Below the pieces are notes generated by a model, which ran no database searches, was not told where the DNA came from, and saw nothing but the letters and a program-made list of their open reading frames with translations. From the IMG/VR virus record IMGVR_UViG_3300022752_000023, positions 1-64,000 of that record: a stretch of DNA of 64,000 nucleotides. The stretch is one strand, 5' to 3'. Shown here one piece after another: positions 1 to 64,000 of this stretch (the first letter of the stretch is position 1; each line of letters opens with the position of its first letter). Source of the stretch: a virus. The position numbers were made by a program, and so were the translations under genes.

Positions 1-181
1 CTGTGGCGCCGGCAACGCCGGTTGTACCCGGAATACCTTGAGGGCCTGTAGCGCCTGTGGCGCCGGCAACGCCGGTTGTACCCGGAATACCTTGAGGGCC
101 TGTAGCGCCTGTGGCGCCGGCAACGCCGGTTGTACCCGGAATACCTTGAGGGCCTGTAGCGCCTGTGGCGCCGGCAACGCC
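1..181. repeat. 54-bp perfect tandem repeat (3 copies plus a partial) encoding [18 protein letters not shown]
   Basis: The unit ctgtggcgcc...tgtagcgc starts at 1, 55, 109 and 163. Confidence 0.95.
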
Positions 182-373
182 AGTCGGACCCTGCGGGCCT
201 GTCGCGCCGATACCGCCCGGCCCGCCGCCGCCGTCAGAAAGAGCGAGCAGCGCGCCGATAGTCGTTCGTTTTGTGGCGAGATTATTCGGATTCTGCGTAT
301 CGACAATAGGAATGATATCGCTTGTCGACGGGTTCTGCTTTTCAGGCAGCGAGGAAATTCTTTTATTTGACAT
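1..373 (-). CDS. Collagen-like (Gly-X-Y) protein, probable tail fibre/virion appendage, truncated at window edge
   Basis: Not in the ORF track because it runs off the edge. Hand translation from ATG at 373 gives [25 protein letters not shown]...[36 protein letters not shown]... Confidence 0.8.
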
Positions 374-387
374 GAAACGCACCTATT

Positions 388-687
388 TCAGTATGGGTCG
401 TCATCTTCCTCTGGCCGCGGGCGGTGCTTGCGCTTTTTATCAGACTTCACCCCTTCGAGATCGTCTGCTGCGCGCACCAGCCATTTGGCTAATTTACGCG
501 CATCGGCCGGTGATAGCAGGGGGAGTTGGGAGCCAAAAACATCGACAACAATTCCTGCTTCGGTGTAATTTTCGGCGTCCCAGTCGCCAGCCTGAAAACT
601 CACCGTAGGCGAGTCGGCGGGCGCTTTAGCCGTATTCACATTGCTAAATTCTATGTGATCGGGCTTGTTAACAACAACTGTGGCCAC
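388..687 (-). CDS. Hypothetical protein
   Basis: ORF with GGAGG RBS, packed in the operon. Confidence 0.75.
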   Translation of the reverse strand: MATVVVNKPDHIEFSNVNTAKAPADSPTVSFQAGDWDAENYTEAGIVVDVFGSQLPLLSPADARKLAKWLVRAADDLEGVKSDKKRKHRPRPEEDDDPY

Positions 688-692
688 GTAAA

Positions 693-965
693 TTATTCCT
701 CCTGCAAATCATCAACAATAACGGGCGTTAAATTTCCGGCTCTCAACGCCACAAATTTGCCCGCATAATATTCGTCAGCGTCATCCCGAGAAAAACCGTC
801 GGTCAAAAGTTTGGCGTAAATTTTTGCCCGGCTGTACACAGCTACCGGCCCGTCGTCCGCAATGTATCCCACCCCAACTAATGCCGAATCCATATTGTCA
901 AACAATATCGCCTCGGGGTTTAGGTCGGCTAACTCGGCAAGTACGCGTTGAGATTGTGCTGTCAT
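693..965 (-). CDS. Conserved phage hypothetical protein
   Basis: Pattern FDNMDSALVG...AVYS...DADEYY resembles a common small phage family; ATGA overlap with the upstream gene. Confidence 0.7.
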   Translation of the reverse strand: MTAQSQRVLAELADLNPEAILFDNMDSALVGVGYIADDGPVAVYSRAKIYAKLLTDGFSRDDADEYYAGKFVALRAGNLTPVIVDDLQEE

Positions 966-1465
966 TTTTTCACTCCGATCTGCAAATCTTCTAGAAATAA
1001 GATAGCAATATCACTGGCGCGGCGATAGCCTTCGCGTACGCCTCGTTGATACTCGGGGTGACCGGGTGGTGTATTTTTTTCGGTCATATCGGCTATTGTG
1101 GCCAGCGCGGCAACAAAACGATTATGCAGCCGGCGGTACTCGGGCGAGTTTAAAACTATGGCAGCGTCGACTGTTTGAGCTGGAGCAGCCACATCCGCCG
1201 AAAGCGTGGGCGCCAACCCTATTTTTTGCAGCGCGCGCGTAGTCCTAACAAGCGCGTCAAAATCACGAAATGTTTGCGCAGATCGTGGCACATATTTTTG
1301 AGCTAACTGATGAAGAGTTAGGCACAAACTAGCTAGCTCGTCTCCTGCGGTTTTTTGCTGCCGTTTCGTTTCGCGCCGGGCCGCTGTTTCGCGTGTATGC
1401 CGAACAAATTTTTCTCGGTCCGCTTTTTTCTGCGTGACATCTGACGACAAAACAAGCAGCGCCAT
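962..1465 (-). CDS. Hypothetical protein
   Basis: Start trimmed to ATG 1465 (RBS AAAGGA) to avoid overlapping tmk. Confidence 0.7.
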   Translation of the reverse strand: MALLVLSSDVTQKKADREKFVRHTRETAARRETKRQQKTAGDELASLCLTLHQLAQKYVPRSAQTFRDFDALVRTTRALQKIGLAPTLSADVAAPAQTVDAAIVLNSPEYRRLHNRFVAALATIADMTEKNTPPGHPEYQRGVREGYRRASDIAILFLEDLQIGVKK

Positions 1466-1475
1466 GTGCATCCTT

Positions 1476-2105
1476 TCAAACGGGTAAGGCAGTCTTGCGC
1501 GAAACAACAGAGAACAAACGATAAATTTCTTCGTGTGTTGCGTCGACCGGCGAATCAGCGTTGATGTGGTGCACGATACTTGCGTGCGGACGATACAGCG
1601 CGTGAGTTTTGTACGCCGCTCGCATGCGGTGCTGATCTTCAATACAGCGTCGTTCGTACCTGTCTGGTCGTGTGTGGCCTATGGGACGCCGCTGCTTGAC
1701 GTTCTCTGGCGCAATGTCCATGAGAAAAAGAATATCTGGGCAGATGTACGACGTTTCGCGAAAAATATTGACAATCAGGTCAGTTGATATGTTATTTATT
1801 TCGCCCTGATAGACGAGCGTCGACAACAGCCAGCGGTCACAAATAACGACGTGCCCTTGTGTAATTAAATCACGAATATGCGCCGACAGTTCTGCGCGGG
1901 CGGCGGAGAACAACAGCATTTGAGCCGCCGGAGTAATTGGCGCGTCATTATGCAAAAGAATTTGCCGAATCGCTGTACCAATACTCGTCGTCCCCGGATC
2001 GGCCACCTGTGTCGCGGTTATTCCTTCTTTGTGCAACCGCTGCAACAACATGCGCGCCTGCGTTGTTTTGCCGGCGCCGTCGATTCCTTCGAAACAAACG
2101 AACAC
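1476..2105 (-). CDS. tmk: Thymidylate kinase
   Basis: FEGIDGAGKTTQ P-loop, LLFSAAR, VICDRW..STLVYQG. Confidence 0.95.
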   Translation of the reverse strand: MFVCFEGIDGAGKTTQARMLLQRLHKEGITATQVADPGTTSIGTAIRQILLHNDAPITPAAQMLLFSAARAELSAHIRDLITQGHVVICDRWLLSTLVYQGEINNISTDLIVNIFRETSYICPDILFLMDIAPENVKQRRPIGHTRPDRYERRCIEDQHRMRAAYKTHALYRPHASIVHHINADSPVDATHEEIYRLFSVVSRKTALPV

Positions 2106-2118
2106 TTGGTTCCTCTCG

Positions 2119-2433
2119 TTAACGCCCGGTGATTTGAAAACTAGGGGAGTCGCTGCCCGCTGGTTTTGCGATTTTGCTCTGATTGCCGGTAATGCCGACG
2201 TCGCCGGGAACTTGGATAATTAACTCCTGTGCCGGTTCAAACAGCAGTAATTCACGCCCGTCAGCGAAGCGTAAAGCGAGCCCGTTAGGCGTATGGCCGA
2301 CCCCGACTACGCTATTTGTCGCCAACCACGTAGCAGCGTAGTCGCAAAAAGCTTTAAGTTGCTCGCTGACGAGTTCTGGTTTCTTTGCCGTAAAATCGTC
2401 AAGAATGCTATTCAACACTTCGCTTGCGGGCAT
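2119..2433 (-). CDS. Hypothetical protein
   Basis: ORF with GGAGG RBS in the operon. Confidence 0.7.
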   Translation of the reverse strand: MPASEVLNSILDDFTAKKPELVSEQLKAFCDYAATWLATNSVVGVGHTPNGLALRFADGRELLLFEPAQELIIQVPGDVGITGNQSKIAKPAGSDSPSFQITGR

Positions 2434-3169
2434 ATCGAACCTCCCGTTTCTTTTTTACTGGCGTCGGTTTATCGTTTTCGGCTTCGGCGGCTTTTGCGCG
2501 TATCCCGGTTGTATGTTGTGCGACGATTTTGTCAAGTTTGGCTTTCTGACGACATTCTTTGATTGTGCGGCTAACGTCGCCCAGAAGATTTCGCGCGGCA
2601 TGCGAAAATAACCGTAACACATAAAAACGCTCTGCCGCCCGTAACGCCAACAGATCCCCGTCAAGTTGGGTAAGTATTTTTTTAGCTTTTGGAATTGCTG
2701 TCACGCCGTTTGCATTAACAAACGCCAACAAATCGCGCGCAGTGCAAATGATGTCGGCGAGAACGATGATCTGCGAGCCTACCGGGCTGCCGCTGACTCG
2801 CCCGCGAAACTCCATATCGCGCTTTGTCTCGACCATACGAAAATCGCGGCTGATGTCAGCAACCATCGCTGCAACTTGTACCGTCGATATTTCGGCTATG
2901 TTTTCAAACGCACACGCACTGACATTTAAAACATCGTGCAACAGCGCGCCTTGAATAATCGCCGTAATACTTTCTTTTGTGTCGTCTGGTAAATAATCAG
3001 CACGTACGTCTTGATATAACTTGTGCGCGATCGTTTCTGCTTGTCGTGCGACTTGTTTGCTGTGCTCTACCAGACTAATCCCGGCGGTCGTACGCAGGTC
3101 TCGGTAGTGTTGCTCAGCAAATAACAATATGTGCCGTAACGGCACCACTAGGCTGTCCGATTTTTTCAT
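2408..3169 (-). CDS. HD-domain protein, SpoT/Mesh1 hydrolase-like, degenerate
   Basis: EHSKQVA...GALLHDVL...VAAMVADIS...IVLADII; RBS GGAGA before ATG 3169. Confidence 0.7.
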   Translation of the reverse strand: MKKSDSLVVPLRHILLFAEQHYRDLRTTAGISLVEHSKQVARQAETIAHKLYQDVRADYLPDDTKESITAIIQGALLHDVLNVSACAFENIAEISTVQVAAMVADISRDFRMVETKRDMEFRGRVSGSPVGSQIIVLADIICTARDLLAFVNANGVTAIPKAKKILTQLDGDLLALRAAERFYVLRLFSHAARNLLGDVSRTIKECRQKAKLDKIVAQHTTGIRAKAAEAENDKPTPVKKKREVRYARKRSVE

Positions 3170-3186
3170 GGCATCTCCATATGCCG

Positions 3187-4230
3187 TCACACAAGTTTGA
3201 GCAAAGTTTGCCAGCCCAGCTCAAACGATTTGCGGCGTGTTGCTAGGTTGTAGTTCACCCGGCGGTTTAAGTTATCAATGTGCGCCGGCTCTGCGATAAG
3301 AGTCTGTAGCGCGGTAATCAGCCGTTCATAATCTGGCGCCGCGTGAGGTACGCCATTTTCGTCGTAGTCTACACGTGTTTTAACAAGCACGCCATTTGCA
3401 TCCTGATACACGAAGTCAAGCTGCGGGGACAGCGCAAACGACAGCACAGGCGTACCGCAATTAATCGACATCAGGCTGCAAAAGCCGTAATTGTCGCACT
3501 CGGCTGGAAATATCGTGAGATCGTGCGCCGTGTACATGGCCGGGCGTTTTGCGAGCGGCGTATTACGAATAAGTTTCACCCGGCCGGAAGTTTTCCGCCC
3601 CAAAGTCTGAAAGAACTTAGCCACGGACGGCGCAAACCGGCAAGACGTAATTGCAACCGTAAGCTGCGCGTCGGGCATGCGTTCGAGCAGGTACCCGAGC
3701 AAACCCAAAAACTGGCTATTTGCGCAACGAGCGTTTCTGTCAAACCACGGTAAAAATATCTTTACCTGCCGGCTGTTGACTGTTTTTGTTTTCTTCGTGG
3801 CGGGTAGTCCAACGTCAAACGGAATGTACGTAACGTTTTTGAATTTGTAGACTTTTGTGAACAATTCACGCGCTTCCGAATTCATCGCAATAACGTGATC
3901 GGCGCGTTGCATGACTTTGCGGAACGGCCGCATCAGTTCCTGCCACATGGGCACAATGATCGTCCGCGCATTGATACGCCGCGTGAAATTTAGCGTGTCT
4001 AGCTTTGGCGGCTGCGTGTAGATAATTGTGTGGCACGTTTTTGCCCAATGCGTAAACGGGCATTGCTTTTTATGCACGACAGCTCGGTCGTGGTGTGTGC
4101 ACAGCTTAGCCGGCGGCGTATCGGCGTAAATGGTGTACTCAACGCCCTGTGTACGCAAAAAGTCAGCAAGCCGCACAGCAAAGTACGCTTCATCGCAGTG
4201 AGCGTAATGTGTATAGATACCAATACGCAT
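3187..4230 (-). CDS. GT-B fold glycosyltransferase-like protein (GT4-like)
   Basis: N-terminal MRIGIY, RADHVIAMNS, C-terminal HDLTIFPAECDNYGFCSLMSINCGTPVLS...NGVLV. Confidence 0.75.
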   Translation of the reverse strand: MRIGIYTHYAHCDEAYFAVRLADFLRTQGVEYTIYADTPPAKLCTHHDRAVVHKKQCPFTHWAKTCHTIIYTQPPKLDTLNFTRRINARTIIVPMWQELMRPFRKVMQRADHVIAMNSEARELFTKVYKFKNVTYIPFDVGLPATKKTKTVNSRQVKIFLPWFDRNARCANSQFLGLLGYLLERMPDAQLTVAITSCRFAPSVAKFFQTLGRKTSGRVKLIRNTPLAKRPAMYTAHDLTIFPAECDNYGFCSLMSINCGTPVLSFALSPQLDFVYQDANGVLVKTRVDYDENGVPHAAPDYERLITALQTLIAEPAHIDNLNRRVNYNLATRRKSFELGWQTLLKLV

Positions 4231-4233
4231 GTG

Positions 4234-6156
4234 TTATTGCGCTGGGGCGCCTTGGCCAAACTGCTGCGCCATGAGCATCGCGCCGCCCTGCGAACGAGCC
4301 TGTTGTCGAATGTCGTCGATAATACTTGTGACGAGCGCGTGCATTGTCGAATCGGATCTCTTCAGTTTGATAAGCTCAGAATCCTTTACAGATTCAGGCA
4401 TAGATAACAACTGATTCGCCATAAGCTGTGCTTGTTGCTGCAACTCTTCTGGTGTGCGCGGCACGTTCGGCGAGTTCTGCCGTTGCATAAGAAACTGATC
4501 GACCGGGCTCGGTGCTTGGCCGGGCATACCGCCGGCAGGTGCTTGAGCCGGCGCGCCGCCTCCTTGCGGCATACCCGTAGCGCCGGCACCCGTGTTGCCG
4601 ACACCTGACATCATGTCTGGCGCCTGACTCATGTCCTTCATTTGCTGCGCCTGCTGCATCTCCGCCTGCATGCGCTCTTGCTCTTCCGCGTAAATCTTTT
4701 CCTCTTCGAGCATTTGTTTGATCTCGTCGCGGTAATCCAAACCAACACTCGAAAGGCCAGTGCTCTTGCTGATCTGCTGCCCCTGCATGAGCTGCAGCTT
4801 GGCCATCTGCCGGTTAAGGTCGTCAGCGTGGGTGACGCGCATCAGCTTCGCGCTGACAGGTTCCCACGACATAACGCGCGAAATCGAAGACACCAACTCG
4901 TTCAAGAACAAATTCATATTGTGCGGCAAATGGCTCCAATTTGCTTCGAACAGACGTAGCGCAGCCGGCGCGGCTTGCAGCGTCAGCGTGCCGTTGAACA
5001 ACTCAACGGGCATGCCGATGCACTTCAGCAGCGTTTCTAAACCCTGATCGAGGAGGTCGCGGGGCGCGAGCTGCGACGCGTCTCCGCCAAGCGCCTGATA
5101 CTGCACAGGAAACGGAAGAATGTTCCAGCGCGCCGGGTCGCTGCGGCGCGCCCGAATCATCGCGTTAACGCGAGCAGTAAAGCTAGAAAGATTGATTGTA
5201 TGTACCGGGTCGGACGACTGCGCGTCGCCGCCGCGCGGCATTGGCGTGATCACACGAAACGGGATAACGTAATCAAGCGCGACTGCCTCGTTGTAGCGCT
5301 TGAGAATTTGGTAGTACCACGCTTCGCGGAAGTTTGCGAGCACGCGGGAGATACCCCAACCGCGGTTGCGCATGCCGGCAAGCGGATCTTCTTTAAGGTG
5401 AAAAATCACGCCCTTATCAAACATCAAATTCTGGCCATTTTTGATTGCCTGAATAACTTCCCAGCTTGCGCGCTCAAGATGGTGCAAGTGACCCTGTTTG
5501 ATCAGCGTGCGATAGTCTTCTGGAATTTTCCACACATATGAACATTCGCCGGTGTACGGGTCCCACAAGATATCAATTTCGTGTGGGCTCCAACGTTTGA
5601 CGGTAATGTGGCTTGTGTCACCACTGCGGCGGTCTACGTGTTTCCACGGTCCAACATGCTTACATTTCGGGCACGTTGCGTGAAACTGAAAATTCTGCCA
5701 CGAAAAAGCGCACTGATCAGAGTTCATTACCCGGTCGAGCGGCATCTCAAGTCCGCATTTCGGGCAAAACAAATACCTACGAAACGGCACAAGCAGACTA
5801 GTGAAAGAATTACCGTAGGTCATGTAATCCATGCCTACAGAGTGCAACACGTTTTTAATGCTTAACGTCTCAGACAAAAACGTCTGATACTTCTCTTTCT
5901 CTTCACGGCCTGTTTTGTTTTCGCCGACGTCTCTAATTTCGACGTCTGTAATAAAGTAAGACACGACGCGGTCAACGGCCTGCCTGTAGGGACCGTTCGC
6001 GTTCATGATGTACTCAGTCCAGCGCAGGGCCGTCTGGATGCTCTCAGGCATCGACAGACTGGCTACGTCGCAGAACGGGTCCGGGAAGCGCTCGTCGGCC
6101 TGTACGCCGCGACCGAGCGAGTTATACCCCATAGAAGCGGATGGTAAGAGCGTCAC
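4234..6156 (-). CDS. Probable portal protein with inserted Zn-ribbon and Q/P-rich tail
   Basis: 640 aa; DYMTYGNSF and IFHLK...RGWGIS portal-like motifs; two CPKC pairs; MQ/GP-rich C-terminus. Confidence 0.55.
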   Translation of the reverse strand: MTLLPSASMGYNSLGRGVQADERFPDPFCDVASLSMPESIQTALRWTEYIMNANGPYRQAVDRVVSYFITDVEIRDVGENKTGREEKEKYQTFLSETLSIKNVLHSVGMDYMTYGNSFTSLLVPFRRYLFCPKCGLEMPLDRVMNSDQCAFSWQNFQFHATCPKCKHVGPWKHVDRRSGDTSHITVKRWSPHEIDILWDPYTGECSYVWKIPEDYRTLIKQGHLHHLERASWEVIQAIKNGQNLMFDKGVIFHLKEDPLAGMRNRGWGISRVLANFREAWYYQILKRYNEAVALDYVIPFRVITPMPRGGDAQSSDPVHTINLSSFTARVNAMIRARRSDPARWNILPFPVQYQALGGDASQLAPRDLLDQGLETLLKCIGMPVELFNGTLTLQAAPAALRLFEANWSHLPHNMNLFLNELVSSISRVMSWEPVSAKLMRVTHADDLNRQMAKLQLMQGQQISKSTGLSSVGLDYRDEIKQMLEEEKIYAEEQERMQAEMQQAQQMKDMSQAPDMMSGVGNTGAGATGMPQGGGAPAQAPAGGMPGQAPSPVDQFLMQRQNSPNVPRTPEELQQQAQLMANQLLSMPESVKDSELIKLKRSDSTMHALVTSIIDDIRQQARSQGGAMLMAQQFGQGAPAQ

Positions 6157-6168
6157 GGGCGCCTCGCG

Positions 6169-6318
6169 CTATTTGGACGTGTTTTGAACAGTGTCCGCAG
6201 CTCGTTTGCGGAAATCACTATCAAGCGCCTGAACCTGCGCTTTCTTTTCGGTCGGCTGCGGGGCGTCGTCGTTTTCCGGGGGCGTGACGCCAGCTTTTAT
6301 AACTCCGCACTTTTCCAT
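6169..6318 (-). CDS. Small hypothetical protein (49 aa, MEKCGVIK...)
   Basis: Fills the gap exactly and has a GAGGTG RBS; below the ORF-track cutoff. Confidence 0.6.
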   Translation of the reverse strand: MEKCGVIKAGVTPPENDDAPQPTEKKAQVQALDSDFRKRAADTVQNTSK

Positions 6319-6320
6319 GA

Positions 6321-7232
6321 TTACACCTCGTCGTAATTTGCCCGCAGGGCGCGCTCAACGAGTAAAACACAGTACTCGCGGTTATCATAAACATACTGAA
6401 ATCCGGTCGTATGGACAAGGTATAACCGCCTGTCGTCGCTGATTTGTACGGCCCACGGACGCTGATAAGGATCGTTTGACGGCGGAAACCAGCGCGCTGC
6501 ATTTTGCTCAAAACGCAAGTCGTAAATTAATACGATAAAGCCGGCCTCCTCGATACTGTCAGGAGAAACTTGCGCGACCGACACAATTACGTCGTGAAAA
6601 AACGCCGGCACCGTCCCGATTCCCTCTTTTTCAAAGTACAGCAGTTTTTGCGGCGGACCAGCTTTATGCGCCGTGGCAGTTGCAGTCGGTACTGGGTTGT
6701 TTGATTGTTTCTTCAATCCAAACGCCGCCATTGGGCTGTAGTTTCGATCAATCTTTTCAATGGGCGGCATAGCAGCAGGCTGATCTAGTTCAGCGACCAT
6801 ATTTGCTACCAGTTGTTCTTCGTTATCGTCGGCGGGCGGCACGAGCGGAGGAGTTACTTTCTTTACGCGCGTCGGTACGCGCTGCACGCCGGCTTTCTCC
6901 ATCTTTGACAATTCTTCAAATACCATTGCCGCACGCTCCCTAATCGAGTTGATATCATTACCGGGAATGGCCGCCTGCGCCGTGGCTAACGCCTGCTCAA
7001 CAGCGGGCGCGGTCATTTGATCAAGAGTCAATCCCCCGACGTTAGAGCCGTTGGGATCAACAACGTTGATTTTAATTTTTGTACGGTCGTGTGGGTTGAA
7101 GTTAATTGGGATGCCGCCCGGCGTGGCCGGCGCGACGATTACACCCTTAAGCCCTCTGCTGCCGCGCATGACGTCGAGCATTGTGCGGCCGCTTTCTAGC
7201 CGTTCGTTCGCCGGGTCACGATAGTCAGCCAT
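6321..7232 (-). CDS. Hypothetical protein
   Basis: 303-aa ORF with GGAG RBS. Confidence 0.8.
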   Translation of the reverse strand: MADYRDPANERLESGRTMLDVMRGSRGLKGVIVAPATPGGIPINFNPHDRTKIKINVVDPNGSNVGGLTLDQMTAPAVEQALATAQAAIPGNDINSIRERAAMVFEELSKMEKAGVQRVPTRVKKVTPPLVPPADDNEEQLVANMVAELDQPAAMPPIEKIDRNYSPMAAFGLKKQSNNPVPTATATAHKAGPPQKLLYFEKEGIGTVPAFFHDVIVSVAQVSPDSIEEAGFIVLIYDLRFEQNAARWFPPSNDPYQRPWAVQISDDRRLYLVHTTGFQYVYDNREYCVLLVERALRANYDEV

Positions 7233-7248
7233 AAAAGCTCCAATAGCT

Positions 7249-7292
7249 AAAAAAAGGGGGCAACGAGTGGCCGAAGCCTAAACGTTGCCCCC
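7249..7292 (-). terminator. Rho-independent terminator
   Basis: GGGGGCAACG...CGTTGCCCCC stem followed by a T run on the minus strand. Confidence 0.8.
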
Positions 7293-7565
7293 GAAAGATT
7301 CTGAACTCAACTCAGGACACACTGAATACAGCTGTTTTTTCGGAATGTGAAAATACAGCCGACCAAGCGGGACCCCACCTCCGCAAACTAACCTGACGTG
7401 CTCTTCTGTTGGCAACACCTCTGCGAGGATCTTACCGGAGAGGAGCTGCGCTACCACTAAACCCGTACCACCGTCATCTGGAAAAAACGGTAGCGTACTC
7501 GGCGCGGCGTCGATGTTTAACAACCACGTTAACGCTGATTCTTCGGGTTTGATGAAATAACGCAT
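7278..7565 (-). CDS. Hypothetical protein
   Basis: ORF track; same strand as its neighbours. Confidence 0.65.
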   Translation of the reverse strand: MRYFIKPEESALTWLLNIDAAPSTLPFFPDDGGTGLVVAQLLSGKILAEVLPTEEHVRLVCGGGVPLGRLYFHIPKKQLYSVCPELSSESFGGNV

Positions 7566-7581
7566 GTCAGGAAGTTACGGA

Positions 7582-8835
7582 CTAGCGCGCAATGCGCATA
7601 CGAACACTTTCTGCACACTCAACCGCTACCGCAGCCCCGGCAGTTGCCGAAACCCGATAATCTTCCGAAGGTTGGTAACTCGACCGCTTCGGAACAAACT
7701 CGACCGGCGCTAGCAATTCACCGCGATACGGAAATGGCGTATTCTGCCATTCCGACGCCCGGTTAACCTGAATAGCGCTGAGGCGACTCAACACTAAAGG
7801 TTTAGCCGGAAACATCGCGGCTGTAAATAGCTCTTCGTCAGTCGCTTCCCGTTGCGCCCGCTTGGGCGCGTGAAACCGCAAATACGTTGCGGCCGCAGAC
7901 GGCATCTGCTCGATCGCCATCTTGATATCAATCTTCATCTCCAGCGGCTGGTCGGGAGATATAAGCGCATCACACATTTCGTCCTCGGCGGGCTTCAACT
8001 CGCCAAGTTCGGCATACATTCCGCGCAGTAAATCATCGACAATCCACTGTGGCATCCCTTCAACGCTGTCCAGCCCGTGCCGCGCCAGAATCTTGCCGGC
8101 CGGGTTCGGTAACGACACCGTGATGTCGCGGACAGCACCAAACGGATTACGAGCCATATCGCCCAGCACAGGCGAAAAATCTTCGACCGCGGCGTCGTGC
8201 TTGATCGCCTTGGTAACGTCCTTAGCCGACTCTTCGGTAAGCGCGGCAACGTTGACATAGGTCTTGTTGCCAAACTCACGAAGCATGCTGTCGCGCAGCT
8301 TGCGCCGGTAAGTCTCTACCAATTCAGACGGAGCATTCTGGACGGCCAGCGCGGTCAACTTATCCTCGTCGATCCGCATGTGGTCACGAACAGGAATATA
8401 CACCGTCGGCCAACGACAGGGCTCGAACGTTACCGTCTCGCCCCGCTTATCGGCATACCCGTAGTTGCAGATGTTATGAAGCATGTCACAGCCACGTTTT
8501 GCGTTAAGCCTGTGTTTCTGCTTGTTCATATTCAACTGCGCGCCGAAACCCTTGGGCGAAATTGGGGCGCGAAAGTCCCACTTGCCAAGCGTTTCTAGCC
8601 ATACGTCGCCAGACCGATCTGCCAGCGCCATTGCTGGAGACAGAGTCAGCCCGCCATGCCTAGTTACTTCAAGCACCAACGCCGAAGGGCGCACCTTATC
8701 GCCGAATCGCCGAAGCGGCGAGTCGAACTTTTTGCCCTCGCCGGCTAGCCAGCTTACCGCCACGAGTTCTTCGCAGCGGGCCGCTACCCGATCGAAAGCC
8801 GCGATAATCGTTGCCTGTGTCTTCGCGATATCCAC
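7582..8835 (-). CDS. Hypothetical protein
   Basis: About 417 aa; GTG 8835 is preceded by AAAGGAG. Confidence 0.8.
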   Translation of the reverse strand: MDIAKTQATIIAAFDRVAARCEELVAVSWLAGEGKKFDSPLRRFGDKVRPSALVLEVTRHGGLTLSPAMALADRSGDVWLETLGKWDFRAPISPKGFGAQLNMNKQKHRLNAKRGCDMLHNICNYGYADKRGETVTFEPCRWPTVYIPVRDHMRIDEDKLTALAVQNAPSELVETYRRKLRDSMLREFGNKTYVNVAALTEESAKDVTKAIKHDAAVEDFSPVLGDMARNPFGAVRDITVSLPNPAGKILARHGLDSVEGMPQWIVDDLLRGMYAELGELKPAEDEMCDALISPDQPLEMKIDIKMAIEQMPSAAATYLRFHAPKRAQREATDEELFTAAMFPAKPLVLSRLSAIQVNRASEWQNTPFPYRGELLAPVEFVPKRSSYQPSEDYRVSATAGAAVAVECAESVRMRIAR

Positions 8836-9043
8836 TACTAACTCCTTTTTGCAAATTACCATCCTTGACGGATTTGGATTCAAAGTGTTTCGACGAATAT
8901 AGGGACCACTCTTTCGGCGTTACGACAATCTCTTCATAGTCTCCACTTGAAGTCTTGTCATAAAACTGAACGAGAGTCCGGGTTACATCGAGAACTTCCT
9001 GTCTGCGAACAGGCCGTCCTTTGAATCGCACAACGTTACGCAA
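8696..9043 (-). CDS. Possible basic hypothetical protein overlapping the downstream gene
   Basis: TTG start with AAGGGGG RBS just downstream of a promoter-like site. Confidence 0.4.
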   Translation of the reverse strand: MRNVVRFKGRPVRRQEVLDVTRTLVQFYDKTSSGDYEEIVVTPKEWSLYSSKHFESKSVKDGNLQKGVSSGYREDTGNDYRGFRSGSGPLRRTRGGKLASRRGQKVRLAASAIRR

Positions 9044-9114
9044 ACACGAGTTCCCCCTTACAGCAATACAGCTGCAGTTTTTAGTGCTGCCCGCGTTCAA
9101 CGATAAAACGCGGT

Positions 9115-9143
9115 ACAATAAATATGCCAGCTTATGCTGACAA
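9115..9143 (-). promoter_or_regulatory. Sigma70-like promoter candidate
   Basis: TTGTCA-N17-TATTGT in an intergenic gap, followed by two hairpins. Confidence 0.45.
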
Positions 9144-9150
9144 ATTTAGT

Positions 9151-9603
9151 TCAGCTGTCGGGGTCCGGCAGTACGCCGTCGAAGACGTTTAAAGAGCCGT
9201 CGTCTTCGTCAGAAAAGAAATCGCCAGAGTTCACAGACGATTTTGGCGCCGCAGGTGTTTTAATCTCGGGCGGCGCTTCCAGATGAACCGGATCAATACC
9301 TAGATATCCGGTATCGTCTGGTTCGAGGCTGTCCGTGGTTATGTCAAAAAGCGGTATGTTGCCCCACGGCGTCAACAAATGCCGGAACGGTGGTTTAGAT
9401 ATGTTTAGCCGCACGCCAGCAAAGCTGAACACGCTCACATCTTTGTTGATGAGTTCTTTTAGTCGCGCGGTTAGTTTTTCTAGCGCATCAAACTCTTCTA
9501 CTTTGAAATCGCCCTCGGGGCTGAGGATGACGGCATAATAGTGCCCCGGGGCCTCAACGCCGTCAGGGGTAATCTTCGGTTCTGTTGCTGGCGCGTCGTC
9601 CAT
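9151..9603 (-). CDS. Hypothetical acidic protein
   Basis: ORF track. Confidence 0.75.
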   Translation of the reverse strand: MDDAPATEPKITPDGVEAPGHYYAVILSPEGDFKVEEFDALEKLTARLKELINKDVSVFSFAGVRLNISKPPFRHLLTPWGNIPLFDITTDSLEPDDTGYLGIDPVHLEAPPEIKTPAAPKSSVNSGDFFSDEDDGSLNVFDGVLPDPDS

Positions 9604-9604
9604 G

Positions 9605-10246
9605 TCAGTCTCTCATGTCTAGCGGGTCTTTACCGTTAAACCCGGCCATCAGACCAGCCTTGTATATGCTCGGCGGGATAAGATGTGGGTGCGCTGTACT
9701 GATTCGGCGGGCAACAGCCGGCCCGTTGAACTGCGGCTCTACATACACAACAAACTTGTTCGACATAACACCCGCGACGTGCACTTCTAGCGTCTGGCCA
9801 GTGCGTGACGTCGGGTCCGGTATCAGAACAGTCTGCATAAACGAACTAGCAAAAACATGTGTGCGCTGATTTGAGTATGCGATACCGCCAAGAAACTCGA
9901 AGCACTCTTCTTTTCGCCGGTGATCAATGCAGTACAGCCGCTTGTCCCAGTTAACCGCCCGCGGTCTGTTAGGCGCTGGCATAACACCAAACCCAGAAAA
10001 AAATCTTTCTTTGTCCCGCGCAAGATCGACAAAGAACGGCCGTAGATCTTTTGACTCTGCCGGAAAACGCGCGTCAAACTCTACTACCGGGTCGCGATCA
10101 AAGCCGCCGTGTGTGAACAACAACGCGGCCGTAAACAAAACAAGCGGATGCTCGCGGCGGCTAAAAGCGTCTGCGCACGACAACGGCGCAATTGAGTCGG
10201 CGCCGATAACTTCGTCAATTTGAACAAACGTGTCCGGCCGTTTCAT
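9605..10246 (-). CDS. Hypothetical protein
   Basis: ORF track. Confidence 0.75.
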   Translation of the reverse strand: MKRPDTFVQIDEVIGADSIAPLSCADAFSRREHPLVLFTAALLFTHGGFDRDPVVEFDARFPAESKDLRPFFVDLARDKERFFSGFGVMPAPNRPRAVNWDKRLYCIDHRRKEECFEFLGGIAYSNQRTHVFASSFMQTVLIPDPTSRTGQTLEVHVAGVMSNKFVVYVEPQFNGPAVARRISTAHPHLIPPSIYKAGLMAGFNGKDPLDMRD

Positions 10247-10252
10247 TCGGCA

Positions 10253-10894
10253 TCACTGTTTTTTTGCGTTCGTTAGGCCGGCATTTGTCGTCTGAATCAA
10301 CAGCAGTAAAACAAACGCTGCGTCCACCACATTGTCAATACCGGTGGATTTATATTTCGCGGAGTCAAAGGCAGCGCCGAGCGATTTATTTGCCGCAACA
10401 ATCATATCTTCTTTGCTGGCCTTGCCGTTTCCAGTTGCAAATTTTTTGATCGTGCTGATGGCGAAACCGCTTGATATCAAATCCGCTTCTTCAGCCCACG
10501 TCGCCACCGTGACCTTCATGCCGCCCAGTACTTCTGAGGCCGTAGCGACGCGGGACAAGACCGCGGGTATACCAAACTTTTTGTTAACAAAGAACTCCCG
10601 CGGGGGTGTGTATTTTACGTCTTCATAACCAATGACGTCAGGCGCAGCTGTATTCAAAAACGCGCGCAACCGCACAAAACGCGCGGCCCCAGATTCGAGC
10701 CCCTGCACGGACAGGTCCCACTGAAACAGCTGCAACTTCTCCTGCAGCATCTTCTTGCCCGGAACGAAGTCGTATACGGCGACCCCGCAATTGCTGCCTA
10801 AGTCAAGACCAAGGAACCTAATCGCGTCAGCCGGCTTTTTATCCAGCTTTGCCCCAAACTGCTTGGGGTCCTTGTACATCCTGTACTTAGGCAC
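10253..10894 (-). CDS. ruvC: RuvC-like Holliday junction resolvase
   Basis: LGLDLG, YED, IKKFATGNGKASKEDM, DNVVDA; catalytic D/E/D/D pattern present. Confidence 0.85.
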   Translation of the reverse strand: MPKYRMYKDPKQFGAKLDKKPADAIRFLGLDLGSNCGVAVYDFVPGKKMLQEKLQLFQWDLSVQGLESGAARFVRLRAFLNTAAPDVIGYEDVKYTPPREFFVNKKFGIPAVLSRVATASEVLGGMKVTVATWAEEADLISSGFAISTIKKFATGNGKASKEDMIVAANKSLGAAFDSAKYKSTGIDNVVDAAFVLLLLIQTTNAGLTNAKKQ

Positions 10895-10903
10895 ACAGAT
10901 CTC

Positions 10904-11578
10904 CTACTTCGGGCCGGGGTAATCGGTTTGTGCGTTCGACCAGTTGACGACTCGCTGCCATAACGACGGGCGCTTTTTTTCGCTTTCGGCGCGCGCTTGT
11001 TTACACTCGCTTAGTTTTTCTTGCGCGGTCTGCAACTCCTTATACACCACATTCAGCCGAGTCTGCAATACGTCGTTCACCATTTTAAGCTGCTCGGCCA
11101 TGAAATTGGCATTATACGTCGGCGTACCATTACGAGACGCAAACTCAACGACGGTCGCCGCGAAGCGCGCCATACCAGCCGCTGCCGGAGATTCTTCACC
11201 AATCACGGATACTTCGCGCACGCCTTTAAACCACGCCGCACAGAACACCTCGCCAATAGACGCAAACAGCGCTAGCCGTACTGGATATCTAAACGCAAAA
11301 AAATCGCGCCTGTTCAGTGCCTGATCAAAAGTGCGCACGGGGTCGGCGCCGTTGACAAAGTCTCGTTGTGCCGCGGCGAGCGCTTCTGCGATTTTGACAA
11401 TCTCGTCCTGCGAGATGTTGTTTTCTTCGTACCACTTTAGCGCGTCATCTGTGCGGGCGGCCGGATCAAGATTTTCAATGGCGCGCACCATCAACGTGGG
11501 TGTTATGTACGCGTAGTCGCGCTCGGGGTTGTACAGGGGCCCGCTGTCACCTTTTTGCCGATAGCCAATGCTGCTCAT
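10904..11578 (-). CDS. Hypothetical protein with C-terminal coiled coil
   Basis: RBS AAAGGA before ATG 11578. Confidence 0.75.
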   Translation of the reverse strand: MSSIGYRQKGDSGPLYNPERDYAYITPTLMVRAIENLDPAARTDDALKWYEENNISQDEIVKIAEALAAAQRDFVNGADPVRTFDQALNRRDFFAFRYPVRLALFASIGEVFCAAWFKGVREVSVIGEESPAAAGMARFAATVVEFASRNGTPTYNANFMAEQLKMVNDVLQTRLNVVYKELQTAQEKLSECKQARAESEKKRPSLWQRVVNWSNAQTDYPGPK

Positions 11579-11588
11579 AAAATCCTTT

Positions 11589-12440
11589 CTATGACGCTGA
11601 TTCAACTTGTCGCGCAGCGGTGTGCCGACAACGGACGCACATTACGCCGGAGTCTCTAGGATCAAAAAACGCGTCTGTTTGACATGCCGGGCAGAACCGC
11701 GTGACATACGTACGCTGATGCGTAGCAAACATGCACTGGTCTGCGCCTAACCAGCAATGAACGCAAGAATGTTCATAACCTTCTGGACACGGTCGTGCGC
11801 GGGTACGGACCTCGATAAGCCCCCGGTTGTCGCGAAGCATACTGCTACTGACGCTGACTTTAGAAAACACGGGCTGCTCGCGACTGCGTTCAGCTTCGAC
11901 ATGCGCGAAAAACAACAAGTTTAAAAAGTGCATAGCCGTTGTGTACGGATAAGCACCCCAAGGAGCGGAAAAGCCGAGCGGCTGAGAAATAGCCCGGCAG
12001 CTGTTCTGGGAGAAGAACGGCGTAATTAACATAGCCGTTGGCGTGCCGCCGACGGCGCGACATTCAAGAATATACCCAGACGTTGTTTTACGTTTGTAAG
12101 GCCGAACGCCCTCAACGCATACCGGCACAAGTTCGTCTTCAAGTTGGCGCGTCCACGGCAAAACAGGTAGCCCGGCTTTAAGCGTCTCGATGTTGCCGGC
12201 TAACCGCCACGCCAACCCGTAGGCGACTTGACGCGTGAGCCGCGTGCCGGCAAGCGCCCGAATAGAATCAAACACGGCCGGCTGAGACACCGACGCCGGC
12301 AGTTCCGCCAGCACGTCGCGATAAATATCGCGCAGCGTCTCTCCGGCCACATTCGCGTCGATATATGGCCGGAGAGCGCGCTCTGCTAGTTTGTCCCGAC
12401 ACTGACGCAGCCGCGTGTAACTAAACGGCGGGCGTTTCAT
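11589..12440 (-). CDS. Hypothetical protein with C-terminal Cys-rich Zn fingers
   Basis: CP...CVHC...C, CPAC, CVRC. Confidence 0.75.
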   Translation of the reverse strand: MKRPPFSYTRLRQCRDKLAERALRPYIDANVAGETLRDIYRDVLAELPASVSQPAVFDSIRALAGTRLTRQVAYGLAWRLAGNIETLKAGLPVLPWTRQLEDELVPVCVEGVRPYKRKTTSGYILECRAVGGTPTAMLITPFFSQNSCRAISQPLGFSAPWGAYPYTTAMHFLNLLFFAHVEAERSREQPVFSKVSVSSSMLRDNRGLIEVRTRARPCPEGYEHSCVHCWLGADQCMFATHQRTYVTRFCPACQTDAFFDPRDSGVMCVRCRHTAARQVESAS

Positions 12441-13071
12441 TGGAGTCCTGCAGCGTTACAGGCCGCGACGGCTCATTGAGCGCCGCGGTCGCGGTGGCCG
12501 CGGTCGCGGTGGCTTCGCCGCCACGAGCGACAACCTTCCGGTCGGGATTATTGGCTTCCCACTGCTGCCGGGCTTTGGTGCACGTTTCCTCGGCGCTTGT
12601 TGCCGTCTCTTTCACCGTCAGTGCTTCCTGCTCCAGCGCCAAGATAATCGTTCCAAGTTCGCTCGATAGCAGGCTGGCGATATCGCCGACACACACAACA
12701 TTTTTGACGTGCGCGACTACCGGCTCGCCTTCCTTGCCCTCCTTAACCGGCCGGAACGAAATGGTAATATCTTCGATTTTGATCGTCTCAGGAATAGGGT
12801 CGCTAAGCGCTTTGCCGTGCAATTCTGTGCCGAGCTGCCGCAGCGCATTAAATCTCGTATACAAATCTTCCATGCGCGCGGCGGCGTCCTTGATAAGCGC
12901 GGACGGATTTACACGTACAGTTTGCGGCTGCGTAGCTGCTGCCTGCAAAGCCTTAGCCAACGAGGAGGCGTCCATTTTGATTGGTACTGTCACGTTTGTT
13001 GTGCCGCCGGTGCTCGTCGCAGACGGTCGGACATCCGTACTAACCGCATCTACAATCGTCGTCTTTGCCAT
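12421..13071 (-). CDS. Hypothetical protein
   Basis: RBS AAGGA before ATG 13071. Confidence 0.75.
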   Translation of the reverse strand: MAKTTIVDAVSTDVRPSATSTGGTTNVTVPIKMDASSLAKALQAAATQPQTVRVNPSALIKDAAARMEDLYTRFNALRQLGTELHGKALSDPIPETIKIEDITISFRPVKEGKEGEPVVAHVKNVVCVGDIASLLSSELGTIILALEQEALTVKETATSAEETCTKARQQWEANNPDRKVVARGGEATATAATATAALNEPSRPVTLQDSNETPAV

Positions 13072-13081
13072 TGTTTCATCC

Positions 13082-13486
13082 TTAAAAAGTCTTAACTGCG
13101 AAACCAAACCAATAACGTAGTCCGCTGTTTAAACCGGTATCGGGATCATACAGCAACTCAACCGGATTTCCAGTCGCCACATAAAAATGATGAACTGGTT
13201 TAGGTAGGTAAACCGCGCAAGATAACCCGATCTGCAGCAGAAACGCCATAGCGAGATCTGCCGCCGGATTTAGATCGTACGAAAAAAGTGGAATACGTAA
13301 ATACTCGTCGTGCTCTGAAAACGCCCATACTGGCTGTTCGCCCGGATTGTGGGGTGCGTCCAAAATATGCCATTTTGAGCCGCCTACCTCCTCTATGGGT
13401 TTTATGAGCGCCGGCTCAAACGGAACACCCTCGGGCCAGCGCTCGCGGGTTTTTTTCATATCTAAACGAGCAACAGAAACTTTCAT
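13082..13486 (-). CDS. Hypothetical protein
   Basis: ATGA-coupled ORF. Confidence 0.7.
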   Translation of the reverse strand: MKVSVARLDMKKTRERWPEGVPFEPALIKPIEEVGGSKWHILDAPHNPGEQPVWAFSEHDEYLRIPLFSYDLNPAADLAMAFLLQIGLSCAVYLPKPVHHFYVATGNPVELLYDPDTGLNSGLRYWFGFAVKTF

Positions 13487-14181
13487 ATTGTCATTGTCCT
13501 CGGCTCGGCGGATTCAACGCCAGAATCATTGACGTTAATTTTCACACCCTCGCGAAAGTGGCAAAAACGAATGTTTTGATGTTTAAACGCCGCACCAAGA
13601 ACGCGCTCGCCATATTTTTGCTGAAAACCAGCCGGCGGAAAATCAAGTTGATACAGCAGCTCAGTTTTAATCGCCCACCAGCCGGCAATCACATACGGTA
13701 AATACGTTTTTTCGTACTCCGGGTTAAACCACGGCTGCTGCTGCATCCACCATAACTGCTCGTCTGGCAGCTTGGCGCGCTCTACTGACCCGACAAGATT
13801 GCAACCGCATACGTGCGTCATTACACGATCGAGCCAATCGTGTACGCCGTCCGTCGGCTCAAGATAAGAGTCATGATCAAACCACATCGTGACGGGCGCC
13901 TGAATCGGCGGCTCATAAAACATACGCCGCATCATCGGATACTTCATCAAGTTCTCAGCGCTATGGAATATTGTCGCTGAGTGGAAGTGATCCGCGATTT
14001 GTTGAACGAGAAACTGTGTCGTGTCTGGCCCCACAGCATTGCAACCGAAACGAAAAGAAACATCTCGGCTGGCCAGCTCGCGCATCGGACCGTTTAAAAC
14101 GCGTTGCGCAAGTTTAAAGTGTTTGTCTTCCGCGCCATAAAACAAAACGCAGATACAAACAGATGCGGCTCCATCCGCCAT
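13483..14181 (-). CDS. GT-A fold (GT2-like) glycosyltransferase-like protein
   Basis: N-terminal SVCICVLFYG strand, WFDHDSY (DxD-like), GWWAIK, GERVLG. Confidence 0.55.
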   Translation of the reverse strand: MADGAASVCICVLFYGAEDKHFKLAQRVLNGPMRELASRDVSFRFGCNAVGPDTTQFLVQQIADHFHSATIFHSAENLMKYPMMRRMFYEPPIQAPVTMWFDHDSYLEPTDGVHDWLDRVMTHVCGCNLVGSVERAKLPDEQLWWMQQQPWFNPEYEKTYLPYVIAGWWAIKTELLYQLDFPPAGFQQKYGERVLGAAFKHQNIRFCHFREGVKINVNDSGVESAEPRTMTI

Positions 14182-14203
14182 ACACGACTCCGTTCAATTA
14201 GAC

Positions 14204-14752
14204 CTACAGCTTTACCGACGCCAGCGATGCCCGGGCCACGGCAACCGGCATGACAACCGGCGGCACGCGCGAACGACCAAGTAGTTTCAGCGCCCGCATC
14301 ACGTTGTGCTGCGAAGGCGGCAAATCTTTCTTGGCGTCTTTAACCATCTTATCGACCAGTTCAAGAAACGTCGTGCGTTCTTTCACAGACGAAAAGTTAA
14401 ACCGGACAGAAAACTGAGTTACTGTCTTGCCGGCGTGTTCGTCGGCAACGTCGCACCGATCCCACGCCGACTTATCGTCGCCACGGGTATACACACAGGC
14501 AATCCGACCAAGAAAGTCATAGACCACAATAACAGCAGACTTCTCGACGTCCCCGATTAAAGAAAAAGCGTGCGGAAACTGCGTTGCCGGAATAAACGGC
14601 AACTTTTCGACAACTTTCTCGTCAAGATCGAGGCGCTGCAGCTGCAAGGGAAATGTGCGATGCCCGTGCTCATCGTCTTTGATAAAGAATTCAGCCTCAA
14701 GCGCGCCAACGCCGGGCTCAATCACAACTGGAACGTTACGTACAGAAAACAT
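14204..14752 (-). CDS. Hypothetical protein
   Basis: AGGAGG RBS. Confidence 0.75.
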   Translation of the reverse strand: MFSVRNVPVVIEPGVGALEAEFFIKDDEHGHRTFPLQLQRLDLDEKVVEKLPFIPATQFPHAFSLIGDVEKSAVIVVYDFLGRIACVYTRGDDKSAWDRCDVADEHAGKTVTQFSVRFNFSSVKERTTFLELVDKMVKDAKKDLPPSQHNVMRALKLLGRSRVPPVVMPVAVARASLASVKL

Positions 14753-14760
14753 AAAACCTC

Positions 14761-15648
14761 CTAACGCGTCATGTCAGACCGGCGACGCGGCGAGGCTTCC
14801 TGCTCTTCCGTATCGTCTTCACTCTCTTCCCGCTTGTTCAGCTCTTCCTGAACCTTTGCGCACATCGCGCGATGATCCGCAACGATGTCAGACATCTTCT
14901 CAAAGTTTTCGATGATCTCAGCAAAATAGCCTTGAACAGTTGCATCGAACTTTGACGGCGCAGCATTCACGATGTCGTCGTAAATGTTGTCGCGCTTTTC
15001 GCTAAGCCATAGCGAATCAGAACGAGAAATCCATCGGCGCTGGTGCTGCAGCAAATCATGTAGCTGCTGCTTGAGCCCCTTTGGCGACTGATGCGTGCGG
15101 CCGCTGCTCTTCTGCTTGCCCCGCATTTCCTGAAGCTCAGTCGCCAGCGTACGTGCTGTGTAAGCCTCCTCCGCGCACTTCTCCTCGACCGCAGCGCGCT
15201 GCTGATCGTCGGGAATCTGCGTGAGCAGCTGTACGTGCGATGTCGTCAGCCGCCACCGCGGGCGATCAGGACAACGCAAGCTGAGCAGGCGGATAATTTC
15301 CGCCTCGCTCGGATACTTCTCAAAGAAGTTCACGGCACCACGCATCTGCTCGACGGTATAAACCGGCGCAAAAATCGACATTAGCAGTGACGCCCCGTCG
15401 ATGTGCTGCGCCTGCTGTTCCGCCGTCAGATAACGCTCTGGATCTCCTTTTACCTCCGAAATAAGCTTGCCAATCCGCCAGTAAGCGCGCAGGCTAGCTT
15501 CCTGCGCGTCACTGAACAAACCGTCGATTTCGGACACGACGTCCTGCAACTCAGGCGTCAAATTCTCCGTAGCTACTAAGAGCGGCGAGTTACGTGACTC
15601 GACCATATCAGCCTGAATCATCGCTGCCGCCTTAGACTTCCTACCCAT
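14761..15648 (-). CDS. DUF1016 N-terminal-like DNA-binding protein without the nuclease domain
   Basis: YWRIGKLI and LTTSHVQLLTQIPDDQQRAAV...YTARTL resemble the YhcG/DUF1016 N-domain. Confidence 0.55.
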   Translation of the reverse strand: MGRKSKAAAMIQADMVESRNSPLLVATENLTPELQDVVSEIDGLFSDAQEASLRAYWRIGKLISEVKGDPERYLTAEQQAQHIDGASLLMSIFAPVYTVEQMRGAVNFFEKYPSEAEIIRLLSLRCPDRPRWRLTTSHVQLLTQIPDDQQRAAVEEKCAEEAYTARTLATELQEMRGKQKSSGRTHQSPKGLKQQLHDLLQHQRRWISRSDSLWLSEKRDNIYDDIVNAAPSKFDATVQGYFAEIIENFEKMSDIVADHRAMCAKVQEELNKREESEDDTEEQEASPRRRSDMTR

Positions 15649-15675
15649 TGAATCTCTCCCTATAAGTGAGGTTAA

Positions 15676-16830
15676 CTATTTTCGCTTTCTGCCTTTTGGG
15701 GCCGGAAGCAGCAATTCAAGCGCGGTGGTTTGCAGTAAATCACGCAGGGTGTGGTAATGCCCGCGTGAACACCGCAACATAGCACAAAACAAGTCGTAGG
15801 CAGTGCGCTGCTTCAGCACTTCTTTTGTGTAAACGTTAATGGCGTCGCGCGGCTCGACGTCCGCACCCACCATTGCCGTATTTCGAATAATCTGCTTGGC
15901 GTCTTCTCGTGTGATCTTGAACTTCATCAAGTACGAGACCCACTTGTCGTTCGCCGCGTCCATCGTGGTTTTGTCTGGCGAAAACTCCATCGACAGCCGC
16001 ATCAGAGCCATTACGCGTGCGGCGACAACGCTCATATCAATACTGCGCTCAGCGACGTTGCCGGCCATAATCGCAGTACGGCCGACCAGATCTGCACCTG
16101 TGTGATTAAGCCGGCCGCCCTTGCCCGCAGGCGACAGCGCGGCGCCAAACTTCGTATACAGGCACGTCGACGCCCGAATAGCGTTTCCGGTGTCTTCCCG
16201 ATTTGAGAAATACCATCCCGACGCAAACGTGTGCCGCGGGTCGGTATAGATATCTGTACGCCGCGTTTTTGGGTCGATGAAATACAGCCGCAGTTCTCGT
16301 CCCAGCAGCTCAGCCCGAAAAAACTCGGCCTGCGGCTGCTTGTCGTACAGTTCGTTGCTGACGGTTTCCATAAAAACGCTGTTATCCAGCATGCGGTGGT
16401 CAAGGCCAAGAAAGCCCTCGACAGAACGCTCGCGGTGGTTTACCAGTAACGTGCGTTCTCGCAACGCATCAAACCTAACACGAAGTGTCGTGTTGTAAAT
16501 ACTGACTGCCGCCGCGATATCTGTCCCACGCGTGGTTGTCCGAACCTGCCGGACGTTTTCGCCGGACAACTCGTTAAACAACTGGGCCAGACCCACTGAC
16601 AGTACCGAAGCCAACGCCCGGAAACCGATAGCGTTAAACCGGTAGCCGTTTTCTACGATGCTCCCGTCGGGCCCCATAATTAGCTGGGACTCTTCGACAA
16701 CAGGGACTGACTCCGTGCTCGCGGAGCGCATCTCTAGAAACCTTCGGCACTCTTCTAGCTGGTTTGCCGCGAACGAGAACGCCGGCACAGGCGCAAATAC
16801 ACTACGCACCGTTGTTGTTGCCGACAACAT
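15676..16830 (-). CDS. DUF932-like phage protein, divergent
   Basis: FLGLDHRMLDN...GWYFSNRE.TG. Confidence 0.5.
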   Translation of the reverse strand: MLSATTTVRSVFAPVPAFSFAANQLEECRRFLEMRSASTESVPVVEESQLIMGPDGSIVENGYRFNAIGFRALASVLSVGLAQLFNELSGENVRQVRTTTRGTDIAAAVSIYNTTLRVRFDALRERTLLVNHRERSVEGFLGLDHRMLDNSVFMETVSNELYDKQPQAEFFRAELLGRELRLYFIDPKTRRTDIYTDPRHTFASGWYFSNREDTGNAIRASTCLYTKFGAALSPAGKGGRLNHTGADLVGRTAIMAGNVAERSIDMSVVAARVMALMRLSMEFSPDKTTMDAANDKWVSYLMKFKITREDAKQIIRNTAMVGADVEPRDAINVYTKEVLKQRTAYDLFCAMLRCSRGHYHTLRDLLQTTALELLLPAPKGRKRK

Positions 16831-16848
16831 TCGGGCCTCCGTGCCGCA

Positions 16849-17409
16849 CTAGTCGTAATACCAGTCTGAACCGATCGCGTTAAAGAGCGTGGTGGTGTGC
16901 TCAACTATAAAGATATTCTTGACAGTTGGCGGAAAACTGCAGATCCACTGAACACGAGGAATGCCGGTGTCGTCTGTTATATGGTTGTGGGCGCACAGCA
17001 TCGTCCGCACCACAGGAAAACACATGATGAACCGACGCTCTGTGTTTACTTCCATTCTGTGCAGATTCTTGGCCACCGCAGCGCACAACCTGTTTTTACC
17101 GTCTTTCGGCAGTTTGAACAGATCAGCCATCGTCAATTCGTGGAGCCGCGGAATACGCCGGCCGCACAAGACGCCCGGAAAGCGGTGAAACTCGGAGTTA
17201 AACCAGCTAAAGTTTAACTTGTCGTGTCCGGTCATATCCCGGCACTCGTTCACCATCTTGCCCCAGCCAGATATCTTAATCCCGCACTCCCGGAACACGC
17301 GCTTGATAATCCGCTCCTCAAACGCGAGCTGGCGCTGAAACCGAATGGCCTCGGCGCCCTGACTGTCCTGATTGAACAGCTCGTTAAAAAAGTTATCGCG
17401 CGGATCCAT
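16849..17409 (-). CDS. Hypothetical protein
   Basis: ORF with start trimmed to MDPRD. Confidence 0.7.
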   Translation of the reverse strand: MDPRDNFFNELFNQDSQGAEAIRFQRQLAFEERIIKRVFRECGIKISGWGKMVNECRDMTGHDKLNFSWFNSEFHRFPGVLCGRRIPRLHELTMADLFKLPKDGKNRLCAAVAKNLHRMEVNTERRFIMCFPVVRTMLCAHNHITDDTGIPRVQWICSFPPTVKNIFIVEHTTTLFNAIGSDWYYD

Positions 17410-17410
17410 G

Positions 17411-17620
17411 TCAGGGCGCCGGATTGTTATCAAAATAGCTGGCAATTGACTCGGGTGGCGGGAGCGGCATCCACAATAGCAATTCTTGTCGCGTAGCCAG
17501 CTCGCCGCCCGTCACCATGAACTGATCGTGCGTGACCGGATCAGCCGCGAGTACTTTTTCGTCGCGGCCGGGCAGCCTGTCGTTTACGTGCGTCCACCTT
17601 CCGAACTTTGGTTCCTTCAT
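17411..17620 (-). CDS. DUF551-like small phage protein
   Basis: W..V.DRLP...VL...WMPLPPP. Confidence 0.7.
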   Translation of the reverse strand: MKEPKFGRWTHVNDRLPGRDEKVLAADPVTHDQFMVTGGELATRQELLLWMPLPPPESIASYFDNNPAP

Positions 17621-17816
17621 GAAGCACCTTTTCTACGTCTTTAAGCAATTCTTCGGCGTTAATGAGTTTGTCACACGCCGATTCACCCGCCGGCACGCAT
17701 TGGTGCGTAGCCAGCACATCTCGCATCACCCACGCCAACCAGTCAACCTCTTCTCGCGTAAACGAGATTGTAATACTGGACGGCGTAAGAGCGTGTTCAA
17801 TTCTTTTCTTTGCCAT
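17541..17816 (-). CDS. Hypothetical protein
   Basis: ORF track. Confidence 0.55.
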   Translation of the reverse strand: MAKKRIEHALTPSSITISFTREEVDWLAWVMRDVLATHQCVPAGESACDKLINAEELLKDVEKVLHEGTKVRKVDARKRQAARPRRKSTRG

Positions 17817-18009
17817 CTGGTGTACTCACATAAATCCGCGCATCAGTGCGAAACTCTCCGCACCAATCATCACGACTGACGATCGGCCAAAAAGTATCTG
17901 GCGTACTTTGATCTGGCCGCGGCGCGTGTCGACGACAATCGCCAAAAGCTAAGTCGTTTGCTTTGTGCTTGTAATACACGCAATCTGCGCAGCAAATATT
18001 AGCCGGCAT
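17797..18009 (-). CDS. Small Cys-rich phage protein
   Basis: C..C.Y...GDCRRHAP...WP.V...DWCGEF. Confidence 0.7.
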   Translation of the reverse strand: MPANICCADCVYYKHKANDLAFGDCRRHAPRPDQSTPDTFWPIVSRDDWCGEFRTDARIYVSTPDGKEKN

Positions 18010-18011
18010 GT

Positions 18012-18368
18012 TTATTCCTCATCTTCTTCTTCATATTTATCCGCGTTGTGTTCTTCGTCATATTCGTCAACGGCTTCCATGAACTCGTCAAAGGTCAAAT
18101 CAGGCGCGTTGACGCACTCCATAAACTGATACACAAACTTGCGCTCGCCCGTCTCGTCGTCAACACGCTCGACAAGGCGATAGTGCATCATGTCGCCGGT
18201 TTCGTGGTCGTAACCGCTTATGATGGTATCGGCTTCGGGAATAGGCACGGGCAGCTTAGATCCGTCTACAGGGCCGCCAAAACACTCGGCAACCTGAAAC
18301 AGTCCTTTTTGCATGCCCATAAGTTCATGCTCAAAAGTCGTATCGTCATCTTCGTTGTCATCGTCCAT
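18012..18368 (-). CDS. Highly acidic hypothetical protein
   Basis: FGGPVDG motif; D/E-rich termini. Confidence 0.7.
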   Translation of the reverse strand: MDDDNEDDDTTFEHELMGMQKGLFQVAECFGGPVDGSKLPVPIPEADTIISGYDHETGDMMHYRLVERVDDETGERKFVYQFMECVNAPDLTFDEFMEAVDEYDEEHNADKYEEEDEE

Positions 18369-19738
18369 TAGTCAACCTGACCTAAAGGATCAAAATCAGA
18401 ACCAACAACCTCTCCCACAGTGCTCGACGCGGCCATAAGCTCGGGCACGTCGGTCATCTGATTCTTCTTCAGCTCTTCCATCACCTGCTCACGATACTTA
18501 CGCGCGGGATCGCATATCGTGTAATCATTTACACCAAGAAGCCCGTGAAGCATGCCGAGAACCTTGGGGTTGTCTTCAAGCATGATTGAAGCTTCGACCT
18601 CAGACACTGCGTCCTGCTTAGAGATACCGAGCGCCTTGGAAAAGACGAGCGGAGTTTCAGCGTTCTTGGTACCGTGCTTGTACTCCAGATCACAAACCTG
18701 CTTGAGCAAGCCCGGCAGCTTCGGATCCATGCCCGGAACCGGCTTACCGTCGCCGGCCTGCAGCTCCATGAGCAGCCGGATCGACGCGGTGTGCCAGTCC
18801 CAGAAATGGAACTGCTGGTTCTTAAACGTCTCGTTACCGTTCTTGTCAACAGCCGGCACGATTTCGTTGTACCAGAGCAAATTAACAACGATCTTGCGCC
18901 CGGGAGCGCCGAGATTGTTCTTAGTTGCTGCGATACGAATCGAAGAACCCTCGTAGCGCGAAGGAATGTTCTTCTGTGACGCTTTTGACATATCAAGAAT
19001 CAACGTCGGGTAATAATCAAGACTCGCGCCGCCGGGGGCGTATTTCTTCGGCGGGCCAAAGCCCATCGAGTTAATCTCTTCCTTCAGGTGATTTGTCGCA
19101 ATAAGCGCGATCGGGTAATGACGCAACGTGGGCACTAACGCCGTCCGCATAAAGTCCGAAAGGTTGCGGGCAAGATACGGATGACCAGCCGCGGCGTGAC
19201 CCTCGTCGGCAACCTTCTCGACGCGCCGATCGACTTCGACAGCCGAGATAGAGTCGATGCCGATACAAATAGGAATAACCCTGTCTGGGGCGTTAGCCGC
19301 GTCGACCTGCTTGTGAATCGCCTGACAGAACTCCATGTAATGCTTCTGCCACTCCTCCACGCTCGCCGCCGTCTTGATCCGAGTGCGCGCGATGTACTGC
19401 TGGTTGTGGCTGAATAGGCCCGACATCATGGTCGGCGAGCCCTTGTTCTCCGTGTCGATCATGATGGCGCCGCCGCCATACATGTGAAACCAGCGCATAA
19501 TCTCGATGAGAAGCGCCGACTTACCGGCGCTGAACTCGCCGCGAAGCTGCGTGAAGCGCGACAGCGGGAAAATGTTAGCCTGCAGCAGATAGCGCGCTGC
19601 AAGCGTGGGAAGCGGCAAGCCGATCAGCGGATCTTGATCTTCCGCCGTCGCCTTGAGCACTTCCGTGATAACCGGATGCTCACCGTTGCGGGCGAACACA
19701 TCAACCGCGTCGTGATCTTCTTTACGTTTGCGACCCAT
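18368..19738 (-). CDS. recA: RecA/UvsX-like recombinase
   Basis: GEFSAGKS Walker A, IDTEN, IDSISA Walker B, TNHLKE, PGGASLDYY, KNNLGAP. Confidence 0.9.
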   Translation of the reverse strand: MGRKRKEDHDAVDVFARNGEHPVITEVLKATAEDQDPLIGLPLPTLAARYLLQANIFPLSRFTQLRGEFSAGKSALLIEIMRWFHMYGGGAIMIDTENKGSPTMMSGLFSHNQQYIARTRIKTAASVEEWQKHYMEFCQAIHKQVDAANAPDRVIPICIGIDSISAVEVDRRVEKVADEGHAAAGHPYLARNLSDFMRTALVPTLRHYPIALIATNHLKEEINSMGFGPPKKYAPGGASLDYYPTLILDMSKASQKNIPSRYEGSSIRIAATKNNLGAPGRKIVVNLLWYNEIVPAVDKNGNETFKNQQFHFWDWHTASIRLLMELQAGDGKPVPGMDPKLPGLLKQVCDLEYKHGTKNAETPLVFSKALGISKQDAVSEVEASIMLEDNPKVLGMLHGLLGVNDYTICDPARKYREQVMEELKKNQMTDVPELMAASSTVGEVVGSDFDPLGQVD

Positions 19739-21078
19739 TAGTTATCTACCTCTTCATTAAAAGTAAGAGACATCTGCGACGGAGCGTTTGTAAGCCGCGT
19801 CAATTCATCTGTCGTCATGTCGCGCGCTCCGCGCGAAAGATTAGTCAGCGCGTCTTCTACAACAGTTTCTTCGCCGCCGTCGACCGCTGGAACGACGTGA
19901 CTACGATGACACCCCTTTTTACCGCGAACCCCAACTACCTTTGGTTTTCTTTTTGACTTTTTACGGTCAATGTCAAATCCAAACACGCTAGCTGGGTGGC
20001 GCAACCAATAAAGATCATGTTGCGACATTCTGACTTCTTGTTTTGCGCCTACAACTTCCGTTGAGTCGACATAAAAACGCGATTTCCATTCTTCTAATCC
20101 GTCAGCGTGATCAAGATACCACGCAATAAAATCTGCTAGCGCAAGTGCCGGAATGTCGTCGCGAAGATGTACAAAAACAGCGGCGTTAAAAATTGCGCGC
20201 ACAGTTTGTATTTCCCATGCCTTGTGCGTATGAGAAAAAGAAGCATCGCGCGCCGCTATAAGTCGGTCAACCAGCGCAACAACACTTGCTAGGTAATCGT
20301 AAAAACGTTTGATTTCTCGGTCAGCGGCGGCAATATCCCAGTTTTTTTCTTTGATCAGTTCTGATACTAAAAATTCTGGCTGCAACGTCTTGCTCTGAGT
20401 GTCGTGCGTAAGAATTTTATCCACTGACGGTTTTTTTGCCGCCCACATGTGAAACAACGCGAGCGCTCCGCGGTGTAACTGACCGTTTCGTTTTCGCCCG
20501 CCTGTGCCGAGCGAACTAGTCATGTTATTTGTTTTCAAAACGTCGGCGCCGGACAATCGCGCAGTTAGCTCCACCACAATAGCGCGCACTTGATCGTAGA
20601 CGTGTTCTCCGATTTTTATCCCACCAATTTTGAGGCCAGCAAGCTCGCCACGCCATAAATCATACGGGAGCAAGCCGGTGCCTTTGTTGAGATTTTGAAA
20701 CGAAATCATTGCAACGTCGTGTGTTTCGTGTTGGCAGTGCATAATGTGCACGCCAACATGTTTCAACAGATCTGCTTGCTGCGGCGTCAAATTAAAATTT
20801 GCTGGTGTTGAAATGGCGTTGTTCAACGTTGTCAAACGCTGCCGCCCATCTTTTAAATATCGAATCAAACTGTTAGGCAAACAGTAGGTGTGTACCGCAG
20901 CTTCAAGCCGGCCGGTTAACAACGTAAATTGAATAAAATCGCGTTGTTTCTTTTCTGGCCAAACAAATTCGCGTTGAAAAAACGGATTTACGAGTTCGTC
21001 ATGCTCTATTTCGCGCAAAATGTCTTTAACAAGTAAATCACGCGACGGCGGCTGCGGGAGAGACGTTAAAACGTCCAT
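19738..21078 (-). CDS. DUF262 (GmrSD/ParB-like) protein with C-terminal HNH-like segment
   Basis: FQREFVW, DGRQRLTT, FQNLNKG; C-terminal HRSHVVP..DGG...N.SRG; RBS AAAGGA. Confidence 0.75.
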   Translation of the reverse strand: MDVLTSLPQPPSRDLLVKDILREIEHDELVNPFFQREFVWPEKKQRDFIQFTLLTGRLEAAVHTYCLPNSLIRYLKDGRQRLTTLNNAISTPANFNLTPQQADLLKHVGVHIMHCQHETHDVAMISFQNLNKGTGLLPYDLWRGELAGLKIGGIKIGEHVYDQVRAIVVELTARLSGADVLKTNNMTSSLGTGGRKRNGQLHRGALALFHMWAAKKPSVDKILTHDTQSKTLQPEFLVSELIKEKNWDIAAADREIKRFYDYLASVVALVDRLIAARDASFSHTHKAWEIQTVRAIFNAAVFVHLRDDIPALALADFIAWYLDHADGLEEWKSRFYVDSTEVVGAKQEVRMSQHDLYWLRHPASVFGFDIDRKKSKRKPKVVGVRGKKGCHRSHVVPAVDGGEETVVEDALTNLSRGARDMTTDELTRLTNAPSQMSLTFNEEVDN

Positions 21079-21106
21079 GTAGTTTCCTTTCTGATATGAA
21101 AACCCC

Positions 21107-21150
21107 GGCTCCGGCACACGCGCCACAGAGAAATACGCGGTGCCGGAGCC
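21107..21150 (-). terminator. Strong hairpin after the SSB gene (terminator or processing site)
   Basis: GGCTCCGGCAC...GTGCCGGAGCC inverted repeat followed by GGGGTTTT. Confidence 0.6.
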
Positions 21151-21162
21151 AGAGCCGAAAGA

Positions 21163-22527
21163 TTATTTCTGGGCCGCACGTGCACGAGCACGAGCCAGAA
21201 TGTCAGCAGAATCGCGCTTCGGCGGCACAGCGGCCGTCGGCGCAGCCGGAGGAGCCGGCGGCGGGTTAGAGAAAAAGTCAGCGACGCTCTCCTCAGCCTC
21301 CGCCGAAATTTCGGCGTCGGGCTGCGGATCCCACGGCGCTACGGGGTCGGGCTTCGGGGCCGGCTTCCGCGCTGCCGGCGCAGTCGCGCGCGGCGGAGGA
21401 GCAGGCGCCTCAAGATCCTCGACGGGCGTGTCTACGCCTTGAAACGTTGACGTACCCTTTGGCAGCGCTCGGAGATACTGCGGGAAATCACGCCACGCGA
21501 AATCCAACGCTTCTCGCGGAAACACCGGCGCCAGCATCTCAGCCTGCTCCTCGTACGACGGCAGCCGTAGGAAATCTTCCCACGTGCCGGCCTCAGCGAC
21601 AATGCGCTCCGCGTACGGCTCCAGCGAAATCTCCTGACCGTTAAACGTGTCGTGGAGAATACCGAAGTGCGTGTAATCACTCCGCGAATGCGGATAGCCA
21701 ACGATGTACTTCGCGCTCTGCGCACCGCGCGCAAACTTCGGGCACTGGAACGTCGTCGGACCCTCAACACCTGTCGCGATAAGATTGGCGCCGCCACTCT
21801 TAAACGCTTCGGGAAGAATCGTAAACAACTTCGCCGGACCAAACGACAGCAGGTCGCCGCTCAGATATTCGCCCGTGTTTTCGTCACGAACGCTGAGCGC
21901 CGCAGCTAACGCCTCAGCCGCACTGGTCTTCAAACCAATAATGCGGGCGTTACGCTTGTTATCGTCCGAGAACGCGCCGAGAACGATCTTTCCGTGTTCG
22001 TCAACAAACACAGAAGTCGCCGAAATAAACATCGTCTTTTCGGGCTTCTTCAGCGAACCAATGTGCGAGTTACGTACAAACTCTTTGGACAGCAGCTCCG
22101 CGAACAGCCGACCGAGCGTCGGGTGCGGGTTGTCCTTGGAGCTGTCGTACGCGACCTTGCGCAGAACGTGCAGCGGGCTTTCATACAGATTCACGTCGGG
22201 ATTGCCGTCGTGAATGATGTAGCAAATGCCCGGGTTACCTACCCAGTGCGCGCAAGTCAGCAGGCGGCTCCAGTCGCCCATAGCCACGTTATCGTGGCCC
22301 TCGCGGAAGTTGGCGAACGTCTCGCCCTTTTTACCTTCCTCGTAGATCGGCAACAGGCGCAGACACAGGCCGTTGTCGAGGAGTTCCCTGCCAGATGCAA
22401 TCAGAATGTTATTCTGCTTGCCGTAGGCGTATCGGCTCTTGCTGTTAGAGCCACCGGCGCCAATGTTGTTGGCCTTCCGGTATTCGGGATCAATTGCCGC
22501 AAAATTCGACGCATTGTAGCGTGGCAT
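21163..22527 (-). CDS. Probable single-stranded DNA-binding protein (gp32-like)
   Basis: Lies between polA and recA with its own promoter and terminator; Pro-rich linker and a DILARARAR tail of the kind seen in large-phage SSBs. Confidence 0.5.
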   Translation of the reverse strand: MPRYNASNFAAIDPEYRKANNIGAGGSNSKSRYAYGKQNNILIASGRELLDNGLCLRLLPIYEEGKKGETFANFREGHDNVAMGDWSRLLTCAHWVGNPGICYIIHDGNPDVNLYESPLHVLRKVAYDSSKDNPHPTLGRLFAELLSKEFVRNSHIGSLKKPEKTMFISATSVFVDEHGKIVLGAFSDDNKRNARIIGLKTSAAEALAAALSVRDENTGEYLSGDLLSFGPAKLFTILPEAFKSGGANLIATGVEGPTTFQCPKFARGAQSAKYIVGYPHSRSDYTHFGILHDTFNGQEISLEPYAERIVAEAGTWEDFLRLPSYEEQAEMLAPVFPREALDFAWRDFPQYLRALPKGTSTFQGVDTPVEDLEAPAPPPRATAPAARKPAPKPDPVAPWDPQPDAEISAEAEESVADFFSNPPPAPPAAPTAAVPPKRDSADILARARARAAQK

Positions 22528-22579
22528 AAAAACCTCTCTTTGTTAATAAGGGCCCTATTGCCCTATGTGGATGTCTGCA

Positions 22580-22607
22580 ACTATAGCAGACAAAACCATT
22601 CTGTCCA
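22580..22607 (-). promoter_or_regulatory. Sigma70-like promoter with extended -10
   Basis: TGGACA-N16-TATAGT with TG immediately upstream of the -10 (TGcTATAGT). Confidence 0.55.
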
Positions 22608-22610
22608 GAC

Positions 22611-25600
22611 CTATTCGTCACAAAACCAATCGATACCCAAACCCCTAGATTTCTCGGGTTTCAGGTTCTCTCCCCAATGGAAAAACACGTCTCGGCTCAT
22701 TCCAAAGTGATACGGCCCGGCACCTTCGATTTGTGTGCCGTCAAGACGATGTGGCCAGAACGGCACACCATCCACCATACACGTCGGAATAACTTCTTTG
22801 TACACACGTTCAGCGTGCTCTAGCGGCACAATTAACACAATCGCGTCATGAATCTGCAGCGCGATTTTGTAGTCGATGTCTGAATGTTCTTCGCGGTACT
22901 TATAGAAGTTGTAAAGCGCGATCGATACAGCGTCAGCCACTCCACCTTGAATCGGAAAGTTCTGCGCCTGACGTTCTTGCTCGCCACGTACGGCTCTGTC
23001 TTTCGTCGGCATGAACCGACGGAATCGCCCGTATGGGCCAACGAGCCAGCCCGGATTTTGCGCCCGAGCGCGGCATTCGGCCAAGAACGTCTTTGTACCG
23101 GGATACGACTGGAAGTAAGCGTCTATCATCGCTTGGCACTGATCGGCCGTTACGTCGTGTCCTTCCTCTTTGCATTGCCGCGCAAGAGCTTCTGAGCCGC
23201 GGCCGTACGGAATACCGAAATTCACGTTTTTGGCTGCGACACGCAAACCCTTTACACCAGCGTCAGCCATACCCTGCTTTGTTGGCGTGACGCCGCTAAG
23301 CCTAAAAGTCTTCACAGCTTGCTGGCTGTGAATGTCGTAGTGATCCGGGTGATCCTCTGGAAGAAGATTACGCCGGACGTGCTCGATCATATTTTTATCT
23401 TGACTCAACCACGCGAGGACCGCCAGTTCCGCACCAGTGAGGTCGGTTTCGATGCCAACGCAGCCCTTGGGTACACGAAGGATCGAGCGGACGGGATGCT
23501 GGTATTTGTCCTTTCCGAGGATACGCTTGTAGTCGTCTTCCCGGCGCGAACTGAGGTTTTGGAGCGGAGGACGAGACGAAGATGCCCGGCCGGTTTCCTT
23601 CGTTTGAAACATGTGCGTACGAACTTTACCGTCGGAGTGAACACAGCCGACAAGACCTTTTTCGTACGTGTAATTACCGTTTTCATCGAGTTCGTATTCT
23701 CCGTCTTCTGTTTCCGAGGGTTTACGCAATACAGACTGCAGCACCTGACTAATAAACTTATAGTCACGAATTTTAGCCGCGGTCGAATTGATGTGCCCTA
23801 GGATACCCAGACTTTCTTTATCGGTACTGGGTGTCGCAGTGTCGGCATTAACGCCACGATACGATAACTCGTTCCACAGTACGGGGCGCTTACCAGTAGT
23901 TTTGACCGGACGCAAATCAAGCGTTTGCGCGTCGTCTGGAATGGGCGGCGCGTTTGTATAGCGATCAGCAAAGTCACGACCAAACAATGCGACGGCCAAC
24001 TGGGGCTGCGATTTTGGATTGAACGCCGGCCAGTTAAGTTCCGCGCGAATTTCTGCTAACAGTTGTTCTTGAGTATTCATGAACAGCGTCGTCAGTTCGT
24101 CGGCGCGGTTGCGGTCTATTTCGAGCCCTGTCATCTCCATTTCAAGAAACGCCAGAGATGCGTTATGCGCGGTCCAGTACGGCAGCCAACAGTCGTGCCC
24201 GGTGCTTGAACGAGCGATAATCCCGTCTTTACCGTTCGTGCCGTAAAACCGCATCATGATGCGTCGAGTGACGTCAACGTCGTATGACGCGTACGGGTGC
24301 AGAATGTGCGCCGGGCATTCGCCGTAACCGCCAACCTCGCTTGCCTTCAATTTGTTATCAGAACGGTACTTTTTCTTCCAGTGATCCAGCGGTTCCCAGT
24401 AAGTTGGGGCAGCAGTAAATCGCATGGAGCACTCGTCAAGGCCGTAACGCGCGCATTCGTTGACGGCGTGATACATAAGACTCGTGTCCCATCCGCCGCG
24501 CGTACGATCGTCTGGATCTTCGGCGGGGGCGTATTCCGCGCGCACATCCACGCCAAAATCAAAAAGCCACGGCAAGTCAGCGCGGAAAAAGTGCCCTCCC
24601 ACGCGAACGTGCCGCTCCGGCGTGCTTTTAAGCAGCCGCGTTAGCAAACGACGCGCCGCGTCCAAATTCGGTTGAAACGCTTCTGCGCCGCCCTGATGCC
24701 GCAGAACGATAGTGCGAGCCCACTTGTCTTTATTTGATATCTGAACAGTGCGCAGATACGCGCCCTCTTCTGTCGGATAGTCGCCGTGCCATTCACAGTC
24801 GATAGCGATGATATTGGAGTTAGGGTCGGGATCAGCGATCATGGCATCAACAATCTCAGCCAACGCTTCTTCGGTGTAAACGTCGGCATGATCGACGGCT
24901 TCCTCGTCTAAAATCTCGTCATGAATTAGCGCCTTGAATCGCCTAATTTGTCCAACGAAATCTTCTGTCGCCTCTGGCTTGCGCACAACAAAAGCTGGGT
25001 GCATGACCGACATAGCTTTCATCGTCCGTGTGTTGCCTTCGGCGTCTAAGGCCGAAACATCAAGAATCCGCCCGGCTAAACCAGTGATCGCGCTAGTCGT
25101 GCGCATCACAGCTTTTGTCGCCTCGTTACCGAGGCACAAAATAAACTCGGGCTGGACGATGCGCAGTTCTTGTTCGAGCAAGATGGCGCAGTTCTTAATC
25201 CACGCCGCCGGCACAGCCGTGATCTCCATCGGCGGAGCAAACTTGCAGGCAAACGTGACGTACCAGTCTTCGTACATCTCGGGACTGATGCCGCAATCCT
25301 CAAAGATGTCGGCCAGCGCGAGCATCGCCGGCCCGGCGGTCGCGTTGAGGCTTTCCATTTCGTAGTACCCGGGGAGCTTGCCAACTACCATCACCTTCGC
25401 TTTGCGCCAAGGACCGTAAGTCTCTACTGCGGCACCGCGTTTCCCCCAGCGATGACCGGGAAGAAACGGTACCGGAATAAGTTCTTTAGACGACTTGTGC
25501 GAAATCGGCAGATGGAAGTCTGGGCGATAAAGAGCGTTCCGGTACAGGTTAGTCAGATGTGTACCAACCGGAACGTTTTTCTTTTTCTTTGCGGCCGTCT

Positions 25601-25772
25601 CGTCAATTTCGTCGCCAAGCGCTACGGCATGCGCAATAAAATCTGGCCCTGCGGGCGGCATACCCGGTTCCGTAAGCGGAATGAACGGGTATGCCGCTGC
25701 AGTGAAATCTTCTGTATTCGGGTCATACAGCGTCTGCGTAAGACGATGCGTGAGCGAAATACCCTGTGTCAT
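22611..25772 (-). CDS. polA: Family A DNA polymerase with N-terminal UDG-like domain and 3'-5' exonuclease
   Basis: Exo I AIDCEW, Exo III YASYDV, TGRASS..PPLQN, motif A DLTGAEL, motif B KNVNFGIPYG, motif C QIHDA; N-terminal VVGKLPG...ILCLGNEA...HPAFV. Confidence 0.95.
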   Translation of the reverse strand: MTQGISLTHRLTQTLYDPNTEDFTAAAYPFIPLTEPGMPPAGPDFIAHAVALGDEIDETAAKKKKNVPVGTHLTNLYRNALYRPDFHLPISHKSSKELIPVPFLPGHRWGKRGAAVETYGPWRKAKVMVVGKLPGYYEMESLNATAGPAMLALADIFEDCGISPEMYEDWYVTFACKFAPPMEITAVPAAWIKNCAILLEQELRIVQPEFILCLGNEATKAVMRTTSAITGLAGRILDVSALDAEGNTRTMKAMSVMHPAFVVRKPEATEDFVGQIRRFKALIHDEILDEEAVDHADVYTEEALAEIVDAMIADPDPNSNIIAIDCEWHGDYPTEEGAYLRTVQISNKDKWARTIVLRHQGGAEAFQPNLDAARRLLTRLLKSTPERHVRVGGHFFRADLPWLFDFGVDVRAEYAPAEDPDDRTRGGWDTSLMYHAVNECARYGLDECSMRFTAAPTYWEPLDHWKKKYRSDNKLKASEVGGYGECPAHILHPYASYDVDVTRRIMMRFYGTNGKDGIIARSSTGHDCWLPYWTAHNASLAFLEMEMTGLEIDRNRADELTTLFMNTQEQLLAEIRAELNWPAFNPKSQPQLAVALFGRDFADRYTNAPPIPDDAQTLDLRPVKTTGKRPVLWNELSYRGVNADTATPSTDKESLGILGHINSTAAKIRDYKFISQVLQSVLRKPSETEDGEYELDENGNYTYEKGLVGCVHSDGKVRTHMFQTKETGRASSSRPPLQNLSSRREDDYKRILGKDKYQHPVRSILRVPKGCVGIETDLTGAELAVLAWLSQDKNMIEHVRRNLLPEDHPDHYDIHSQQAVKTFRLSGVTPTKQGMADAGVKGLRVAAKNVNFGIPYGRGSEALARQCKEEGHDVTADQCQAMIDAYFQSYPGTKTFLAECRARAQNPGWLVGPYGRFRRFMPTKDRAVRGEQERQAQNFPIQGGVADAVSIALYNFYKYREEHSDIDYKIALQIHDAIVLIVPLEHAERVYKEVIPTCMVDGVPFWPHRLDGTQIEGAGPYHFGMSRDVFFHWGENLKPEKSRGLGIDWFCDE

Positions 25773-25778
25773 AACGCC

Positions 25779-26849
25779 TCATAACAAAAATGAAAGATCT
25801 GCCGTGACATCAACAGCGTCAGCAGCAGCCGACAACATCTCAAATAATTCCGAGCGCGAATAGTCCGCCGGATCACGATCGTCCGGGAGAATAACCGGAA
25901 CGACGTTAACGTTTCTTTGGCAAAGCGCCGCCACAACATGCTCAAGCTCGGTCTGCGCGTCGTGATCAAGAACGACAAACACAGGCTTGTTTGCCCATGT
26001 CGTCGCGATCGTGTTGCACTGCCACGCAGATAACGTCTTACCAAAAATGCAGACGCCTGCAACTCCCAAGCGCCACACGCTCGGTACGCCCTCGACAACA
26101 ACGGCAACAGGTTGTTCGGCCGCATTATCGTAGTTGTAAAGGACCTGACTCTTGCGCATGCCGTTGTAGTATTTGACGGTGTTTTTGCCCTCTCCAACTA
26201 CACGACCCTGCCAGCCAACCAGCTGGCCGTGAAAATGCACAGGAATGTAAATTCGCCCGTGCATGATCCGGTGCTTATCTAGCCGCGGCTTTACACACAC
26301 GCCGATTTTGAACATGTCGGCAAGTTCACGAATATTTGTAAATCCGCGAGACGCCAAATACTCGACAGCCGGATGATACTCAGGCAGCGAATCAATCGGT
26401 AGAATCTCGCCGGGTGGTTCGATCGTTTCGTGTGCGGTGTCGAGCGGGACTGACCGAATCGGCGTCCGCATAAGGATCCGCCGGCCTGCGCCAAAAACCA
26501 TATCTTCAAACTGCTCTAGCCGGCCGGGCTTATCAAGACAGTTTTCGTTGTAGCACACGACCAGATGCGTGTTTGCCCGACGACCATTTCGAATGTCTGC
26601 TCCGTACCGGTGATTTACCCACAGACGATTTCGCTGATCACGACAAAACGGACAACACACACAGTAATACTCACCCCAACTGCCACGATAAGTAGACTTG
26701 CCGCGGCGAAGGGGATCATCAAATTGTTCGACCTGCGCGGGCACACCTTCGTTTGCGATATTCACTTCGCCGAATTTGTGCGCGAGCAGGCCATACAGTA
26801 CGGGATTCAGGGGATTTGAACTTGGCGCTTTTGAAACCGCCATTTTCAT
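25779..26849 (-). CDS. dnaG: DNA primase (Zn finger plus TOPRIM)
   Basis: CPFC...C; YLASRG; RIYIP..GWQGR; VVEG; LDHD; DPAD. Confidence 0.85.
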   Translation of the reverse strand: MKMAVSKAPSSNPLNPVLYGLLAHKFGEVNIANEGVPAQVEQFDDPLRRGKSTYRGSWGEYYCVCCPFCRDQRNRLWVNHRYGADIRNGRRANTHLVVCYNENCLDKPGRLEQFEDMVFGAGRRILMRTPIRSVPLDTAHETIEPPGEILPIDSLPEYHPAVEYLASRGFTNIRELADMFKIGVCVKPRLDKHRIMHGRIYIPVHFHGQLVGWQGRVVGEGKNTVKYYNGMRKSQVLYNYDNAAEQPVAVVVEGVPSVWRLGVAGVCIFGKTLSAWQCNTIATTWANKPVFVVLDHDAQTELEHVVAALCQRNVNVVPVILPDDRDPADYSRSELFEMLSAAADAVDVTADLSFLL

Positions 26850-26860
26850 ACTGACTCCTC

Positions 26861-28537
26861 TCACGACATCATGTCTTCAGCAAATGTGTCTACCGGCATA
26901 ATCCGCCGGGGTGTAGAACGCGGCCGAATGAGCGCCTGCGCTTCTTCTGGAGTAACCGGGGCAATGTCACCACGCTGGATGATTCGCTTAGCGGCTTCAG
27001 ATGCAGTGTACTCGTCATTCACAAGACGAATCTCCGCGACTCTATCGTCGATTTTGATTAGCCCCTTGAGATTATCCGCCCGAAGATACCGCAACTTAGA
27101 CCAATAAATTGTCGATACATGGCACGACTCGTCTCGTGCGTTGACGCAGAGACACGCGTGAAGGTTCTCCGCGAATGACTTTGAACCAGACGCGTCGGCG
27201 TGCGAAACGTACCGATATGACGGAATGTTCTTGACCTCACCTTGCGCAAGCTGATGCGCCAGCATGATCACCGCACCTGTGGGCACAGCAATCCTCGCAC
27301 GCAGTTGATCAACAGCGTTTTTAATCGGCCGCGCCAACGACTCAGCGTATTTCGTCTTGGCGTTTGCGTTCATTTCACGCTCCACCATAACGCCGCAATA
27401 GTCAATGGCAACAAAACCAATTTCCATTCCGCGTTCGCGGGCCAGCTGCTCAAGCGCAATAACAATTTCCGCCACACCACCGGCGCCGCGGTTGCCGGTC
27501 TTTTCGTTTTGCGAAAAGTCCAGATACATAAAGTTATTATTGAACCACGAACTGGCGGCGACCCAGCGCTCGCGCTCTCCAAACATTACTTCGCCGTTTC
27601 TGTTCACAGGCAACTCTCGATCGTAGTCTTTGAGGTTTTCAGCTGTAGACAGTTCCGACCAGAAGTCGCGACCAACGGCGAATAGCGAGCGGTCAATCTG
27701 CGCCGCGGCAGACCAAAACGTCGGATTCATTTTTTCGGCCGGATCTTCGTAACCGATAAACACAGACAGCTTGTTGGGCGAGTGTGCGGCGTACTGTTGC
27801 GCCATACGCACAGCCGTAACTGCCAGAAGTGTCGTCTTACCGCCGCCATACGGCCCTAAGACGCCAATAATGTCACCTTGCCGAAAGCCCTGCAGATACT
27901 CGTCAATAAACGGGAGCGTTGTGGGCACAGCAACTGGCGGGAGCGCGATGGGCTGCCCGATTTCAGGCATCATGGCCGCATTCTCGAAGCTCTTGCCCAG
28001 CGCGTCGACCGATTGCGCTTTCCTTGTCCACTGCGCTAACTGCGCCTCTAGATTATCTGGCGCGCCGCCAAACGTATTTAATACCGCTTGCGCCTCGCCT
28101 TTGATCATCCGCTCCCGAATAAATCGCCGAACAATATCCTCAATGTATGACTTTTCGGCGCGGGCTTCGACTTCAGCGAGCGGCGCAACACGGAAGCACT
28201 CGTCGACAAATCGCACCAGCGCGTCAACGGCGTCGTTGCTTAGTGCAATCGCCGCTGTCCCTGCAACAGCGTTATCACGCCACGCCAGCAGTCGAGTGGT
28301 GAGCATGTCGGCCGTAAGCGCGCCAAACTGCTCACTCAATTCTTTCATTGCCGCGAACAGGTAATAAAACGGCAGCTCGTCGATCGATTGTCCAAAATGG
28401 CCGTGTGAAAGCCCGACACGCAACGAGTCGCGCAGCAGCGCCGGGTGCCGTAAAAGACCCGAAATCATTGTGCCGATCTCGGGCGCTGTTACCGCGTCAA
28501 CTGTTTTTGGCTTTTCATCCATGAATTCACTCGGCAT
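26861..28537 (-). CDS. dnaB: DnaB-like (SF4) replicative helicase
   Basis: GPYGGGKTT, IGYED, VAIDY, LAHQL; adjacent to primase. Confidence 0.8.
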   Translation of the reverse strand: MPSEFMDEKPKTVDAVTAPEIGTMISGLLRHPALLRDSLRVGLSHGHFGQSIDELPFYYLFAAMKELSEQFGALTADMLTTRLLAWRDNAVAGTAAIALSNDAVDALVRFVDECFRVAPLAEVEARAEKSYIEDIVRRFIRERMIKGEAQAVLNTFGGAPDNLEAQLAQWTRKAQSVDALGKSFENAAMMPEIGQPIALPPVAVPTTLPFIDEYLQGFRQGDIIGVLGPYGGGKTTLLAVTAVRMAQQYAAHSPNKLSVFIGYEDPAEKMNPTFWSAAAQIDRSLFAVGRDFWSELSTAENLKDYDRELPVNRNGEVMFGERERWVAASSWFNNNFMYLDFSQNEKTGNRGAGGVAEIVIALEQLARERGMEIGFVAIDYCGVMVEREMNANAKTKYAESLARPIKNAVDQLRARIAVPTGAVIMLAHQLAQGEVKNIPSYRYVSHADASGSKSFAENLHACLCVNARDESCHVSTIYWSKLRYLRADNLKGLIKIDDRVAEIRLVNDEYTASEAAKRIIQRGDIAPVTPEEAQALIRPRSTPRRIMPVDTFAEDMMS

Positions 28538-29297
28538 CGTAATTTCTCCAATGCTGCCGTATCTCGACAACGCCTGATTTAATCTCGTTCTCTATCCACC
28601 ATTTGTATTCTGGATGCGCTGCCATTACAGCGTCATATGATCGCTGCTGCGCCTCGTAATCGAGCGCGGCTTTCCACAGGTAACGCTCTACAGCTTTTTC
28701 GCAGTTACGGCTGGCCGCGAACGCGTTTCGAAAAAACGGCGTGGCTGTAACGTAACTTTCGTCGCAGAGTACGTACAGCTCCTGCGCGGCTGTAGGCATT
28801 TTGTATATCGCGGTTGTCGCTATGCGTAGCTGCAGAGTCTCTGCCGCCACGTGAAAACGATTTTTGATTATCCGCGGCATATGCGTCACGTAATCGCGGT
28901 AAATCTCGGCGGATTTAGAGCTGTATAAAACAGACGGGCGCATTTCAGTTAAGCGCTGCTGTCCCGTCGAAATGCGCTCCGTGGCGAGCGCCGAGAAATG
29001 CGCATAAACCCAACCGCCAAGATCGGCGCCTGCGCGTTCGGCAGCGCGCAGGATTTTGCCCCAGACTGGCGTGTGTTTTACGCCAAAGTTATCTTTACCG
29101 CCGTCCCACATCGGGCGTCTTTTAATATGCGCCCGAGCTTCCCAATCGTGAACACGTTCGTTCAGATGGATGTACTGGTATCGAATGTAGGCGGCTTTTT
29201 GCGGCGGCGTAAGAAATTGATACCAGTCGACTGACAAAAGATCTAAATCATTCCCCGCTGTCAGTTCCGCGGGATCGCCAAGAGCGCTGCGCGTCAT
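28527..29297 (-). CDS. Hypothetical protein in the replication operon (start uncertain)
   Basis: ORF between the two helicases. Confidence 0.7.
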   Translation of the reverse strand: MTRSALGDPAELTAGNDLDLLSVDWYQFLTPPQKAAYIRYQYIHLNERVHDWEARAHIKRRPMWDGGKDNFGVKHTPVWGKILRAAERAGADLGGWVYAHFSALATERISTGQQRLTEMRPSVLYSSKSAEIYRDYVTHMPRIIKNRFHVAAETLQLRIATTAIYKMPTAAQELYVLCDESYVTATPFFRNAFAASRNCEKAVERYLWKAALDYEAQQRSYDAVMAAHPEYKWWIENEIKSGVVEIRQHWRNYDAE

Positions 29298-38297: not shown

Positions 38298-38395
38298 AAT
38301 GCCGGGTTGAGATTTAAACCTAGTCAAAAATTTTGTGTTAATAACAACATTTGTCCAAACTGCCACAGTCAAACATCGACATTTGCTGGTCGAAA

Positions 38396-38466
38396 TTCGG
38401 GGACTAGGATTCGAACCTAGAATAATCCGTCCAAAGCGGATTGTGATACCATTTCACCATCCCCGA
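38396..38466 (-). tRNA. tRNA-Gln (TTG)
   Basis: TCGGGGA/TCCCCGA acceptor, ATCCG-CTTTGGA-CGGAT anticodon arm, CTAGG-TTCGAAT-CCTAG T arm. Confidence 0.92.
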
Positions 38467-38473
38467 GCCGCGC

Positions 38474-38639
38474 ATTGAATCCCTTCATTTACGTATCTTC
38501 TGGCGCACACCTCGGATACCGTCATGACAAGCGTCGCCAGCTCGTGGTTATGACCCACTCACGGTTTGGGTGCCGGACCGTCGGATGATTGCAACGGCTT
38601 TAGCGACCAACTGGGGCACCGGCATGCCCACCGGGATAT
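38474..38639 (-). ncRNA. Structured ncRNA candidate (possibly manA-like) upstream of tRNA-Gln
   Basis: No credible ORF; nested stems ATCCC/GGGAT, GGTGCC/GGCACC, GCCGT/ACGGT, GTCAT/ATGAC, ACGAGC/GCTTGT, GTATC/GATAC; possible pseudoknot. Confidence 0.5.
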
Positions 38640-38918
38640 CTAGTCTTCTTTGGTTGTTGCGTTGTCCGTAAAACTAACAAACTCGCCGCCGTCGTCGTTA
38701 AAGATTAAACCGGGTTCGCCGCCGTCTAATCCCTGTGCCGCGCGCGTCGCATACTTTTTCAGTAAGTTGTAAATCTTGGCGCCGCGACGATCGCCAAATT
38801 TGATGCAGAGCAACGCTTCTACCGTCAAATACTCTTCGTATCCCTCTTCGACGTCGTCCTCTTCGTACGGGTTCTCGTCGTCAATAAACCCGCCAAAATC
38901 AAAATTTTCGTTTTGCAT
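38640..38918 (-). CDS. Hypothetical acidic protein
   Basis: GAGG RBS. Confidence 0.7.
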   Translation of the reverse strand: MQNENFDFGGFIDDENPYEEDDVEEGYEEYLTVEALLCIKFGDRRGAKIYNLLKKYATRAAQGLDGGEPGLIFNDDGGEFVSFTDNATTKED

Positions 38919-38927
38919 AGTATCGCC

Positions 38928-40085
38928 TCAATAAATAACAGTCAATGAAACAACGCAATCGGTTAGCGGAAACAGATAAACACCACGAGCTGAAAACTGT
39001 CGTGGGCGCTCCAATCGCATTACGACGCGGCCGGAGTGCAGCAACGTAGCCACAACATAAGACCCGGTTGACGAGACTGCCGCGTCGATTGAGATAACAT
39101 AATCGGTGTCCGGGACTGGCACCTGAATAGACGCGCCGTGCGCGCCTGTTGCGCCTGTGATTCCGAGCGTAGCAGCTTCTTTTGCGCCGTCAATAACGCG
39201 CTCTAACGACGCGACATCGTCTCGAAGCACGACCGCATAGTGCGCTGGTTTTGTAAACTCGCCTAGATAGCCCGAACGCTCAATCTGTTTGCGCTGCGCT
39301 TCGCTGATCACAGCGGCAATCTCTAGATGCCGCGCAGCGATACTGACATACGCCAGTAACGCCGGGCAGATTGACGCGTAATCTTCTGCAGTGTTGGTGC
39401 CAGTGACCGAAGGAGCAGACCGCGGAGAAACAGGAAAAAACTCGCCCGTTTCCAACAGCAAAAAATGCGTGTTCGTACCGTTGTCGAAAGACATGCCGCG
39501 ATAAGCCGGGCCAACCTCGCCGCTTGGTAATTTGTCACGAAAACTGACGAGGCTGGCCGATAATGCCGAAGCCATTGTGTCCGTAAACTGTGCCGGATTA
39601 AACACGCGCGCAAGCATACGCTCGTTGTAAATCTCTGGAGCACTTGGGTTCACAGTTTGAGTATTTTTGTAAGACTCGGCAACCTCGGCGATTACGGCGT
39701 CAAAGATATCTTGCGCCGGCACGTCTGGATCCGCGAGGCCGTTTTCCACCAAATCGGCAAATAGCGTCAGCGCGGCAACCAAAACGCCAGCCGTATCTTT
39801 TGCTTCCGCGCCGTATTGTTTGGCGATCGCCGGGCCGCGGCCGAGAACCGCCTGCGTGATCGAAAAAGGTACGGCGCCCCAGTTAATGTTTCCGGTCGTT
39901 TGCGCTAGTTGGCTGAGCGCTTTGAAAAACGCCGGATTTTTTGTCGGCAGCTGCGCTTGGCGAAAAAGTTCAAGCGTGCACGCCAGTAGTTTTAGCGCGC
40001 TGTGATCATCAGCGGCTTTGAATTTACCCAGAAACTCCCGAATAAGACTCGACGGTTTTTGTAATTTGTCCACTGAATACTCCAT
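38928..40085 (-). CDS. Hypothetical protein
   Basis: 385-aa ORF. Confidence 0.75.
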   Translation of the reverse strand: MEYSVDKLQKPSSLIREFLGKFKAADDHSALKLLACTLELFRQAQLPTKNPAFFKALSQLAQTTGNINWGAVPFSITQAVLGRGPAIAKQYGAEAKDTAGVLVAALTLFADLVENGLADPDVPAQDIFDAVIAEVAESYKNTQTVNPSAPEIYNERMLARVFNPAQFTDTMASALSASLVSFRDKLPSGEVGPAYRGMSFDNGTNTHFLLLETGEFFPVSPRSAPSVTGTNTAEDYASICPALLAYVSIAARHLEIAAVISEAQRKQIERSGYLGEFTKPAHYAVVLRDDVASLERVIDGAKEAATLGITGATGAHGASIQVPVPDTDYVISIDAAVSSTGSYVVATLLHSGRVVMRLERPRQFSARGVYLFPLTDCVVSLTVIY

Positions 40086-41241
40086 CGCAAACGTTTAAAA
40101 GTGTCATCACGTTCGATTTAAAGGTGCCTGAAATGTTGTGTGCTATGCCGTGGTGGCTATTCACATATGGTGCAAAAGAAGGTTGAACGTGACTATCAAT
40201 AAGAACAGCGTGAAAATTGGGCGCGCGTTCGCTGTCAGAAAGCGCGCAACGTGCTTGAAGAAACAAATGCAGGCCGCGCATAACGTCGCCTATAAGCAAC
40301 ACTACACCGCCTTGTGTTGCACATAACTGACGAACTTGTTCGGCAAATACCAACAGATCTACATAAGTGGCCGCGCCAAAAGCAGCGCCAATCTCTGCGC
40401 CCGGACCGTCCGGGTAAATGTGCCCGGCCATTTCGCCCAACTCTACGTGCACTGTCGCCGGCACACCCAGCGTGTACGCCGAGTGCAGCAAACTGCGGTC
40501 TTTCTCGGCACGCGGCGAGTAAGCCCAGCGCCCGACAGCCTCGCCATAGCCGAGCCCCTGATTCGCGGCCAAGCGGGCCACGTAGTTCAGGTCGTGCGTC
40601 ATGCCACGTTCAGACACGAGAATGTCAGCTACTAATCCTGCGCCGGTTGTCGCGACAGCTGTGACGTATTTTTTTCGCAGCAATTCTATGGCGGTAATAC
40701 CGGCGCCGGCATGGATCGCCAGCGCCGATATAAACAACAAAACTGGTTGGTCGGCAACGCGTGCGTTGTGAATTAAACTTGCCACGTCAACGTGCGCGGG
40801 CGTAATCAAACTCGGCTTGTCAGCCAACACTGGCGGCATTGCGTCGCACGGCGGAGTCGCCGCCCGTAGAGTGTCGAATACAGGAAAAGAACTGTTTAGC
40901 CGAAGCGGAAGCTGAAGCGCGCCGGGATGTTCCACGGTTGTGCCGCGGAGCATTGGTCCGTTGCCCCACAGCAACCAGTCTGGACTGACGTGCGTATGGC
41001 TAAGAATTTGCGCCAGCAACTGCGCTGAAATGGCATACTGGCGTTTGAATACTTTACCAAGATGTGTCGAGTCTAGTTCGATAGCCCGCGCAAACGCCGG
41101 CACGTTGTTATCAAAAAGCGTAGCGCACACATACTCAAGGCGCTGCATCCACGGCTGGTCCAAGTGAGTAAGCTTGCGCCTGTTCTCGTCGCGCTTCTGC
41201 CGCTGCAATTCGCTGAGGTGACTGCTCTTTCTTCTCGGCAT
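40024..41241 (-). CDS. XRE/CI-type HTH fused to a deoxyhypusine-synthase-like domain
   Basis: FARAIELD...VSPDWLLWGNGPM; GLGYGEAVG...SLLHSAYTLGVPATVHV...GGVVLLIG. Confidence 0.65.
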   Translation of the reverse strand: MPRRKSSHLSELQRQKRDENRRKLTHLDQPWMQRLEYVCATLFDNNVPAFARAIELDSTHLGKVFKRQYAISAQLLAQILSHTHVSPDWLLWGNGPMLRGTTVEHPGALQLPLRLNSSFPVFDTLRAATPPCDAMPPVLADKPSLITPAHVDVASLIHNARVADQPVLLFISALAIHAGAGITAIELLRKKYVTAVATTGAGLVADILVSERGMTHDLNYVARLAANQGLGYGEAVGRWAYSPRAEKDRSLLHSAYTLGVPATVHVELGEMAGHIYPDGPGAEIGAAFGAATYVDLLVFAEQVRQLCATQGGVVLLIGDVMRGLHLFLQARCALSDSERAPNFHAVLIDSHVQPSFAPYVNSHHGIAHNISGTFKSNVMTLLNVCDGVFSGQITKTVESYSGVSG

Positions 41242-42232
41242 GATTTGCCTTTCGTTTTTGCTGTATGACTAGTCGTCGTCCGGTTTTCCGCAGAATACCG
41301 GTGCCGGCGAGCAGCCTTATGCCGTGAACAGCACGCAAAACAGCGGCCACCAGTTCATCATATCCGTCCAGCAATTGCATCGGGTAGCGATTGAACTCGC
41401 CAAACAGATAGAAAAACTCGGTCTCGGGTTGATCATGACAATCCGAAACCTTGACTGACTTGATGTACGTCACACGGCTACCGCGAACCCGAACGCACGG
41501 TAGTTTTGTTTTTGGGGCGTGCAGAAAAAACTGTCGCGCTTCTATCAGCCAGCCGTTGTCCTGCGGAACTATCGCCAGTCGCCACATCGACCCGAGTAGT
41601 TTGCGGTTCAGCTGCTTTGTGCACTTGTCGTAGGCAGTTCGTTCTTTTTGCAGCTCACCCCACAGCAATCGTTCGTACGTTTTTACGACATCGAGGCCGC
41701 AGCCGATACGTGGATCCCAGTCAGGTGCGGCCACAAATCGTGCAGCCACCCGGCACGTAGCAATAAGCTTTGTCGCCTTGTTGTGCCGGCCGATCGCTCG
41801 CAACTTTTTACGTACGTCTCGATACTGCGCGGAGCTTATTCGAGCGTAACAAAAAGGACACACATGCGACCGGTTGCACGGACGAAACACCGCGCTCTTT
41901 TTCCACCGAAAAAACATGTAGGTAGGGCGGCAGAACAGGCAACGCTGAAAAGACAGTCGAAAGTTTTTGAAGTCAAAATCAGCGGCGTCAGGGTCTGTTT
42001 CGCGGCCGACGGGAAACCACAGCGCACGAATTGCCAGTTCTTTGAGTTTAATTGTCCACCGCTGCCGAACCGTGTTTGTGCGCCCAACAACCGCGTCGTG
42101 TGTTTTGGCGCCGTTTAAACCCAGCACAAACTGCTGAGCAAACACGTGCGCCATTCGGACGCTGACACGGTGAACGCGCCAATTTTTTATCTGATAGCGG
42201 CGGACGAACCCCGCAAAGTCGATGAGCGCCAT
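41135..42232 (-). CDS. Zn-finger protein resembling a rolling-circle Rep (HUH) with degenerate active site
   Basis: CLFC...PCNRSHVCPFC; LLGSMWRLAIVPQDNGWLIEAR in place of G..raxEvT..nGwHxH. Confidence 0.45.
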   Translation of the reverse strand: MALIDFAGFVRRYQIKNWRVHRVSVRMAHVFAQQFVLGLNGAKTHDAVVGRTNTVRQRWTIKLKELAIRALWFPVGRETDPDAADFDFKNFRLSFQRCLFCRPTYMFFRWKKSAVFRPCNRSHVCPFCYARISSAQYRDVRKKLRAIGRHNKATKLIATCRVAARFVAAPDWDPRIGCGLDVVKTYERLLWGELQKERTAYDKCTKQLNRKLLGSMWRLAIVPQDNGWLIEARQFFLHAPKTKLPCVRVRGSRVTYIKSVKVSDCHDQPETEFFYLFGEFNRYPMQLLDGYDELVAAVLRAVHGIRLLAGTGILRKTGRRLVIQQKRKANHAEKKEQSPQRIAAAEARREQAQAYSLGPAVDAAP

Positions 42233-42546
42233 TACACGTCACCTTTAATAGCGCGCAGCCGAAGAATTTCTTTGCACGCCTCCGTCATCGCCATGCCAAT
42301 AACTTTTGGCACGCAATCGTGGCGCGGTGCCTTAGTTTCGGCCGCGTATTTTGTGAGCGCGTCCATTAAATATGTATGCGCAAGCGTTGACGCGTCTTCG
42401 TCCGTGACGGCCTCTGCTGTTGTGGCCAGCGAACTCAAATAGTCCGCCGTTTCAATCGCAAGTTTTGCGCCGTCGGCACGCGGTTGTTTCGCGGCCCACA
42501 GGGTTAGCTGCTGCTCCAATTTGCGCAACGCCGCTACGTTACTCAT
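42232..42546 (-). CDS. Hypothetical protein
   Basis: Start trimmed to MSNVAAL. Confidence 0.65.
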   Translation of the reverse strand: MSNVAALRKLEQQLTLWAAKQPRADGAKLAIETADYLSSLATTAEAVTDEDASTLAHTYLMDALTKYAAETKAPRHDCVPKVIGMAMTEACKEILRLRAIKGDV

Positions 42547-42884
42547 AAGTTTCCCCACGAACAATCAGCTGGCAATTTTTGCGGCTGACTAAACGTTATG
42601 TTTGTGACTTCTTTTATGGCGTCAAACAAAACAGCGGGCCCGGTGAAACTACCTTTTGTCCCGTCTTCAAATTCAAGCGTCACTGTTTGAAACATATCGT
42701 CACGTTGCTTGGGCGTTTTAACCCAAGCGCCGGCTGACGTGACGAACTGTTCTTTTGATTTTGCCGGTTTTTTCTTAGGTCGTTTTGCCACAATTACCTT
42801 TTTTTCTTTGGGCATTCCTTGTAGCCGCACACAGCGCATTTGCCCCACTGACCGACACGATTCTGGTCGCAACCGCTGCACCAA
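42543..42884 (-). CDS. Hypothetical protein (start uncertain)
   Basis: ORF track; ATGA coupling at its end. Confidence 0.55.
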   Translation of the reverse strand: MVQRLRPESCRSVGQMRCVRLQGMPKEKKVIVAKRPKKKPAKSKEQFVTSAGAWVKTPKQRDDMFQTVTLEFEDGTKGSFTGPAVLFDAIKEVTNITFSQPQKLPADCSWGNL

Positions 42885-42896
42885 AATGTGCCGCGC

Positions 42897-43550
42897 TTAG
42901 TCCGTTGCGCTTTTTGCCGGTTGTTCAGGGTCTTGTCGTTTCGCATGTTCCGGCTCTGCTGATTTCAATAAATCACGAAGTACGGTGCGCATCATCGGCG
43001 TTATTTCAACGTTTGTTGGTAAATCTGGAAACGCCGGCGGTGCGGATAAATAAGCTAACAAGTCCGATTCTTCGTCGGTCAGCGTGTTTTTTGTTTTTGG
43101 CGGCTCTGGTTCTTTAGGTGGCGCGCCGTGGTTGTCTACAAACTCACACGCTGATGTCGCCGTCACAGCATATTGATATTTAACCTCGTGCCGAACAAGT
43201 CGAGTTTCTAAATCCCACGGGCGCGGGATTGGTAAGCGGATCGGCGCGTAAGGCGTAGCCGCAGCATTAACAAAATCGTTTTCGGCTGCCGCGAGAAACC
43301 ACCACCGCAGTGCTTGCGCAGATTCGTAGCTGAATAAACCTAATTTTTCTAACTGCCCAGATCCGTCCCAGCAACCGGGAACAGGCACGCCCTTTTCACC
43401 ACGTGAAAATGATATCCGTGTCCATTTCTCGCCAATCATGTTGCCCAGAACAAACGTCGGCTTTGAAAGTGATCGCGCCTCTACTGAATAACCAATCGTC
43501 GTGCCAGACCCGTTACCGCGGTCTGTCTTGTATCCTTCTTCAAGTTGCAT
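42897..43550 (-). CDS. Hypothetical protein
   Basis: Contains the TLTDEE module. Confidence 0.7.
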   Translation of the reverse strand: MQLEEGYKTDRGNGSGTTIGYSVEARSLSKPTFVLGNMIGEKWTRISFSRGEKGVPVPGCWDGSGQLEKLGLFSYESAQALRWWFLAAAENDFVNAAATPYAPIRLPIPRPWDLETRLVRHEVKYQYAVTATSACEFVDNHGAPPKEPEPPKTKNTLTDEESDLLAYLSAPPAFPDLPTNVEITPMMRTVLRDLLKSAEPEHAKRQDPEQPAKSATD

Positions 43551-43761
43551 TGATTACCTTTCGCTCGTAAGTTTTTGCGAGGTTGCCGTACTCATTGCAT
43601 AAAAGAGTGTCGTCCGTGCGCGCGTCATGGGGAAACACCCACTCGCCGCACGGGCACTCTTCGCCGGACGGAGACGCATGATCTCGGCTGGCCGACTCCC
43701 ATTTTTCACTGCACGCGTCACAGTGAAATATCCGCCAACCAGCCGCGAGTGGTCGTTTCAT
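43540..43761 (-). CDS. Small Zn-ribbon protein
   Basis: CDAC...CPCG; ATGA overlap. Confidence 0.6.
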   Translation of the reverse strand: MKRPLAAGWRIFHCDACSEKWESASRDHASPSGEECPCGEWVFPHDARTDDTLLCNEYGNLAKTYERKVINAT

Positions 43762-44111
43762 TTTGTACGCTCCAGCAACGCCCGCAGCGTGGCGGCGTTC
43801 CTGTCCGACTCGTCGGCCACTCGCTCGTCGTTGTCTCGCCAGTGCTGGGCGTGTTCCTCCCACTCCTCGGCCGCAGACTGAATCAAAAGTCGCTCCGCGT
43901 CGGTGGGCCGCAGCCGTTCAATCTCGGCTTCTAGTTTTGCAATTGCGATTTTGTCTGAAACAATAGCGCGCCGCAACCAATCTTCATCGTCGATATGCGT
44001 GGGTTCTTCGCTGTTAATTACCGCCTGTAGTCGACGAACTTCGGCCGCGAGTAACGCTATCTCGCGATCATCCGGCCGAGATGCTTCAATTACGTCAGGG
44101 TCGATTCTCAT
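43758..44111 (-). CDS. Hypothetical protein, TDxER...LRxLLERTK family
   Basis: Shared C-terminal module. Confidence 0.7.
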   Translation of the reverse strand: MRIDPDVIEASRPDDREIALLAAEVRRLQAVINSEEPTHIDDEDWLRRAIVSDKIAIAKLEAEIERLRPTDAERLLIQSAAEEWEEHAQHWRDNDERVADESDRNAATLRALLERTK

Positions 44112-44530
44112 TTCGTTCTCTCCAGTAGGCCGCGAAGTATCTTAGTTATTTCCCTGCAGCGCTCATTGCAACCGTCATCGTATGAATCAGCGGCTTCCTT
44201 AATCGTCGCCCGCTCTTCGTCGGTGAGCGTGGGCGGCAAATAACACGCCTGTACGTGATCCAAAAAGTGCTGCCACGCGTTATCTGTTCCGGGCGGCATT
44301 GTAGTGTTTTTGCACGGAACAGGTTCGTGTTGCGCAATATACGGACGCATGCCGTCAATAATCGCAATAGCCGCTTTAATTGTCGTGCTTATTGCGTAAC
44401 TATTTGCTTCAGGCGGCATGTTAACTGGCCGCGTAGTGTCCATAAAACCTTCGTGTGCCTGCCACAATAGATTGCGGGCGACTGAAATTAAATGCCGGGC
44501 GTCAGGGTGTAAGTGATTGTTTTCACTCAT
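44108..44530 (-). CDS. Hypothetical protein, TDxER...LRxLLERTK family
   Basis: Shared C-terminal module. Confidence 0.7.
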   Translation of the reverse strand: MSENNHLHPDARHLISVARNLLWQAHEGFMDTTRPVNMPPEANSYAISTTIKAAIAIIDGMRPYIAQHEPVPCKNTTMPPGTDNAWQHFLDHVQACYLPPTLTDEERATIKEAADSYDDGCNERCREITKILRGLLERTK

Positions 44531-44784
44531 TTTGTTGTCACTATTTCGCCGCCCGAGTAATCGCCGCCGGTTACAACCGTCTTAGTGGCGAGCACTTGCA
44601 CCTTCGGCTTTGGCGGAATACGACCAAACCAGATACCGCAGCCGAACAGGCAGAGCCGCATTGCCGGCGCAGAAGATACGCCGATATGCAGTACATAACC
44701 CAGCCCCATCCATTCAAATCTGGCGCCCCAACGCCGCGTCGTATCAAAGTACGTTGTTGTAACAGTCCATGCAGTCGCGGTCAT
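44527..44784 (-). CDS. Hypothetical protein
   Basis: Coupled ORF. Confidence 0.55.
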   Translation of the reverse strand: MTATAWTVTTTYFDTTRRWGARFEWMGLGYVLHIGVSSAPAMRLCLFGCGIWFGRIPPKPKVQVLATKTVVTGGDYSGGEIVTTK

Positions 44785-44787
44785 TGT

Positions 44788-44976
44788 TTATACCTTTTTG
44801 CGTTTTCGTGTTGGTTTGACGGCTATGTACATTTCATCAATTAGGTCGTGCACTATTGGGTCGCAGTCGACGTAGCGATACGGTACGCAGCGTGTGTTTT
44901 TCAGAAACTTGCGGACGAGCGCTTTCAGTCGGCGCAACTCTTCTTTTGCGCTGTTCATGTCACGCGTCTCCAACAA
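44788..44976 (-). CDS. Hypothetical protein
   Basis: ORF track. Confidence 0.5.
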   Translation of the reverse strand: MLETRDMNSAKEELRRLKALVRKFLKNTRCVPYRYVDCDPIVHDLIDEMYIAVKPTRKRKKV

Positions 44977-45262
44977 TCTCTACAGCCACCTGTTTGCTGC
45001 GCTTTTGCCGCTCCAACCATTCGCGTTCTTTCTCAAGATGGCGCTTGGCCGCGTCAATAGAATCAAACGTCATGGGGCTTCCCGTAACCGAGCCGCTGTA
45101 ATGCTCGCACAGCCGTTTTAAATAACAAGTCCACCAGCCCCAGCGATATGCAATTTTCCACCACTCTTCGCCGTTGCCGTCCGTGAACTTGACAAAAAAG
45201 TATTTACGCGTGGGGCAATAATCAGTCCACAGGTACGACTTTTCACCCGTCACGACGTACAT
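44960..45262 (-). CDS. Hypothetical protein
   Basis: GGAGA RBS. Confidence 0.65.
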   Translation of the reverse strand: MYVVTGEKSYLWTDYCPTRKYFFVKFTDGNGEEWWKIAYRWGWWTCYLKRLCEHYSGSVTGSPMTFDSIDAAKRHLEKEREWLERQKRSKQVAVEIVGDA

Positions 45263-45579
45263 TGATTGTCTCCAAGTTTTTTCAGCAGGCCGCGAAGCGT
45301 AGCAGCATGAGACTCAAAAAAGGCTTTTCGCGCCACCGAAACAACCTCTAACGCCCAGTCTGATAGCGCGTCTTCTCCGGCAATAATAGCTTCACGCTCT
45401 TTGTCAGTAATTGGCGCGTCTATTTGAACAATCACTTTACCGCAACACGCCGACAACGTGGCGTCCTGCGCCGCAAGGCGGCGGACAGCTTCCGTGAGTC
45501 TGGCGATCTCGGCCCGCTGATCTTGAATAATCTGGTCGGCCTGCTCCCAAGACATAATCACAGTATTTGGGTCAAGCAT
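45250..45579 (-). CDS. Hypothetical protein, TDxER...ATLRGLL family
   Basis: ITDKEREAI...AATLRGLLKK. Confidence 0.7.
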   Translation of the reverse strand: MLDPNTVIMSWEQADQIIQDQRAEIARLTEAVRRLAAQDATLSACCGKVIVQIDAPITDKEREAIIAGEDALSDWALEVVSVARKAFFESHAATLRGLLKKLGDNQCTS

Positions 45580-45582
45580 TGT

Positions 45583-45672
45583 TCACCTATCGTAACCTCT
45601 GAAATAAAAATAGATAAACGCAATCGCGATCGCGGCGCCGCAGATCTCCGACACCCAGTTACACACAATCAT
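45583..45672 (-). CDS. 29-aa putative membrane peptide
   Basis: MIVCNWVSEICGAAIAIAFIYFYFRGYDR; ATGA-coupled with AAGGAGG RBS; fills the gap exactly. Confidence 0.5.
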   Translation of the reverse strand: MIVCNWVSEICGAAIAIAFIYFYFRGYDR

Positions 45673-45977
45673 GATGCCTCCTTCACAAAGATACCCTCTG
45701 GCGTCAGCGTGCCTTTGCGGTCTTTGATCTGCTCATACGCCATTGCAAGGCAGTATTCGGGCGTGATGCCGTGTAGCTTGCAATACAGAATGAGCGTCAC
45801 AAGTACGTCGCCAACGCCGTCTACGATCGCTGTGGCGTCGCCCTTGAGTGTGGCGTCAGCCAGCTCTCCCAGCTCCGACATCGTCTTCATCAGCTGCGCG
45901 GTCGGATTGCTGTTGGGAATGATCTTCCTGTCCATCGCCCACTGAATCACCTTCTCTTCCAGTTCCTGAAACGTCAT
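45669..45977 (-). CDS. MazG-like nucleotide pyrophosphohydrolase
   Basis: WAMDRKI...KTMSELGELADA...DGVGDVLVTL...AYEQIKDRKG. Confidence 0.85.
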   Translation of the reverse strand: MTFQELEEKVIQWAMDRKIIPNSNPTAQLMKTMSELGELADATLKGDATAIVDGVGDVLVTLILYCKLHGITPEYCLAMAYEQIKDRKGTLTPEGIFVKEAS

Positions 45978-46203
45978 TACAGCGTCCTTGTTGTTTGAGA
46001 TAATCCATCTGCGCTAACAATATCTGATCGTGAAGCGAGAGTAGTTCAAGTGAATACTCACGCAGTTTATGCTTCAGCCGCTCGTACTCGGGCCGAAGAA
46101 GATTAAGCAGGGCGAGGATGTTCCGCATTTCTTGCGGAGTTAACTCGCCCATCGCCAGCCGAATGGCCTGCTTATCGCCGGCCCAGATCTGGTCAAGATT
46201 CAC
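45856..46203 (-). CDS. Hypothetical protein
   Basis: ORF track; partly overlaps the MazG-like gene. Confidence 0.5.
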   Translation of the reverse strand: MNLDQIWAGDKQAIRLAMGELTPQEMRNILALLNLLRPEYERLKHKLREYSLELLSLHDQILLAQMDYLKQQGRCNDVSGTGREGDSVGDGQEDHSQQQSDRAADEDDVGAGRAG

Positions 46204-46543
46204 TGCCGCCGGCTCCCTGCGACGAACGGCACGCGCCGTACACTGGCTTCAACTGTGTTTTGCAGCTCGCCGTGTTTGGCGACCACGTCGGAGAGTGCGG
46301 CGAGCCTTCTGGCTGCGGCCACGGCAGCGGAGGCCACGGCAGAATCGGCTGCCACGGCGATGTGACAGTACGTCCCAGTTTCGTTTCAAGGCTGTTCAGT
46401 CGCGCCTGTAGCGCTTCTAGCGCCGACCGCAGTATCTGCAGCTCTGCCCGCAGTTCTGCGACATCAAGCGCCAGATCCGCCTTCTTGACCTTCGGGCGCG
46501 GCGATTTCTTGCGGCTGTGTTTCTTCTGTAATTTCTTCGCCAT
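46193..46543 (-). CDS. Hypothetical coiled-coil/Pro-rich protein
   Basis: AGGAG RBS before MAKKLQ. Confidence 0.55.
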   Translation of the reverse strand: MAKKLQKKHSRKKSPRPKVKKADLALDVAELRAELQILRSALEALQARLNSLETKLGRTVTSPWQPILPWPPLPWPQPEGSPHSPTWSPNTASCKTQLKPVYGACRSSQGAGGSES

Positions 46544-46979
46544 TAAGCTGCTCCTGCATCTTGGCAATTCGAGCACGCACTAACTCTATGGCTTGCTCGA
46601 CACTTTCAACTTCAATAAACGGGAGCTTGGCCTGTAGGTGCTCCCATTTAGTCGGACCTACGCCGGCTACATTAATCTCGCCGGGCTCTTGACTTCCAAA
46701 CTCTTCCAGCAGCGCAACAGCGGTGGCGGCTTCGCGCGACGGAAAAACCAAAATTCGGTTGTCAACGTCGGAGAAAAACTTCACACCGGTTCGATCGCAA
46801 ATCACATAGCGCACCGCAAATTCACCCGTGTCGATGTAGCTCATGGCTTTAACCGGCGCAGAATAACTTACGCGATTCTGCGGCGCATCCGGGCTGTGGC
46901 AAGTTTTAAACTTTTTACCGCTGCCGCAGGGACACCGGTCGTTACGTTTGATAATGCTATCTTTGCGAATCGTGCTCAC
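46464..46979 (-). CDS. SEC-C motif protein
   Basis: RNDRCPCGSGKKFKTCH. Confidence 0.85.
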   Translation of the reverse strand: MSTIRKDSIIKRNDRCPCGSGKKFKTCHSPDAPQNRVSYSAPVKAMSYIDTGEFAVRYVICDRTGVKFFSDVDNRILVFPSREAATAVALLEEFGSQEPGEINVAGVGPTKWEHLQAKLPFIEVESVEQAIELVRARIAKMQEQLNGEEITEETQPQEIAAPEGQEGGSGA

Positions 46980-47265
46980 GAAAAACCTCCGTGTCGCCGT
47001 TGAGCTGAATTAAACGTCGGCCAGAAGAACTAGACTGGGCCATTGTCTCTTTTTCTCTGGACTGTGCAATACGCAACCAGTTCAACCGGAAATCTTCAAT
47101 CGTGACCCCTTCCCGCGGCAGCAGCAGGTCAATTGTCATGCGCGTCGGGCCGTAGCCGCCGGCCTGATGCATTGCAACGCCAATGACCTGCGCATTAAAC
47201 AACAGCGCAATGCCTTCCTGAAGCTGCTCTAGCGGGTCGGAGTTCGATTCAAACGGCGCCCTCAT
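46957..47265 (-). CDS. Hypothetical protein
   Basis: Coupled ORF. Confidence 0.6.
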   Translation of the reverse strand: MRAPFESNSDPLEQLQEGIALLFNAQVIGVAMHQAGGYGPTRMTIDLLLPREGVTIEDFRLNWLRIAQSREKETMAQSSSSGRRLIQLNGDTEVFREHDSQR

Positions 47266-47555
47266 GGTTCGACCGTCACCTGCGCCGTCGTCATTAGCAA
47301 GCCGGCACGCATAGTCGAAATACCGTGAATGGTAATACGGTCGCCCACAATGATTGTGTCGCGGTATTGGACGCTCAGCCGGTCAGGCGCGCTCGGATCC
47401 GGGTAGATCATTTTGGGCGCGCCCTCCGCAAGCACTGTCGGCCCGCTTGTGGTCAGCATCGGCTCCTCGCGCGGAATCGTCACTACGCCGGGCGTTGTCA
47501 TTGTCGAGACCTCGGTTGAAAAAGACGTGAAAGCATAACCGGCCGGGAGGGCCAT
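47262..47555 (-). CDS. Hypothetical protein
   Basis: ORF track; start ambiguous. Confidence 0.5.
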   Translation of the reverse strand: MALPAGYAFTSFSTEVSTMTTPGVVTIPREEPMLTTSGPTVLAEGAPKMIYPDPSAPDRLSVQYRDTIIVGDRITIHGISTMRAGLLMTTAQVTVEP

Positions 47556-47950
47556 ACAACGTAGCGTTCGGAGGAAACGGGCTGTCAGGGTGGTCTGAAT
47601 TTTTAGCGGAAAACTGATGAACCGTGTGAAACGTGTTTTGGTTGTCAGACATGCTGCACTCGTGTGGCGCGGATTATGTTGTCATAATCAGTGGCGCGCC
47701 GTTTGTAGGGGGGTAAATTGGGTCAAAAATTGTGCGTAACCTATTGACGTCATTGAACTTATGACGACGCATTTAAGCGTTTTTTGTCCGAATTGTGTGG
47801 ACCTAGAGTAAGTCCTTCGGACTTACAAGGACACAAGGACATCATTTTTTTTGATCGTGTAGGCATCATTTTGGATGTCTACTGCATGATCGGGGGGTTG
47901 TTCAATTCACGTTGGGCAAACTGGGTAATTTGCCCTGACGTTTGGATAGC

Positions 47951-47996
47951 AAAAAAAAGAGATAGCGTAGGGGCGGGTTTTTCCCGCCCCTACGCT
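47951..47996 (-). terminator. Rho-independent terminator
   Basis: 14-bp stem AGCGTAGGGGCGGG/CCCGCCCCTACGCT followed by T8. Confidence 0.9.
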
Positions 47997-48016
47997 TAAA
48001 AAATCCACGCTGTTTG

Positions 48017-49138
48017 TCAGCGGGTGATGCTGGCCGTCCGGCGCTGAATTGGAATCGGCAGCGGAAAGCTTCCGTCGTGGTTGAGCGCCTTGATGCGTCG
48101 GCTGGTCGCTTCACGGTGCTGCGCCACGTTGTTCCACGTGCGGATGCACATGGCGAGCATGTTGATGCCCTCGATACGCGAACCGCCGGGGCGGCTCTTG
48201 TCGCGGATAATCTGCTCGCGCAACTGGTGCACGGGAGACTTTTCATCCAGATTGGCGCCAAGCGCTAACCCACGCACAAACGCGTTGGCGGCAGAGTTAG
48301 ACTGCATTTCCGAGATGATAGCGTGAGCGGTTGCAATAACAGCCAGCGACACCAGCGCCCGTGTCGGAGGAATACCGAGGCCGCTGCAGTATTCAACAGA
48401 TTCCTGTAGCTGCGGAGACAGCTGAAACAGCCTGAGCACGCGGTTATTTGGCAGGCGATCGCGCAGATTCTCCATGTAGAACGGATTATCCGGCGGCAGT
48501 TCCTGCGTCATGTTCATGTACTGCGCCTGCAGCCTGATGGCATGACTCCAGACGCTCTCGTTGACGTCCAGCAGGTCGACGGTCGCCAGCTGAGCGCCGA
48601 CGTACAGCGTATCGCGCGTTTTACGCGGATTGCCGCAGTCAAACGTATCGAACACGCTTGGATGGAGCCCAATGACCGGGATCATCAGCAGCGGTTTGAC
48701 TTTCTTTCCAGAAGACCGGCCAGCGGCAAACGCGGCGATCACGCTCTGCAGCGTGTGCTGCTTGTCCTGCATTGCCGTGTTCGAAAACGGCAGCGTCGAC
48801 GAGACGCCGTTAAACCGCCACTCGCCGTTCAGGATCGTCTGCGTCAGCGCACGAATATTCGGCTTGCTGGTCTTTCTGTTTGCCGTGTTATACGGCATCA
48901 GCGCTTCAGCGACGACATCGTCAACCGCGATTGGCACAAAGCTGTCCAGTCGCTGCGGCCTCCGCCGCGGATCTCCTTCCGGCAGCGGGTTGCCATCTGC
49001 ATCAACCGTCGGCCCGGGCAACGTCGCCGGCAGCGTGCGCCGCGCAGGATCAGGACACTCACGCTGCAGCATTTCCAGCGCCAGCAGGTTTTGATCGTCA
49101 AGATAAGGCCAAAAACGTGATTGTTCGTTCCTTGCCAT
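48017..49138 (-). CDS. ParB/DGQHR-like phage protein with altered motif (DKQHT)
   Basis: NTANR...GEWRFNG...QDKQHTL..VI...FDTFDCG.PR. Confidence 0.55.
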   Translation of the reverse strand: MARNEQSRFWPYLDDQNLLALEMLQRECPDPARRTLPATLPGPTVDADGNPLPEGDPRRRPQRLDSFVPIAVDDVVAEALMPYNTANRKTSKPNIRALTQTILNGEWRFNGVSSTLPFSNTAMQDKQHTLQSVIAAFAAGRSSGKKVKPLLMIPVIGLHPSVFDTFDCGNPRKTRDTLYVGAQLATVDLLDVNESVWSHAIRLQAQYMNMTQELPPDNPFYMENLRDRLPNNRVLRLFQLSPQLQESVEYCSGLGIPPTRALVSLAVIATAHAIISEMQSNSAANAFVRGLALGANLDEKSPVHQLREQIIRDKSRPGGSRIEGINMLAMCIRTWNNVAQHREATSRRIKALNHDGSFPLPIPIQRRTASITR

Positions 49139-49145
49139 TTTTATA

Positions 49146-49412
49146 TTACTCCTTGGGTGAAGAAACAGCCTTTGAAACCGGAATAAACGCAGAAGCAATT
49201 ACACGCAGCTGTTGCCCGTCGATTTCGACCGGCACAAGTTCGTCGTTTACAAGTTGACGCACGATCTTCGGGCCGCGTGTATTCCCGCACAAGATGCTTT
49301 TTCCTGTGCTACTGGGTTTGCGTTTATCTTCGGGGATCAGCGGAATGCGCAACACAATGACGTCATCTTCAAGTGTTGCCACAATTGCGCCGATCGGACT
49401 CTTGCTCGGCAT
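49146..49412 (-). CDS. Small phage hypothetical protein
   Basis: PSSTGKSIL...TRG motif. Confidence 0.7.
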   Translation of the reverse strand: MPSKSPIGAIVATLEDDVIVLRIPLIPEDKRKPSSTGKSILCGNTRGPKIVRQLVNDELVPVEIDGQQLRVIASAFIPVSKAVSSPKE

Positions 49413-49478
49413 TTTGCGTTCTTTGCCGCGCATTACGGTTGGTTTTAACGAAATTTTTTCCACAAAGCACAAAGGTGG

Positions 49479-49814
49479 TTAGGCAACTACTTCCGGTTCG
49501 TTGCTGGGTTCCGGTTCTGCCGGTGCTTCAACTTCCGGCAGCATGTCATACAGCCCCATCTCCATATCGAGGATCATGGGGTTGGGTACGTCCGAGCCGC
49601 CGTATATTAAGCAGCGAACGTGCGGCTCGGCTGGTTTGCCGGCAATATGCTCGTGCAGCATCGAGAACGTGATGATGTAAAACCGCTCTGCCGGCAATCG
49701 GTCGATAAGCTCCTGCGGCAGCGATCGGTTGTATTTCATTACGTCGCGCGACAGATAGTTAATACGGTCAAGAAACTCTTTGTCTAAGTACTTGTATTTT
49801 TTGACTTCAGCCAT
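49479..49814 (-). CDS. Hypothetical protein
   Basis: ORF track. Confidence 0.7.
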   Translation of the reverse strand: MAEVKKYKYLDKEFLDRINYLSRDVMKYNRSLPQELIDRLPAERFYIITFSMLHEHIAGKPAEPHVRCLIYGGSDVPNPMILDMEMGLYDMLPEVEAPAEPEPSNEPEVVA

Positions 49815-49819
49815 TGCTG

Positions 49820-50077
49820 TTAGCGTTTGCGCTCCTGTTGCGCGTTGTGAAATTTGATGATGGCGTCTGCTGCCTGCTTGGATTCGGCGTCACTGTATCC
49901 TTCAAGCTTGACGCGTTCTTTGACGTAACGGTGTTCAAAAGACGAATGATCTGGCTCAAACGTAGCGTGCTGCGGAGCCGGCGCTTTTATCGACCCAACA
50001 ATTGACGCCATGATTCCAATAATCAGCGCCACGATAAGTACCGGCCAGCCAAATCCGCCGTTGTTGTTTTGATTCAT
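49820..50077 (-). CDS. Small membrane-anchored protein
   Basis: N-terminal hydrophobic helix. Confidence 0.7.
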   Translation of the reverse strand: MNQNNNGGFGWPVLIVALIIGIMASIVGSIKAPAPQHATFEPDHSSFEHRYVKERVKLEGYSDAESKQAADAIIKFHNAQQERKR

Positions 50078-50373
50078 GTGTTTACCTTTCTGTGCGCTTT
50101 GTCTAACGCTTCAACTGCTTTTGTTAGTTCGGGCATCCGTTCATCGTCGTCAAACATACCGTCGCCTTTTGTGTTGGCTTCGTACACAGTTTCATCGCCG
50201 CAGTTTGGATAATCAGCGCGAAAGCGACCGTGCCGGAGTCGCAAATAGCCGGCTTGTTTGCCGTTGCCGTCTAGCACGTCGTACTGCTCGGGGCACGCCA
50301 TTGATGTTTGCTTAAGCGTGTAACCGCCGATGCGAAGATCAGGTTCGTCCCAGTTTGGGTCATTATGCGTCAC
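50074..50373 (-). CDS. Hypothetical protein
   Basis: ACPEQYDV...GYLRLRHG motif. Confidence 0.7.
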   Translation of the reverse strand: MTHNDPNWDEPDLRIGGYTLKQTSMACPEQYDVLDGNGKQAGYLRLRHGRFRADYPNCGDETVYEANTKGDGMFDDDERMPELTKAVEALDKAHRKVNT

Positions 50374-50623
50374 TTGGAGGCTCCATGTCGCTAGTGCTGA
50401 TGTTGGGAAATTGCTCGCGAAACTGCTTTTTGGTCCAGAAGATATCTTTATGCCCCTCGGCTGCTAGCTCCATGTCGGTTTCCATAGGGTAGTGGCGCAA
50501 AACGCGAAGCGCGCGCTGCCTGATTTCTCTGGGCACTTTCGGCGTTTTCTTTGGGTCCAGCAGGTCGTATAAGAATTCGCGCGCGTATTTAACAGCGCGG
50601 AATCTTTCGTCGGGCATAGTCAT
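50363..50623 (-). CDS. BPSL0761-like small protein
   Basis: MTMPDERFRAV...IRQRALRVLRHYP. Confidence 0.7.
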   Translation of the reverse strand: MTMPDERFRAVKYAREFLYDLLDPKKTPKVPREIRQRALRVLRHYPMETDMELAAEGHKDIFWTKKQFREQFPNISTSDMEPPSDA

Positions 50624-50625
50624 TT

Positions 50626-50817
50626 TTAATCTTTTTCCTCGTCTTCGTCGTTGCGGTAATAACCTTCGCTGGCGTCTACAAGTTCCATAACGCACGCCGA
50701 GTGTTCTACGATATTTTGTTCGTCAATCCAGTCGAGTGCTTGCGGTTGATGCGCAAACGGCCCGTGAATTGAATAACCCATTTCAGGGTTGCCAACAACT
50801 GCCACCCATCTAGGCAT
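50626..50817 (-). CDS. Hypothetical protein
   Basis: GNP..G...HGPF. Confidence 0.6.
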   Translation of the reverse strand: MPRWVAVVGNPEMGYSIHGPFAHQPQALDWIDEQNIVEHSACVMELVDASEGYYRNDEDEEKD

Positions 50818-51266
50818 TATGTTTCCTCTTTTGGTTCATTTTCCAGTTCATCACCTTTGCGGTTTTTCACCGGTGTATAGCCGTTTTCATCGGCCTGCGC
50901 CGGCGACAATGTGCGCAGCCAATACCCGGTTGAGCACATCTCACCTTTATTGCCGGTGACTTCGCAGATGTTGTACGACATAGCTTCTGCCATGCTGCAC
51001 ACGCCTTCTACATAATCGTCGCCGCCGTTGTAGTACAGCCGTAACCCGCCAAACTTTTCTTTGATTTGTACAAACTCAACAGGCGGGCATTCCGGGCGAT
51101 ATTTTATGTGGTTTGCAATACACGCGCACGCGTTGTAAAGCAGGTCAAACCATCCGTCGCCACACTCGCAGCCAAAACACATGAGCGATTCGGTCGGCGG
51201 TTTTTCTGCTCCTTTAAACAGCTCGGGGAATTTTGCAACAAGCTGCAGCTCAAGTTCGTCTCTCAT
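50817..51266 (-). CDS. Conserved phage hypothetical protein
   Basis: CGDGW...QIKEKFGGLRLY...CEVTG. Confidence 0.75.
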   Translation of the reverse strand: MRDELELQLVAKFPELFKGAEKPPTESLMCFGCECGDGWFDLLYNACACIANHIKYRPECPPVEFVQIKEKFGGLRLYYNGGDDYVEGVCSMAEAMSYNICEVTGNKGEMCSTGYWLRTLSPAQADENGYTPVKNRKGDELENEPKEET

Positions 51267-51555
51267 TTTTTCCGTCCTTGGGTTTACGGGTTTTGACGGG
51301 TTTTCTTGCTGCACGTTCAAATTTTTGCAGCAGGTCGACAATGGCGTCTTGCACGTCAAACGTTTTGCCTAGCTCGTCAAACGCAGATGGTTCGCGTAAA
51401 TATGGATCTTCTTTGCAGCCTTTAAACGCCGCGTTGTACTCGCGAATTAGCTCGATTTTGCGCGCGCCAAGTGCCGAGTTAACAACTCTGAGCGCTTCGT
51501 AGGCTAACTGCGCTTCTTGCGCTGTGAGTTTCATGTTATTCAGCCATCGCGACAA
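51250..51555 (-). CDS. Hypothetical protein
   Basis: ORF track. Confidence 0.6.
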   Translation of the reverse strand: MSRWLNNMKLTAQEAQLAYEALRVVNSALGARKIELIREYNAAFKGCKEDPYLREPSAFDELGKTFDVQDAIVDLLQKFERAARKPVKTRKPKDGKNERRT

Positions 51556-52078
51556 CGCGCCGACTGTTTTTCTTTTCTGTTAGAGTAACCGGCGCGACGT
51601 GCTTGAGTTGTGAGCCGGGAATCAGTGCCGCCATGTGCCGCAAGAACGTCTGCTCAAATTCGGCTTTGGTCAAATCGGAGTAGGTGCCCATGCTGCCTTT
51701 GTGATAAACCATTTCGCCGCGATAAAGCAGCTTTCCTTCTTTGGTCATACGGCAGCGCCACGAGCACACACAACCAGATCGACGGTTCCACACCTCAAGA
51801 CCGACTATGACGTCTTCTTTGCGTACGTATTTACCGCATTTGCCGACCGGAATTTCCAGCTCTTCGAGGTCCTGATCGTAGTGTGGCACTATGATATCTT
51901 TGGCGCTTTCCCACACAGCTGGAATACAGGTATCCATAAAGGCCGCGTGCTGTCTGGCGAGCTGGTCGTCTTTCTTTTTTTCTTTAGCTATTAGCTCGTC
52001 GCAAACTTTTCTTTGCGCCGCGACTATTAAACTTAAAAGCTCATGGTTCTGTTGTTCCACTTTTGTCCTCAATAACAT
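51536..52078 (-). CDS. Hypothetical protein
   Basis: ORF track. Confidence 0.65.
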   Translation of the reverse strand: MLLRTKVEQQNHELLSLIVAAQRKVCDELIAKEKKKDDQLARQHAAFMDTCIPAVWESAKDIIVPHYDQDLEELEIPVGKCGKYVRKEDVIVGLEVWNRRSGCVCSWRCRMTKEGKLLYRGEMVYHKGSMGTYSDLTKAEFEQTFLRHMAALIPGSQLKHVAPVTLTEKKNSRRVVAMAE

Positions 52079-52310
52079 CCCAGCCGATATGCCGAAAGAC
52101 GCGCTGCGTCGCGCGAAAGTCGTCGCCGTCGTCGAGTCCGGGTACTATCAGCACGAGGGTTTTGTTTTTCTTATCAATACGGAACGTGGTGCCTGATCTA
52201 GGAATTCCCCACACCGCGTCTTGCGCAGCAGCCGCCACGAGACTGCGACACCACATCAGCACTGACTCGGACGGATTATCTAGCTCAAAATTGTTATTGA
52301 GCGCTACCAT
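52041..52310 (-). CDS. Hypothetical protein
   Basis: ORF track. Confidence 0.6.
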   Translation of the reverse strand: MVALNNNFELDNPSESVLMWCRSLVAAAAQDAVWGIPRSGTTFRIDKKNKTLVLIVPGLDDGDDFRATQRVFRHIGWDVIEDKSGTTEP

Positions 52311-52812
52311 CGGATTTCGTTTCTCCGGCGGTCAAGGGTTCAGTCTTAAAGTAGTTGTTAGCAGCTGCGGCCCGGATATAGTCGCCCACCAAAAGGTCGT
52401 GTCCAACCTCGATTGCGGCGAACTTGGCCAGCGTTTCATCCAGATACTCCGCGTCCATAACAAGCGAATCTGGCCACGACGCTGCTTCCTCGGCGTATAG
52501 TTGGTCCGCGCCGTTGGCTTTGTAAAACTTTATTACTTCGTTGCGGTAGAACTCTTCTGCCGCTGGGCCGCGTAAAATCTTGGTTTCAACGGCTGCCTCT
52601 GCCGTGTTGTCGTCGTCATCGTGCGCGTCAGCGAGACGGAGCGTGCAGAGACAGCCCGAAAGTTGCGCGATAATTGTCGCCACGGTTTCGTCGTCTTGTT
52701 TTTCGCAGAAGCTGCTGGCAAAAGCCCGCAGCAGCAGCTCTTCGATAAGCTCTGCGGTTACTGGTTCTTTGTTTGCAACCAGATACTGCAGCCGTAAATC
52801 TTCTCTGCTCAT
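52294..52812 (-). CDS. Hypothetical protein
   Basis: ORF track. Confidence 0.65.
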   Translation of the reverse strand: MSREDLRLQYLVANKEPVTAELIEELLLRAFASSFCEKQDDETVATIIAQLSGCLCTLRLADAHDDDDNTAEAAVETKILRGPAAEEFYRNEVIKFYKANGADQLYAEEAASWPDSLVMDAEYLDETLAKFAAIEVGHDLLVGDYIRAAAANNYFKTEPLTAGETKSDGSAQ

Positions 52813-53183
52813 ACAGAACTCGCTTCTGGTTTAGGGTCGAGGCGCTTGTGAAGCTCGTCGCGCCACACATATGCCTGCGAGCCGCGGCCAAACTTGGTTG
52901 GGCAGTTGATATCAAAATCGCGGATCATGCTGGACAGCGCGTCTAGTCCGTAGATTCCGCGCATCTGGTTGACCGGTTTGCCGTCAGGCCCAGAGATGGT
53001 GTACTTCGGGTTACTGAAATCGCTCTCGTAAATCGTGGTGCAGCGGTCGACCATTTCCTGCGGCACGCCTACGTCCAAAAACGCTTGTGGTTCAAATATC
53101 GTGTGGCCGTCGCAGATGTCTGCTGCGGCGAGCACAATGTGCGCGGGAATGTCAGTCCATTTGATGGTATGACCTTCAGTCAT
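52809..53183 (-). CDS. Hypothetical protein
   Basis: GAGGAG RBS before MTEGH. Confidence 0.7.
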   Translation of the reverse strand: MTEGHTIKWTDIPAHIVLAAADICDGHTIFEPQAFLDVGVPQEMVDRCTTIYESDFSNPKYTISGPDGKPVNQMRGIYGLDALSSMIRDFDINCPTKFGRGSQAYVWRDELHKRLDPKPEASSV

Positions 53184-53415
53184 CTGTCTGCTCCTCGCAT
53201 ATGCTGTCGTAGTTCTGCTCGTCGTCGCTGCTGAGCCCTTCGTATTCGGCGATGCAGCAGCCGCACACAAGCCGATTGATCCATCGATGTGCGTCATCTA
53301 CCTCGATCTCTTCGCCGCAGGCGGCGCACGGAATGATCGTGTCTTCTAGGTAGGCTAGCAGCTTTTCTTCGTCCTGCAACGCGGCGTCTTCGACGCTGTC
53401 GTGGATAGAGTGCAT
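53176..53415 (-). CDS. Small Zn-finger protein
   Basis: CAACG...CGCC. Confidence 0.6.
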   Translation of the reverse strand: MHSIHDSVEDAALQDEEKLLAYLEDTIIPCAACGEEIEVDDAHRWINRLVCGCCIAEYEGLSSDDEQNYDSICEEQTDD

Positions 53416-53429
53416 GATTGTTTTCCTAG

Positions 53430-53463
53430 CGCCCGGGCGGTAGTTTTTGGCTACCGCCCGGGC
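53430..53463. terminator. Intergenic hairpin
   Basis: GCCCGGGCGGTAG/CTACCGCCCGGGC. Confidence 0.55.
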
Positions 53464-53482
53464 AATGGCCTCGGTTTAGATA

Positions 53483-54106
53483 TCAGTCCCAGACGCGGAT
53501 GACGGTGTTGTCCCGGGCAACCGTACGCTGGTAGGTGATCCGATACGTGCCCGGCGGCAGCAGCCAATCGCCGTGCTCCGGGTGCGTGATCGTATTGGCC
53601 TTGGTCAGCCGGAGAATCGGACCCGCAAACGTGAGCATCGCGAGCGCGTCTTGAGCGGTCACCATGTTCGACGGCGCGTTCGGATTGGTCCGGCGCTCGG
53701 CCCACTCCGCCTCCTGCAGGCGCGGCCGCCAGTTCGGCTCCGCAGTGGAGATGCCGCGCATCTCGGCGAGCTGCGCAAACATCTCGCGCGAGTTGGCTTC
53801 TACCGGGCTGTAAACAGTCGCGCCATCGCCGTGAGCCAGACAGTGCCGGCTGCCCTTGGTGTTACCCTCGGCAAGCTGCAGCGGGAATACAGGCTGCAGC
53901 ACACGCGTATAAAGCAGCGGTGTTCCCGAAACGTCGTCGATCTTCTGGATATAAATGTCGCCCTGTCGCGCGGCGTCGCCAACACTGGCCGCCTCGGGGA
54001 ACTGCTGCGGGGCGTCGTTTTTAATCTGCTCAACAGCCGCGGCGGCGGCGCGAAGCCGCGCCACCGTGGCGTGCGAAACTGGGGCGTCAATAACAGCTGT
54101 ACTCAT
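53483..54106 (-). CDS. RQGD/HPEH-motif protein (usual partner of DUF6745)
   Basis: RQGDI...LAEG...H...HPEH...LPPGTY.I..QR; AAAGGAG RBS. Confidence 0.7.
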   Translation of the reverse strand: MSTAVIDAPVSHATVARLRAAAAAVEQIKNDAPQQFPEAASVGDAARQGDIYIQKIDDVSGTPLLYTRVLQPVFPLQLAEGNTKGSRHCLAHGDGATVYSPVEANSREMFAQLAEMRGISTAEPNWRPRLQEAEWAERRTNPNAPSNMVTAQDALAMLTFAGPILRLTKANTITHPEHGDWLLPPGTYRITYQRTVARDNTVIRVWD

Positions 54107-54126
54107 GAAAAACTCCTTTGTGTGAT

Positions 54127-55557
54127 TTAAGATGCACCAATAACTCGAACCGGATTGGCCGCGTACGGAACACGCGCAGTGGTTCCCGCATCCGCCATCC
54201 AACTTTGCGCCTCGGCGCAACTACTAATATTGCGCGGTACGCTAAGAAAATAACGCCTACCCGTGGACCGACAGAACAACACCATTCGGTTTTGACCGGC
54301 GCTGTTTTCATGCCCACGCGGCGGACCAACCAGCATCTCGGTTGTGTTATCAATATCGTTAACACGGCTGTCGAGAATCGGGCAGTCTGCCTCGGCAATA
54401 AATCGATCCCAACCAAACTTTTCAATAGCAAGCCGGCGTGTTTCTTCGTTACGAATGCGCATGATGTGCGCCGTCGATAGTTGCTCCGGCTTTTCGACAA
54501 TCGTTCGGCCGGCTTCGTTCATAAAGTGTCCGTCATTGAACCACAGCTTCACGCCGTCGGCCCACTGGACTGCCGGCCCGGTCGTGCTGTGCAGATTGTC
54601 AGCCTCGTTTAACGCAATACGCGGACGATCAGCAAGAATGATGCACGACGACTGAAACGCAGCAAACGCTGTGCAGTGATGAAACACTTCGTGCTCCCAC
54701 GTCGTTGCTGGGTCGTCGATCTTCAAAATCTTGCACAGAATTTCAGCGTCGATTGCCTGCGGTACGCTGCCGAGAAAAACTCCGTCGGCTGCAAGCGAAT
54801 CAGTTGGGTTGATTAACTCGTCAATTGACACGACTCGATTCAGCTCGCCGATAGCTCCGGCGGTTGAGCTGCTGTCAAAAATGATTTTGTTGGCAACCTC
54901 AGACACTTTCTTTGCTGTTTTTAACACTTCGTTGTTGCGCATCGTCCCGTCCCAGCTACGAAAACTTTCCGTGACTGAACCGAGACCGATAGTGTCGTTA
55001 AACATTGAGCGAAAAAGATTGACTGTAATGGACAAGTTATTTGTCTTGTACATGACAATGTCTTCTACGCTTTGCCCGCGATTACGCCACCAGCGTCGTG
55101 ACAGTCCAAAAGAGTTTGCAACGAGCTTTTCGTTCGACATGTACTCTTTGCGAATTGCCCGCAACCACGTTCGGGTAAACGCGTTGTTTTGCATGTTGCT
55201 CCACCACCGGCGGCGGTCGCTATTCCAACCGAGCAACGAGTCTTTACGCAGCGGACGAATAAACGAGCTGTCAATCTCAAGCTCGCGGCACAGCTCTTTC
55301 GCGTATGTCTTTGTCATCCGGCCGCGTACTACAGCCATTGAAATCATGAACGTGACGGGAGACGCAGCTACGTGAAAAGTCACGGGGCTTTTCTTATAGC
55401 GATCTGACCGAAACGAACCTAAACCGCCTTCGTAACCGGCGCGAAGTATTTCTGCGGCTTTATTGTGGTTCGGTTGGCCGGCGTGAATAGTCTCAAGCCA
55501 GCGATCGATCGTGTTTTCAACAATGGTTCGAGTTGCTTTGGAGATCTTAGATTTCAT
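54127..55557 (-). CDS. DUF6745-like protein
   Basis: LHSTTGPAVQWADG...IRNEETRR.AIEKFGWDRF...CRSTGRRYFLSVP. Confidence 0.75.
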   Translation of the reverse strand: MKSKISKATRTIVENTIDRWLETIHAGQPNHNKAAEILRAGYEGGLGSFRSDRYKKSPVTFHVAASPVTFMISMAVVRGRMTKTYAKELCRELEIDSSFIRPLRKDSLLGWNSDRRRWWSNMQNNAFTRTWLRAIRKEYMSNEKLVANSFGLSRRWWRNRGQSVEDIVMYKTNNLSITVNLFRSMFNDTIGLGSVTESFRSWDGTMRNNEVLKTAKKVSEVANKIIFDSSSTAGAIGELNRVVSIDELINPTDSLAADGVFLGSVPQAIDAEILCKILKIDDPATTWEHEVFHHCTAFAAFQSSCIILADRPRIALNEADNLHSTTGPAVQWADGVKLWFNDGHFMNEAGRTIVEKPEQLSTAHIMRIRNEETRRLAIEKFGWDRFIAEADCPILDSRVNDIDNTTEMLVGPPRGHENSAGQNRMVLFCRSTGRRYFLSVPRNISSCAEAQSWMADAGTTARVPYAANPVRVIGAS

Positions 55558-55558
55558 G

Positions 55559-56014
55559 TTAGATGGTGGTTGCCATGATTGGGTCAACAAACCCGCAGTT
55601 TAGCGTGCTGTCTGTCAGCACAATTTCAAATGTTTCAAAATGATCGCAGTTCTGTACCCAGCTGCGCGGAATATTAATTACTTCGGCAAAGTCATCGCCG
55701 CCGACAAGCTCGCGGCTGTTGTCGTAGTATTCGTCGTCTGTATTTGGGTTGCAGTGCTCGGCGTAAACAACGTGCGCGCCGCTGGCGACGCCCTCGACGT
55801 CTCTCGGGATACCGTTGCTCATGAGGTATACGCCGCGATCGTGCACAAACACTAATCCGGGGCCGACGGGGGTGCGCGTTTCCGGCGGCTCTAATCCAAG
55901 CTCGCGAAACTGCTCGTCCGTCATGTTCTCGTGGCCCATGTCAAACTCTGTCGCAGCGTATGCGTGCTCAAGGCAGCGCTTTACCTCCGCGGCTTTAAAC
56001 CTTAACACTGGCAT
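55559..56014 (-). CDS. DUF3085-like protein
   Basis: VHDRGVYLMSNG...YAEHCNP...GGDDFAE. Confidence 0.75.
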   Translation of the reverse strand: MPVLRFKAAEVKRCLEHAYAATEFDMGHENMTDEQFRELGLEPPETRTPVGPGLVFVHDRGVYLMSNGIPRDVEGVASGAHVVYAEHCNPNTDDEYYDNSRELVGGDDFAEVINIPRSWVQNCDHFETFEIVLTDSTLNCGFVDPIMATTI

Positions 56015-56369
56015 CGTCTAGCTCTTTCTCTAGGTTTTTACCTCTACCAAACATCCACGCATCGCCGTCTTCCGGTCGAATGCGGCGCAGCCAATCAGCA
56101 ACGCTCGGGATGTAGCCAAGGTCTTCGTTGACGTGCTGCTCGCCGATATACCGTACCGGCACGACGCGCCCGTCAGAATTCGTGATTACTTTTCCGAAGA
56201 TTCGTTCTGATAAGAAAATCCCTTCGGAATGGTGCCGCAGCGCGCGATGACGAAAATCTGCTATATGCGCCTTGGACCCATCAAACCATTCGTGGATAGC
56301 GAGATAGTCGTCTACCTCGCCTCCCCACTTGCGCACTGACGACAGCGCGTGGTGGTACGGATGTGCCAT
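55995..56369 (-). CDS. DUF6915-like protein
   Basis: MAHPYHHALSSVRKWGG...HRALRHH...EQHV.EDLG.IPS. Confidence 0.8.
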   Translation of the reverse strand: MAHPYHHALSSVRKWGGEVDDYLAIHEWFDGSKAHIADFRHRALRHHSEGIFLSERIFGKVITNSDGRVVPVRYIGEQHVNEDLGYIPSVADWLRRIRPEDGDAWMFGRGKNLEKELDDASVKV

Positions 56370-56578
56370 TAGTCTCCTGTGTACAAATCCAGCACAGACG
56401 CAAGAGCGCTGTGTGTCGCTGACCAGTCCATTTTTTCTTCTGCAATTTCTGCCGCGCGCTCCCAGTCTTCGTTGTCTTCGCGGTTAAATTGATCTGCAAA
56501 CCACCACGCCGCGATAACGTTTCTGACTCCGCTTTTTTTGGCAGCTTGTAGTTTTCTTATTGCTTCGTCGATGGTCAT
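56369..56578 (-). CDS. Hypothetical protein
   Basis: MTIDEAI; coupled to its neighbour. Confidence 0.6.
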   Translation of the reverse strand: MTIDEAIRKLQAAKKSGVRNVIAAWWFADQFNREDNEDWERAAEIAEEKMDWSATHSALASVLDLYTGD

Positions 56579-56579
56579 A

Positions 56580-57023
56580 TCACCACTCGTTTTCAGTGGT
56601 GTTTGTTTCCATGATGCGCTCGTTGTGCTGATGTTTAATCTTGCATTTGAGCGTGTCGATTTCGATCTCGCCAAAGCTGCCTTCGTTGATCTCCCAACCG
56701 CCCGGAAGAAGATCCCAGAGCGTTTCAGAAAACTCCTCAAGCCTTTCGAGCGAAATGATGGGCTTGGCGTCAGTGCCGGTCGGCGTTGCGTACTGCCGTT
56801 TGAACTCTTCGAAATAAACTCTGCGGCCGTTTGTAGAAGCTTCCATAGCTTCGCTGTCGTGCTGTGCTACGGGGTCGCAGAACCAGAAGCAGAGTTCTTG
56901 AAAATCCCCAGAATCGCCGCTGCCGTCATACGACGCGACTACACGTGTCACGCCGACTGCAGTAAACAGCGGGCAGATTTCTTTGAGCGTTTCAATTGGC
57001 GTTTTGACTTTGGTTTTTGCCAT
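56580..57023 (-). CDS. DUF6878-like protein
   Basis: YDGSGDSG...GWEINEGSFG. Confidence 0.75.
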   Translation of the reverse strand: MAKTKVKTPIETLKEICPLFTAVGVTRVVASYDGSGDSGDFQELCFWFCDPVAQHDSEAMEASTNGRRVYFEEFKRQYATPTGTDAKPIISLERLEEFSETLWDLLPGGWEINEGSFGEIEIDTLKCKIKHQHNERIMETNTTENEW

Positions 57024-57024
57024 G

Positions 57025-57525
57025 TTAATAAGACGCGTACACCGTGCAGGGTTTACCGGTTTTCTTTTCCTTCTCCTCAGCAAGCGCGACAAAATTTTGA
57101 AACGACTTGACCACGCGATCCGCAAGGTTTGGGTCGCCGTATAGTCGCGTTTGCCGCTCACGCACAGCTTCCTCGACAGTCATTGGTCTGGTTGTGTCGC
57201 TTCTGATGTTTCCGCCTTCCACGACTTCGGCGCCGGTTGACTGCACCATATTCAAAAACATTTCAGCCAGCTGATGGCCTTCAGCTGTCATCGCGGGCTC
57301 TGTGACATGCGTCAGCCGCTCTCGCATGATTGCGGCTGGAATTTCCGCGCGGCAGTCATCGGCCTCGAACGCTTCGCGTACGAGAATGCGTGTGGCATAC
57401 GGCCCGCCGTGATACGCTTCGCGCAGATAGCCGACGTGGCCGGACGTAGTCGAAAAGCCGGTGGCTTGCGCTGACTTTTCTTCCTCATCCATTCCTTCCC
57501 ATTCCAGATAGATATCAATACCCAT
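57025..57525 (-). CDS. Hypothetical protein
   Basis: MGIDIYL...GYLREAYHG. Confidence 0.7.
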   Translation of the reverse strand: MGIDIYLEWEGMDEEEKSAQATGFSTTSGHVGYLREAYHGGPYATRILVREAFEADDCRAEIPAAIMRERLTHVTEPAMTAEGHQLAEMFLNMVQSTGAEVVEGGNIRSDTTRPMTVEEAVRERQTRLYGDPNLADRVVKSFQNFVALAEEKEKKTGKPCTVYASY

Positions 57526-57752
57526 TACTTGCCCCTCTTCTTTTTGCAGTTGAGTGCGGCGGTCATGTCAGACTTTGAGGCGTCGCTAATGTCGAGCGAG
57601 CAGCCACTGTCTTTGTGTGTCAGTACTATTTTTTTATCGAGCTTTTTGATGTCAGCAAGAACGGCAGCAGTTTCGGCAGCCGCCTCGTCTACAGCCTCGA
57701 TGACGTATGTTTCTGCTCGGGTGCGAGAAATGCGAACATGGAAATAAGGCAT
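57525..57752 (-). CDS. Hypothetical protein
   Basis: GAGGA RBS. Confidence 0.65.
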   Translation of the reverse strand: MPYFHVRISRTRAETYVIEAVDEAAAETAAVLADIKKLDKKIVLTHKDSGCSLDISDASKSDMTAALNCKKKRGK

Positions 57753-57764
57753 TGTGTCCTCGGT

Positions 57765-57809
57765 AAATAAAGAGAGGGCGCCGGGAGAACTAACCCCCGG
57801 CGCCCTCTA
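57765..57809 (-). terminator. Rho-independent terminator
   Basis: AGAGGGCGCCGGG...CCCGGCGCCCTCT followed by CTTTTATTT. Confidence 0.85.
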
Positions 57810-57840
57810 CAACTAGCTGTTGTTAATTACTGCCGGCAGT

Positions 57841-58164
57841 TCACTGGCAGCAGCAGCCACGGCAGCCACGGGCGCGAACCACGCGGGCCGGCGCCGTCAC
57901 AACGCGCACCGGAACCTCGACGACCGCGCGAGTGACCGTACGCGTCCGCTCGATCGTCCGACCGAACAGGGCAGCGCGGCACGAGCTGCGGCACGAGCTT
58001 TCCGTGCGGCAGGTGCCGTTGGCGCACGCTGGCGCCGCGTCCGCGACCACCGCCGGAGCAGCGGCCGCGGGCTGCACCAGCACGCTCTGGGGCTCGCCGG
58101 CATCGCCAGCAAACGCAACGGACGAAACGAACGCAAGGACCACAGCTGCAAAACAAGACTTCAT
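57841..58164 (-). CDS. Secreted Cys/Arg-rich small protein, planctomycete-like
   Basis: Signal peptide ending VAFA, CANGTC, C-terminal CRGCCCQ; AAGGAG RBS. Confidence 0.75.
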   Translation of the reverse strand: MKSCFAAVVLAFVSSVAFAGDAGEPQSVLVQPAAAAPAVVADAAPACANGTCRTESSCRSSCRAALFGRTIERTRTVTRAVVEVPVRVVTAPARVVRARGCRGCCCQ

Positions 58165-58233
58165 GTCAATCTCCTTGAACTACCGAACAAATATTGCCGC
58201 ACGCGCGGCAATAACCTGCTCAGCGATACTATC

Positions 58234-58261
58234 TGTATAGCTGAACAGGATTTTGTTGCAA
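58234..58261 (-). promoter_or_regulatory. Weak promoter candidate
   Basis: TTGCAA-N16-TATACA in an AT-rich gap. Confidence 0.3.
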
Positions 58262-58308
58262 CCCCAAAATCCAAAATAGATTTTGGGGAGTTTTGTCAAA
58301 ATGCGTAA

Positions 58309-58578
58309 TTACTCGCGCACTACGTGAACGTTGTACCAGAACATTTTGTCGTTGAGCCATTTGGCCTCGGCGGCGAGTGCGTCTGCGCGCGACTCAAAGT
58401 TGCGCAGACACGGCCCGCCGACTGGCGATAAATCTGCAATCCACTGTCCCGGAATTGTCGGGTCAGGCTCGACGTGACTGGCACGTTTGATATCAAGCTC
58501 ACCCAGCGCTTTTAGGTTGATCTCTTCGCCATAGAGACACTGCGCTGAGCCGTTTGGGCGAATGTATAGTTGCAGCAT
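58309..58578 (-). CDS. Conserved small protein of the AAA module
   Basis: G...CLYGEEI.L..LG...I.RASHVEP...W.ADLSPVGGP. Confidence 0.75.
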   Translation of the reverse strand: MLQLYIRPNGSAQCLYGEEINLKALGELDIKRASHVEPDPTIPGQWIADLSPVGGPCLRNFESRADALAAEAKWLNDKMFWYNVHVVRE

Positions 58579-58579
58579 G

Positions 58580-59581
58580 CTACATCGACATCAGGCGGCG
58601 AGAAGGTATTAGCTCGTTCATATTGACGGGTCGCGGCAAATGCGCCGCGGCGGCAGGTGTATACAAGTTTTGCCGCCGACGCTCAGACCGAGACACGTTG
58701 TACGCGTTAAATTGCGTGACGTTGTCAATGATTGCGCCGGCAAACAAAGCGTCGTCGTGTACGTCTTCACGCGTGTAGGTTTGCGTCGGGCCGTCATACG
58801 TAGGTCGAAAAATGATATGACCGCCTGCTACAACCGCGTGCCCGCGAAACGCCAGTAGCGCGTTGATTTGTTCGACGTTTGCGATGATGGCGTAATCGAC
58901 AACTTTCAGCCGCGAACGTTCGAATGTCGGGTCGTTTTGCTCTCGCGAGTAGATTGACACCTGCATCAGTTTGCTGCCTACGACCTGCGCTTTCCCGGCA
59001 ATAGTGACAAAGCCGCGAAGAACGGAGCTGCTGATTTGCGCCTCACCGCCGACGTACGCCTGCCCTTCCAGCGACGTTTGAATTGCAATAGCTTTTCCCG
59101 AAATACCGCAGTGACCGCGCAACGTGCAACTGATAACGCGGGCGTTGTCTCGGATAAAAGCGTTTTCATACGCTGTGGTCGAGCCCGAAACGATGCCGCC
59201 GTACACGCGCGCTTCGTTTGAGAATTGGCAGTCGTCCATCACGCGCGCGCGCCCGCTGATGCTCGCAAATTGGTTCAGTTTTACGTTTCCGCTGACGTGC
59301 GCGTATCCGCAGATCTGGGCCCGATCATGTACGCGTACGTTGCCCTCAACGCGGGCATTGTGATACACCTGCGCCAGTTTGTAAACAAAAACCGAATCGG
59401 CAACTTTCGCGGTATCTGCTACCCAGCCCTCGCCGTTAACGTGGCGATGCGCAAACACGCGGCCGTTACCGTCTTTGAAATCATGCTTTGACGCCCGTTT
59501 CTTCTTTGGTTTGACCGCGGCCATCACCTCTGCCGCCGCATCTAGTACGGCGACAGAGCTGTCTTTTTGTTCCTCCATCAC
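58580..59581 (-). CDS. Left-handed beta-helix (hexapeptide repeat) protein
   Basis: Repeats such as AQVYHN/ARVEGN/AQICGY/AHVSGN. Confidence 0.8.
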   Translation of the reverse strand: MMEEQKDSSVAVLDAAAEVMAAVKPKKKRASKHDFKDGNGRVFAHRHVNGEGWVADTAKVADSVFVYKLAQVYHNARVEGNVRVHDRAQICGYAHVSGNVKLNQFASISGRARVMDDCQFSNEARVYGGIVSGSTTAYENAFIRDNARVISCTLRGHCGISGKAIAIQTSLEGQAYVGGEAQISSSVLRGFVTIAGKAQVVGSKLMQVSIYSREQNDPTFERSRLKVVDYAIIANVEQINALLAFRGHAVVAGGHIIFRPTYDGPTQTYTREDVHDDALFAGAIIDNVTQFNAYNVSRSERRRQNLYTPAAAAHLPRPVNMNELIPSRRLMSM

Positions 59582-60525
59582 GACTCCATCGGAAGGACAC
59601 GCCGTCTTGGCGCGTTTGTGATCATGCTGTCTAGCGCCGTCTTTACCTCACCCATTTGCTGCGTCAGGCTTTGCCGCAGGTTTGTGTTCTTACGAAGATC
59701 CGCGACATCCACGCCAGACACGATGTTGGTCGCCTGCTCAATGAGCCTGTCGAGCTGTGCGTTAGACCGCACGTTCATACGCCGAAAGTTTTCAGAGAAC
59801 TCTTTGAAATTCTCGATTGCCGACGCCTTGAACGTCTTTTTCGTGCCATCGGGCTCGTCGGTCAGCCGCTCGATGAGGTGGGCGATCATGTCCTGCAGCT
59901 GCTCAGCAAACGCGTTTTCGGCCATAACGACCGCCGTTTCGAATCTGTGCTGTACGCGCTGCTGTTCTTGCTGATAAAGCTCAGGATTGAACGTCATCAG
60001 ATAATTCGGCGGCTCGACGGGCGGATACTCCCATCGGATATCAAATACGCCCTCCAGCGACGTCGGATAGTCCGCTGGGTTGTATAAGTCGCCAAGCTTT
60101 TCGCGGGCAGCTGTTTTGAGTGTTTCGTACTCCAGCTGTAAGTTTGCCGCAGCCGCGACTAGCTGCTCCTTGTATTCGCGCATCTTGTCTTCAAACGCGC
60201 CAATGTCCGATTGTTTAATCAGTCGGACACCGTCCTGCGGATAGGGCAGTGTCATTGAGCGCCAGTAAGCTGACGCTTGGCTCTTGAGCGTTGTTAACAC
60301 GCGATATGTCGTGTTCTTTGTATCAATCAGCCGTTTCGACGCGGTGACTAGATCAGTCGCGGCGTGAAACGTGTCAGCAGCTTGTTTGGTCTGCGCATCT
60401 GAAAGCTTGCGCTGCGTACCGAGCCACGAGAACGACAGCTTGACCGCGCCCATCGTCTGGCGCAGTTCGTCAGCCGTTCGCTCTACTGCTGCGGTTTCTG
60501 CTGGCGTTGTGTCTGTTGTAGACAT
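59578..60525 (-). CDS. DUF3150-like helical protein of the AAA module
   Basis: ASKRLID...TLPYP..GVRL...LGDLYNPADYP. Confidence 0.5.
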   Translation of the reverse strand: MSTTDTTPAETAAVERTADELRQTMGAVKLSFSWLGTQRKLSDAQTKQAADTFHAATDLVTASKRLIDTKNTTYRVLTTLKSQASAYWRSMTLPYPQDGVRLIKQSDIGAFEDKMREYKEQLVAAAANLQLEYETLKTAAREKLGDLYNPADYPTSLEGVFDIRWEYPPVEPPNYLMTFNPELYQQEQQRVQHRFETAVVMAENAFAEQLQDMIAHLIERLTDEPDGTKKTFKASAIENFKEFSENFRRMNVRSNAQLDRLIEQATNIVSGVDVADLRKNTNLRQSLTQQMGEVKTALDSMITNAPRRRVLPMES

Positions 60526-61116
60526 TCAGTCTTCCTCTTCGTCGGCTGTTTCTGCTTCATTGTTCACCCACTCGTCGATTCCGAACGCATTCACAAGCCC
60601 TTTTGGGAGCTTGGTTAACTCGTCTATATTGCGTGGAATACTAAACTCCTGAATCGCCCCATTTTGATATACGCCACAAAACCCTACGCCCGGCTCAAAG
60701 CAGTAGGCTGTGATATCAAAACCCTCGGCGGCGTGTAGGTGGTCAAAGAATTGAATTGGCGGCGACCATGCAGAATCAAACGTCAATGTGAGCTGTTTGG
60801 CTTTTGCGGATAGCCGCTTTGGCGTCTGATCCGTCTCGCGGCCGACATCCCACTTTGTTCCCCAGTGACCTATCTGCCAGTCATACCAATTCTTCGCCCC
60901 ATACAACTCCATGTTTTGCTGCTCCTGCGCTTCTAAAGCTAGTTGCGCCGTAGACCCGGATGGGCCGGCGCAACCGGCGATAGTCGCTTTCAGTTCAGCC
61001 GGGCACGGTAAAAACGTACTCATAAGACAACCACTGTTCCATGCGCGCACCAACTTGTGCAACTGCTCCGGGTCGTTGTGTTTAAACGTAACTTTGTTGG
61101 CGCACCAGTTAGGCAT
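60526..61116 (-). CDS. DUF1281/YubB ferredoxin-like protein
   Basis: MPNWCAN...WYDW...WGTKWD...FDSAWSPP...EPGVGFCG. Confidence 0.8.
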   Translation of the reverse strand: MPNWCANKVTFKHNDPEQLHKLVRAWNSGCLMSTFLPCPAELKATIAGCAGPSGSTAQLALEAQEQQNMELYGAKNWYDWQIGHWGTKWDVGRETDQTPKRLSAKAKQLTLTFDSAWSPPIQFFDHLHAAEGFDITAYCFEPGVGFCGVYQNGAIQEFSIPRNIDELTKLPKGLVNAFGIDEWVNNEAETADEEED

Positions 61117-61179
61117 GATTTGGCGTGCAATCCGCAGCTGCGGGGCGTTGCCGCCCCGCAGCCGCAGTCTTGCTAGCAC

Positions 61180-61716
61180 TTAGCCCTTTGCGGGTGCCGC
61201 GACGCGACGCGGACGTGACGACGTGACAGCCGGCTTACCGACACGCGTGTAAATACCGCGGTTGTCAGCCGACAGGCAGCGACCCTCAGCCCAGTTCCGC
61301 AGCCGCTCGATCTGCTCAGCCGACGTCACCGAAATCGGCACGACGTTCTGGGCAGCTTCAACGAGCGGAATGTCAAGCAGCGCTGCGAGCCTGCAGCACG
61401 ACTTGATCTCGGCGCCGGTCCAGTTGGTGTCGTCCGGCTTATCCTGTGCGGCGTCGACACCGAAATGCTTCAGGTAGATGTCCCAGATTGCCGCGCGCTG
61501 TTCGGCGCCCGGCAGATCTACAAAGAAAATACCGTCGAAACGCTCGGCGCGAGCAAACGGCGCCGGCAGCTGGCTGGCGTCGTTGCAGGTGCCGATAAAG
61601 AACACGTCCGACGTGTGGTCATTCAGCCACGTCAGGAGCGTACCAAACAGGCGCGCAGAAACGCCGCTGTCGGTCTGCCCGGATGAGCCTACGCCGGCGA
61701 GACCCTTTTCGATTTC
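61180..61716 (-). CDS. Ycf46-like AAA+ ATPase, exon 2
   Basis: Begins EIEKGLAG; LLTWLND, GTCND, RAERFDGIFFVDLP, TGAEI. Confidence 0.9.
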   Translation of the reverse strand, partial: EIEKGLAGVGSSGQTDSGVSARLFGTLLTWLNDHTSDVFFIGTCNDASQLPAPFARAERFDGIFFVDLPGAEQRAAIWDIYLKHFGVDAAQDKPDDTNWTGAEIKSCCRLAALLDIPLVEAAQNVVPISVTSAEQIERLRNWAEGRCLSADNRGIYTRVGKPAVTSSRPRRVAAPAKG

Positions 61717-62525
61717 CGTTGATGTTACGAATTAGCCGTTTCCGCTAATTCTCCTGTATTTTCATACAGGACCAGACTATGTCATCTTGTAGCGTCGCAC
61801 ATTGCATCGGTTGCACAAACCTTTCGATGCGTGCGGCGAAGTGGTTAGTCCGCAGGAAATGCATGCTTCGTATTGCGTGCTCCAACGGCCATTTTTTAAT
61901 AGTTTTGGTGTGGCGTATTTTGCTGTGCGTGCTGCCTGCAGTTCTGTTTTGTGTTCTAACAAATGACAGCGTCTACAGACAGTTTCAAGATTGTCTAAAG
62001 CGTTGTTAGGGTTTTTATTCCCTCGCCCTAGACGATCTTTGTGGTGCACGACAAGTTTTTTCTTTTTGCCGCAACGAGAACATTGTTGTTCGTCGCGTTT
62101 AATTACGGCTGTTCTTTCGCCGTTAAAATGTCGTTGTTCGCGGTAATTTTTTCGATACTGCAAACAATCGGCGTGGTTGTCGTAATACCATTGTTTTTTG
62201 GTGTTGGCTATGCGTTGACGATTTTTGTCGTCGTTGCGATAGCATTCCAAATAACAGATTTTGCACAGTCCTTTTGCCATATGCAGCCGTTCGGTCAGGC
62301 CGCACGATTGGCAACAGGAATATTTTTTTGACCACATCTCAAAACTCTACTACAAGGCCCCCATTTCGAACCCACTTGGGTCCTACGATCTTTCGATCTA
62401 GTCGTTGAACCTTCCAAGTATATTGCTACTTGGCTTGGCTGCAAGTTGCCCGGCTTACGCTGAGGGGTTTCTTGCAATTAAAGGGCTTTTCACTGATTTG
62501 TCGCCAAATCAGGGGACTGAACTCA
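61717..62525 (-). mobile_element. Group I intron (IA2-like, 809 nt) with HNH ORF
   Basis: P1 GGAU|...GUCC with U-G pair; P AATTGCAAGAAA; Q AACTTGCAGC; R GTTCAACGACTA; S AAGATGACATAGTC; terminal G; splicing restores LFVD-EIEK in frame. Confidence 0.92.
61777..62337 (-). CDS. Intron-encoded HNH homing endonuclease
   Basis: CSRCG..LVVHHKD...NNALDNLETVCRRCHLLEH. Confidence 0.9.
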   Translation of the reverse strand: MWSKKYSCCQSCGLTERLHMAKGLCKICYLECYRNDDKNRQRIANTKKQWYYDNHADCLQYRKNYREQRHFNGERTAVIKRDEQQCSRCGKKKKLVVHHKDRLGRGNKNPNNALDNLETVCRRCHLLEHKTELQAARTAKYATPKLLKNGRWSTQYEACISCGLTTSPHASKGLCNRCNVRRYKMT

Positions 62526-63473
62526 ATCCACAAACAACACGCACGGAGCCATTGCGTCAACCTGCTTGAGCGCGCGACGCATGTTACCCTCGGACTCGCC
62601 CACGAACTTGCCCATGAGCGAACCGAAATCCAGCATTACGGTCGGACGACCGACTTCGTTGCCAAGTGCTTTGGCAAACTGCGACTTGCCGCAGCCCGGA
62701 GGCGACAGCAAAAGAACGCCCTTGGGGCGCTTGTCTACGTTGGTTTCGCCTTGCCGCCGCATGGCGCGCAGGCAGAAACTCTTAAGGTTTTCGAGGCCGC
62801 CAAGATTCTCAAAGTTGGCGTCGCCACGATAGAGCGTCATCGTACCGCTCTTTTCAAGCGTCTGCGCCTTGATACCCCAGATCGTATCGGGCGACAGCTT
62901 GTTGTTGCGCACCAGCGACAGCGCGAACGCGTTCTCGGCCTCCTGCCGAGTCAGGCCGCGCGAGGCGTCAACCACCGCCGCGACTTCCTGCTCGGTCGGC
63001 TTGGCGAACGGGGAGCCGTCAGGGAACAGCTCGGTGCACACGGTCTTGAGCTGTTCCAGATCCGGCAGCTCGTGATGCACCACGGTAAACAACTTCTCTA
63101 CCTCGGGCTGCAGCTGCAGCACCGGCGCGACGATAATGATATGTTTACCCTCGCCCTTACCCTGCACGACGCGGTTTGCAAGTGCCTGCAGCACCTCCGG
63201 GTTGCCGAGAAACCGGTGAAAGTTCTTCAGCACAATAAGCATGGGCTGCTTGGGCTGCGGCTGATCAAGAAACCGCAACGCCTGTAGCGGGCCGGGAGCC
63301 TGCGCGTTCCCCGAATAAAGCTGGCGGTCGATGTCCCAGACATCGAATCCCCATTCCTTCTCTTCCGTTACACGACGAACCGACGCAATCGCGTCGTCGC
63401 ACTCCTGTGATTCAACCCAGATGCCGGAGAAGCCGGCGCATACCAGCTCCTTGATTTCTTTTTCGAGCGACAC
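62526..63473 (-). CDS. Ycf46-like AAA+ ATPase, exon 1 (spliced product about 494 aa)
   Basis: LGGLENLK, PKGVLLLSPPGCGKS, FVGESE, PCVLFVD. Confidence 0.92.
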
Positions 63474-63514
63474 TTGTTGCCTTTGATGTTGTTTTGTGTG
63501 TGGGCCAGTTATTG

Positions 63515-63706
63515 TCAGTTACTTTCAGCGATTTGCTCGTCGTTGCTGGCGGTATAGAACTCGCCAGTCAGTTGCTCATCCACCTTTGCGCCTAGCGCCT
63601 GTTCCAGCGCCCGCGTGGCATCCTGACACGAACTGCCGGTGAAACCGCTCGTCTCGATCTTGGTGCCGCCCTTCGGGTCGACAACGATATGAATGGTCTT
63701 CGACAT
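63515..63706 (-). CDS. DUF2997 family protein
   Basis: I.VDPKG...IETSGFTGSSC.DAT..LEQALG. Confidence 0.8.
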   Translation of the reverse strand: MSKTIHIVVDPKGGTKIETSGFTGSSCQDATRALEQALGAKVDEQLTGEFYTASNDEQIAESN

Positions 63707-63708
63707 GT

Positions 63709-64000
63709 TTAGAAACCTCCCGTCAGGCTGAGTTTGACCGAACCGTCCGGCAGCATTTCCTCGAACACCGAGTAGCCGCCCTTCTGCGCTTCGTAGATCG
63801 CCTTCTCGACCGCGTACGCCTGCAGGAACCTGTCCAGCTCTTCCTGCTTGCCCCACGCGCCGTTGTAGTTGTCATAGTTCGCGGCGCCGGTTTCCGTATT
63901 GAACACAGCCGGGAACTGCCAGCCGGGAAGCTTTACAGCGAGACCGTCCGCCGACTGCCCGGCGAAAAGAACGTGATGACCGGCCTTCGGCGTCTCAAGG
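63709..64000 (-). CDS. DUF1257 (Ycf35-like) protein, 5' end outside the window
   Basis: LPGWQFPAVF...YDNYNGAWG...QAYAVEK...GYSV.E..LPDGSVKL. Confidence 0.8.
   Translation of the reverse strand, partial: LETPKAGHHVLFAGQSADGLAVKLPGWQFPAVFNTETGAANYDNYNGAWGKQEELDRFLQAYAVEKAIYEAQKGGYSVFEEMLPDGSVKLSLTGGF

Follow-up and report, generated by a model that had tools for sequence, protein, structure and literature searches.

A mobile, probably active group I intron with an HNH endonuclease gene in the Walker B motif of a phage AAA+ ATPase gene

The gene of a classic-clade AAA+ ATPase in a jumbo phage is interrupted, in phase 0, within its Walker B motif, and we consider it highly probable that the interrupting element is a mobile, self-splicing IA2-like group I intron. 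Taken together with the HNH homing endonuclease gene that it carries, the intron is a well-supported mobile element of the IA2-like type and is probably active. This explanation draws on an RNA family match with the corresponding structure, on restoration of the reading frame, on a patchy distribution at one single site, on purifying selection acting on the ribozyme, the HNH gene and the exons, and on a co-conversion footprint. The DNA analysed, hereafter the window, is the first 64 kb (64,000 nucleotides) of the 144-kb IMG/VR virus record IMGVR_UViG_3300022752_000023, which is estimated to be 71% complete. Contigs of relatives reach about 200-205 kb, and the source is therefore assigned to an uncultured phage of jumbo size. 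The ATPase gene, with both exons and the intron, is on the minus strand. The features of the locus, in window positions, are as follows.

63709..64000, continuing to G000 64074, minus strand: DUF1257-like (Ycf35-like) gene, 121 aa (Pfam PF06868)
63515..63706, minus strand: DUF2997 gene, 63 aa, directly upstream of the ATPase gene (Pfam PF11211, 57.9 bits)
62526..63473, minus strand: exon 1 of the AAA+ ATPase gene, 316 aa (ORF list)
61717..62525, minus strand: group I intron, 809 nt, IA2-like (RF00028, structure, free fold)
61777..62337, minus strand: HNH homing endonuclease gene, 186 aa (Pfam HNH, PHROG, intact in all copies)
61180..61716, minus strand: exon 2 of the AAA+ ATPase gene, 178 aa, stop codon at 61180-61182 (translation)
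61597..61716, minus strand: downstream co-conversion tract, the first ~120 nt of exon 2 (informative sites, L024-like)

Exon 1 encodes the N-terminal domain, Walker A and Walker B as far as its Asp, ending in ...CVLFVD (...TTT GTG GAT), while exon 2 begins with GAA ATC GAA AAG (EIEK, in EIEKGLAG...) and supplies the remaining part of the AAA module and the C-terminal tail; the insertion, in phase 0, separates the Walker B codons for Asp and Glu. The first three bases of the intron are TGA, an in-frame stop right after exon 1 (the first intron base, U 62525, is preceded by the last exon base, U 62526), and its 3' end is ...AACG, with a terminal (omega) G at 61717 that is invariant across all copies. 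These boundaries are unique, as a shift by one base in either direction abolishes GAT GAA. The sequence-only reading had claimed that removal of 809 nt restores LFVDEIEK. This proved correct: when the exons were joined by a script that removes 61717-62525, the junction GAT-GAA (LFVD-EIEK) and a 494-aa protein were obtained, which aligns without gaps across ...CVLFVD-EIEKGL... with intron-free homologues of 494 aa, and at 31 intron-free loci the gap between the exons is 0. The intron-free homologue P0002 (494 aa) is 97% identical over exon 1 (residues 1-316) and 96% over exon 2 (residues 317-494); P0003, also of 494 aa, is 94% identical to the spliced product, and the protein database holds further homologues of this length. 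Profile matches divide at the same point: positions 1-64 of Pfam AAA (PF00004) fall in exon 1 and 72-130 in exon 2, and for phrog_8638 the respective ranges are 152-371 and 372-539, so that the matches abut at the junction. The two ORFs are therefore the halves of one AAA+ module.

At the RNA level, a covariance search with a group I model, proposed earlier as a check, returned Rfam RF00028 at 61753-62535 (minus strand) with 67 bits against the curated gathering score of 50 bits (E 8e-15) and covered the full model, 1-253. The long insertion relative to the model lies in the P8 loop. In a one-genome search of the record the E-value is 4.3e-18, and the ATPase intron is the single RF00028 match in the whole 144 kb. 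The helices P1-P9.1 and the P7 pseudoknot were assigned by hand and checked on an alignment of four distinct intron copies; they are listed below from the 5' end of the intron, all on the minus strand.

62514..62529: P1 (sequence; invariant in four copies; free fold)
62493..62512: P2 hairpin, 7 bp (hand structure, alignment, free fold)
62481-62486: P3 5' strand (hand structure, alignment)
62409-62476: P4-P5-P6 domain, with a GUAA tetraloop tipping P5 (hand structure, alignment)
62399-62403: P7 5' strand, GACUA (hand structure, alignment)
62387-62398: P7.1, GATCGAAAGATC (GAUC-GAAA-GAUC, with a GAAA loop) (hand structure, alignment)
62368-62383: P7.2 (hand structure, alignment, compensatory change)
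62357-62362: P3 3' strand (hand structure, alignment)
62350..62356: P8 5' strand, CUUGUAG (hand structure, alignment, free fold)
61786-61792: P8 3' strand, CUACAAG (hand structure, alignment)
within 61775..61792: J8/7, then the P7 3' strand UAGUC at 61775-61779 (hand structure, alignment)
61753-61770: P9, GAAA loop (hand structure, alignment, compensatory change)
61729-61751: P9.1, GAAA loop, GUAA in L017 and L025 (hand structure, alignment)

In P1 the exon bases GGAU and the intron bases UG pair with the internal guide CAGUCC, which places the canonical U•G wobble (U 62526 with G 62517) at the 5' splice site. The P7 pseudoknot is formed by GACUA and UAGUC, and a tail of 12 nt ends the intron at G 61717. 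The structure comprises 77 pairs, and across the four diverged copies all 308 of the 308 cells are standard pairs; in the control, in which the partners were slid by 1-3 columns, pairing dropped to 30-46%. Compensatory double changes occur in three pairs, namely in P5 (C-G to U-A), P7.2 (A-U to G-C) and P9 (U-A to C-G), within a covariation base of only four sequences, where most pairs are invariant. When the ORF was replaced by a tetraloop, the unconstrained minimum free energy fold (-98.6 kcal/mol, z -5.5 against shuffles) recovered P1-P6, P7.1, P7.2, P8, P9 and P9.1, i.e., all helices except the P7 pseudoknot. Every element named in the sequence-only reading (the P/Q/R/S core, P7.1, P7.2, P8 and the P9 hairpins) is present. 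The location of P7.1/P7.2 between P7 and the P3 3' strand is reportedly, in the scheme of Michel and Westhof of 1990, the mark of subgroup IA2; we use the label IA2-like, since it comes from the presence of P7.1/P7.2 and this scheme rather than from a subgroup-specific model. More than half of the viral group I introns are reported to belong to IA2 (PMC11835236).

Within this RNA, the HNH ORF starts in the P8 loop, 12 nt past the P8 5' strand, and reads through the P8 3' strand and J8/7, so that the P7 3' strand opens with its stop codon, UAG. The earlier statement that P8 encloses the ORF therefore holds for the start of the gene and fails for its end, which runs past the P8 3' strand into P7. 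The translation matches Pfam HNH (PF01844) with 28.8 bits against a cut-off of 21.4, as well as 13 PHROG HNH families; it contains the motif ...VVHHKD...NNALDNL...CRRCH...EH, with the catalytic His/Asn/His and the CxxC pairs, and CxxC...KGLCxxC motifs lie on either side of the HNH core. The ORF is intact at 186 aa in all four of the four intron copies, with dN/dS of 0.10-0.28. Its relatives in the protein database are seven proteins at 66-93% identity (P0122 at 93%; one of the seven lies on contigs that reach 204 kb), followed by ten at 38-49%. A tblastn search of 50,697 phage records found nothing close to the protein, with three weak matches in Gordonia phage Petra and a faecal phage. Between copies, the HNH gene has diverged at synonymous sites (dS 0.3-1.3) to roughly the same extent as the host genes, and the element is therefore considered old in this group of phages. 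We rejected the idea that a single intron copy recently swept through all lineages, as the HNH dS is not clearly below the host-gene value. Copies agree at 91-99% of their ribozyme positions (244-264 of 268 compared); for the exons, identity is 75-82%.

The distribution of the intron was compared over 37 IMG/VR loci that carry this ATPase gene; one of them ends before the insertion site, which leaves 36 with a readable junction. The search for intron-less alleles, suggested earlier, was successful, as at 31 of these loci exon 2 directly follows exon 1 (gap 0) at the same codon boundary. At the remaining five (L017, L024, L025, L036 and L026) an intron sits at the identical codon boundary; its length is 814 nt in L017, 809 nt in L024 and 814 nt in L025 and the identical L036, and the copy in L026 is cut. 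The same-site intron thus occupies four other phage lineages (L017, L024, L025=L036 and L026). A host-gene tree, built without the junction region, requires four gains or losses to account for the presence of the intron, and the window is nested in a starred clade (96*, 100*) whose other members are all without it.

The exon flanks differ in kind between the two types of allele. Every intron-bearing allele has TTTGTGGAT immediately before the insertion site (62526..62534, minus strand, in the window) and GAAATYGAAAAG immediately after it, and the synonymous codons of the upstream flank are common to all of them. Thirty of the 31 intron-free alleles have GTCGAC followed by GAGATCGA(G/A)AA(G/A), in nearly all cases GAGATCGAGAAG, and encode the same amino acids; the intron-free site of the L002 type reads ...TTCGTCGAC and then GAGATCGAGAAG... 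The U at -1 and the G at -4 of the intron-type flank are the bases that P1 needs, whereas the intron-free alleles carry C at both positions. Since these synonymous differences match the needs of P1, the flanks either move together with the intron or are under selection for splicing, or both.

A longer tract around the site has the appearance of transferred sequence. We considered as informative the sites that separate the nearest relatives of the window (L002, L003 and L009, all intron-free) from the intron-bearing L024. Between about -12 and +115 nt the window is L024-like at 11 of 16 such sites and clade-like at five, while outside the junction tract it is clade-like at 180 of 207 and L024-like at 27 (Fisher p 2e-6, for tract limits that were set after inspecting the data). 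The switch of the exons to donor-like sequence from about -6 to +120 nt is, as judged by these sites, an apparent homing footprint from an L024-like donor; the introns of the window and L024 are only 87% identical, and the actual donor is therefore unsampled. The sole basis on which we propose recent mobility is the position of the window in the tree taken with the mosaic flanks. L027, the fully supported sister of L025/L036, has no intron and nevertheless carries the intron-type flank; on the simplest reading, it has probably lost the intron precisely.

Both the self-splicing mechanism and the action of the endonuclease are inferred here by following established group I chemistry. The pre-mRNA would fold so that the exon GGAU pairs with the guide in P1, with U•G at the cleavage site; free guanosine would attack after U 62526, the terminal G 61717 would then take the G-site in P7, and the exons would be ligated. 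Ligation would restore GAU-GAA, LFVD-EIEK and the 494-aa ATPase. Unspliced RNA would yield the 316-aa product only, because the intron opens with UGA. The HNH protein, expressed from the P8 loop, would serve as a homing endonuclease: in a mixed infection it would nick or cut intron-free alleles near the highly conserved Walker-B-coding site, and repair from the intron-bearing genome would copy in the intron with short exon flanks. On this account, the locus offers a clean natural example of the homing cycle in uncultured phages of about 200 kb, since metagenomic contigs display an occupied site, empty sites, a co-conversion footprint and a probable precise-loss allele. Knowledge of group I introns as such is unchanged by it; we believe that it is an ordinary kind of selfish phage element.

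It is tempting to propose that such an active intron is, in addition, put to use by the phage, either with the HNH protein as a weapon against co-infecting intron-free relatives or with GTP-dependent splicing as a gate on the ATPase. This would be an addition to the explanation above and not a replacement of it, and we consider it doubtful. [quoted passage not shown] Against it, any benefit is inseparable here from plain selfish persistence, and the intron is rare (5/36 loci with a readable junction). In a more definite form, the intron-HNH pair would be kept for the benefit of the phage because the HNH protein cuts the Walker-B site of relatives (marker exclusion or interference) and splicing tunes or times ATPase production, a proposal to which we attach rather low credence. 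If it were true, the UGA-ended, Walker-B-less fragment of 316 aa made from unspliced RNA would be part of tuning a DUF1257-DUF2997-associated AAA+ machine.

A less favourable view of the element is that the intron is dead, so that splicing fails and the ATPase gene is a pseudogene or produces its 316-aa N-terminal fragment only; the in-frame UGA that opens the intron would indeed give a truncated protein from unspliced RNA. We regard this as very unlikely. All core helices are intact in the four copies, with compensatory changes, the exon flanks retain exactly the bases that P1 needs, and both exons, exon 2 included, are under purifying selection in all intron-bearing alleles (dN/dS 0.12-0.22). 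The latter values also bear out the earlier view of a conserved gene under selection. Some phage genes split by homing endonucleases yield separately translated halves that reassemble, and public gene calls list separate 316-aa proteins here (P0010, P0026 and P0028), but a free-standing HNH gene that divides the ATPase into two such halves, with no functional intron, is exceedingly improbable given the full-length Rfam group I match and the structure, an exon 2 that opens at Glu with neither a start codon nor a ribosome-binding site at the junction (the ORF scan lists its first in-frame start, GTG, at 61605, 37 codons further on), and a break inside the Walker B dipeptide, across which two chains could not easily form one active site. 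An intein was rejected in view of the in-frame stop right after Asp and the lack of intein motifs.

One sequence resembling spliced RNA was encountered. A 316-nt contig from wastewater "RNA-Seq" joins the exons with exactly 809 nt missing (it skips 882, with 73 letters between), and it was rejected as spliced RNA: it is about 92% identical to the window and is best read as an intron-free allele. The two wastewater runs are probably DNA and contain relatives only.

The core of the sequence-only reading, a group I intron splitting Walker B between D and E, thus stands, with the covariance match, the structure, intron-free alleles of the predicted length and same-site copies behind it; the evidence supports an intron of this group that has P7.1/P7.2, carries an ORF in P8 and splits the Walker B D/E of a single-module AAA+ ATPase. 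The protein consists of a 250-aa N-domain and one classic AAA module with Walker A, Walker B (hhhhDE) and the second region of homology, which places it in the classic clade of AAA+ proteins; the solved structures closest to the module are the D2 domains of Cdc48/p97 (E 4e-44). No curated NCBIfam family claims it, and the partial matches to CDC48, PAN and FtsH are all far below the family cut-offs. The designation "Ycf46-type" is plausible considering the N-domain with its AAA module, the name "SpoVK/Ycf46/Vps4 family" given to relatives in some source records, and the DUF2997 and DUF1257 (Ycf35-like) neighbours. For the second of these neighbours, PF06868 scores 18.3 bits on the piece cut by the window edge, which is below the cut-off; the full ORF is found in L084. 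A literature search on DUF2997/DUF1257 returned no description of the present case.

For annotation, the gene should be given as one 494-aa ATPase with an intron. Public calls give fragments of 316-320 aa, of which the protein database contains at least five; five truncated homologues of this length (P0010, P0026, P0028, P0036 and P0050) end at the same LFVD, and gene callers therefore truncate intron-bearing alleles elsewhere too. The intron also marks the Walker-B-coding stretch of the DUF1257-DUF2997-AAA+ module as strongly constrained.

Among known elements, the closest in the ribozyme itself are ORF-less. The 25-nt R/P7.1 block GGTTCAACGACTAGATCGAAAGATC is identical in 44 IMG/VR contigs, five of which carry the ATPase intron; the others align to it over the core only. 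Those non-ATPase introns with the 25-mer that were checked are ORF-less, 210-280 nt long and score 79-94 bits with Rfam (75-94 bits over the whole group of ORF-less relatives, with the Vibrio phage introns below). Some occupy an SU10-type major capsid gene (PF17236, E 1e-83) in other uncultured phages, at one or two sites close to its 5' end, and others lie in different genes. They share the ribozyme lineage and the exact 25-nt R/P7.1 core with the ATPase intron and differ from it in having no endonuclease gene, other insertion sites and other host genes. When the entire region was compared by blastn with 50,697 phage records, the only match was one of 66 nt at the 3' end of the intron (P7' to P9.1), which is 84% identical to intron 3' ends in the records of Vibrio phages 1.187.O and 1.193.O. 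In the latter, the match is to one of three introns that split a gene annotated as terminase; these introns are related and ORF-less and have the P7'-P9.1 end in common with the ATPase intron, and the 25-mer is not part of this likeness.

The td, nrdB and nrdD (sunY) introns of T4 are group I introns of subgroup IA2. Like the ATPase intron, they reside in protein-coding phage genes at a highly conserved, catalytically critical site, have a compact core in which P7.1/P7.2 follow P7 and precede the P3 3' strand, loop a homing-endonuclease ORF out of a peripheral helix, and home with co-conversion of exon flanks. They differ in that their enzymes are of the GIY-YIG type (I-TevI/II), with ORFs in P6 or P9.1, whereas here an HNH gene starts in the P8 loop; their host genes belong to nucleotide metabolism, whereas here the host is an AAA+ ATPase; and blastn detects no match between the sequences beyond short core blocks. 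Closer in the type of enzyme are I-HmuI/II of the Bacillus phages SPO1 and SP82, encoded by HNH-bearing IA2 introns in DNA polymerase genes, and I-PfoP3I of cyanophage Pf-WMP3, from a similar IA2 intron, again in a phage DNA polymerase gene (PMC3428280). In all of these, as in the ATPase intron, an IA2-type intron with an HNH-family (nicking) homing endonuclease lies in an essential phage gene; the host gene is different, and the HNH protein of the ATPase intron is not detectably close to theirs by tblastn.

A similar place of insertion is known from N4-like coliphages. The AAA ATPase gp24 of G7C, 350 aa long, matches PF00004 and has LLFLDE as its Walker B. Escherichia phage U1G has this gene divided in two (PP766_gp26-gp28): it ends at ...LLFLN* and resumes 882 nt later, after an insert with an HNH gene annotated as "Phage intron", and similar gp24 splits are present in phages PW8 and NAN33P5. 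The U1G insert scores 23.7 bits (E 0.003, relaxed search) with the Rfam group I model, which is below the cut-off. It is similar to the ATPase intron in its length of about 880 nt, in carrying an HNH gene, in splitting an AAA-family ATPase inside Walker B (LLFL/DE) and in being absent from most close relatives. Unlike the ATPase intron, it is found in another AAA+ lineage (the 350-aa N4 gp24 type and not the 494-aa Cdc48-D2-like type) and in another phage family, and the two intervening sequences are unrelated.

These cases have a bearing on the earlier claim that the host gene is unusual. A literature search for group I introns in phage AAA+/Walker B genes found no paper on an intron in this family, but the U1G-type HNH splits in the Walker B of gp24 speak against the claim. 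The rarity of such a host was overstated, considering the "Phage intron" splits of N4-like coliphages and the report of huge gut phages whose genomes each have about 18 group I introns, spread over many essential genes (PMC12880540). In the light of both, insertion into the catalytic motif of a conserved ATPase is in keeping with the way such introns are known to behave.

Every copy of the intron opens with an in-frame UGA (62523-62525, minus strand, in the window), so that an unspliced mRNA would yield a 316-aa protein whose last residue is the Walker B Asp. The ATPase gene has the following neighbours:

63515-64000 of the window and L084:10-375, the locus covering the second gene in full (minus strand): DUF2997 gene (63 aa) and DUF1257-like gene (121 aa), directly upstream
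60526-61179: DUF1281_C-like protein, downstream
59578-60525: 315-aa protein without a family, downstream

The DUF1257-like, DUF2997 and AAA+ ATPase genes of this jumbo phage share one orientation and form one module. Elsewhere in the window, two tRNA genes both fall in a stretch of lower GC:

37675-37750 (minus strand) and 38396-38466 (minus strand): tRNA genes, scoring 55 and 65 bits in Rfam

Among the relatives whose ATPase gene lacks the intron is the following:

L027:4946-5005 (IMGVR_UViG_3300027777_001718): intron-free ATPase allele

The synonymous flank typical of intron-bearing genes, CTTTTTGTGGAT|GAAATTGAG, is retained there, and the sister of this allele is the intron-bearing L025/L036. 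The allele probably reflects precise loss of an intron, or else is a homing site that is naturally empty.

Introns in another group of uncultured phages match the ATPase intron exactly over its R/P7.1 core of 25 nt. These are group I introns without an ORF, which occur singly or in pairs close to the 5' end of a major capsid gene of SU10 type (PF17236):

L050:1795-2584 (plus strand), L059:4557-4780 (minus strand) and L079:3512-3735 (minus strand): ORF-less group I introns, 79-86 bits

One and the same 329-aa ORF lies upstream in approximately 28 of the 44 contigs bearing the core. Further same-core introns (L040, L054, L057, L063, L069 and L076) are preceded by an open frame ending in QRQLIKKILLNS, some 100 nt before the core motif.

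Two genes of named phages are interrupted as well:

L039:1885-3248 (minus strand): terminase gene with introns, Vibrio phage 1.193.O (MG592562.1)
L086:301-2235: split gp24 AAA ATPase gene, Escherichia phage U1G (NC_070872.1)

The annotation breaks the terminase gene up into “terminase-like” CDS pieces, and between these lie three group I introns without an ORF (75-84 bits); one of the three is 84% identical to the window's intron at its 3' end. The U1G gene has an 882-nt insert inside Walker B, which includes an HNH gene annotated as “Phage intron”. Considering that its Rfam score is only 23.7 bits, the insert either belongs to the group I introns as a divergent member or is poorly modelled owing to the ORF position.
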